Shown here: one piece after another, positions 1-64,000 of the stretch
How the letters are laid out: each line of letters starts with the position of its first letter
Numbering within the stretch: position 1 is the first letter of the stretch
Assembly: GCA_964035545.1 (NCBI GenBank)
Contig: OZ037766.1
Span: forward strand, 30,010,640 to 30,074,639
DNA: 64,000 nucleotides
Direction: 5' to 3'
Source: Bugula neritina
Lineage: Eukaryota; Animalia; Bryozoa
Notes under the pieces: model-generated
What the model saw: the letters and a program-made list of their open reading frames with translations, nothing else
What the model was told of the DNA's origin: nothing
The model's database searches: none
Translations under genes and position numbers: made by a program

Positions 1-32
1 TGAACCCTATATAAGAACTTTGCTTTACTTAC

Positions 33-114
33 GTCCACATGTTGCATCACTCAGATCAAAACAGACAGCAATAATTGCTGCCAATAGTAGACCACAGGCT
101 ATGCTCTTCTTCAT
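33..114 (-). CDS. Exon 1 (signal peptide) of a C-type lectin gene whose remaining exons lie left of the window
   Basis: ATG at 114, MKKSIACGLLLAAIIAVCFDLSDATCG, GTAAGT donor; identical to exon 1 at 9028-9109. Confidence 0.9.
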
Positions 115-159
115 AGTAATAGTTTTAGTTTCTCTTGTAGTGTATAACTGATTTTCAGT

Positions 160-243
160 ACTGATGTGCTTATCACATCTCAACACTCTCCCTTATATAC
201 CAAATCTCAATGTGATTACCAAGTAACTTAGCTACCTGATTGG
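160..243 (-). promoter_or_regulatory. Core promoter of minus-strand lectin B (CCAAT - TATATAA - TCAGT initiator-like); repeated at +8995 and +17980
   Basis: CCAAT at 243-239, TATATAA at 199-193, TCAGT at 164-160. The same order and similar spacing occur upstream of every lectin paralogue. Confidence 0.7.
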
Positions 244-757
244 TTGTTTTTTGTCCAGTAAACCGTAAATATATTGCAAAACCATCACTAAACATTATTT
301 TTTATATATGACTAAATAAATTATGTCTCTTATACGTATGTAGTTATGACAATTTTCTAGGTCTTGTTTTTTTAAATTAGCATCAGAAATTATCTTTCAA
401 AAATTGTACATTGCATGAAAGCCCAACAAAAAATTAATTATAATATTTCATTGCATTATATTCTAGTAAACAACATCTGTTAGATTTATAATTGAGTGTA
501 AAAGACATTGTTAAAATTATTAGCTTAAAATTTCTGCTAATACAAAAGCTAGACTAGACACTGCTTCTTGCTACTTGAAGAATCTCTGACAGACTCCATT
601 AATGCATTGCTAAGATGTTGATATAGATTTAAGCTGTCATGTCTATAAACTGTTTATTTGAAGGCTTTATGCTCAATAAAAAGTTTTAATGTAGACTTTG
701 TGTAGAAATATATATATATATTATCAAGAAAAAGAGCAATTTAATTAGATATTATTT

Positions 758-815
758 TATTGTGCTACTAATTACTATTAGTTTCATTCCTCTGCAGCAC
801 TCTTCAGGCACAATA
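758..815 (-). ncRNA. Type I hammerhead ribozyme motif at the 3' end of a Penelope-like element (copy 1)
   Basis: Minus strand reads TATTGTGC-CTGAAGA-GTGCTGCAGAGGAAT-GAAA-CTAAT-AGTA-ATTAG-TA-GCACAATA. This gives a CUGANGA/GAAA core, an 8-bp stem I, a 5-bp stem III and a GUA cleavage triplet; stem II is imperfect. Confidence 0.8.
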
Positions 816-1712
816 TTGAATTCAAATTTTACATTAAGAAAATCAACATGCTAAACGTACAATGTAAAACATAACACAAACATAGCAGTGGCTTTGGTGT
901 TATATAGGTTTGTAAGTGTTTTTAAATATATAAAAAACATAATGTAAAAACACAATTGATAGTAGATGAAGTTGTTGTTGGGTGACTATGCTCTGTGGGT
1001 ATTTGGATATTATTTAATTGCTACAGTACATATAATATAAATACAGAGTCTCTATAGGTTTTATGGTTGCACAGTAAGAGTTTTTTTGAGTGTCGGCAGG
1101 TTGATAAGAGTTCGTTTCGCTTGTTTAGAGTACACATGGTAGGTTTGTATAAAATAAAAAAACATTCCCACAGGCATAAATTACACCTTTTGGTAATTGT
1201 GTTGTATGGTTTTGCTTTCCTCAACATTTTCCAACTTATATTGCGTTTAATGTTTTTGTTAGTTAGTTGCCAAGTGTATTTGCTAAGTTCTGTTTGATTT
1301 GCTTTTTCTTTGTTTTTAAATGATGATTTGTGGTTTGCGTATCTTAGTTTGAACGGTCCTTCACTCAGGCCAATGTATGTTGCAGGCTCGTTTTCGGTAG
1401 TTTCTACAGTTGCTTGGTATATTACTCTGCTCTCCTGACAGTTTTCTTCCAGTGTACAACTTTCTTTTTCTCTGCAGTTGCAGTTTTTTCTGGGGGTTTT
1501 GTTTTGTTGCTTCTGTTTCTCTGTTTTTCTGATATTCTGTTTTTGTGGGCGTCTAAATTATGGTCTGTTTTATGTTTGGCATGCAGCTGTAGCTAACTTT
1601 TATATTGTTTTTGTTGATTATTTTATAGAGTGGATGTTCAGATTTTAAAGAAGTTTTTTTGCAATTTTTGTGGTTACATATTGGCTGTGTGTTGGATTGT
1701 ACCAATCTACTT
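758..1712 (-). mobile_element. 5'-truncated, frameshifted Penelope-like retroelement (GIY-YIG endonuclease, Naiad/Neptune-type) fragment, copy 1
   Basis: Minus-strand translation gives WYNP..., HPLYKIINKNNIKVSYSCMPNIK, a frameshift near 1556, then CNCREKESCTLEENCQESRVIYQATV...TYIGLSEGPFKLRYANHKSSF...KRCNLCLWE...LNKRNELLSTCRH with a stop at 1021. A hammerhead lies downstream. Confidence 0.88.
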
Positions 1713-3807
1713 TTTTATATTATATATATGTTCAACCATTCAACCACTGAGCATTATAACCTATGAAATCTCAAAATGGTAATAAAGTCTGCTTTGTCCT
1801 TTCTTCGACCATAAAAATTAATCTTTTTAACCTAAAAGGTGAACCCTAAGCTTTGCATATACATTTTATATTTATTCAAACATATTATACAACGTGCCCA
1901 TAAATTTTTTGTCAAAATTTCATCTGCTCCTACAAAATAAAAATCGGAGATGCATTTTATGTGGTGGTGACACATTTAGAACTTTGTTTACCAGATTAAT
2001 TTGTCTGCAATTTTATTGGCTAATATGTTCTCACAAGGCTAATACTAATTGGCTTGCACAGCAGAGTTTTATTGATGATGAAGTTTTCCTTAAATTAAGG
2101 TGATGCAATCAAATACCAAATAGCTAAACGATCATGATAATGACATGGTATACATAATATTAATGGCCTGCGAGATATACTTAATATATGCAAATCGTTC
2201 ATTACACTAAAAACCATTAGAACAGGATTCTACATGGTTTAATGTCAAAAAGTCATGCCATTAATTATCTTGTCACTGAGTAATTGTTGACAATAAAACA
2301 CAAGCTATCTTTTAGCCAATAAAATAGCTGGTTTATATGATATATTGAGTAACAGGTTGCTCAACTATAGTGATGATGCATGACAAAAATGAATTTTTTC
2401 GTGATGACATCAGTAATATTATGTATATTATAAATTACTAGTGAAAAGCTATAATTTATACTTTCATCATTTAGTCTCAGTGCAGCTGCTCTAATTATTG
2501 GTATTAATAAAATTATATTGTAAGCACTAAGAGATGACGCATATATATATGCTTCAAATCAGAAAATAAAATTCTAATTTTCTTCTCCCATATATAGTAC
2601 TTAAGGTATTTAGAAATTTTTTTTGAACGGCATCTTTAAAACAATTCATTTTTTCAGTCTAACTTTTAATAGCCATATCAGCTACTGTGTAATCAATTAG
2701 GTGGTAGAATGCGTAGAATCAACTCTCTTGCATTGAAAATAAATATTATATTATAGACCTTCAATTAATGCTTTCTTTTAACTTTAACTACAATTAAATT
2801 TGTATACATATTCTCCTTATAATACTAAATAATTCAAGTGATCAATAATACCAATGAAGTATTTTGATCTTATATTTAATTTTACCAACATTTCATAAAA
2901 GCAGCTATTCATTCAACCAGGTACCAACTCAGCTTTTTGCAAGCCACAGGCCACTACTGAGTAGTATTTGAGTTAAAAATCAAACAAATTTATATTGCTA
3001 AGCGAATCTTACCACGAATCAACATAAATAACTGCATATCTATGTGCATGATGAAGATATAGCACCTTTGTGTATTATAATATTATCTGTACTTCATACA
3101 GTTGAATGAAAAAAAGATTTTCCCAATAAAACACAGATTATTAGAACTTTAGTTTCAATGCTTAGGTTGAAATATAAAATAATTACAAAATAGAAGATGT
3201 GACACAGATGACTACTTTATATTTTTACCACTTGAAGAGTAAGTTATTAACTAGGCAAATTACTCATAATCTGGATCATTAAATATGGAACTGATCACTG
3301 GGTAAGGACCTATAAATCTGACAATTAATCTCTATAATACGATATGAACGCAGAAGTAGCATACACTATTTTTCAACAGCCTGCTATAACTGTAACATAT
3401 TATCATTACAGGATGTTCCAATTTTACAATTTTACTTTCTTTATTAGTGTGGTATTAAAACTTAAATAATGCTGATATAGTGTAAAAATGCAAATATTTC
3501 ACCAAAAGCTTGACGGGGTGATTTTAATATGTTGACTACAAGTTGCTTACTAAAGTATACTTTCAACTTTTACCTTTCACCACTATGTCCCCATAAGTCA
3601 AGTAGCTGATACAACTTGCTTGCTGTTTATCTATAATTGATTAGTTTGATGGGCTGAAGAAAAGACAATCTGCATATTGTCATTAATTGTAGCTATCTTA
3701 CAAATCTTATTTTTATTTTAAAGTCATCCTGCTATGACTCACTATAAACACTTATGTTGCAAATTATATTTAGCAATAATTTGGTAATGAAGCTCCTAGA
3801 ACATCAA

Positions 3808-3890
3808 CCAATCAGATAGCTGAGTTACATGGTAATCGCTTAAAGATTTGGTATATAAGGAGAAGGTTGAGATTTAATAAACAAATCAGT
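3808..3890 (+). promoter_or_regulatory. Core promoter of plus-strand lectin A (CCAAT, TATATAA, TCAGT); repeated at +8995 and +17980
   Basis: CCAAT 3808-3812, TATATAA 3852-3858, TCAGT 3886-3890, ATG at 3934; an AP-1-type TGACTCA lies at 3735-3741. Confidence 0.7.
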
Positions 3891-3933
3891 ACTGAATATC
3901 AGTTACACTACAAGAGAAACTAGAACTATTACT

Positions 3934-5027
3934 ATGAGGAAGAGCATAGCCTGTGGTCTACTATTGGCAGCAGTTTTTGCTGTCTCTGTTGATCTGAGTG
4001 ATGCAACTTGTGGACGTAAGTAAAATATGGACTTATCAAATCCTAATTTCAGAGTTGAAAATATTAATTAAATGCTTATCATCAATTACTATATTATAGT
4101 ATATACAAAGTATTAGCTAATATTTATGCATATAAGCTAACTTTAATGAGTTTCTAAGCGTTTGAGCAATAAATTGTCGTATTAAAACAAATGATAGTTT
4201 TTAAGTCCAATAAAAACATTTGTTTGAGTTTGAAAAGTTAATGAGACAGTAGAACTGTATTAAAAACTAAACATTTGTAATCTACAAAAAATTTCTTTCA
4301 TATTTAATAAAAAAATTATCCCTATCCTAAATGACATGATATTTAATGTTTAAAAAGTTTAGTTTAATCCCGAGTATTTTTTCAGATGGAGTAAACTGCC
4401 CCAGTGGGTATCTCCACAATCCACATTCTAGCACCTGCTACAAAATTGTTACATTGTCAAAGAACTGGGATAATGCCAAAGCCTACTGTGAAGGAAATGG
4501 AGACAGACTTGCTGTGTTTGACAGTACTGACTCTATTTCTTGGGCTAAACACATGAGAAAAACTCACTCAGGTAAATTACTATAATATAACTTTCAAAAT
4601 ATATTATGATAAAACGTTTGCTTTTTTGAGTGCACATTTATATTGAAATATAGCTCCCCTATCATAGTTCGAGCAAAAATGGTTTATATTATTGCAATGA
4701 AATAAAAGTAATACTCCGATATTTTTGTTTAAGAAAAAAAGATCATTGGCTAGAGCTAATATAGAAAATATTTTTACCCTATTTTATGCAGCATGGAAAG
4801 GGCATATCAACAAATACATTTGGATTGGCGGAAGAAACTATCATGGTGTCTGGCAATGGGATGGGAAACTCAAGAAAGACATAGTTGTAGAGGACTGGTA
4901 CCCCCAACGCCCCAACAATTTAGGAGGTCCTCAAGACTGTCTCGGTCTATTTGCTGATAGTAATGACCTCAAGTGGGATGATGGAACCTGCACTTCTGCG
5001 GAATATTTTATGTGTGAAAAATATTAA
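3934..5027 (+). CDS. Secreted single-domain C-type lectin A, copy 1 (167 aa; exons 3934-4015, 4386-4571, 4792-5027)
   Basis: Signal peptide MRKSIACGLLLAAVFAVSVDLSDA; two phase-1 GT-AG introns; long-form CTLD with CP..CY, W..A..YC, WIGG, RPNN, DC, WDD..C, FMCE; AATAAA at 5144. Confidence 0.95.
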
Positions 5028-5378
5028 CTAATAGAATAATTCAAACACTCTTTCTGTTTGTCACATCACAATAGCATGTATGTACTTTCAATAATGATCG
5101 AAGTTTTCTTTTGACAAGTGATAAATTTTTGCATTGTTTTAAAAATAAATATATTCATGCAGAGTATATTCAGCTAATTGTGTCTTTACAAAACTAAAGT
5201 TATATCAGATACATTTTGCATTAACGGAAAGCAAATAATTATAATTCATTATAGTTGATCTTACCTTTAAAAAGAATTTTCAAAACTTAAAATTCAATTC
5301 TTTAAGCATTTTTGAATGTTAATACCTTTACATATCTTTATAAACATTAATAAAATAACCTTTGAATTATTGTAAAAA

Positions 5379-5600
5379 GGGAGCAGCCATGGTCTAGGGG
5401 TTAGAGCGTTTGCCTAGTAAACATGAAGTCATGGGTTCGAGCCCTGACAAAGGCCATTGGTAATGTTAGGAAAAGCACATAGTCATAATTGTTCCCGTGC
5501 CTCATTTAAATAAGTCCTTAGCTCCTTTTAACAAAAACCCTTTCTATCACAGATTTCTCACAGGGATAGCAACGATAAACTTGCGTGAGTTGTTTTTGTT
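5379..5600 (+). mobile_element. tRNA-derived SINE, copy 1
   Basis: Pol III A box TGGTCTAGGGG at 5390-5400 and B box GGTTCGAGCCC at 5434-5444. Head, body and tail are homologous to the dispersed copy at 60899-61272. Confidence 0.85.
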
Positions 5601-5640
5601 GAATCATTTTAAGAATTTATATTATAAGAATTATATATAC

Positions 5641-5786
<146 letters not shown>

Positions 5787-7800
5787 ATATATGGCTATCA
5801 CGGCTAGCACCATCGCAGCAAGCATATGCATCGTGCCATAATGTATGGAGAGGGAGACTGAGGAGTTGTCCTTTCGATAATAATACTACAAAATCTCTAC
5901 ATCATAATTATTTTCTCTGATCTAGTTAAAACCTCTTAGATACAGGGTATTGAAAATTTAGTTTGCTCGTTTCAGCCATGAAAATTTTTTTAAAACTCTC
6001 ATAACTGCATTTTGTAAATTTGACAATTGCAAATTTGCAGTGTATATTTAAAAACTAAAAACCTTGTGAACCGATAACTTAGTGTTTAGATGCATGTTCA
6101 TAAGTGTTATAATGGCACATAGAGTTCACTTCTTATTAGCTATAATTAGTAGTTATATAATGATTTCTATGTGAATCATGCATTTCCTTCTTATTGTCAT
6201 AGTCAGCATCTATATATAATGCTTGTGTATATATAGTTATTGCTTATAAACGGTTAGTAATAGTTGCTATAATAGATTCCAAAGTGCTATTGCCATCTTA
6301 TATTCATAGTAGTTGTACCAAATAAATCAACATGTAATACATTACAAGTCAGCACCATCTTGTCACACACAATCACACATACCATTATACCAATAAGCTA
6401 GCTTAGTTTGTATACTTGTAGAATTCCAGTGCCTTTAAATGCTATTGACTAAAACTTTTAAACTTCTATCATTACTAATCCAGTTGCATACCATTGACAA
6501 AAAAAGACATGAACTAAATAAGTAGTTCATTGAACAATATTAAACTTTTAAATTCTATCTTCATTTGTGCTTTGATGCAAAGCACTGAACTTACGAAACT
6601 TATTCAACAGGTGGTTAATGGAATTTCATTTTTTTTTAACTTTTTGTGATGCTGTTAAACAAATTATAGTCGTTTTCTATTCAATTACAACCTTATCTAA
6701 TAAAGCATCTACAGAATTGCACTACTATAGGAAACCATGCAGGCTGATATACGTTTTGGATAATTTGCATTCAATTTGTTCATTAAACTATCAATTTAGT
6801 AATCTGATATGCTCATTTGCTACTCACCCAACGCTGTCAGAGCTGACCAAATTATGTTAGAATTTGCTGTTATGCTAGTTGAGCAAGGCAGAGAGAAGCA
6901 ATGGCAACAATATCAACAAAAAAATCAGGCTTGTCACTTTTGGGAATAAAAAGTTATAAAGCTGTTTATAATAAAATCTTAAAGAATTTACAAGAGTCAA
7001 GTGAAAACAGTTTTTGACTTGCTGCTTCAACATGTAGGTTCTGCAAATGCTAAAAACACAATGGCTGAATACTTATTTTATTTCTCGTCTATTAAAGTAA
7101 AAATTACAAATCTAAGTCAATAAGTTTTCTCATAAATTTACTGGCTCATACCCCCATGACCGTTGTGACCCAGTTACCCCTACACACCATGTGCAGCAAA
7201 TTAAGACTGAAAATTGAAACTAGTTTTAAGTCATTATAAAATTTTACCAGGCCGTGGTATTTTCTAGTGATTGTTATAAATATGTAAAGGAAAAAAGGCT
7301 GAGAGGGAAACATGCAATGATGAAGTGCATTCAACTGTCATATATATACTGCGTGGTAATTTGTATGTGTTTGAGGCTCATGATGAAAAACCATCATGGA
7401 TTCATATATCCCAATTTGCAAAAAGCTTAAGAGAAAACATAAAAAGCCCAACAAAATTAGAAAAAGTTTAATTATTTATTTATGTTGTATTTTTTAGCAT
7501 TTTATTAGTTTAGGGCAAACACATTCTGTATATTAGCAGCTAAATTGCAAAAAATAGCCAAAAAACAGAGAGATCGAGTGTGCACTAAAGAAAGTAAAAT
7601 GGCCCTGATTGAGTTCTACATATGGTTTATGATGTTCGATTCAAACGCATGCAAACATGCTTTATTGTGCATGACAGCATATTAACATATAATAAACGTA
7701 TTTATCTCCTTTGCAATATCTAGCCAGTTGTGATTGTTTAGGCTACTCTATATATGATACTTATTTAAATATTGTTCTACAGCAGATTTTAGTTTTTTTA

Positions 7801-7825
7801 ATATATATATATATATATATATACA

Positions 7826-7897
<72 letters not shown>
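7801..7897. repeat. Interrupted (TA)n microsatellite; counterparts at ~16794-16882 and ~25810-25916
   Basis: TA run interrupted by CACTG; length varies between units. Confidence 0.97.
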
Positions 7898-7900
<3 letters not shown>

Positions 7901-8023
7901 ATATACCAAGTAATTGGTTGTAGAAAAATGCTTGAAACAAACAAAAAGTTCCAAAAGCAAAGAAAAATAAATAAAAAACAAAAATTATAATTTTTGAAGC
8001 CTTTTAATATAGTATATTTATAC

Positions 8024-9109
8024 TTAATATTTTTCACACATAAAATAATGCGCAGCAGTGCAGGTTCCATCATCCCATTGAAGATTCTGATTGTTAGCAA
8101 ATAGACCGAGACAGTCTTGAGGGCCTCCCGCATTGTTGGGACGTTGAGGGTACCAATCCTCTACAACTATGTCTTTCTCGAGTTTCCCATCCCATTGCCA
8201 GACCCCTTGATAGTTTCTTCCGCCAATCCAGATGTATTTGTTGATATGCCCTTTCCATGCTGCATATAAGATAAGATAAAATATAGATGTATTTCACTAG
8301 CAGCTTTGTGCAATCCTAAATGCAAGACTATAATATTATTGTTATTTTGCTGATGTTATTTGCCATAATCTAGACTAAAGCTCGTTTCAAGAAGCATAAT
8401 ATATATAACTATTCCAATATGATTGTGCACTCAAATCCACAATATATCTTTAAAAATTATGAGAATTCACCTGAGTGAGTTTTCCTCATATGTTTAGCCC
8501 AGGATATAGAGTCAGTACTATCAAACACAGCCAGTCTGTCTCCATTTCCTTCACAGTAGGCTTTGGCATCATTCCATTTCTTTGACAACGTAACAATTTT
8601 GTAGCAGGTGCTAGAATGTGGATTGTAGATATAGCCACTGGGGCAGTTTACTCTATCTGAAAAAAATATATATTTAGAATGAGCCAAAAATTTTAAACTC
8701 AAAATATCAAGTCATGTAAGATACAAGTATTATCTTTTATGTGTGACAACATTTTGTGTCAATTATAACAAGCGTTTGATGATTTTTGCAATAGTCAAAA
8801 ACCATTAATAATTAATACAACTATTGCTTTTTTAATTTTCCACATTTCTGCTAATCCGTTCATTAAAATTGTAAAAAAATAATTAGTTCTAATACGTTTA
8901 TTTATTTCAAGAGCAATGCAAGAACTTATTAAATTTGGTAAATTCTCAACAGTTTAGTTTTACATCTATTAACATTTTATTTGCAATTCTAAACTTGAAC
9001 CCTATATAAGAACTTTGCTTTACTTACGTCCACATGTTGCATCACTCAGATCAAAACAGACAGCAATAATTGCTGCCAATAGTAGACCACAGGCTATGCT
9101 CTTCTTCAT
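8024..9109 (-). CDS. Secreted C-type lectin B, copy 1 (167 aa; exons 9109-9028, 8656-8471, 8259-8024)
   Basis: Same 82/186/236-nt exon structure as lectin A with GT-AG introns. Exon 3 reads AWKGHINKYIWIGGRNYQGVWQWDGKLEKDIVVEDWYPQRPNNAGGPQDCLGLFANNQNLQWDDGTCTAAHYFMCEKY. Confidence 0.94.
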
Positions 9110-9752
9110 AGTAATAGTTTTAGTTTCTCTTGTAGTGTATAACTGATTTTCAGTACTGATGTGCTTATCACATCTCAACACTCTCCCTTATATACCAAAT
9201 CTCAATGTGATTACCAAGTAACTTAGCTACCTGATTGGTTGTTTTTTGTCCAGTAAACCGTAAATATATTGCAAAACCATCACTAAACATTATTTTTTAT
9301 ATATGACTAAATAAATTATGTCTCTTATACGTATGTAGTTATGACAATTTTCTAGGTCTTGTTTTTTTAAATTAGCATCAGAAATTATCTTTCAAAAATT
9401 GTACATTGCATGAAAGCCCAACAAAAAATTAATTATAATATTTCATTGCATTATATTCTAGTAAACAACATCTGTTAGATTTATAATTGAGTGTAAAAGA
9501 CATTGTTAAAATTATTAGCTTAAAATTTCTGCTAATACAAAAGCTAGACTAGACACTGCTTCTTGCTACTTGAAGAATCTCTGACAGACTCCATTAATGC
9601 ATTGCTAAGATGTTGATATAGATTTAAGCTGTCATGTCTATAAACTGTTTATTTGAAGGCTTTATGCTCAATAAAAAGTTTTAATGTAGACTTTGTGTAG
9701 AAATATATATATATATTATCAAGAAAAAGAGCAATTTAATTAGATATTATTT

Positions 9753-9810
9753 TATTGTGCTACTAATTACTATTAGTTTCATTCCTCTGCAGCACTCTTC
9801 AGGCACAATA
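9753..9810 (-). ncRNA. Type I hammerhead ribozyme motif (copy 2)
   Basis: Identical to 758-815. Confidence 0.8.
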
Positions 9811-10707
9811 TTGAATTCAAATTTTACATTAAGAAAATCAACATGCTAAACGTACAATGTAAAACATAACACAAACATAGCAGTGGCTTTGGTGTTATAT
9901 AGGTTTGTAAGTGTTTTTAAATATATAAAAAACATAATGTAAAAACACAATTGATAGTAGATGAAGTTGTTGTTGGGTGACTATGCTCTGTGGGTATTTG
10001 GATATTATTTAATTGCTACAGTACATATAATATAAATACAGAGTCTCTATAGGTTTTATGGTTGCACAGTAAGAGTTTTTTTGAGTGTCGGCAGGTTGAT
10101 AAGAGTTCGTTTCGCTTGTTTAGAGTACACATGGTAGGTTTGTATAAAATAAAAAAACATTCCCACAGGCATAAATTACACCTTTTGGTAATTGTGTTGT
10201 ATGGTTTTGCTTTCCTCAACATTTTCCAACTTATATTGCGTTTAATGTTTTTGTTAGTTAGTTGCCAAGTGTATTTGCTAAGTTCTGTTTGATTTGCTTT
10301 TTCTTTGTTTTTAAATGATGATTTGTGGTTTGCGTATCTTAGTTTGAACGGTCCTTCACTCAGGCCAATGTATGTTGCAGGCTCGTTTTCGGTAGTTTCT
10401 ACAGTTGCTTGGTATATTACTCTGCTCTCCTGACAGTTTTCTTCCAGTGTACAACTTTCTTTTTCTCTGCAGTTGCAGTTTTTTCTGGGGGTTTTGTTTT
10501 GTTGCTTCTGTTTCTCTGTTTTTCTGATATTCTGTTTTTGTGGGCGTCTAAATTATGGTCTGTTTTATGTTTGGCATGCAGCTGTAGCTAACTTTTATAT
10601 TGTTTTTGTTGATTATTTTATAGAGTGGATGTTCAGATTTTAAAGAAGTTTTTTTGCAATTTTTGTGGTTACATATTGGCTGTGTGTTGGATTGTACCAA
10701 TCTACTT
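9753..10707 (-). mobile_element. Penelope-like GIY-YIG element fragment (copy 2)
   Basis: Repeat-unit copy of 758-1712. Confidence 0.88.
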
Positions 10708-12928
10708 TTTTATATTATATATATGTTCAACCATTCAACCACTGAGCATTATAACCTATGAAATCTCAAAATGGTAATAAAGTCTGCTTTGTCCTTTCTT
10801 CGACCATAAAAATTAATCTTTTTAACCTAAAAGGTGAACCCTAAGCTTTGCATATACATTTTATATTTATTCAAACATATTATACAACGTGCCCATAAAT
10901 TTTTTGTCAAAATTTCATCTGCTCCTACAAAATAAAAATCGGAGATGCATTTTATGTGGTGGTGACACATTTAGAACTTTGTTTACCAGATTAATTTGTC
11001 TGCAATTTTATTGGCTAATATGTTCTCACAAGGCTAATACTAATTGGCTTGCACAGCAGAGTTTTATTGATGATGAAGTTTTCCTTAAATTAAGGTGATG
11101 CAATCAAATACCAAATAGCTAAACGATCATGATAATGACATGGTATACATAATATTAATGGCCTGCGAGATATACTTAATATATGCAAATCGTTCATTAC
11201 ACTAAAAACCATTAGAACAGGATTCTACATGGTTTAATGTCAAAAAGTCATGCCATTAATTATCTTGTCACTGAGTAATTGTTGACAATAAAACACAAGC
11301 TATCTTTTAGCCAATAAAATAGCTGGTTTATATGATATATTGAGTAACAGGTTGCTCAACTATAGTGATGATGCATGACAAAAATGAATTTTTTCGTGAT
11401 GACATCAGTAATATTATGTATATTATAAATTACTAGTGAAAAGCTATAATTTATACTTTCATCATTTAGTCTCAGTGCAGCTGCTCTAATTATTGGTATT
11501 AATAAAATTATATTGTAAGCACTAAGAGATGACGCATATATATATGCTTCAAATCAGAAAATAAAATTCTAATTTTCTTCTCCCATATATAGTACTTAAG
11601 GTATTTAGAAATTTTTTTTGAACGGCATCTTTAAAACAATTCATTTTTTCAGTCTAACTTTTAATAGCCATATCAGCTACTGTGTAATCAATTAGGTGGT
11701 AGAATGCGTAGAATCAACTCTCTTGCATTGAAAATAAATATTATATTATAGACCTTCAATTAATGCTTTCTTTTAACTTTAACTACAATTAAATTTGTAT
11801 ACATATTCTCCTTATAATACTAAATAATTCAAGTGATCAATAATACCAATGAAGTATTTTGATCTTATATTTAATTTTACCAACATTTCATAAAAGCAGC
11901 TATTCATTCAACCAGGTACCAACTCAGCTTTTTGCAAGCCACAGGCCACTACTGAGTAGTATTTGAGTTAAAAATCAAACAAATTTATATTGCTAAGCGA
12001 ATCTTACCACGAATCAACATAAATAACTGCATATCTATGTGCATGATGAAGATATAGCACCTTTGTGTATTATAATATTATCTGTACTTCATACAGTTGA
12101 ATGAAAAAAAGATTTTCCCAATAAAACACAGATTATTAGAACTTTAGTTTCAATGCTTAGGTTGAAATATAAAATAATTACAAAATAGAAGATGTGACAC
12201 AGATGACTACTTTATATTTTTACCACTTGAAGAGTAAGTTATTAACTAGGCAAATTACTCATAATCTGGATCATTAAATATGGAACTGATCACTGGGTAA
12301 GGACCTATAAATCTGACAATTAATCTCTATAATACGATATGAACGCAGAAGTAGCATACACTATTTTTCAACAGCCTGCTATAACTGTAACATATTATCA
12401 TTACAGGATGTTCCAATTTTACAATTTTACTTTCTTTATTAGTGTGGTATTAAAACTTAAATAATGCTGATATAGTGTAAAAATGCAAATATTTCACCAA
12501 AAGCTTGACGGGGTGATTTTAATATGTTGACTACAAGTTGCTTACTAAAGTATACTTTCAACTTTTACCTTTCACCACTATGTCCCCATAAGTCAAGTAG
12601 CTGATACAACTTGCTTGCTGTTTATCTATAATTGATTAGTTTGATGGGCTGAAGAAAAGACAATCTGCATATTGTCATTAATTGTAGCTATCTTACAAAT
12701 CTTATTTTTATTTTAAAGTCATCCTGCTATGACTCACTATAAACACTTATGTTGCAAATTATATTTAGCAATAATTTGGTAATGAAGCTCCTAGAACATC
12801 AACCAATCAGATAGCTGAGTTACATGGTAATCGCTTAAAGATTTGGTATATAAGGAGAAGGTTGAGATTTAATAAACAAATCAGTACTGAATATCAGTTA
12901 CACTACAAGAGAAACTAGAACTATTACT

Positions 12929-14022
12929 ATGAGGAAGAGCATAGCCTGTGGTCTACTATTGGCAGCAGTTTTTGCTGTCTCTGTTGATCTGAGTGATGCA
13001 ACTTGTGGACGTAAGTAAAATATGGACTTATCAAATCCTAATTTCAGAGTTGAAAATATTAATTAAATGCTTATCATCAATTACTATATTATAGTATATA
13101 CAAAGTATTAGCTAATATTTATGCATATAAGCTAACTTTAATGAGTTTCTAAGCGTTTGAGCAATAAATTGTCGTATTAAAACAAATGATAGTTTTTAAG
13201 TCCAATAAAAACATTTGTTTGAGTTTGAAAAGTTAATGAGACAGTAGAACTGTATTAAAAACTAAACATTTGTAATCTACAAAAAATTTCTTTCATATTT
13301 AATAAAAAAATTATCCCTATCCTAAATGACATGATATTTAATGTTTAAAAAGTTTAGTTTAATCCCGAGTATTTTTTCAGATGGAGTAAACTGCCCCAGT
13401 GGGTATCTCCACAATCCACATTCTAGCACCTGCTACAAAATTGTTACATTGTCAAAGAACTGGGATAATGCCAAAGCCTACTGTGAAGGAAATGGAGACA
13501 GACTTGCTGTGTTTGACAGTACTGACTCTATTTCTTGGGCTAAACACATGAGAAAAACTCACTCAGGTAAATTACTATAATATAACTTTCAAAATATATT
13601 ATGATAAAACGTTTGCTTTTTTGAGTGCACATTTATATTGAAATATAGCTCCCCTATCATAGTTCGAGCAAAAATGGTTTATATTATTGCAATGAAATAA
13701 AAGTAATACTCCGATATTTTTGTTTAAGAAAAAAAGATCATTGGCTAGAGCTAATATAGAAAATATTTTTACCCTATTTTATGCAGCATGGAAAGGGCAT
13801 ATCAACAAATACATTTGGATTGGCGGAAGAAACTATCATGGTGTCTGGCAATGGGATGGGAAACTCAAGAAAGACATAGTTGTAGAGGACTGGTACCCCC
13901 AACGCCCCAACAATTTAGGAGGTCCTCAAGACTGTCTCGGTCTATTTGCTGATAGTAATGACCTCAAGTGGGATGATGGAACCTGCACTTCTGCGGAATA
14001 TTTTATGTGTGAAAAATATTAA
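12929..14022 (+). CDS. Secreted C-type lectin A, copy 2 (exons 12929-13010, 13381-13566, 13787-14022)
   Basis: Repeat-unit copy of 3934-5027; identical ORF translations. Confidence 0.95.
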
Positions 14023-14373
14023 CTAATAGAATAATTCAAACACTCTTTCTGTTTGTCACATCACAATAGCATGTATGTACTTTCAATAATGATCGAAGTT
14101 TTCTTTTGACAAGTGATAAATTTTTGCATTGTTTTAAAAATAAATATATTCATGCAGAGTATATTCAGCTAATTGTGTCTTTACAAAACTAAAGTTATAT
14201 CAGATACATTTTGCATTAACGGAAAGCAAATAATTATAATTCATTATAGTTGATCTTACCTTTAAAAAGAATTTTCAAAACTTAAAATTCAATTCTTTAA
14301 GCATTTTTGAATGTTAATACCTTTACATATCTTTATAAACATTAATAAAATAACCTTTGAATTATTGTAAAAA

Positions 14374-14595
14374 GGGAGCAGCCATGGTCTAGGGGTTAGA
14401 GCGTTTGCCTAGTAAACATGAAGTCATGGGTTCGAGCCCTGACAAAGGCCATTGGTAATGTTAGGAAAAGCACATAGTCATAATTGTTCCCGTGCCTCAT
14501 TTAAATAAGTCCTTAGCTCCTTTTAACAAAAACCCTTTCTATCACAGATTTCTCACAGGGATAGCAACGATAAACTTGCGTGAGTTGTTTTTGTT
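14374..14595 (+). mobile_element. tRNA-derived SINE, copy 2
   Basis: Repeat-unit copy of 5379-5600. Confidence 0.85.
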
Positions 14596-14635
14596 GAATC
14601 ATTTTAAGAATTTATATTATAAGAATTATATATAC

Positions 14636-14779
<144 letters not shown>

Positions 14780-16818
14780 ATATATGGCTATCACGGCTAG
14801 CACCATCGCAGCAAGCATATGCATCGTGCCATAATGTATGGAGAGGGAGACTGAGGAGTTGTCCTTTCGATAATAATACTACAAAATCTCTACATCATAA
14901 TTATTTTCTCTGATCTAGTTAAAACCTCTTAGATACAGGGTATTGAAAATTTAGTTTGCTCGTTTCAGCCATGAAAATTTTTTTAAAACTCTCATAACTG
15001 CATTTTGTAAATTTGACAATTGCAAATTTGCAGTGTATATTTAAAAACTAAAAACCTTGTGAACCGATAACTTAGTGTTTAGATGCATGTTCATAAGTGT
15101 TATAATGGCACATAGAGTTCACTTCTTATTAGCTATAATTAGTAGTTATATAATGATTTCTATGTGAATCATGCATTTCCTTCTTATTGTCATAGTCAGC
15201 ATCTATATATAATGCTTGTGTATATATAGTTATTGCTTATAAACGGTTAGTAATAGTTGCTATAATAGATTCCAAAGTGCTATTGCCATCTTATATTCAT
15301 AGTAGTTGTACCAAATAAATCAACATGTAATACATTACAAGTCAGCACCATCTTGTCACACACAATCACACATACCATTATACCAATAAGCTAGCTTAGT
15401 TTGTATACTTGTAGAATTCCAGTGCCTTTAAATGCTATTGACTAAAACTTTTAAACTTCTATCATTACTAATCCAGTTGCATACCATTGACAAAAAAAGA
15501 CATGAACTAAATAAGTAGTTCATTGAACAATATTAAACTTTTAAATTCTATCTTCATTTGTGCTTTGATGCAAAGCACTGAACTTACGAAACTTATTCAA
15601 CAGGTGGTTAATGGAATTTCATTTTTTTTTAACTTTTTGTGATGCTGTTAAACAAATTATAGTCGTTTTCTATTCAATTACAACCTTATCTAATAAAGCA
15701 TCTACAGAATTGCACTACTATAGGAAACCATGCAGGCTGATATACGTTTTGGATAATTTGCATTCAATTTGTTCATTAAACTATCAATTTAGTAATCTGA
15801 TATGCTCATTTGCTACTCACCCAACGCTGTCAGAGCTGACCAAATTATGTTAGAATTTGCTGTTATGCTAGTTGAGCAAGGCAGAGAGAAGCAATGGCAA
15901 CAATATCAACAAAAAAATCAGGCTTGTCACTTTTGGGAATAAAAAGTTATAAAGCTGTTTATAATAAAATCTTAAAGAATTTACAAGAGTCAAGTGAAAA
16001 CAGTTTTTGACTTGCTGCTTCAACATGTAGGTTCTGCAAATGCTAAAAACACAATGGCTGAATACTTATTTTATTTCTCGTCTATTAAAGTAAAAATTAC
16101 AAATCTAAGTCAATAAGTTTTCTCATAAATTTACTGGCTCATACCCCCATGACCGTTGTGACCCAGTTACCCCTACACACCATGTGCAACAAATTAAGAC
16201 TGAAAATTGAAACTAGTTTTAAGTCATTATAAAATTTTACCAGGCCGTGGTATTTTCTAGTGATTGTTATAAATATGTAAAGGAAAAAAGGCTGAGAGGG
16301 AAACATGCAATGATGAAGTGCATTCAACTGTCATATATATACTGCGTGGTAATTTGTATGTGTTTGAGGCTCATGATGAAAAACCATCATGGATTCATAT
16401 ATCCCAATTTGCAAAAAGCTTAAGAGAAAACATAAAAAGCCCAACAAAATTAGAAAAAGTTTAATTATTTATTTATGTTGTATTTTTTAGCATTTTATTA
16501 GTTTAGGGCAAACACATTCTGTATATTAGCAGCTAAATTGCAAAAAATAGCCAAAAAACAGAGAGATCGAGTGTGCACTAAAGAAAGTAAAATGGCCCTG
16601 ATTGAGTTCTACATATGGTTTATGATGTTCGATTCAAACGCATGCAAACATGCTTTATTGTGCATGACAGCATATTAACATATAATAAACGTATTTATCT
16701 CCTTTGCAATATCTAGCCAGTTGTGATTGTTTAGGCTACTCTATATATGATACTTATTTAAATATTGTTCTACAGCAGATTTTAGTTTTTTTAATATATA
16801 TATATATATATATATACA

Positions 16819-16885
<67 letters not shown>

Positions 16886-17008
16886 ATATACCAAGTAATT
16901 GGTTGTAGAAAAATGCTTGAAACAAACAAAAAGTTCCAAAAGCAAAGAAAAATAAATAAAAAACAAAAATTATAATTTTTGAAGCCTTTTAATATAGTAT
17001 ATTTATAC

Positions 17009-18094
17009 TTAATATTTTTCACACATAAAATAATGCGCAGCAGTGCAGGTTCCATCATCCCATTGAAGATTCTGATTGTTAGCAAATAGACCGAGACAGT
17101 CTTGAGGGCCTCCCGCATTGTTGGGACGTTGAGGGTACCAATCCTCTACAACTATGTCTTTCTCGAGTTTCCCATCCCATTGCCAGACCCCTTGATAGTT
17201 TCTTCCGCCAATCCAGATGTATTTGTTGATATGCCCTTTCCATGCTGCATATAAGATAAGATAAAATATAGATGTATTTCACTAGCAGCTTTGTGCAATC
17301 CTAAATGCAAGACTATAATATTATTGTTATTTTGCTGATGTTATTTGCCATAATCTAGACTAAAGCTCGTTTCAAGAAGCATAATATATATAACTATTCC
17401 AATATGATTGTGCACTCAAATCCACAATATATCTTTAAAAATTATGAGAATTCACCTGAGTGAGTTTTCCTCATATGTTTAGCCCAGGATATAGAGTCAG
17501 TACTATCAAACACAGCCAGTCTGTCTCCATTTCCTTCACAGTAGGCTTTGGCATCATTCCATTTCTTTGACAACGTAACAATTTTGTAGCAGGTGCTAGA
17601 ATGTGGATTGTAGATATAGCCACTGGGGCAGTTTACTCCATCTGAAAAAAATATATATTTAGAATGAGCCAAAAATTTTAAACTCAAAATATCAAGTCAT
17701 GTAAGATACAAGTATTATCTTTTATGTGTGACAACATTTTGTGTCAATTATAACAAGCGTTTGATGATTTTTGCAATAGTCAAAAACCATTAATAATTAA
17801 TACAACTATTGCTTTTTTAATTTTCCACATTTCTGCTAATCCGTTCATTAAAATTGTAAAAAAATAATTAGTTCTAATACGTTTATTTATTTCAAGAGCA
17901 ATGCAAGAACTTATTAAATTTGGTAAATTCTCAACAGTTTAGTTTTACATCTATTAACATTTTATTTGCAATTCTAAACTTGAACCCTATATAAGAACTT
18001 TGCTTTACTTACGTCCACATGTTGCATCACTCAGATCAAAACAGACAGCAATAATTGCTGCCAATAGTAGACCACAGGCTATGCTCTTCTTCAT
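17009..18094 (-). CDS. Secreted C-type lectin B, copy 2 (exons 18094-18013, 17641-17456, 17244-17009)
   Basis: Copy of 8024-9109; has Gly (GGA) where copy 1 has Arg (AGA) at the start of exon 2. Confidence 0.94.
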
Positions 18095-18737
18095 AGTAAT
18101 AGTTTTAGTTTCTCTTGTAGTGTATAACTGATTTTCAGTACTGATGTGCTTATCACATCTCAACACTCTCCCTTATATACCAAATCTCAATGTGATTACC
18201 AAGTAACTTAGCTACCTGATTGGTTGTTTTTTGTCCAGTAAACCGTAAATATATTGCAAAACCATCACTAAACATTATTTTTTATATATGACTAAATAAA
18301 TTATGTCTCTTATACGTATGTAGTTATGACAATTTTCTAGGTCTTGTTTTTTTAAATTAGCATCAGAAATTATCTTTCAAAAATTGTACATTGCATGAAA
18401 GCCCAACAAAAAATTAATTATAATATTTCATTGCATTATATTCTAGTAAACAACATCTGTTAGATTTATAATTGAGTGTAAAAGACATTGTTAAAATTAT
18501 TAGCTTAAAATTTCTGCTAATACAAAAGCTAGACTAGACACTGCTTCTTGCTACTTGAAGAATCTCTGACAGACTCCATTAATGCATTGCTAAGATGTTG
18601 ATATAGATTTAAGCTGTCATGTCTATAAACTGTTTATTTGAAGGCTTTATGCTCAATAAAAAGTTTTAATGTAGACTTTGTGTAGAAATATATATATATA
18701 TTATCAAGAAAAAGAGCAATTTAATTAGATATTATTT

Positions 18738-18795
18738 TATTGTGCTACTAATTACTATTAGTTTCATTCCTCTGCAGCACTCTTCAGGCACAATA
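18738..18795 (-). ncRNA. Type I hammerhead ribozyme motif (copy 3)
   Basis: Identical to 758-815. Confidence 0.8.
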
Positions 18796-19692
18796 TTGAA
18801 TTCAAATTTTACATTAAGAAAATCAACATGCTAAACGTACAATGTAAAACATAACACAAACATAGCAGTGGCTTTGGTGTTATATAGGTTTGTAAGTGTT
18901 TTTAAATATATAAAAAACATAATGTAAAAACACAATTGATAGTAGATGAAGTTGTTGTTGGGTGACTATGCTCTGTGGGTATTTGGATATTATTTAATTG
19001 CTACAGTACATATAATATAAATACAGAGTCTCTATAGGTTTTATGGTTGCACAGTAAGAGTTTTTTTGAGTGTCGGCAGGTTGATAAGAGTTCGTTTCGC
19101 TTGTTTAGAGTACACATGGTAGGTTTGTATAAAATAAAAAAACATTCCCACAGGCATAAATTACACCTTTTGGTAATTGTGTTGTATGGTTTTGCTTTCC
19201 TCAACATTTTCCAACTTATATTGCGTTTAATGTTTTTGTTAGTTAGTTGCCAAGTGTATTTGCTAAGTTCTGTTTGATTTGCTTTTTCTTTGTTTTTAAA
19301 TGATGATTTGTGGTTTGCGTATCTTAGTTTGAACGGTCCTTCACTCAGGCCAATGTATGTTGCAGGCTCGTTTTCGGTAGTTTCTACAGTTGCTTGGTAT
19401 ATTACTCTGCTCTCCTGACAGTTTTCTTCCAGTGTACAACTTTCTTTTTCTCTGCAGTTGCAGTTTTTTCTGGGGGTTTTGTTTTGTTGCTTCTGTTTCT
19501 CTGTTTTTCTGATATTCTGTTTTTGTGGGCGTCTAAATTATGGTCTGTTTTATGTTTGGCATGCAGCTGTAGCTAACTTTTATATTGTTTTTGTTGATTA
19601 TTTTATAGAGTGGATGTTCAGATTTTAAAGAAGTTTTTTTGCAATTTTTGTGGTTACATATTGGCTGTGTGTTGGATTGTACCAATCTACTT
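18738..19692 (-). mobile_element. Penelope-like GIY-YIG element fragment (copy 3)
   Basis: Repeat-unit copy of 758-1712. Confidence 0.88.
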
Positions 19693-21913
19693 TTTTATAT
19701 TATATATATGTTCAACCATTCAACCACTGAGCATTATAACCTATGAAATCTCAAAATGGTAATAAAGTCTGCTTTGTCCTTTCTTCGACCATAAAAATTA
19801 ATCTTTTTAACCTAAAAGGTGAACCCTAAGCTTTGCATATACATTTTATATTTATTCAAACATATTATACAACGTGCCCATAAATTTTTTGTCAAAATTT
19901 CATCTGCTCCTACAAAATAAAAATCGGAGATGCATTTTATGTGGTGGTGACACATTTAGAACTTTGTTTACCAGATTAATTTGTCTGCAATTTTATTGGC
20001 TAATATGTTCTCACAAGGCTAATACTAATTGGCTTGCACAGCAGAGTTTTATTGATGATGAAGTTTTCCTTAAATTAAGGTGATGCAATCAAATACCAAA
20101 TAGCTAAACGATCATGATAATGACATGGTATACATAATATTAATGGCCTGCGAGATATACTTAATATATGCAAATCGTTCATTACACTAAAAACCATTAG
20201 AACAGGATTCTACATGGTTTAATGTCAAAAAGTCATGCCATTAATTATCTTGTCACTGAGTAATTGTTGACAATAAAACACAAGCTATCTTTTAGCCAAT
20301 AAAATAGCTGGTTTATATGATATATTGAGTAACAGGTTGCTCAACTATAGTGATGATGCATGACAAAAATGAATTTTTTCGTGATGACATCAGTAATATT
20401 ATGTATATTATAAATTACTAGTGAAAAGCTATAATTTATACTTTCATCATTTAGTCTCAGTGCAGCTGCTCTAATTATTGGTATTAATAAAATTATATTG
20501 TAAGCACTAAGAGATGACGCATATATATATGCTTCAAATCAGAAAATAAAATTCTAATTTTCTTCTCCCATATATAGTACTTAAGGTATTTAGAAATTTT
20601 TTTTGAACGGCATCTTTAAAACAATTCATTTTTTCAGTCTAACTTTTAATAGCCATATCAGCTACTGTGTAATCAATTAGGTGGTAGAATGCGTAGAATC
20701 AACTCTCTTGCATTGAAAATAAATATTATATTATAGACCTTCAATTAATGCTTTCTTTTAACTTTAACTACAATTAAATTTGTATACATATTCTCCTTAT
20801 AATACTAAATAATTCAAGTGATCAATAATACCAATGAAGTATTTTGATCTTATATTTAATTTTACCAACATTTCATAAAAGCAGCTATTCATTCAACCAG
20901 GTACCAACTCAGCTTTTTGCAAGCCACAGGCCACTACTGAGTAGTATTTGAGTTAAAAATCAAACAAATTTATATTGCTAAGCGAATCTTACCACGAATC
21001 AACATAAATAACTGCATATCTATGTGCATGATGAAGATATAGCACCTTTGTGTATTATAATATTATCTGTACTTCATACAGTTGAATGAAAAAAAGATTT
21101 TCCCAATAAAACACAGATTATTAGAACTTTAGTTTCAATGCTTAGGTTGAAATATAAAATAATTACAAAATAGAAGATGTGACACAGATGACTACTTTAT
21201 ATTTTTACCACTTGAAGAGTAAGTTATTAACTAGGCAAATTACTCATAATCTGGATCATTAAATATGGAACTGATCACTGGGTAAGGACCTATAAATCTG
21301 ACAATTAATCTCTATAATACGATATGAACGCAGAAGTAGCATACACTATTTTTCAACAGCCTGCTATAACTGTAACATATTATCATTACAGGATGTTCCA
21401 ATTTTACAATTTTACTTTCTTTATTAGTGTGGTATTAAAACTTAAATAATGCTGATATAGTGTAAAAATGCAAATATTTCACCAAAAGCTTGACGGGGTG
21501 ATTTTAATATGTTGACTACAAGTTGCTTACTAAAGTATACTTTCAACTTTTACCTTTCACCACTATGTCCCCATAAGTCAAGTAGCTGATACAACTTGCT
21601 TGCTGTTTATCTATAATTGATTAGTTTGATGGGCTGAAGAAAAGACAATCTGCATATTGTCATTAATTGTAGCTATCTTACAAATCTTATTTTTATTTTA
21701 AAGTCATCCTGCTATGACTCACTATAAACACTTATGTTGCAAATTATATTTAGCAATAATTTGGTAATGAAGCTCCTAGAACATCAACCAATCAGATAGC
21801 TGAGTTACATGGTAATCGCTTAAAGATTTGGTATATAAGGAGAAGGTTGAGATTTAATAAACAAATCAGTACTGAATATCAGTTACACTACAAGAGAAAC
21901 TAGAACTATTACT

Positions 21914-23007
21914 ATGAGGAAGAGCATAGCCTGTGGTCTACTATTGGCAGCAGTTTTTGCTGTCTCTGTTGATCTGAGTGATGCAACTTGTGGACGTAAG
22001 TAAAATATGGACTTATCAAATCCTAATTTCAGAGTTGAAAATATTAATTAAATGCTTATCATCAATTACTATATTATAGTATATACAAAGTATTAGCTAA
22101 TATTTATGCATATAAGCTAACTTTAATGAGTTTCTAAGCGTTTGAGCAATAAATTGTCGTATTAAAACAAATGATAGTTTTTAAGTCCAATAAAAACATT
22201 TGTTTGAGTTTGAAAAGTTAATGAGACAGTAGAACTGTATTAAAAACTAAACATTTGTAATCTACAAAAAATTTCTTTCATATTTAATAAAAAAATTATC
22301 CCTATCCTAAATGACATGATATTTAATGTTTAAAAAGTTTAGTTTAATCCCGAGTATTTTTTCAGATGGAGTAAACTGCCCCAGTGGGTATCTCCACAAT
22401 CCACATTCTAGCACCTGCTACAAAATTGTTACATTGTCAAAGAACTGGGATAATGCCAAAGCCTACTGTGAAGGAAATGGAGACAGACTTGCTGTGTTTG
22501 ACAGTACTGACTCTATTTCTTGGGCTAAACACATGAGAAAAACTCACTCAGGTAAATTACTATAATATAACTTTCAAAATATATTATGATAAAACGTTTG
22601 CTTTTTTGAGTGCACATTTATATTGAAATATAGCTCCCCTATCATAGTTCGAGCAAAAATGGTTTATATTATTGCAATGAAATAAAAGTAATACTCCGAT
22701 ATTTTTGTTTAAGAAAAAAAGATCATTGGCTAGAGCTAATATAGAAAATATTTTTACCCTATTTTATGCAGCATGGAAAGGGCATATCAACAAATACATT
22801 TGGATTGGCGGAAGAAACTATCATGGTGTCTGGCAATGGGATGGGAAACTCAAGAAAGACATAGTTGTAGAGGACTGGTACCCCCAACGCCCCAACAATT
22901 TAGGAGGTCCTCAAGACTGTCTCGGTCTATTTGCTGATAGTAATGACCTCAAGTGGGATGATGGAACCTGCACTTCTGCGGAATATTTTATGTGTGAAAA
23001 ATATTAA
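21914..23007 (+). CDS. Secreted C-type lectin A, copy 3 (exons 21914-21995, 22366-22551, 22772-23007)
   Basis: Repeat-unit copy of 3934-5027. Confidence 0.95.
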
Positions 23008-23358
23008 CTAATAGAATAATTCAAACACTCTTTCTGTTTGTCACATCACAATAGCATGTATGTACTTTCAATAATGATCGAAGTTTTCTTTTGACAAGTG
23101 ATAAATTTATGCATTGTTTTAAAAATAAATATATTCATGCAGAGTATATTCAGCTAATTGTGTCTTTACAAAACTAAAGTTATATCAGATACATTTTGCA
23201 TTAACGGAAAGCAAATAATTATAATTCATTATAGTTGATCTTACCTTTAAAAAGAATTTTCAAAACTTAAAATTCAATTCTTTAAGCATTTTTGAACGTT
23301 AATACCTTTACATATCTTTATAAACATTAATAAAATAACCTTTGAATTATTGTAAAAA

Positions 23359-23580
23359 GGGAGCAGCCATGGTCTAGGGGTTAGAGCGTTTGCCTAGTAA
23401 ACATGAAGTCATGGGTTCGAGCCCTGACAAAGGCCATTGGTAATGTTAGGAAAAGCACATAGTCATAATTGTTCCCGTGCCTCATTTAAATAAGTCCTTA
23501 GCTCCTTTTAACAAAAACCCTTTCTATCACAGATTTCTCACAGGGATAGCAACGATAAACTTGCGTGAGTTGTTTTTGTT
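23359..23580 (+). mobile_element. tRNA-derived SINE, copy 3
   Basis: Repeat-unit copy of 5379-5600. Confidence 0.85.
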
Positions 23581-23620
23581 GAATCATTTTAAGAATTTAT
23601 ATTATAAGAATTATATATAC

Positions 23621-23794
<174 letters not shown>

Positions 23795-25834
23795 ATATAT
23801 GGCTATCACGGCTAGCACCATCGCAGCAAGCATATGCATCGTGCCATAATGTATGGAGAGGGAGACTGAGGAGTTGTCCTTTCGATAATAATACTACAAA
23901 ATCTCTACATCATAATTATTTTCTCTGATCTAGTTAAAACCTCTTAGATACAGGGTATTGAAAATTTAGTTTGCTCGTTTCAGCCATGAAAATTTTTTTA
24001 AAACTCTCATAACTGCATTTTGTAAATTTGACAATTGCAAATTTGCAGTGTATATTTAAAAACTAAAAACCTTGTGAACCGATAACTTAGTGTTTAGATG
24101 CATGTTCATAAGTGTTATAATGGCACATAGAGTTCACTTCTTATTAGCTATAATTAGTAGTTATATAATGATTTCTATGTGAATCATGCATTTCCTTCTT
24201 ATTGTCATAGTCAGCATCTATATATAATGCTTGTGTATATATAGTTATTGCTTATAAACGGTTAGTAATAGTTGCTATAATAGATTCCAAAGTGCTATTG
24301 CCATCTTATATTCATAGTAGTTGTACCAAATAAATCAACATGTAATACATTACAAGTCAGCACCATCTTGTCACACACAATCACACATACCATTATACCA
24401 ATAAGCTAGCTTAGTTTGTATACTTGTAGAATTCCAGTGCCTTTAAATGCTATTGACTAAAACTTTTAAACTTCTATCATTACTAATCCAGTTGCATACC
24501 ATTGACAAAAAAAGACATGAACTAAATAAGTAGTTCATTGAACAATATTAAACTTTTAAATTCTATCTTCATTTGTGCTTTGATGCAAAGCACTGAACTT
24601 ACGAAACTTATTCAACAGGTGGTTAATGGAATTTCATTTTTTTTTTAACTTTTTGTGATGCTGTTAAACAAATTATAGTCGTTTTCTATTCAATTACAAC
24701 CTTATCTAATAAAGCATCTACAGAATTGCACTACTATAGGAAACCATGCAGGCTGATATACGTTTTGGATAATTTGCATTCAATTTGTTCATTAAACTAT
24801 CAATTTAGTAATCTGATATGCTCATTTGCTACTCACCCAACGCTGTCAGAGCTGACCAAATTATGTTAGAATTTGCTGTTATGCTAGTTGAGCAAGGCAG
24901 AGAGAAGCAATGGCAACAATATCAACAAAAAAATCAGGCTTGTCACTTTTGGGAATAAAAAGTTATAAAGCTGTTTATAATAAAATCTTAAAGAATTTAC
25001 AAGAGTCAAGTGAAAACAGTTTTTGACTTGCTGCTTCAACATGTAGGTTCTGCAAATGCTAAAAACACAATGGCTGAATACTTATTTTATTTCTCGTCTA
25101 TTAAAGTAAAAATTACAAATCTAAGTCAATAAGTTTTCTCATAAATTTACTGGCTCATACCCCCATGACCGTTGTGACCCAGTTACCCCTACACACCATG
25201 TGCAGCAAATTAAGACTGAAAATTGAAACTAGTTTTAAGTCATTATAAAATTTTACCAGGCCGTGGTATTTTCTAGTGATTGTTATAAATATGTAAAGGA
25301 AAAAAGGCTGAGAGGGAAACATGCAATGATGAAGTGCATTCAACTGTCATATATATACTGCGTGGTAATTTGTATGTGTTTGAGGCTCATGATGAAAAAC
25401 CATCATGGATTCATATATCCCAATTTGCAAAAAGCTTAAGAGAAAACATAAAAAGCCCAACAAAATTAGAAAAAGTTTAATTATTTATTTATGTTGTATT
25501 TTTTAGCATTTTATTAGTTTAGGGCAAACACATTCTGTATATTAGCAGCTAAATTGCAAAAAATAGCCAAAAAACAGAGAGATCGAGTGTGCACTAAAGA
25601 AAGTAAAATGGCCCTGATTGAGTTCTACATATGGTTTATGATGTTCGATTCAAACGCATGCAAACATGCTTTATTGTGCATGACAGCATATTAACATATA
25701 ATAAACGTATTTATCTCCTTTGCAATATCTAGCCAGTTGTGATTGTTTAGGCTACTCTATATATGATACTTATTTAAATATTGTTCTACAGCAGATTTTA
25801 GTTTTTTTAATATATATATATATATATATATACA

Positions 25835-25919
<85 letters not shown>

Positions 25920-26042
25920 ATATACCAAGTAATTGGTTGTAGAAAAATGCTTGAAACAAACAAAAAGTTCCAAAAGCAAAGAAAAATAAATAAAAAACAA
26001 AAATTATAATTTTTGAAGCCTTTTAATATAGTATATTTATAC

Positions 26043-27359
26043 TTAATATTTTTCACACATAAAATAATGCGCAGCAGTGCAGGTTCCATCATCCCATTGA
26101 AGATTCTGATTGTTAGCAAATAGACCGAGACAGTCTTGAGGGCCTCCCGCATTGTTGGGACGTTGAGGGTACCAATCCTCTACAACTATGTCTTTCTCGA
26201 GTTTCCCATCCCATTGCCAGACCCCTTGATAGTTTCTTCCGCCAATCCAGATGTATTTGTTGATATATGCCTTCCATACTGCATCAAATTATTAAGTAGC
26301 AACTATTAGGATATACACATACACATACACATACTGAATATTATCAATCAACAAACATCATTCAAATGCTTCTGGCTGCAGTTTTTCTCTCAAAGCTCAC
26401 TTACTAATTCTGTTAATCCGGAGGAATTCAAATAATCTATACTAAAACTTATGTGAAAATATATTTTTCTGTTCAAGAACTGTTATGAAATGTTACTATA
26501 CACCATATATTCAGTAATCGTGCTTCTGAAAACTGTATTTAAAGTTTTTAGTTAATAACGAGTAAAACTGTTTTGTAGAACTTTACCTGAGTGAGTTTTT
26601 CTCATCTGTCTAGCCCAGGATATAGACTCAAGGCTGTCAAACACAGCCAGTCTGTCTCCATTCTCTTCACAATAGGCTTTAGCATCATCCCATTTCTTTA
26701 AAAATGGAAAAATTTTGTAGCAGGTGCTGGAATGTGGATTGTAGATATATCCACTGGGACAGCTTACTCCATCTGAAAACCAGATATAATCTAATAATAG
26801 GTTCTTTAGGTTTAAAATATTTTTTTATCATTAATGACATTATTTTAAAGTTTCAAAGCTCTTTATAATGTAGGTATAATGTATAATGTCTATAAATAAT
26901 ATAATATAAAAATAAATATATTTTTAAATATATCTATATAGCATATATTTCCTAATAATATTTATTCACTTAGAATTTGACAAAAAATTCTTTGAAACAA
27001 TTTTTGATCTCGATCACAAACTGAATAATAAGCTTTGTAATCATTTTTTCTAAATGCAGTTAAACATAATAGTTTTCGCGAAATGCCAAAACATCACAGC
27101 CATATATTACTATCTGCACTAAATATATTTGCAGCAAAATTCTGATTATTAACGTAAGTTCTTATTCTTCTTTTTTCGAATTGGATATTAAAAATACTAC
27201 TTACGTCCAAAAGCTGGATCACCCAAATCAACCGAGACAGCAATAACTTGAGACCTAATAACTACAGTTCTACTTACGTTCACAAGTTGCATCACTCAGA
27301 TCAAAACAGACAGCAATAACTGCTGCCAGTAGCAGACCACAGGCTATACTCTTCCTCAT
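26043..27359 (-). CDS. Secreted C-type lectin C (167 aa; exons 27359-27278, 26772-26587, 26278-26043)
   Basis: MRKSIACGLLLAAVIAVCFDLSDATCEH-GVSCPSGYIYNPHSSTCYKIFPFLKKWDDAKAYCEENGDRLAVFDSLESISWARQMRKTHS-VWKAYINKYIWIGG...; same exon sizes and canonical splice sites. Confidence 0.92.
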
Positions 27360-28609
27360 AGTAATAGTTCTAGTTTCTCTTGTACGTAGTGTAACTGATA
27401 TTCAGTACCGATGTGCTTATCACATCTCAATATACTCTCTCTTATGTACCAAATCTGCACGTGATTATATATCAAGTAATTCAGCTATCTGATTGGCTAT
27501 TTTTCTTTTGGTAATTGATCAATTGCAGAACTATCGCCAAGTGTGATTTGTAATAGAACTAGCACTGATTTACAATGGACTCCCTCTTAAAATCTGAAAG
27601 CAAAGAACCTGTAATATGTATTGTAATGTGACTACATATGGCTGACTTGTTCAGTATATTTAAATTCACAAAGTAGTAACTATCTTTTACTAATTTAGTA
27701 TGTAAGCTAACATTATTTTTGCAAACTATAAAACTCGAAGTGCAAAATAGATGTTTGTTGACTTTTTACACTGACTCACTCTAAGACATGAGACAGACCA
27801 GTATAACACCATATAAACTGCTTATAAGAAATATCGTACAATGCGTATATGTCTCTCAATTCTTGCTTGCATGCATGTTTATTCACAAATGATGCTCATG
27901 CAGCTAGAGTATGTGTAAGGCTAGTTAATCATTTTGAGGAAAAGGAAGAGAGCACAACTCTAATAGAATTAACGAGTTATCAGCTTACAGTTACCATACT
28001 TGTAGTTTAAAAGCTTCATAGCTCTTTATAAATGGATGATAATCAGTGCTTTCCATATCTCTTATTAAATTACTCAATTTTCTATAAAGTGTTATCTTTT
28101 GTATAAGTAATTATTTCACAGTCTTGCCCGATTATCCTTGCATGTTTGTAAAAATTAAGGGTATTTCTTTAACTATAGTTATAAACACATTTCATTTGAT
28201 CTACAAAATATGCTACAGTGATAATTTTTTTACCATTAAGGTCACCAATTGCTTAATATTTCTATCACATTGTCAAGCTAAAAAGTTTTATTTTAGGCTG
28301 TTAGATTTCAATGGTGATGTGTTTTATTGTGAAACAGCATTACTCTAATAAACATATAGTTATCTCTTTATAAGCAAATGTCATTGTTTATGTCACTTTT
28401 TCGAATCCAAAAAAGCTGCTCTGCAGTAAATTAAATAAATTTTGAATATATTTAAAAATTTTATTTATTGTATATATCTTAAATAGTTAACTTTACAAGA
28501 AAATACAAAGTAACATATACAAACAGTTCCAAAAGCAAAAATAGATTGAGAAGTTAAAGTAGAGAAACTTAAGACCCAATTAACACTGAGCTCTAAATTG
28601 CTTTAATAA

Positions 28610-29858
28610 TTAATATTTTTCACACATAAAATACTGAGCAGATGAGCAAGTTCCATCATCCCATTTAAGGTCTTTGTTGTCAGAAAATAGCCCGAGACAG
28701 TCTTGAGGGCCTCCTGCATTGTTGGGGCGTTGAGGGTACCAATCCTCTACAACTATGTCTTTCTTGAGTTTTCCATCCCATTGCCAGACACCATCATAGT
28801 CTCTTCCACCAATCCAAATGTATTTGTTGATATGTGCTTTCCATACTGCATCAAATAATAAGCAATTATAAGATCATATATACACACATATACTAAATAA
28901 AACAAATTAACAAGCATCAGCCAAATGTAAATATTTTTAATTCACAACCTGACAATTGAATTTCATTTATTAAAAGCAATCTAAAATAAAACTTGACTAT
29001 TGAAAATCAATTTTTTTGCATGTTTTGAAATGTTACTGATATATATGCATTTATTGCACACTTTTATGTCAAAACTGTTAATTTGAAACTTTTAGATAAA
29101 ACTTATAACGGTTAGTACATTTTTTCATAGTTACCTGAGTGAGTTTTTCTCATATGCTTAGCCCAGGATATAGACTCAAGGCTGTCAAACACAGCCAGTC
29201 TGTCTCTATTTCCTTCACAGTAGGCTTTGGCATCGTCCCATTTCTTTGACAACGTAACAAGTTTATAGCAGGTGCTAGAATGTGGATTGTAGAGATAACC
29301 ACTGGGACAGTTTACTCCATCTAAAACAATTAGTTGACTTATTTATTTTTTTTATGTTTAGAGCATCATTTCACCAAAGAAAATAATTTTTAAGCTTCAA
29401 AGTATTCTATAATGTATTTCTTACATAATATAATATTATATATAATAACTTGTATATTTTGTATTTATGTTCAACATTCTGAAAAACAATTATAATTTTA
29501 TAATTTGGCGAAAATTTCCCCAAAATAAAACAGCTTGTTTAATTTCACCAACTGAGTTATAATAGCATTGTAGATTTTCATTTACTTTATTTTTTTAAAT
29601 GTATGTAATTAATCTTGAAATTACAGTTTTCTTGTCATGAAAAAATATAACAGCAATTTGAACCATGCATAATCTGCACTAAAATATATAGGATAGATTT
29701 GTAGCTATATATAGTTGTAATCTAAGTTCTTATTCTTTCAATTTTAGACATAGATATTGATAGCTTTATAACTTACGTCCACAGACTGCATCACTCGCAT
29801 CAAAACAGACAGCAATAATTGCTGCCAATAGTAGACCACAGGCTATGCTCTTCCTCAT
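28610..29858 (-). CDS. Secreted C-type lectin D (167 aa; exons 29858-29777, 29320-29135, 28845-28610)
   Basis: Same 82/186/236 structure. Exon 3 reads VWKAHINKYIWIGGRDYDGVWQWDGKLKKDIVVEDWYPQRPNNAGGPQDCLGLFSDNKDLKWDDGTCSSAQYFMCEKY. TATA and CCAAT lie upstream at ~29937-29987. Not shown in the ORF track. Confidence 0.93.
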
Positions 29859-32574
29859 AGTAATAGTTTTAGTTTCTCTTGTAGTGTAACTGATATTCAG
29901 ATACTGATGTGTTTAAATTACATCTCAACCTTCTCCTTATATACCAAATCTCAAAGTGATTACCAAATAACTCAGTTTTCTGATTGGTTGTTTTTGTTCC
30001 TGTGAAATTATTGCAAAACTAATACAATAGTTCTTAATTTGAGTTAAGCTGATTCATAACCAAATAACTTCAAAGGCACATACATGTAAATACTGCAAAG
30101 TGTGATTGAGCAATGAAGAACGTATTTTGATTAACAAAACAATCATGTTAAACCAACAACATATTAGTCAACTGATACCATGGAATCATTTTCAAAAGCT
30201 TGCTATAATGTTTAGCATATTTATACATTTGGCTAAGATAAACAAGCAAAGTTATAGAAGATTCATATAATTTTGTCACTGTGCAATATTTCTAATGTTT
30301 ATGCATACTTCAATGCCAATTTCATAAAAATGCAAGTTGCACAATAAATTTCACATTGCAAATCACTGCATGACTGCAAACCACATACATTTATATATAG
30401 TAATTGTTGTATAATAATAAAAATACATCATATGCGTTATATTGTTTTTATTGCAAATATAAAATATTCACTAAATGTTATAGTTGGTCATTATAGAAGC
30501 TCTGCAAATAGTCTAACTAAAAAACTTTATTTTTTATTTTACGACAAGTGTAGCAGAAGAAAAATTCTACATTGAATCACCCAAACTTGCTGTGCAGTTT
30601 AAAATCTTAGTTTATTACAATAATATAATAAGTTTAGTTTGTTTTGAGATATAGCTCAAATTCAGATTTGATGAAAATTAACTAAAAATGATATTTTAGT
30701 GACACGGAATGCTCATGAAATAGATACATCAAAGTATCCTAGCTATTTGTATTTCTCAATTTGCATGAACTGTATATATCTGTAATCAAATGTTGTATTT
30801 TTTTGTTTCGGTTATAAAGTTACGTGCACTTGAAGATGCATAAGTGACATATTTATTATTTGTTAATATGAATGTGATTATAAGAACTGAAGTCTAAATC
30901 ATTTTAGAATGCCAGACAATCAACTAATATTACCACACCCAATGTAGTTGATCTATTCTGGTGCAATGACATAGTCTATAATATGAATAACAATAACAAT
31001 AATAAAAAGTTAGCACCAATTATGATGCATGCTTTAAGTTTTAGCCAATCATAAATCTTTGATTGAAGCCATAAATATAACAATTATTTCTCAAACATAC
31101 ATTAGTTTTCAAGTATTCAATGAATTTATTACATAAGCCTATCAGGTAACCATGGAAACACCAGGAACTACTTACTGTCACGCTATACATTTATAATATA
31201 TTTGGCTTTGAACTCTATATTATATAAAAAAACACATCATAGTCTGGCAGAACTTAGTTTCCTCATGACTGTGAGTAGATGATGGTAATTAAAATAATGG
31301 CATGTTATACGGCTGATATTATTGGTTTATATAATAGCATGTTTGTAGCCAATTATGTTAGGGTTGAACTACTATAGTACGTAGCGACAAATTACTGCTT
31401 GTTTATTAAACATCAAAGACTCTGATTGCAGTATGATTAAGAGGTTTGTACCTGAGTCAACATGTAATATTTAAGCAATAATTTTATCTTCAGTACTGAT
31501 ATATTATTAAAGTCACCATGGAAGCACTATAGTTATAAGTAAAATGAAATCTATGTAGTATATATTATATAGTTTCAAAACCAGACTCCGATTTCAGTTT
31601 GCGTTTTGCGTTTGGCTGCGTAAGAATTATCGAAGACAATTGATTCTGCAAAGTTGCAGCAGAAATTAAAGTATTGCAGTCTAGCTAGGTTGTTTAAAAA
31701 GCACAAGATTAACTATAAAAATTGTATATCTTGATGTTGCATGTCTAATTGTTGCTTAATATATTATTATAGGTAGCTTTGAAAGCTTTGGTAAAAAAAG
31801 CGATCAACATAACATGTGGTATAGATGTGACACAATCGATATTATGTAGCTGACATACGTAAAGCTCTTACTCTGAGCTGCTTCCTTACAGCTCTCAAGT
31901 AAAACATTCAGCACTTGTAAAATATATGTGCTAGTGAACAGGTTAAGTTATATGGCAAAAGAAGTAAGTTTCTCCAACATTTTTATTTCTTCAACAATGG
32001 TCGATGCAATTAATTAGATTAATGTAATTTTTTTACTTAGCTACGCAAACTAATATTTATTATGAAGCTACTTGTAAAGTAATATTTGTTATAGAGCCTC
32101 ATGATATATGCTTTCAGGCATATCTGCAAGTTTTCAATTAGAACATATGCTTAGGCCTACTATTGTTTTTATATGGCGTAGAGGTTCAAGGTATCATTAA
32201 TGAGAAAATAATACACCACTGAATATTCACTGCTATAATCTAGCTCACAGTATTTTGTACAATAAATTTTTTGACCCAAAATGTGCTGCATGCAGTAGAC
32301 CAACATTCTTATTATATTACCATAATGATCAGTTTTAATGATGCCAGCTGACTATTGCACCACAATATTTGGTTTAACATGTATTGCTTTTGCTGCATGG
32401 ATAGCTAGTATATAGTATGCATGGTTGCACTAGCTGGTGATATGGTTGCCACGGTGATTTAGTTACTATTATGATGTGTATATAATAATTATTTTTTTCT
32501 CATGAAACTTATGCAATGTAACTATAAAAAAAAAGCTAATTGATTGCTTTATAACTGTTTACTATATTAGGCAT

Positions 32575-32735
32575 GCTTTTAATTATTATTAATTTAATAT
32601 TTATTTAATATATTTATATATATATTTATATATATATTTATCTAATATATATAATATTATTTAGTATATTTAATATTTATTTAATATTTATTTATTTAAT
32701 AATTTATTAATTTTAAATATTTTAATTTTAATTAT
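32575..32735. repeat. A/T-only low-complexity tract
   Basis: About 160 nt almost devoid of G/C, made of degenerate TTAATAT/TTTAT units. Confidence 0.8.
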
Positions 32736-34294
32736 TGGCTAATTTAAGTTAGCCAATAAGAAGCAGTTGCTGGGAAAATCTTGAACAGAAACCCCACTTA
32801 TGACTCACCATGATGTCAGCTTCTGATTAGTCTATGACCATATAAGGGTATACATATTATAATCTTAGTGATACACTACATGCATACAAGAAATAAATAG
32901 CTTGTGCCATGTTATATATGTATAACTTTTTATCGGAATTAAGACACATAATTTAATTTGGAGAAAATTTATATTGCTTCGAGATAAACCATTTGCCACA
33001 CAACACAACAACTATATTATATAAGCAGTATTTTATTTTATTTCATTTTTTATGTCTCTATACCCAATTTTTGTTGAAGATTTATACGCATTTTTTATAG
33101 CACAAAAATTATGTTAAATAAATTAATTATTGCTACTTCTATATATAAATGTACATATTGTGATGACCCCTTTAGTGTGACATATGCTATAATAAATAAT
33201 TGTTGAACTTATCATAAGGCATGCATAACCATGTGCATATATATTTTGAAGTACTTACAATTTAAAAAGGTAATTCTTAAAACAAGGCAATTTTTACGTA
33301 TATCAAAGTATTACCAAATAAAAATTAATATTTAAACTAAGAACAGATTTTGTTGATTCTATAATGTAGATTTAGACTTTCCAAATTTTTCTTCAAATAG
33401 TTTTACACATACTGCAGCTTGAGCTACTTTAACTATAATAACGCTTACTTATACTTCTGCAAACTTAAGCCACTCAAGTGTGAATTAATTATATTCAAGA
33501 TTCCTAAATTAGTAGATGGTAAGGGTTGCAGCTTTCATGCATTTGTCAATTTCCATCAATAAAATACAAATAGATTGAAAAATGACAGGCAATATGCTTG
33601 TAATGTGTTTCTGGAGATATATACCCCTATATACAATAATATTATAACCTTTGCCTTTAAGTCGAGTGGTTTTTTATGCACATTAAAGTTATTTTCCCTA
33701 ATTGTACTTAATCAGTGTTATACAAAATGTAAGTTATTTCTGGGTTTATATTGTTTTCTATAAATTAGTGCCAATGCTTAAAATGGAATATTCTACCTTT
33801 GATTAAATGATTATAGGTTTTTTTTATAATACTTGACATACAAGTTATTGGTAGTGTTTGGGGCTGCATGTCTTTCAGATTGCATGACACCCTGTAATTT
33901 TATCATCATTTTTGTATGCCAAAATAAATGATATAAAAGTTTAAAGTTGTTTTTGTGCTTCATTAAACATGTTTTATAGTTATATTACAACTGTAACAAA
34001 AGGTTATATTATTTAAAAATTTTTTTACAATATTGCTTTATACATAAGACTGGCTTTAGAACTTTATTATAAATATACAAATTATATTGTACATCAAATT
34101 ACAAAACAAGGACATATTTTCTAGTCCAGGTGAATTTAATTTTTATTATGTAATACCAAGTCTTAAGTATGCTTTCTATTCTAACTATAGCTCTATACTT
34201 ATTTTAAACACATGTTTGAGAAGTATGAGGAGTTATCCTGCATAAATTCAATTTTTGGTCTGATATTGAATAACTCTTCAGAGTCATCTGCCCT

Positions 34295-36528
34295 TTATGA
34301 TCTTACAGATCTTGGTCTTACACATCTGCATCTCCTTTTACCATGTCTGTTGGTGCAGATTCTTCTTCTGTGAGGCCCACACTGACCATTCTGCAATTTC
34401 GAGTCTTAATTTAAGCATTCTAAAGACTATACTGAAAATTTATTTATTATTAATTACTTTATTGCTATAATGCTATGCATAGATATAATTAATATTTGTG
34501 CTAGTGATGCCCATAAATCAGCCCAATTGCATTATATTATAGATGTGGTACTTCCAACATTAGTCTTTTAACTTTTGATTTGAAACTAAAATAGTGTTGC
34601 GTACAGACTTTTCATAAACTAATTACAATAAGTTATATAAATTAGAGACTATTTTATCGAAACAGTGATAAATAATACTATGTGTAACTGCTAATATAGT
34701 TGTTATTGAAATACGTTATTTTATGCACCCGTATTATTCTGATTAATGATGTTAAGTAAAATAGTTTGAAGTTGTCTCCTCCTACCTTATTTCCACCTCT
34801 GACAGGTGTACATTGCGAGTACCCACAACTCCTCACTCTGCAGCACTTCTGTCTCCCGGTACATTCTGAGTCCACTTCACATCCCACAAAGTCAGCCCTG
34901 CATGGAGTACTGCCTTGTCTTCTTGACGGAGCTGGACAGCTGCCTAAAATAATGACAGTCATTAAATCAACAGTTCAATAATCAATTGTAAGCTTCTTTT
35001 TCACAAAATATGCTTTAGCTAAGGTTTGTGTTTTTTAAATAGAATATTTAGCATATTTTAAAGAAGATTATATTTTCAAGCAAAAGAAAGTATTGTAACC
35101 CATTTACATGACAATTGCATGTATCATGCTTGTTAATATTTTACCCTACTATTTAATGATAGTGTACATTCTGTACAGGAAGTTTGATGCTATACTTATC
35201 TAATTAAAATATGACAACACTTTTACTCTAAGTTTATTTCAAGAATTTTTTTAAATAATCAATCAAGCCAAAGCCTATAATTTGAATGAATTTAAATTCA
35301 AACCCAAATAAAATTATCCTTGTATGCAACAAAAGGAGCCATGCATGAGACACATTATAATTTACAACTTACAGCTATATAACATATGTGAATTTAATAG
35401 CAATCCACTTTTTGAAGCCAATACTTTTTTACAATAGCTAAATGTAATGGTAATTTTCCTTTTGATAAATTTATAACTCTCTCAAGCTATACTGTGCATT
35501 TAAATGTATGATATAGTTATTTATATGAGTAGAAAAATTATATTCCATTCATATATCTTTAATCATCTCATCAGCTATAAATGATTAAACTTAATCTTCA
35601 TTCGTAGTTAAAACTAAAGCTATAATGATGCTTTACTATACACTAAGTCAAACTAACTAGCCATTTCCAGGTCACTTCCTAATACTTCTAAGTGATTGAT
35701 TGATTTATTGCATATCGTAGAAATAACAAGTACGTAGACTGTTATAAACATATAAGTATAGGCTACTATAAGAAATTGGTACAATTATAGGTTGGGCTAA
35801 CAGTTAACAACATGAATCTTGAGCCTTTGCTATTTGAAGTTAAACAGATTTACCAGGTTTTGGTCTGGTTCTCAGCCCTTTCAGACAGTGCTTAGTCCTG
35901 AACCACTGGCAGCATAACTCTCCCCCACTGCAGTCAGCGTCTGAGTCACATCTTGGCTCATTGCTCGGAACTTCAAAGAAGGTCTTCGGGGTGGGGCATA
36001 TGAAGTTCTGCAATGAATGGTAAGAAGCCTATTGTTCACAACGCATTGTATGAGATATGTCATTTTCATCTTACATGCTATTTTCATAGCAAATGTATCG
36101 CTAGGCTTGATGCAGTTTTGTAAACTTGTAAAAGCTTAGTAATAAAAGCATTTTTTTCATTTTTTAAAAAAATTAAATGAAAAATTGCATTATTGAAAGA
36201 TAAGTTAAATAAGGCAAAAATAATAGCCATGACTAATAAATTATACACTGCACATTTACGTTTTCAAATTTAGATTAAAAATATATTCATTGGTGTATTT
36301 GAAACTCATGTTTCAAGCTTTAGATTTAAATTCCAAGTAGTTTTAAGTAATAAGTGTATAATGTAACTAAATGACTTTCAACCTGCAGTTAGAAAGAAAG
36401 TCTTTATATTTCATTTTAGTAAACATCTGTATTTGTTATGAGCAATGGCTTACCACCGGCGGACTTCTTTCGAAGCTGAGGCCAATGAGACATTCCAGTA
36501 AGACGAGGACTAACAGACATCTCTTCAT
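34295..36528 (-). CDS. Secreted double-WAP (four-disulfide core) protein with Arg/Cys-rich cationic tail, ~160 aa (exons 36528-36454, 36007-35854, 34943-34786, 34390-34295)
   Basis: Signal peptide MKRCLLVLVLLECLIGLS; 6-Cys WAP-like CP..CDSDADCSGGELCC..C; full 8-Cys WAP KPGSCP..C..CEVDSECTGRQKCC..CG..C. Phases 0/1/0 join in frame with GT-AG sites. A probable non-coding 5' exon lies at ~36837-36899. Confidence 0.85.
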
Positions 36529-39223
36529 ATTGTGGTAAGCTCTGCTAATAGTATACTCCTGGTAGTTTATGGTTGTAGCTTTTACTACAACATGCAAACA
36601 AAAAGTTTAATTAGCTATATTGTAAAACAATTATACTTATACACAATGCCTGTATTTGCGAACATCTTTACAAATGTTCTAAACTTCTAACCCGTTTATT
36701 AAAAAGCAGCTACATGTATATATGCCAAAAATATTTTCATCTAAATCTTGATAATAATATATTTGCTTACACAACACCCAGCATAGCAACACCGATAGTA
36801 TTATTAGAATTATAGCAAAGCAACTTTTAAACTTACCTCTTTAGGATTTACGAACACACGAACACACAACTTTGCTCGATGACTGCAACTAAGCAACTGA
36901 AGATTCAATAAACTTTGCACTAAACACTAGAATAAATACCAATGGAACAACCTGTTTTAATCTCCTATATTCAGGATTATCTGGTTAGAAATTTGGTTGT
37001 AAATTATTAGTCTTTCCTTGTGCCATTACGCGACAGCCAACACAATAGATTGCACTGATGAGTCACACATGCACAATCGATTGAAATTGTAACCAAAAGG
37101 AGACATATTTCAGTTATACAATAGATTACTTCACTGGTGGCACATGGTGAATAGGTAATTAGAAGATTTGAATAATTATTAGCACTTAGGAAGAGATTAG
37201 GTTAGAAAACCTTTTTAGAGACAACAGTTATCTAAGACACGTATTGCTTGTAAGACGTTGTTTTAATGAATCATATATCAAAAGAAGCACATCTTTGGTT
37301 AAAACCATCTATAAAATTGACAATTTCCTTGAAAAACAAAGACAGTCGACTACACAATGCAGACAAAATGTTTAAGTGGCATTTCCTCTACTGTTTGCCA
37401 TTTGCCTGTACATGACATGATCAATTGATTTTCCCCTCAAAAATCAACACTATAGTTTTTATATTGATGAAAAAGCAAATCAAAAGCTTGAAATGATTGT
37501 GCTAATGTACTAAATAAAAATTATAAAATACAGTATAGTAGCTTAGCATCTTCAAAATTGATGCGGTAAATTTAACATAGAAATTCTGAAGAGATTTGCA
37601 TAAATAAAATACTAAAGTTGAGCGTTACCAAGTAGCATATAGCAAGGTTTTAAAATTTATTACATTCAAGCTAAGAATTGTTTCATATAGTATTATGCAG
37701 CCTTCACATGTCAGGTTTATACTAAACTAAGTAAGTGTAACTTCAATTCCAAATACTTTGTGTTATAAATCGATTTTCCCAACTTAGTGGCCGAGCTTTT
37801 CACTATTCACTAATCTATCAGGTATTTTGTCTGATGAACAGATAAATTCTAATTAGGGGTTGCATGTTTTAAGGTAAAAAAGTGTTTTTGACTACACAAA
37901 TGAAAATTATAAAATATAATACCAACCTATAATTGCTAAGCAGATTTTGGTATAAGGAGTTGCCTGTTCATGAGCATTGCATAAGAGCTGAAGACAAGGT
38001 CAAACATATAGAGAGCTGGTTGGTAATGCCTCTGTTATATAGGGCAGAATTAAACTTGCAAATTCTGCCATATTGTAAATAAAACAGTTTTCTCAGCTGT
38101 ATATATATAGGGATCAAATGTGAAAAAGTTTTGTTTCTTGTTGACCACAACAACAACACACATTCACAATTAGAAGAAAATTATTTAAGTTTTGTAGCAA
38201 TATCAATAATTTGCAAGGCACTATGATAAATATAATGCACGTTTTTGTTAAACTTACTGGTTTGCATGCAAAGATTTATCAGTTTCTGAATTCGATCACC
38301 ACATAAATTGGTAGTAAGTTCAGTTTTTATAAGATTGAAGAAAGATTTATTTTGTTATTGGGTGCAATTGAAGCATACTCATTAAAGTTTTTTAGCCATA
38401 TTGTTCCTTAGCCATATTATTATTGAGTTTCAAAATAATATATAAGCGCCCTTACATAATTTTCAGTGAAACTTGCATTATAGCATCACTCGAGGCTGGT
38501 GATGTACCTTTACCAGCTTTATCTTTCACATAACTCTGAGACAGCATGAGATAAATGCAATTACCAAAAGTAGCGATGAGTCAAAATAAAAAGAGTTATG
38601 GGATGATAATGCTTTGAATCTGTGCCATTATCAGTTGTAAGTTAATTTTCCATGTTTTCCATTTCTCTATTTCAGTAATTCCTTTCATGTAGCTTTGAAT
38701 ACAAAGTGTTAAGAGATAAAATCTTACAGTTATTTTAGCTTAAGTAACTATAGTTACAGCAAAAGCATAAAGCAAACTTTATATTCTTTAAATAACTATG
38801 CTCCCAAAAAGACAATTATTCAAGATTTTACTGTAAATTTTAGATGCATCTTTTGTAACGGCTTTTTTCTAACAACACATTATGCATCAATATTCTTCGC
38901 AAGAATTTCTCCGATAACCAAATATTTGATAAAATGATCTTCTAGCTTTGATTTGTTATAATTTGAACAGGTTAATATATTAAAATTAGTCAACTTTAAT
39001 TTAGCTTGCAACGTTTTTGGCAATTTATTTGGCAAAAAATGTACTTATTCAAGCAAAAAACTCTATAAAATGCAATGAAAGAAGTTTCAAAAGATAAAAA
39101 ATTGTAGATAAAATGGCACATTGTTACACTATATGTTTTATTTTTTATATATTCATACAAACTTTGAAAACTTTTCGATTGAGCAAACTTCAGTTCATGG
39201 CTATATAATTATTTTTGAAAAGT

Positions 39224-42200
39224 TCAGTTGCTTTTAATGCACACAACACAAGGTACAGCTTTCTGCTCTACCCAGAGTCCTCTACCAGATCTAACCAGCT
39301 TCACTTCTGGAGCTGCAGGATCTGTACCGTATCCTTCTGTTACTTCAGGGTTTATATCCATACATATTGATTGTGATGTCCCATGTTCTGATTCAGCTGC
39401 CATCAAGTATCCGTGATAGGCCCTGAACCACTCTCTGCCAGCGTTACAAGTGTTCCAGCCAATCACAGTAATCTATAATACAGTAAAATAAACGGTCAAT
39501 TGTCATAATGTCTCCAAATATTATTGCTTATTTCAAGAGGTCAACATAGTTTTATTCTAAATACATTTTTATAATTTGGTTCCTCGGTAAGTTTGAAAGA
39601 AATCTAGAAAATTCTACTACTGTGATATTATAAACCATTACAAATAGATAATGGAAACCAACATGATAAAACACAATAATGATGCATTATATTATGAAAC
39701 CTTTACTTTTATAAAAATATTTTAGGATAAAAAGCCTACATCTAATAAAATTGAAGTATCTATTATCATTAATTTTCTAAATTTGTTATTCCATCCTAGA
39801 GACTAACGATTGAGAGTTATAACTCTGCTCATACCATTTCAGCTTGAGGAACCTGACACAGAGCACATCTAATGACCTTGTTGTGGTAGACATCAATCAG
39901 AGGTTGAACACCAGTTCCACTCAGATTAAACCTGGCAGCTACTAGTTCTGGTCCAGATTCTAGTGTAACTCCTTCTGGTTTTATCTGATTAGGAAGAGGT
40001 GCGCACTGAAGTGTTCGGGATCCACTATTTGCAAGTCCAACTACATACCCTAAAGAGAAGAAATGAAGAGCATGTATACTATTGATCTGCAGTCTGAATA
40101 AATGTGGTTAGTTTTGGCAGACACATTGCTGGAATCTGAGAGCATATTCTAGTATTATTATATAATGGTAGTGAAGGAGGCAAAAGTTCTTTAAACAGTG
40201 ACTAAAGGAACTTTTAAATACACCAATAAAAGCTGTAGCCAAAATAACATACGGAAAAAAGTTGACTATTAGCTGCAGCTACTATACCTACAATGTGATG
40301 ATTCAACTTCATATAAAACATTTCCTTTATGTTTCAAATTTTAAAATCAAATATGTAATATGTTTATAATCATTTTTCAGCATGGGAAATAACATAGATA
40401 TGTGTCTGTGGCATTCAGGGCTTTCAAAACACCCACAATTAATTGCATTCTATTTAGCACTACATTGATAAAATAACACTTTAGAATACACTTTTTTTCA
40501 CATATAATTATATAGTTGATAATATTTTATATAATTATCATTCAATCTGATATGAAATGTGATAAGAGTAGTTTGCAAAAAACTATGTGAAGATTTTCTT
40601 CTGTTCTTATATAATCAGTAACAGAGAATAAATTCTTCCAAATTTTACTAATAAACAAAAAAGCCCCAAAACATTTTGCATTTACAACTAGAAACTCACC
40701 ATCATAAAACTTTTGTCCAAAAGTGCACCCAAATTTTCCATATCGAACAAAAGTGACCTCAACTGTAAAAAAGGCAAGAAATCATAAATTGTATACTCTT
40801 TTAGAACATTATCTTTAGTTTTAGACAATGAAGCTGATGAGCTAAAATTGTTCCTCGACCAATTTAAAGTTCTATAACAGGACTGTGAGTTCAAATAACG
40901 GATTGCTAAAATAATTTATGCCAATATATTATAATGTTTTATTATAGTTTTATAAGTAATAATTATAACTTATAATACTATTAGTTACTGATGGATTTAC
41001 AAACCCACAAACTCAGGTGTACCTTGAACTCCATCTTGACCTCGATCACCAGGAGCTCCATCAAAACCAGGAGAGCCATCTCTACCAAGTTTACCGGGTT
41101 CACCACGAGCTCCAGGTTCACCACGAGCTCCAGGTTCACCACGAGCTCCATCTCTACCAGGTTCATCACGAGCTCCATCTCTACCAGGTGCACTAGGAGC
41201 TCTATCTCTACCAGCTGTACCAGGAGCTCCATCTTGACCATCAAAACTATCTGCACCATATCTACTTAGTGTAATAAAATCTCTATCTTGACCAGTTGTA
41301 ACAAGAGCTCTAGGGTGACCAGGAACCTCAGCTGTGCTATCCCTACCAGGTGCGCCCGGAACTCTAGATTGACCTGGAGAACCATCTCTACCAGGTGCAC
41401 CAGGAGCTCCATCTTGACCTGGAGAACCATCTCTACCAGGTGCACCAGTAGCTCCATCTTGACCTGGAGAACCATCTCTACCAGGTGCACCAGGAGCTCC
41501 ATCTTGACCTCGATTACCAGGAGCTTTATCTTCGCTAGATGTGCTTGAAGCTCTATTATTCTGTGTTGATTGACTTGTTTGAGTGGTTAATTGTGGATTT
41601 TGAGAATCTTGAATTTTTATTCTCAAGTCTTCAGGTGACAGAGAGAGAACACTCAGTGTAGCCAGTGCTAATGGGTAGGTCACTGTAGCAGCTGGAGAGT
41701 CTACTCTTGATGGAATAACTACAACAGACCTTTTACAAAGTTATCTTATTTAACGCTGGAGCGAGATTTTTGACAATCTGATTGGTAAATTGAAGCAGCT
41801 GCATAAAAATACAGAACCATTATTTCACTCATTTTTAAAACAACTATATAGAAGTAATTTCTATTGCGATCACCCGTACTGGACTACGACCGTATAGGTG
41901 TGAAGGGTGTGAAAAAAATAAATTTTATTCTATAGCTAGATAGCTTTAAAAACCTAATGTTTTTAATTATTATACGTAGTATTAAGTGTTATATAGTTAA
42001 AATTAGGAAAGTTAAATTATGTACATACAATCTTATGTACAGTTTGCTAGTCAAAACAAAAACACCATTTTAAAAAGTTTCTATTCATAAAATCAAATTG
42101 ATAGTTTGCTTCAACATCTACTATTAAATAGGCAACTTGCTGATTACTTTATTTTCTATACCTAAAATCTTAGCACCAAATCCTCTAGCCGTGATTGAAG

Positions 42201-43611
42201 AATCTGTCCTAAAAGAGATATAAATTGGTCCATTAAATTCTATTAAATTTCGAGTTTCATTTATTCCACAAAGCCTTTGTCTTGTAAGTAGGGGACCTGT
42301 AGAGCTACCTCCCCTAACCTGAAAAGAAATTGTTGAATTTTTTTATAAAGCTGTTAAAGCTTTTATTTAAATTTTAGTGATCACAATCAAATTGCTTACT
42401 AATATTAAATTGTTTGCAGCTCAAGTTTGGTACCTACACCTGACAATTTGAGAAGCAATGATTTTACATGTAAATGAAAATTTGTACAAACAATTTTTTA
42501 CTATACACACCAGAACTTTTTATATCACTATTACTTCATTTTTTACAGTTTGTGGTTTCCTAATGCAATTATTGTTTTCATAAAAACATTCTAAAAATTA
42601 TACATATATAATTTCCAATGCAAGAAAAAAAAACGTCAAAAGAAAATTAAACTAAGTTAGTAGCTCCTTTGAAACATAGTATATTAGTAAAAAAACCCAA
42701 AAAACATTTTTATACACTGAATTTTATGTTAGATAACAGGAATTTTTTGAATTTTGTATTTTTAGTCTAAATACAGTTACAATTAAAATTTTCCAAGAGT
42801 AATAGAGTGTTGCAATACCTCAATGTAATCATATACACAATTGTTGGTTTTCTCTACAAAGATTGGTTCTTCAAACACAAGTCTCAGTGACTTCTCATCT
42901 AACAAAGCACTTCCTTTATAGGCCTCCGGCACTGGGAATCTTAATACAAAATTCCATTCACAGAAGAGATTGTTGGAGTAGTTTCCAGGGTAGTTTGGAG
43001 ACTGAAATCTGTAGCTTTCCAAGGAGTCTATTGGTACGTATATAGTACCCCCACACTTCACGGCTGTAACTTTACATGCAAAAAATCTATTGTACACTTC
43101 ACTGAAGACTATATATATATATCTGATTATTTTATTTTTCAATTAGCACTTTGGTGTAATTTTTGAAAATATAATTAATTTTAAAATGTTAATGATAAAT
43201 TCAGTGAAAAGTATTACTGAGAATGATAATCAGCTATTCGTTTCAACAAGCAAACCATTACTTGCAGCAATAGCTAATATATATTACATTTATACTTACA
43301 TTATGTATATGAATTGAAGCTATAATTATTTTGTCATTTCTATCTTAAAATATTATTGCTTTAAAACCACATTGCGTTGGTATTTTTTCTATCAATGTGG
43401 TGGTTTCCCTGAAAATAGAGGGTCCTGCATGGTGCATATGCTTAAATGTATTTTACTATAGATTTGTTAAACTAATTTACATAACATATTGACATTGCAT
43501 AATGATTTATAGATTCAATGTTTTATGAGCCTCACTATTAAACAGTTATACGATCATTCAAAAGTATCAAAGGGATACATTTGCAATTAGTTTTACTATA
43601 CCTAAACATAA

Positions 43612-43707
<96 letters not shown>

Positions 43708-45853
43708 ATTCAAAACATATGATAAAGGTTGCAAAATGGCCTTTTTGTTGGTGCACATAAACTTGTAAATAATAGCTTTGAAAAATAAATTAATATAAAG
43801 ATAGAGATCATAGCTCGATGTCTAAAGCAACTATCATCTATATGATATATTGCTTGAAGGTGGACTGCATGGTCAACACTGAAATAAGAGTAGTATAAGA
43901 AAGCTTTACTGACCTTGTCTTTTTACTCGTGCACTATCTTTTCCTGGAAACCCAAGGTTTCTCTGATTGCTCTGAAAATATACAAGTTGAAAGAAATGAC
44001 CATCTGCTCAAGCAAAGGCAGTAGCCTCAAACAATAAACATGTTCAATCTAATTTTACCTGCTTGAGCAGTAGTGCTCTTATAAACAACATGAAATAAAA
44101 TTGTGCTGTATTTTATATTGTGAAAGTCATGGCTAAAAATTCAACATTTTTGTATCAATTGAGAAACTTCTCGGTAAAATAAACATACTATAGCGCTATT
44201 GCACAACTTTTCAATGCATTATTCAAAGTTAAGTAATTCATTTGACAATTTTCTTTGATTTTCACTGATTCTCAATATATAATCTTTAACAACTCTTGTT
44301 ACTTATAATCAGTCAACTAAGAGTTCTATTTAAACAAAGATTCTAAGCTGCAAACAGCTTTTTACAAATAAAGCTTATTTTATAGCTTCCTTTGACTTGG
44401 GTAAGTAATTATCCATATTTTTGCAGCTGAAGCTGAATTATAATTTAGTGAAACTCAATGGTAGATTTCACACAGTTTTATTTATATGGACAAGTTGCCA
44501 TTTCTAAAGGTGTTACAGTTAATGATAGTAATATTATGAATGTAGTAATTGATGGAGCTAAAATTTCACATAGGTTGCTATGACTACCTATAGCTATATA
44601 ATTCACATGAGTTGAAAGGTTATTATAGTTACTGCAAGCACTAAATGTTATAGATGACAAACCTAATCTTCTGTCAGTTGCCAATGAATAATTACTTCGT
44701 CTACACCTCAAGGAAAGAGATTTCAGCCTGACTAGGATGTGGTGCTACTTCGTACCAAGCTGAGTAAGTCACCAAATTATTGTTGTGTAGTACGTTAAGT
44801 TAAGCTCCAATGAGGTGTTCTGATTTTCTATTTTAGTAGTAGAAATTATAGTCGTAATGAAATATGTTTGTTGTACATACGTAAATTTGCCAGTTGGCAA
44901 GAGTTCATATAGTATAGAATATAGACATATTATGCACATGTAATGTGCTTGTCCACACTATTTCCTATATGCATGTGTGATTTTGCTGTAGAAACTAACC
45001 GGCCTGCATGTATATGAGCCAGATTTTGTTACACCTGCATGAAAGGCCTCTACTCTAAACAATTTCCATGCAATTTCGAAATATTTTAGGTTTTATTCTA
45101 AGACTACCTTTGCAATATACAAGTTTAAAAAAATCATTCTTCAAGTGCCAATTACTACCACGGGTATATTTAGCATATTATATATACGGTAAAAGGATAA
45201 TCTAATATAGAATATATTATATTTATCTATGTAGCAGATATAGCACAATATGTCTTTCATTTAAACATTATTTGTTTAACAATTAATTAGTGTATATTTA
45301 TGTTGACTAGTATATATCAGTTTTCAGATGAAGTAATTTTAATCTCAAGCAGAGTTATAGTTTTACTGCTAACTCTGTCGCAGGATGACTTTTGAAAAAC
45401 ATAAATAGGCTTTTATTAAAAGTTTGCAAAAGCTAAGTAATGTATTTGCTGGGTTTAAATAGCAGTGTACACATATTATAGCTATAACAAATTATTAGGT
45501 GTCACTAATTGTTTGTTGAGCTTTAATTCAATGATTTTTAGTTTGACCTTCTTAAACTATATTTCTTTGATCCATTAAATTCTGCTCTATAGTGACTGAA
45601 CATGCAAAATTGAAATAACAGAACAACTTAAATCAATACTTACTCTGTTTACTATATTTGATTGGGTAACACTTTCCTTAGATAAGCTCTCGTGTTGAGG
45701 TGGCTGAGAAATATAGTTTGGTTGTCTGTAGAAAGTTTCAAAGAATGTAAATCCACATAAAATGAGTGTGAAAAGATGTAGACAGAAAAATACTGTTGAA
45801 AATACTTTCATCTTGTATTTTATTACAATGAGCTCTTCCTCTTGCAGTCCCAT
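39224..45853 (-). CDS. Paralogue X1: type II membrane protein, TM - RVKR furin site - CUB - interrupted collagen - short-chain collagen C4-like C-terminal domain, ~630 aa (exons 45853-45644, 43971-43914, 43063-42819, 42318-42162, 41718-41023, 40762-40700, 40049-39835, 39472-39224)
   Basis: All eight exons join in frame with GT-AG sites; the collagen-exon donor GTACAC is weak but shared with X3. CUB motifs: [34 protein letters not shown]. Gly-X-Y run present. C-terminal motifs: TFVRYG..C..YDGY, CALC, YHGYLM, ICMD..PE, CVVC. Confidence 0.85.
43615..43704. repeat. (TA)n microsatellite in intron 2 of X1
   Basis: Pure AT run; absent from the homologous X3 intron. Confidence 0.97.
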
Positions 45854-46687
45854 GATGCTTTGATTTGTAATATTTCACTTTGCAAGATAATTGAGCACTA
45901 TTACAGTACAGACTGCATTATTATGAGTTATTATTGAGGTTAGTTTTATTAATACTGCCAGCTTATATAGCACGGTTTCGAAGTTAAGAAAAGATCATCT
46001 TTATTGGATAAAAAAAGCATGATATTATCTCCATGGTGACATAGTTCAAAATCAATTTTCTATAATTATTCTATAATCTTATGAGTAACTCAGCTAAGCC
46101 AATTTCACAATATTAGTTTCTCAAAGATTTTCCAGTGGTCTATAATAAAATATAAGTATGATTATGTTATTATGTTAGTTCACAAAAAAAACTTCGAAGA
46201 TTTTATTATTACTTTTTGCATTGAAAAGGCAACTTTATGTCTGGCTATTGGAATTGAATTATAATGAGTATAAAAAAATGTATGTGGTTATAGCTTGGTA
46301 CTCTACACTCATCTTTCAATCTAAGGCTTTACCATAATCTGATGAAAATATTCATGTTTTCTTTCAAACTTTTCATACAGCATCACATTACACCACAGCT
46401 TTTATTATATTATATTACATTGCATTAGACTACCCTGTATTATATTATCCTGTGTTTTATTATTTATAATATACTATTTACAGTATAACACTACAGTATA
46501 GTAGGTCGTATTCTATGTTTTATTGCACTATTATACGAGTCACTTTTGTATTCAAATACATTGTATATTATACACTATACATTCTATTTCATAACTTTGT
46601 ATTTACAAGTACTATTTTTAAGATATTTTGCTACGTCATATAATATTTGGGTTCAATATTTAGTTATGAAGTTGTTTGAATTTGTAT

Positions 46688-46943
46688 ATATGCTCACACA
46701 TATATGCTCACAAAATGCTCTCATATGTTTATAATTTACTCTTATGCCCTCATTATTCATGCTCTTAGGTCTATTATTTAGTGTCATGTACTAAAAGTAT
46801 ATAATATATTTATAGTACATGACACCAAATAATTTGCCTAAAGCATGAATTATAACGAGGGTACGAGAGCAAATTATAGACCAATGAGAGCGTTTTGTGA
46901 GCATATGAGAGAATAATGGCTAAACACTTTATTGTGAGCATAT
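46688..46943. mobile_element. Fold-back / MITE-like imperfect inverted repeat upstream of X1
   Basis: The arm 46702-46793 (atatgctcacaaaatgctctcat...gtgtcatgtacta) is largely the reverse complement of 46813-46906. An outer atatgctcac/gtgagcatat pair is also present. Not seen in the homologous X3 upstream region. Confidence 0.65.
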
Positions 46944-48450
46944 GAGACGTAATAAGTAAATTTTTGACCCTTTGGCACTCTATAGCCGTGCGTGTTGCAG
47001 GGTCATTATATAGCAAAAATAAAATATAATTTTCTCATTTACAATTAGCTCTTTGAGATCGGCTTGTAAGTTCTTTGCCCCTAAGTGATACAGCTTGCGT
47101 TGATTTAAATTGTTGACTCCTAAGACTATATAGACATATTTTCAGCAGCAAACTTATATTGATGGACCATACAATATGCCTACCATATCCTAAAGCCTAG
47201 ATTAGATAAACAAGTCTAATAATTATATTTGAAATGTTATCACATATAAGACACAAATTAATATGGATTATGGAGTATATGCGTAAGTACTTCTGATCTA
47301 CATTTATCTTATTTCCTGGTCTGTCGTCACTGAATAGTGTTCAAATTGAAACTAGGAAGTGCCAATAAATCATAGTACGAGGATACAAATTGTTAATGTG
47401 TCTTCTAGGCAAGAAATGATTTTAAATTTGCCAATCAACATGCAGTTAACTAAAATTTTTTACAACATAATCGATTCCATCAGTGAACTACCGATGTTTT
47501 TTTGCTATATACGTAGCAACAAGTATAAACTTGCAGAAACTGAGAAAAAATTTAAGTTAGTGTGCTTATAATAATAGATTAACCAACCTACTTTGAGAGA
47601 GTGTGAACAAATGTTGATTTTGTAAAGTAACTGCCCATTGAAAATTGAGCAGCAAACCTCCAACTAGGAAGCTAGCATTTAACAATTAGGCTTTAGGGGC
47701 TACTGCATGAGTAATCACTACACCACATTTCACTGCCCCCCACTATTCTAGCTTGTCAGTTTTTGGGCTCCACCAGCCCATCAACACCTTAGGAGCAGTA
47801 GCACCCAACAACACCCGCGCAGGGCTGAAATAGCTTGTACTTAGAATATTTCTTTAGGGGTTTATAATGGACTTTTTTCCACAAACACTAAACACTGACT
47901 GGTTATTTGCTGAATGCTTATATATAGCCAATTACTTTATAAATGATAATATAATTAAACTTTTCTTGTGAATTCAAAAAGTTACATCAAAGAACAGCAG
48001 AAATTTTGATTTGATCATATTGCAGTTTCAAAACTAGTTACAGACAAATTACATGGTTTTCGTGGTATGGCTGTGGTGATGTATTTGTTATATGGTTCAT
48101 TGGTGACTATGTTTATTGGAAAGTATGGTACTCAGCTTCCAACGTTTTTATTTTTAATATAAAAGCTGCTGTGTCATAAGTTTTACACCAGCTATTACAT
48201 CAAATCTAAAAAAAATAATTTTGAAAATATTTTGATTTAATTGCATATTGCCAAATTAATCAATGAGTTTAAAATCAATAAGGCTATACCGAAATATTAT
48301 CATGGGTTGCTATCACTGCAACAAATATTTTATTTATTGTGTTGGCAAAAAATATTATGAATCAATGATAAAGAATTGAGATACTTTAAACAAAAGGCCA
48401 TAAGTACAGATGAAGAAAATTATAATGATCAGAGTTATATTTGTTTTGAA

Positions 48451-55020
<6,570 letters not shown>

Positions 55021-55538
55021 ATTTCTATTGCAGTAATCTTTCACGTAGTGTGTCGAGATATAATCTTACACTTATTATTAAGACTCTCAATTTCCATTAT
55101 TTAAGTTGAAGTTACCATAGTTACAAGCTTATCTTTAATAAGTAATTTTATCCAATATTATTATTCATATATTTACTGCATATTTTTATAGATGTGTCTT
55201 TCCTAAATGAAACTCACCTTTGCAAACACATTTTTGGTAACTAGAAAAATGGTAAAATCATTTTCTAGCTTTGAGTTGCAGTTTAAATAAATTAGATCAA
55301 AATCATCAAACTTTAGCATAGCAATTGTGAAATTTTAGACAGTTTATTTAGTAGAAAAATATGTAAATGAGCAAGTAACACAATTTCATAAAGGATTGCA
55401 AAAGAAGAATACCATAAATACAATCACCTATTATTATACAATATGCTTTTATTTTTCATACATTATCAAAACTTGTACAAAACACACACTTGAGCAAACT
55501 TCAGTTCATGCATGGCCATATGATTATTTGTGCAAAGT

Positions 55539-58500
55539 TTAATTGTTTTTAATGCACACAACACAAGGTACAGCTTTCTGCTCTACCCAAAGTCCTCTAC
55601 CAGATCTAACCAGTTTCACTTCTGGAGCTGCAGGATCTGTACCGTATCCTTCTGTTACTTCAGGGTTTATATCCATACATATTGGTTGTGATGTCCCATG
55701 TTCTGATTCAGCTGCCATTAAGTATCCGTGATAGGCTCTGAACCACTCTCTGCCAGCGTTACAAGTGTTCCAACCAATCAAGGTAATCTATACACAATAA
55801 AATTATTAGTCAAATGTCTTCTTAAATCAAAATATTGCTGATTGGTTGAAGTGGTCAACATGATTTTATTCTAGATACATTGCTACGTATTATGTGATCA
55901 CTTTGATTTCTTTTTTAAGCTAATACTTTTCTTTGAAAACTTCAACCCCTATTAAAAGCTGTTACAAACTACTGCAATGCTAATTAAAGAAATAATGTAC
56001 TATGGTGGCGATATTGTAAAACGTTTACCCTAGTAAAAATAATTTTAAATTAAAAGCCTATTTATATCTATTCCAATTTATATTGTTTAGTACAAAATTT
56101 TCCAAGTTTCGAATCTGTTCTGAAACTAGCTCATTTTTAATATATCTGCAGTATATAAAATTACGTATTGCGATTTCAATTTCTTTACAATATTGAAAGC
56201 TGCATTTCTACTTACTATTTCAGCTTGGGAAACATGACACAAGGCACATCTGATAACCTTGTTGTGGTAGACATCAATCAGAGGTTGAACACCAGTTTCA
56301 CTCAGATTAAACCTGGCAGCCACTAGTTCTGGTCCAGATTCTAGTGTAACTCCTTCCGGGTTGATCTGATTAGGAAGAGGTGAGCACTGCAGTGTTTGGG
56401 ATCCACTATTTGCAAGTCCAACTACATACCCTAAAGAGAAGAAAGGAAGAGCATGTATACTATTGATCTGCAGTCCAAATAAATGGGGTTAATTCTGGCG
56501 CCTACATTGCTGGAATCTGAGAGCATATTCTAGTATAGAATAGTAGTGAAGGGACCAAAGAATTTGTTGTACAGTGACTAAAAAACTTCTAAACACAAAA
56601 TAAAAGCTTTTTGGCTGAAAAATATGAGAAAGTTGACAACTGGGCCCAGCTACTACCAACTCATATGTTTATTCAACTTTATACAAAATATGTTTTGTAT
56701 TGCAAACTTTAAAATCTTTCATGGTAAGTTGTTAATTCATTTTTAGCATGTAAAATGACATAGATGTGCATACAACTTACAGTATGTATTTTCAAATAGC
56801 AAATAATAACTTTAATTCCATTCTGTTTATAGCACTTGATGAATGAGACAATAAGATATTAATGAAATATGTATAATATTCAGTAGAGAACAGTATATAT
56901 ATAATTATTATCCAATCTGATTTTATTTTCATAAGATTTGCTTGCAAAATAATTATGTGAATATTCTGACTTATTTGTATAGTCACGAGCACAAAGAAAT
57001 TGTTCTAAATTTTACTAATAAGGAAAACTGCCCAAAATGTTTTGTATTGACAATTACAGACTCACCATCATGAAACTTTCGCGTAGAAGGACAACTAAAA
57101 CTTCCGTATCGTATAAAAGTGACCTCAGCTGTAAAAAAATGAAGAAAATTAATTTTGTGCCTTTTTAGGATATTATGCTCTATATAGCTTTAGACCCTAG
57201 AGCCAAAGAATAAAAATTGCACTTGTATTAATCTGGGCCCTTAACTAACATTGCTAAAACAATTTATGCAGTTGTACAATAATTCTTTATATTGTTGAAA
57301 GTAATAGTTATACAATGTCTTAATGTCTCTATAGCTACTGATTGGTTTACTATTTCTTGATAACCAGGTGTACCTTGAACTCCAGTTTGCCCAAAAGAAC
57401 TAGCTATGCCATCTCTACCTGGTTGACCAAGAGCTCCATTTTGACCTGGAGAACCAGTTATGCCATCTCTACCTGGTTGACCAGGAGCTCCATTTTGACC
57501 TGGAGAACCAGCTATGCCATCTCTACCTGGTTGACCAGGAGCTCCATTTTGACCTGGAAAACCAGCTATGCCATCTCTACCTGGTTGACCAGGAGCTCCA
57601 TTTTGACCTGGAGAACCAGTTATGCCATCTCTACCTGGTTGACCAGGAGCTCCATTTTGACCTGGAGAACCAGTTATGCCATCTCTACCCAATGTGCCTG
57701 GAATTCCAGCTTGACCAGGTAATCCAGCTGTGCCATCTCTACCTGGCTGACCAGGAGCTCCAGGTTGACCTAGGGAGCCAATTCTACCAAATGTGCCAGG
57801 AACTCCAGAGTGACCCAGATAATTAGGTGCACCATCTCTACCAGGTGTGCTTAAAGCTCTGTTATTCTGTGCTGATTGACTTGTTTGAGTTGTTAATTGC
57901 GCATTTTGAGCATCTTGAATTTTTATTCTCAAGTCTTCAGGTGATAGAGAGAGAATACTGAGTGTAGCAAGTGCTAATGGGTAGGGCACTGTAGCAGCTG
58001 GAGAGTCAACTCTTGATGGAATAACTAAAACAGACCAAACCTGATTATCCTAGTTAATGCTGAAACGTGATTTCTGACAATTTGATTAGCAAATTTAAAA
58101 CAGATACATAAAAGGTAATCACAACTTGTTTTTTGGAACAATTAAAAGTGATGTGTATTTTTTAACTAATCAAAATAGTATAAAATATTATAGAGCTAAA
58201 ATTAGAAAAGTAGTTAAGTACATACAATTTTATGTACACTTTATTATGCAAGATGATCAAAATCTTAAAAATTCCTAGTCAACATCTAATGTACTAATAA
58301 CCGTGTTTTCTATATACCTGAAATCTCAGCTCTAAATCCTTTAGCCGTGATTGAAGAATCAGTCTTAAAAGAGATATACATTGGTCCATTAAATGCTATT
58401 GTAGTCTGAGTTTCATTCATCCCACAAATCCTTTGTCTTGTAAGTAGTTGACCTGTAGAGCTACCTCCCCTAACCTGAAAAAATGAGATGTTGAATTCAT

Positions 58501-61500
58501 TTGATTAGAACTTTATTTATTAGTTTTTTAAAACTATAGTGAAGTCGAATTGCTCAGTAAATTTGTACGCTCAAGTTTGGCAACTACAATTATTAATTTG
58601 AAAAGTAGTAATTTGAAATAAAAATTTAATATGAACATTTTTGATTACACAGATATTTTTCATACTATTATTATCTATATTTTTTACAGTGATTTGCACA
58701 ATTTATATTACACATATATAAACATTCTAAATTATACATAATATTATATATGTGACTCACAATGCATGAAGAAGATATGTTGTCAAAAGTGTTTTAAATT
58801 TAGGTAATATATATAGCGCACTTGACTATAAGTAGCATTTATGTTATCAATATATTTCTTTATACACCGGTCTCATGTTGAATATGGCAGAAAATTTTTA
58901 AATTTTATACTATTATTCTATGCAGTAATAATAAAAAAATTCCCAAGAGTAATAGAGTGTTGCAATACCTCAATGTAATCATATACACAGTTGTTGGTCT
59001 TCTCTACAAAGATTGGTTCCTCAAAAGCAAGTCTCAGTGACTTCTCATCTAACAAAGCACTTCCTTTATAGGCCTCCGGCACTGGGAATCTTAATACAAA
59101 ATTCCATTCACAAAAGAGATTGTTGGAGTAGTTTCCAGGGTAGTTTGGAGACTGAAATCTGTAGCTTTCCAAGGAGTCTATTGGTACGTATACAGTACCC
59201 CCACACTTCTCGGCTGAAACTTTACATGTGCAAAAAATCTATTGTACACTTTTCTGGAGAATATAATATATTATATAGTTAGCTATTTCAATTTTCAAGA
59301 GGTCTACTGTTATTTTGAACATATACAAACAGTTTACAATGTCAATAATACTATGCTTTTAAAATAATTTTTACACACAGTGATAACTAATATTATGTTT
59401 ATCTTTATTATTTATATAAATTTGCTGTTTTCTGTGATTAGAATTTTAGTTTACTGTACTATAAAAATATGATGCTTGTATTTTTCTTTTTCAATGCGGT
59501 CAATTTATGCATGCTTTTGTATTACGCCATCAAAATGTTACACTAACTTACAAAAGTTGATATGATATATTAATTAGATAAAATCTTTCATATACTTACC
59601 ACAAATGATTGCTAATTATTATGCAACAGCTTTAAAGTCATATTCATTTGTAATTAGTTTATGACACTAACAACACAATAGATATGTTATTCAAATCATG
59701 CTAGAAAGGGTGCAATGTGAGCAGTTTGCCATTACACATAGTGTAAACATCTAGGAAAACAGTCAAAATAAGGAGCTTCGTGTAAAAATAAAGACAGTGG
59801 TGTCTAAAGCAGCTTCTATGATGCATTAGTTATAGAGGTGGGCTGGTCCAAAGTAAAATAGGAGTATATTCAACAAACAATGCCTTACAAACCTTGTCTT
59901 TTTACTCTTGTGGTATCCTTTCCTTGAAATTCAAAGTTTTTTTGTTTGATCTATAAAACATACAAATAAACAGTAGATAACACAGAAAAACCAATACATT
60001 TTTAGGCAAAGACAATAAGACAATAAATAATGTGTATAATCTTTATCCTTAGTATAGATAGCTTTAGCAATCCTGAATGGTTAGTAGGATTCCTATAACT
60101 TGAAAGTAAATTATACTGCATTTCACACTTTGAAAGTAAAGGCGCTAAATATATAGCTACTGCAGAGTTTTGAAACCGATATAGAAAGTTTTGCAGCACA
60201 CTGAAGATATCTATATATAGCACAAAATCTTGTGCATAGAATGTAAGGAACTAAAGAAGTGTCAGTATCCGAATGGCAAAAGAGGCTAGGCAAACTTATT
60301 TATAGTTATGTTATATACTGTTGACATCCTTTAACCATTTTTTATTGCATAATATTCTTTTAATGATCACTAAATTATTCTGGCTGTACATTTGCAAACA
60401 GTGAGATTCGTAGGCTTGTTAATAAGATACAAGTAGCTTTTTATAAACAATGCTTTTTTAGTTGACTTTGATCTCTGTACCTTATAATGCATGTTTTTGC
60501 AACTGGTTGCATTATATTTTAATGAAAATCAATGATGAAATTCAGGTAGTTTAACTCAATTAGTTATACAGACAAGTTGCCATCTGTAAAGTCTCTACTC
60601 ATTCCAACGTTATGCAGAGGAGTAATAGGGATGATTTGACGGGTATTGGTTGCCATGACTACTTAGCTATATAGCTTGCATGAGTTTGAAAGCTACAAGC
60701 ACTTGTTATAGATGACAAAATTAATCTTCTGTCAGTTGCCAATGAATAATTACTTAGTCTACACCTCAATGAAAGAGATTGCAACCTGACTAGGATGTGG
60801 TGCTACTTCGTATCAAGCTGAGTAAGTCACCAAACTATTGTTGTGTAGTACGTTAATTTAAGCTCCAATGAGGTGTGCTGTTTTCTATTTTAGTAATAGA
60901 AAAAAAGCTCAGACAAGTTTATTATAGTCACTAGCCCTGTGAAAGCCCCTGATAGAAGGGGTTTTTGTAGTGTTAAGTTTACCCAGTGGTTCCCGTGGTG
61001 TAATGGTTAGCACCATTGAACTATAACCCCTTATAGTTTCAGTTCAGTCGTTAGCACACTTGCAAGCCGAAGGTCTCGAGTTCAAAAGTGGGGGCAAAAT
61101 TATTTTACAGTTTTCTGTTAAATCGGGCTAAGAACTTATTCAGATGTGGCACAGGAGCAATTATGATTGGATGCTCTTCCTATAACAACGCGAATGGCCT
61201 TTGCGGGTTTGAACCCATGACTCGGTAGTTTACTAAGCCAATGCTCTAACCCCTAAGCCACGGCTGCTCCCCTATATAATAGTAGAAACTAGAAACTATA
61301 TTATTATAATAATTTTTGTCATACGTAAGTCTGTTTACCAGTTGACAATAGTTGCTATAGCATAGACATGCATACATGTATGTAATGCACCTGCAGGCAG
61401 CAGCATTTCCATTGTTTTACATGCATTCACACTATATAGAATATGACCAGCATGTATAGCCAGTTCCTGTTACCTTATGAAGGTTACTCCATTTTTTCAC

Positions 61501-62220
61501 AAAATTCAGTATTTGATTATGTGATTATATGTGCATATACGTTAAAAACCTGTTTTGATGAATCTTACAAATCACAAATTACATTTTGACTGATACATTG
61601 TATGTACATATATTAACATATACAATAAGCAAATATAACCTGAAAGACATATGGCACTATAATATCTATATTATTGCCATTATGTTTTGCAAACTAATTG
61701 GTAAATAGTAAATCTGTCATTCACAAAAACGCAATCGTGTTTTAAGCAAACTTGTAATTTTGATACGAGCTCTGTTGCAAGTGCGAGAGTTGACAAACGT
61801 AAATATAGTAGTTTAAAAAAAACTACTCAAAATCTAAAGAAGATATTTCATGGGTTAAATCACGTGCAATTAAGGTGGCCGCAACAAATTTTTAAGCTGT
61901 CAGTAATTGTTTGTTGAAGTTTTGCTTTTTTTATCTAACTTTCTTTCGTTCTGTGCGGTATGGTGACTGAACAAGATTGAAATAATAGAACTAGTTAACT
62001 TCATACTCACTGTGTCGTCTATATTTGATTGGCTAGCGCTTTCTTTAGATGAGCTCTCATGTTTAGAAGGCTGAGTAATACAGCTAGGTTGTCCGTAGAA
62101 AGTTTCAAAGAATATAAATCCACATAAAATGAGTGTGAAAAGATGCAGACAGAAAAATACTGTTGAAAATACTTTTATCTTGTACTTTATTACAATGAGC
62201 TCGTCCTCTTGCAGTCCCAT
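55539..62220 (-). CDS. Paralogue X3: TM - RVKR furin site - CUB - collagen (46 uninterrupted Gly-X-Y) - C4-like domain, ~615 aa (exons 62220-62011, 59950-59893, 59213-58969, 58474-58318, 58024-57374, 57128-57066, 56430-56216, 55787-55539)
   Basis: Exon sizes 210/58/245/157/651/63/215/249 mirror X1; all junctions are GT-AG and in frame. Confidence 0.87.
60899..61272 (-). mobile_element. tRNA-derived SINE (longer form) inserted in intron 1 of X3
   Basis: Minus strand reads GGGGAGCAGCCGTGGCTTAGGGGTTAGAGC...GGGTTCAAACCC (A/B boxes) and is homologous to 5379-5600. The homologous X1 site (~44840) is empty. It is flanked by an imperfect direct repeat tagtaatagaaa / taatagtagaaa. Confidence 0.87.
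60988..61095 (+). pseudogene. Degenerate tRNA-like sequence nested antisense inside the SINE
   Basis: GGTTCCCGTGGTGTAATGGTTAGCAC is a tRNA 5' half with an intact D-arm/A box, and GAGTTCAAA at 61078 is B-box-like. The T-stem and acceptor stem do not pair. Confidence 0.6.
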
Positions 62221-64000
62221 GATGCTTTGGTTGATAACGTTTTACTCACTAAGATTATTCTGAGCCATTATGGTTCAGATTGAAGCACTGGTTATTAATG
62301 CTAACGTTATTAATACTGCAAGCTTATAGCAAAGCATTGAAGTGTGGAAAAGATTATCTTGATTGGATAAAAATCATAATATTACTCCATGGTGACATAA
62401 TTTAAAATCAATTTTGTACAATTCTAGCATTTTAAGCCTCAATGATCTTGTGACTAAAACTATTTAACCAACTAAGGCAGTAGATCTCTCAACGTTTCTT
62501 CAGTGGGCTATTAGAATATAAATATAATTATTTTATGTTAGTCTACACTCTACAGGAAAGATTTTGTAGCTTTTATTGCTATAACTTTTCAACATTAATA
62601 AAGGAACTTGATGTTAGACAATTTATAGTATAAAAAATTATATCCTAGCCTTTTTAGGCAAGCTAATTTTTCAATTTTCAGTTTTACCAGAATAAAAATA
62701 TGAAGAACGGGTCGTTTTCTCTCAAATTTTTCTTACTGCATCATATATTAAACCGCAATTCTTGTGTTATTTTATATTGTGTATGTACTATCTATAATGT
62801 GTATTAAAATATCCTGTATTATATTACTACGTATTTTATTATTTATAAGATACTAACTAACAGGACACTCAGTGGTAGGCCTATTGCACTTTGTATTATA
62901 ATATCTTTCATTGCACTACTATACACTTCAAATAGCATTCTATATCACAGTGTATTGCACTTGCACCTTTTACTTCCTAACTTTCTATTATAGGCCACTC
63001 TATGTAAAGCTATGCAATATCTAAAAATGGAGCTCTTTGAATTTTAATACTTAGCTGTCAAAATTAAGTTTTCTATCGTTTAGTTATAGAGACTTTTCTA
63101 CTGTATGCTTTAAGCATTCAAGTTGATTTTTACTTTTAGTTTATTAACGTTGACTTATAGTTACTGCATGCACATCTTTCACAAAGTGATTATATATAGC
63201 TAGAGAGAGGACTTATTATTTTCTCATTTATAACAAAAACTCATAGATCTAATTGTGGCCAGAGTGTTTTTGCTCACAAATGATACTAAACTGTTGAATT
63301 TGTAAAGCTTGTGTAGAATTAAATTTTCAAGTCTACTTCTAATAATCTAGATATAATATTTTAGCCAGGAGTTTCAAATAGGTACATATGTCTACAATAC
63401 CTGAAAGCTTGGATTACACAAACAATTATAGTTATAATTAAATTCTCACATATCCTATCCTGTCTCCACTTTGTCTTGTTCGGGTAGCGGGTATAATAAT
63501 ATGAAATGGTATATTATAAATAAAATTTAATATAGATTATAGATTATGCTACAACTTCTATACATATGTACTCAACTTGTTTCCTGGTATGTCAATCAAT
63601 GGAGTTTTGTCCAAGTTGAAACTATAGGAAGTGGCAATAACTCATAGCATGCGGATACAGATTGTTTATTTGCCAGTTGGGTAAAATTCTTTGCATCAGC
63701 CAATCAGCACGCTGTTAACTTGGAATTCACACGTCATAATATATATCCTCGCCCAATTATATGGGTTTTTTGCTACGTAAAGCAATATTTATAAACTTTT
63801 AAAGACCAGGAAAAGAATTCAAGTTTTTATGTTTATTATAATATAGTGGCCAACGTACCTTGGCAAAGTGTAAAAATAATGTAGATATGTTTGGCGATTT
63901 GCTGAATGTTTAGCCAATAGATTTGAAGAATGCTTATTTGATTAAAGTTCACTTCATAAATCTAAATTGTTACGATAATTAGATAATGTTTTGCCAGGAG

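Follow-up and report, generated by a model that had tools for sequence, protein, structure and literature searches.

The window analyzed here, a 64,000-nucleotide stretch of Bugula neritina DNA, carries three tandem genes on the minus strand, which we call X3, X2, and X1. Exon models built from coordinates give each gene eight exons with the same intron phases (0,1,0,1,1,1,0) and the same order: an N-terminal tail with one hydrophobic anchor, a mini-exon, a two-exon CUB domain, a phase 1-1 stalk exon, and a three-exon C-terminal domain. In X3 and X1, the exons measure 210, 58, 245, and 157 nt, then a stalk of 651 nt (X3) or 696 nt (X1), then 63, 215, and 249 nt; every splice site is AG/GT, and the spliced frames are open, encoding 615 aa (X3) and 630 aa (X1). 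All three spliced frames remain open across 574-630 codons despite the AT-rich DNA. A preliminary description of this DNA had proposed this shared skeleton with a stalk exon that differs from gene to gene, and the eight-exon models, common phases, and open frames bear it out. Database and fold searches were run exon by exon, and the joined X models were handled in local scripts (frames, motif counts, dN/dS, and 121 downloaded hits). The features of X3, in window coordinates, are as follows.

55539-62220, minus strand: gene X3, eight exons, 615 aa; anchor, RVKR, CUB, 46-triplet collagen stalk, NC1-like head; open frame, AG/GT sites
62011-62220, minus strand: X3 exon 1, 16-aa N-terminal tail and ~24-aa hydrophobic anchor; hydropathy maximum 2.38
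59893-59950, minus strand: X3 mini-exon, 58 nt, phase 0 to 1, ending RVKR-Q; RVKR kept in contig L016
58969-59213, minus strand: X3 CUB exon a, Pfam PF00431, E 6.8e-8; best solved match a cubilin CUB
58318-58474, minus strand: X3 CUB exon b, forming with exon a a phase 1-1 module
57374-58024, minus strand: X3 stalk exon, phase 1-1; a neck of ~60 aa precedes 52 in-register triplets, 46 of them unbroken; Pfam Collagen E 7e-26
57066-57128, minus strand: X3 NC1-like exon 1, 63 nt; exon 6/exon 7 junction the same as in the B. neritina protein P0165
56216-56430, minus strand: X3 NC1-like exon 2, encoding the first half-domain; matched by the family HMM at positions 31-91 with E 0.004
55539-55787, minus strand: X3 NC1-like exon 3, encoding the second half-domain up to the stop; matched by the family HMM at positions 98-176 with E 2e-14; nearest language-model clusters with PF01413 C4

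The X3 start codon is the first ATG following an in-frame stop, and the public B. neritina annotation begins at the identical ATG. Each X protein has a single hydrophobic segment at approximately residues 17-40 (Kyte-Doolittle 19-residue mean of 2.2-2.6). The hydrophobic core of ~22-24 residues and the three lysines before it, as read from the sequence, suggest a signal anchor rather than a signal peptide. A dibasic motif occurs once per protein, at residues 82-88, where it closes the mini-exon as RVKR in X1 and X3 and as KVKR in X2. A 500-bp stretch conserved within intron 1 (60423-60902 and 44344-44845) was considered as a further exon and rejected, being a repeat interrupted by stops in every frame.

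The CUB assignment rests on PF00431, which exon a alone matches with 33.2 bits against a cut-off of 21.4, and exon b matches profile positions 71-109. Like the Ca2+-binding CUBs of C1r/C1s/MASPs, cubilin, and PCPE, the CUBs of X1 and X3 have four cysteines (93, 124, 165, and 188 in X3) and the pattern Tyr...Glu...Asp...Asp-x-Ser, here rendered as SPNYP, FVE, YDY, and TDSS; X2 has Val at the position where X1 and X3 carry Ser. From this motif, the X CUB may bind Ca2+. The X proteins differ from those systems in having no protease or EGF partner domains.

The stalk of X3 matches PF01391 with 90 bits and contains an unbroken run of exactly 46 Gly-X-Y triplets (residues 294-431), the number given in the preliminary description, with Pro in the Y position of many of them. 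The exon includes a 54-nt repeat in seven copies (57396-57771), and a search of 5.8 billion proteins with the stalk exon matched generic collagens and a B. neritina fragment only. The other two genes carry different stalks.

39224-45853, minus strand: gene X1, eight exons, 630 aa; open frame, all AG/GT
45644-45853, 43914-43971, 42819-43063, 42162-42318, 41023-41718, 40700-40762, 39835-40049, and 39224-39472, minus strand: X1 exons 1-8
41023-41718, minus strand: X1 stalk exon, 55 in-register triplets with Gly replaced in 12; tandem units of 45, 27, and 18 nt
48451-55020, minus strand: gene X2, eight exons, encoding 593 aa if the upstream acceptor is used; skeleton as in X3, stalk not collagenous
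52992-53046, minus strand: X2 mini-exon, ending KVKR-E
52291-52535 and 51233-51389 (span 51233-52535), minus strand: X2 CUB exons, with a (CA)401 microsatellite in the intervening intron
50209-50739, minus strand: X2 stalk exon of 177 codons, with abundant Ser, Asn, Pro, Thr, and Glu and without any Gly-X-Y run
49604-49669 (GC donor), 48979-49193, and 48451-48759 (48451-48702 with a non-canonical TG acceptor), minus strand: X2 NC1-like exons

A short collagen thus lies directly N-terminal to the head in X3 (46 triplets) and in X1 (36 triplets in runs of 17, 4, and 15) and is absent in X2. The X1 stalk had been called a half-eroded collagen; glycines have indeed been lost, but "half" somewhat overstates it because only 12 of 55 triplets are affected, all by point substitution, with no frameshift and with the register kept. 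The X2 stalk was correctly described as a Ser/Thr/Asn-rich non-collagen. Its exon returned zero matches in a homologue search.

The X2 exons measure 204, 55, 245, 157, 531, 66, 215, and 309 nt and include one GC donor. X2 does not have the acceptor that X1 and X3 use for their last exon. A model in which X2 has no usable last acceptor was dropped when an in-frame AG was found in the DNA 57 nt upstream; its use gives the 593-aa product and would insert 19 hydrophobic residues within the head. Exons 7 and 8 of X2 are 92-98% identical in nucleotide sequence to those of X1 and X3, versus 47-67% for the remaining exons, and X2 exon 7 shows zero synonymous differences from X3. The X2 head exons are homogenized with those of X1 and X3.

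The C-terminal domain had been likened to the C4-like domain of invertebrate short-chain collagens, and profile match, family-member fold, and language-model neighbors all agree with this. An NC1-like profile made from 20 database members only matches exon 8 with an E value of 1e-14 (positions 98-176) and exon 7 with an E value of 4e-3 (positions 31-91), in the right order, and the language-model neighbors of exon 8 are clusters with PF01413 C4. Pfam found zero domains, C4 included, in the two larger head exons at E ≤ 1. Against PDB sequences, the family profile retrieved collagen IV (Viking) only at an E value of 1.1; a fold comparison was needed instead. A family member (not an X head) folds at pLDDT 90, and all 41 of its 41 best PDB matches are collagen IV NC1 (best Foldseek E value of 7.7e-6). 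We assign the X C-terminal domain as the NC1-like (C4-like) head of the spongin short-chain collagens.

Spongin short-chain collagens were reportedly treated by Exposito in 1991 and Aouacheria in 2006. They and the short-chain collagen C4-like proteins occur in invertebrates outside Ecdysozoa and are considered ancient relatives of the collagen IV of basement membranes; to our knowledge, little is known of their role outside sponges. Like X3 and X1, they have a short Gly-X-Y helix followed by a two-lobed NC1-like domain, and spongin-like collagens are defined by just this combination of short helix and NC1 (Fidler 2017, PMC5395295). The X proteins differ in the added dibasic mini-exon and CUB, in the missing CGxLPC pair, and in the collagen-less X2. 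A typical member (L014) has a signal peptide, whereas the X sequences suggest a signal anchor instead; anchor-type NC1-like relatives are present in databases too (P0060 and P0049). Collagen IV NC1 (PF01413) shares with the X head its duplicated half-domains, a CxxC closing each half, and, to judge from the family member, its fold, but the X proteins have neither the long interrupted helix nor the 7S domain, and fewer head cysteines.

A search of the genome for NC1-like exons gave at least 152 matches, from which we take the number of NC1-like genes to be roughly 70. The spongin-like NC1 family is thus very large in this genome, and the X genes form a small side branch of it. Their CUB occurs in this genome only in X1, X2, X3, and one distant paralogue, Z, which combines an anchor, two CUBs, and NC1 exons without a stalk. 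Adjoining the X genes are three CUB-less paralogues, Y1-Y3, with an anchor, collagen, and NC1 exons, from which the (R/K)VKR motif is absent. The preliminary description had noted neither the large family nor these neighbors, nor the homogenized head exons and missing last acceptor of X2. A triplicated C-type lectin gene unit also directly adjoins the X cluster. The X heads contain 4+4 = 8 cysteines, versus ~10 in typical family members, and the CGxLPCPPY cysteine pair of the second half is absent, the X proteins reading VRSGRGLW there. These heads are a derived subtype common to Y and Z as well.

Beyond this genome, no CUB was found among 121 representative database relatives, and no full-length protein with an X-type head was present in the protein collections searched. 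The preliminary description had recognized no described protein that combines CUB, collagen, and a C4-like head; this holds, with none among the 121 representatives or in the literature searched. X1, X2, and X3 are a real new architectural variant within the spongin-like short-chain collagen family. They are probably membrane-anchored, protease-released proteins in which a CUB is joined to a stalk, either a short collagen or a non-collagen one, and to a terminal knob resembling that of collagen IV.

Orthologous sequences bear on whether the X genes are correctly joined. The orthologous X3 exons are kept in contigs L010 and L016. In L016, from a Bugula-derived metagenome, exons 1-4 and 6-8 are identical in length, all intron splice dinucleotides and the RVKR are kept, and dN/dS is 0.21; the exons are intact outside the stalk repeats, where the frame breaks, and both B. 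neritina-like assemblies have the frame broken within the stalk repeat array. Two public B. neritina gene fragments cross predicted junctions. In P0278, exon 1 is spliced to the mini-exon, which is followed by CUB exon a. P0165 leaves the collagen exon from another donor within it, enters NC1 exon 1 at the exon 6 acceptor of the model, and matches the junction of NC1 exons 1 and 2 exactly. A B. neritina contig (L013) encodes a second exon-8-like protein without a match to the window; the contig starts at the gene.

The public B. neritina annotation divides the orthologous locus into three separate products of 154, 119, and 117 aa, as would be expected if the CUB exons and the collagen/NC1 exons were two genes, an upstream anchor-CUB gene and a downstream short-chain collagen. 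The split coincides, however, with six 1-nt exon deletions in the draft, a PacBio/Canu assembly (PMC7576161), that are missing from the independent contig L016. CUB exon b closes in phase 1 with no stop, the stalk exon begins in phase 1 without an ATG or signal peptide, and a downstream collagen/NC1 gene has no evident start or signal peptide of its own; moreover, the phases agree in all three genes and paralogue Z likewise joins CUB exons to NC1 exons. We consider two separate genes highly unlikely. Another question is whether X3 alone works as a collagen. X1 and X2 may be decaying copies because 12 of the 55 helix glycines are gone from X1 and X2 lacks the normal last acceptor; X2 further lacks a helix, uses a GC donor, and carries KVKR, a weaker site; the near identity of its exons 7 and 8 to those of X1 and X3, with no synonymous difference from X3 in exon 7, would fit heads kept intact-looking by gene conversion from X3. 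Yet all frames are open over hundreds of codons in AT-rich DNA, and among 20,000 shuffles of the 177-codon X2 stalk exon none was stop-free. The glycine losses in X1 leave the register without indels, and X1 versus X3 gives a dN/dS of 0.39, with a pN of 0.015 versus a pS of 0.10 in CUB exon a. We consider decay or loss of function in X1 and X2 rather unlikely.

Cleavage raises a further alternative, since the site is a motif only, with Lys at P4 in X2: the X proteins could be unshed cell-surface collagenous receptors, as are class A scavenger receptors, or could have a cleaved signal peptide with (R/K)VKR as a propeptide site. The motif nevertheless has a conserved mini-exon to itself, both in the orthologue and in each of the three genes, and is absent from the CUB-less neighbors, and the core after three lysines suits a signal anchor better; we regard this alternative as rather improbable. 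The preliminary description had also called the proteins defence-collagen-like, that is, soluble pattern-recognition molecules in the manner of collectins, ficolins, and C1q. The layout of stalk and globular head, the neighboring C-type lectin unit, and the docking of Ca2+-type CUBs on collagen stalks in the lectin pathway speak for it. However, the two larger head exons gave no Pfam match to a lectin, fibrinogen-like, or C1q domain, and adjacency to lectin genes is no evidence of common function. The head is instead NC1-like, and in matrix collagens this type of domain is known to select chains and form networks (PMC5395295). The defence label is unsupported, and such a role is very doubtful.

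The reading we favor, and consider reasonably probable, is that X1-X3 are real tandem genes forming a lineage-specific offshoot of the NC1-like family, that their CUB was gained by exon shuffling, and that their products are type II, trimeric, furin-shed cross-linkers. The ancestor would have had an anchor, a short collagen, and an NC1-like head, a layout retained in the three CUB-less neighbors, and would have acquired the phase 1-1 CUB module and the dibasic mini-exon by exon shuffling. The chain would enter the ER as a type II signal-anchor protein; three chains would join via the NC1-like head, and in X3 the 46 Gly-X-Y triplets would zip into a ~40 nm rod. A furin-type convertase would cleave after (R/K)VKR to release a soluble molecule with three CUBs at one end and the NC1-like knob at the other, which could serve as a matrix, cuticle, or adhesion cross-linker. 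The Glu/Asp/Asp/Tyr pattern of the CUB resembles that of Ca2+-binding CUBs, which hold basic residues on their partners, and may act likewise. The stalk would have evolved rapidly, by repeat copy number in X3, glycine loss in X1, and a swap for a non-collagen linker in X2. We infer furin release and trimer formation from the dibasic motif and the 46 triplets, and membrane orientation likewise from sequence motifs.

Ectodysplasin-A and gliomedin/colmedins combine an anchor, a furin site, a short collagen, and a globular C-terminal head; unlike the X proteins, they lack a CUB and end in a TNF or an olfactomedin domain. Type II membrane collagens are known to be shed by furin cleavage close to the membrane (PMC4678570). 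Among these, the MACIT collagens XIII/XXIII/XXV and Caenorhabditis elegans COL-99 are type II proteins with a juxtamembrane furin-type site and a trimeric, shed collagenous ectodomain (PMC4678570), comparable to the anchor and RVKR motif here. MACITs, however, have several interrupted helices, a multi-helix layout absent from the X proteins, and a conserved C-terminal 34-residue motif, with no CUB and no NC1-like head; the likeness is one of layout, and we claim no homology. MFRP, a type II CUB protein, and C1QTNF5, a short-chain collagen, are reported to be encoded by one bicistronic transcript (PMC3217991, PMC4214712). This functional pairing of a membrane CUB protein with a short-chain collagen may serve as an analogy only, as MFRP and C1QTNF5 are two polypeptides with a C1q head, whereas the X proteins hold CUB and collagen in one chain with an NC1-like head.

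A bolder and quite improbable extension, by analogy, is that X1, X2, and X3 are a co-assembling set in which heads held nearly identical by gene conversion let stalk types mix or compete, and that, after shedding, triplets of Ca2+-type CUBs clamp basic residues on the stalks of the ~70 other spongin-like collagens. If so, the stalks involved would be a rigid helix of 46 triplets, a kinked one, and a flexible linker that is not collagen, and the locus would encode a self-contained cross-linking system for bryozoan cuticle or adhesive matrix in which a CUB grips a collagen stalk, analogous to MASP-collectin docking yet serving building material.

The analysis corrects a fragmented public annotation of B. 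neritina and indicates that the spongin-like family can be membrane-anchored and can gain a ligand-binding CUB by phase 1-1 exon shuffling. It also indicates that a collagen stalk can grow longer, erode, or give way to another linker while the head stays the same, which makes the X cluster a compact natural experiment in the tuning of collagen stalk length and rigidity, and the X proteins candidate matrix, cuticle, or adhesion proteins of a fouling bryozoan.

The three X paralogues, all encoded on the minus strand of an AT-rich genome (216 Mb, about 30% GC), share one eight-exon plan: an anchor exon, a mini-exon, two CUB exons (a and b), a stalk exon, and three exons encoding a C-terminal NC1-like head. 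Exon borders were drawn by combining conservation among paralogues with open frames and splice signals, and were afterwards verified by coordinates alone. Database searches with the X genes used single exons as queries. The window covers G000:C2:30010640-30074639, and the genes and their related neighbors are as follows.

39224-45853, minus strand: X1, exons of 210, 58, 245, 157, stalk, 63, 215, and 249 nt
48451-55020, minus strand: X2, same plan, exons of 204, 55, 245, 157, 531, 66, and 215 nt plus the last exon
55539-62220, minus strand: X3, exon lengths identical to those of X1 apart from the stalk
G000:C2:30074640-30094639, plus strand, just outside the window: Y1-Y3 (L008 and L011), three paralogues, each combining an anchor exon and one short collagen exon with a three-exon head
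G000:C2:30467000-30476999, minus strand, about 0.4 Mb away: Z (L012), a paralogue inspected at the ORF level

Every splice site of X3 and X1 carries AG/GT, leaving open frames of 615 and 630 codons, respectively. X2 uses a GC donor at exon 6, and no AG acceptor is present at the X1/X3-type position of its last exon; the closest in-frame AG lies 57 nt upstream of that position and would yield a 593-residue protein in which 19 additional residues, most of them hydrophobic, separate the head's two halves. The intron phases (0,1,0,1,1,1,0) are common to all three genes, so that one symmetric phase 1-1 module is formed by the pair of CUB exons and another by the stalk exon, in agreement with the preliminary description. 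Within X2 intron 3, a perfect (CA)401 microsatellite at 51469-52270 causes a strong GC-skew dip at 50-54 kb. Dispersed non-coding repeats shared with B. neritina contigs (L010 and L013) occur at 5382-5613, 14377-14608, 23362-23593, 44344-44845, 60423-60902, and 61112-61268; the blocks at 60423-60902 and 44344-44845, in intron 1 of X3 and X1, mimic a conserved exon and were rejected as such.

Exon 1 encodes a Lys-rich tail of 16 residues followed by a single hydrophobic stretch of about 24 residues. The mini-exon ends in RVKR-Q in X1 and X3 and in KVKR-E in X2; none of the three proteins has a second dibasic furin-type motif. Both CUB and Collagen are recognised by Pfam, and the closest solved structures to the X CUB are those of cubilin. 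On reading its sequence, we find a Tyr/Glu/Asp/Asp-x-Ser pattern, which we take to be that of Ca2+-binding CUBs. In the stalk of X3, seven copies of a 54-nt unit make up 52 in-register triplets, of which 46 form an unbroken run. X1, with repeat units of 45, 27, and 18 nt, has lost Gly from 12 of its 55 in-register triplets without any frameshift; 11 of these losses are single-base changes, and they cluster in mid-helix. The X2 stalk is an open frame of 177 codons in which Gly-X-Y is absent and Ser, Asn, Pro, Thr, and Glu are abundant. Apart from about a dozen similar residues at its start, it shares only 47-49% DNA identity with the other two stalks. No relatives of this stalk were found among database proteins of 97-310 residues.

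Several independent directions of sequence evidence indirectly support each X locus being one predicted gene that joins CUB to stalk and NC1 exons. In each of the three genes, every junction fits in frame and phase. The stalk exon carries neither an ATG nor a signal, and CUB exon b runs through without a stop. In public data, X exon 8 shows 95-97% protein identity to a Bugula neritina hypothetical protein, and the X3 locus aligns at about 80% identity over its full length, introns included, with a B. neritina draft contig (L010, VXIV02001150.1); the animal is therefore a bugulid bryozoan, from the B. neritina complex or closely related to it. Public annotation of this orthologue gives three separate products of 154, 119, and 117 residues. 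This PacBio/Canu assembly (GCA_010799875.2) carries six single-base deletions within coding exons of this one gene, none of which occurs in L016, an Illumina-based Bugula-derived metagenome contig (JGI 3300002729); they are therefore assembly errors, which account for the split annotation. L016 is clean at this locus apart from the stalk repeat array: exons 1-4 and 6-8 are present with identical lengths, all intron splice dinucleotides and RVKR are kept, and dN/dS is 0.21. One caveat is that both assemblies break frame inside the stalk array. Two of the three annotated products still display modelled junctions. In P0278, exon 1 is spliced to the mini-exon and reads on into CUB exon a, as modelled. 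P0165 links the collagen exon to the first NC1 exon at the modelled exon-6 acceptor but from a different donor within the collagen exon, and its junction between NC1 exons 1 and 2 is exactly as modelled. Y1-Y3 and Z combine these building blocks differently.

Pfam finds no match in the two larger exons of the C-terminal domain, and four approaches were used to identify it. The exon 8 sequences of seven paralogues, combined into a profile, matched 282 representative proteins, whose consensus (YxRWG..C, LCLP, PCAVC, CPxGWxxEYxGYLM, ICVD, CVVC) corresponds to that of the spongin-like family. Conversely, a profile built from database members only matched exon 8 of the window (E about 1e-14, second half of the domain) and exon 7 (about 4e-3, first half). 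For one family member modelled at pLDDT 90, the first 41 PDB matches were all collagen IV NC1 (best E 7.7e-6), and in the language-model comparison X3 exon 8 has as its neighbors clusters that carry Pfam C4. The profile, fold-match, and language-model results thus bear out the initial reading of a short-chain collagen C4-like head. With 4+4 cysteines and no CGxLPC pair, which is typical of the family, the X head is a derived form. NC1-like domains also occur in database proteins with bacterial-type domains (CshA repeat, Big_9, FlgE D1, bacterial TSP3; P0042, P0011, and others), and the protist Ancoracysta twista has one in a MACPF protein; either the domain extends beyond animals or the records reflect contamination or transfer.

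Exons 7 and 8 of X2 match their X1/X3 counterparts at 92-98% nucleotide identity, with zero synonymous differences from X3 in exon 7, whereas its remaining exons are 47-67% identical and the introns are unalignable. This pattern indicates short gene-conversion tracts limited to the sole stretches still homologous between X2 and X1/X3.

At least 152 NC1-like matches at the exon level were counted in the genome; we estimate that they correspond to some 70 genes, most of which lie in large tandem clusters. This very large spongin-like expansion includes big arrays at, for example, C2:28.75-29.08 Mb, C1:2.19-2.25 Mb, C1:29.59-29.65 Mb, and C5:14.74-14.77 Mb. In a typical member (L014), a signal peptide and a coiled coil accompany a Gly-X-Y exon of about 45 triplets, and the head is canonical. 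Y1-Y3 contain neither the CUB nor the dibasic mini-exon, and probably represent the ancestral layout of the X genes. Z combines an anchor-like exon with two CUB domains of two exons each and the three NC1-like exons; at the ORF level it shows no stalk exon. The X-type CUB is confined in this genome to X1-X3, Z, and one fragment; among 121 representative relatives from other organisms, 11 have collagen and none a CUB. Adjoining the X cluster, a 9.0-kb unit is repeated three times in tandem at about 100% identity (window 1-27000, with a diverged partial copy near 29745), each unit bearing C-type-lectin-like exons on both strands (e.g., 4346-5027 plus, 8457-8702 minus); this array arose either by very recent triplication or by duplication in the assembly.

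The domain architecture is a solid observation, and it suggests a plausible mechanism. The chain would be inserted via its signal-anchor, the head would nucleate a trimer and, in X3, a helix would form. A convertase may then cut after (R/K)VKR, by analogy with the convertase cleavage of MACIT collagens (PMC4678570), freeing a rod with three CUBs on one end and an NC1-like knob on the other that could serve in matrix, cuticle, or adhesion. The earlier idea of a defence collagen gained no specific support. In this proposed mechanism, the X proteins work like shed type II membrane collagens, yet they do not belong to that group. By their head, they are members of the spongin-like short-chain collagen family (PMC5395295; PMC12549020), from which they differ in adding an anchor, a cleavage mini-exon, and a CUB, and in having fewer cysteines and a variable stalk. 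No earlier description of this architecture was found in the literature searched; the spongin-like short-chain collagen family is already known, and what is new here is the X architecture.
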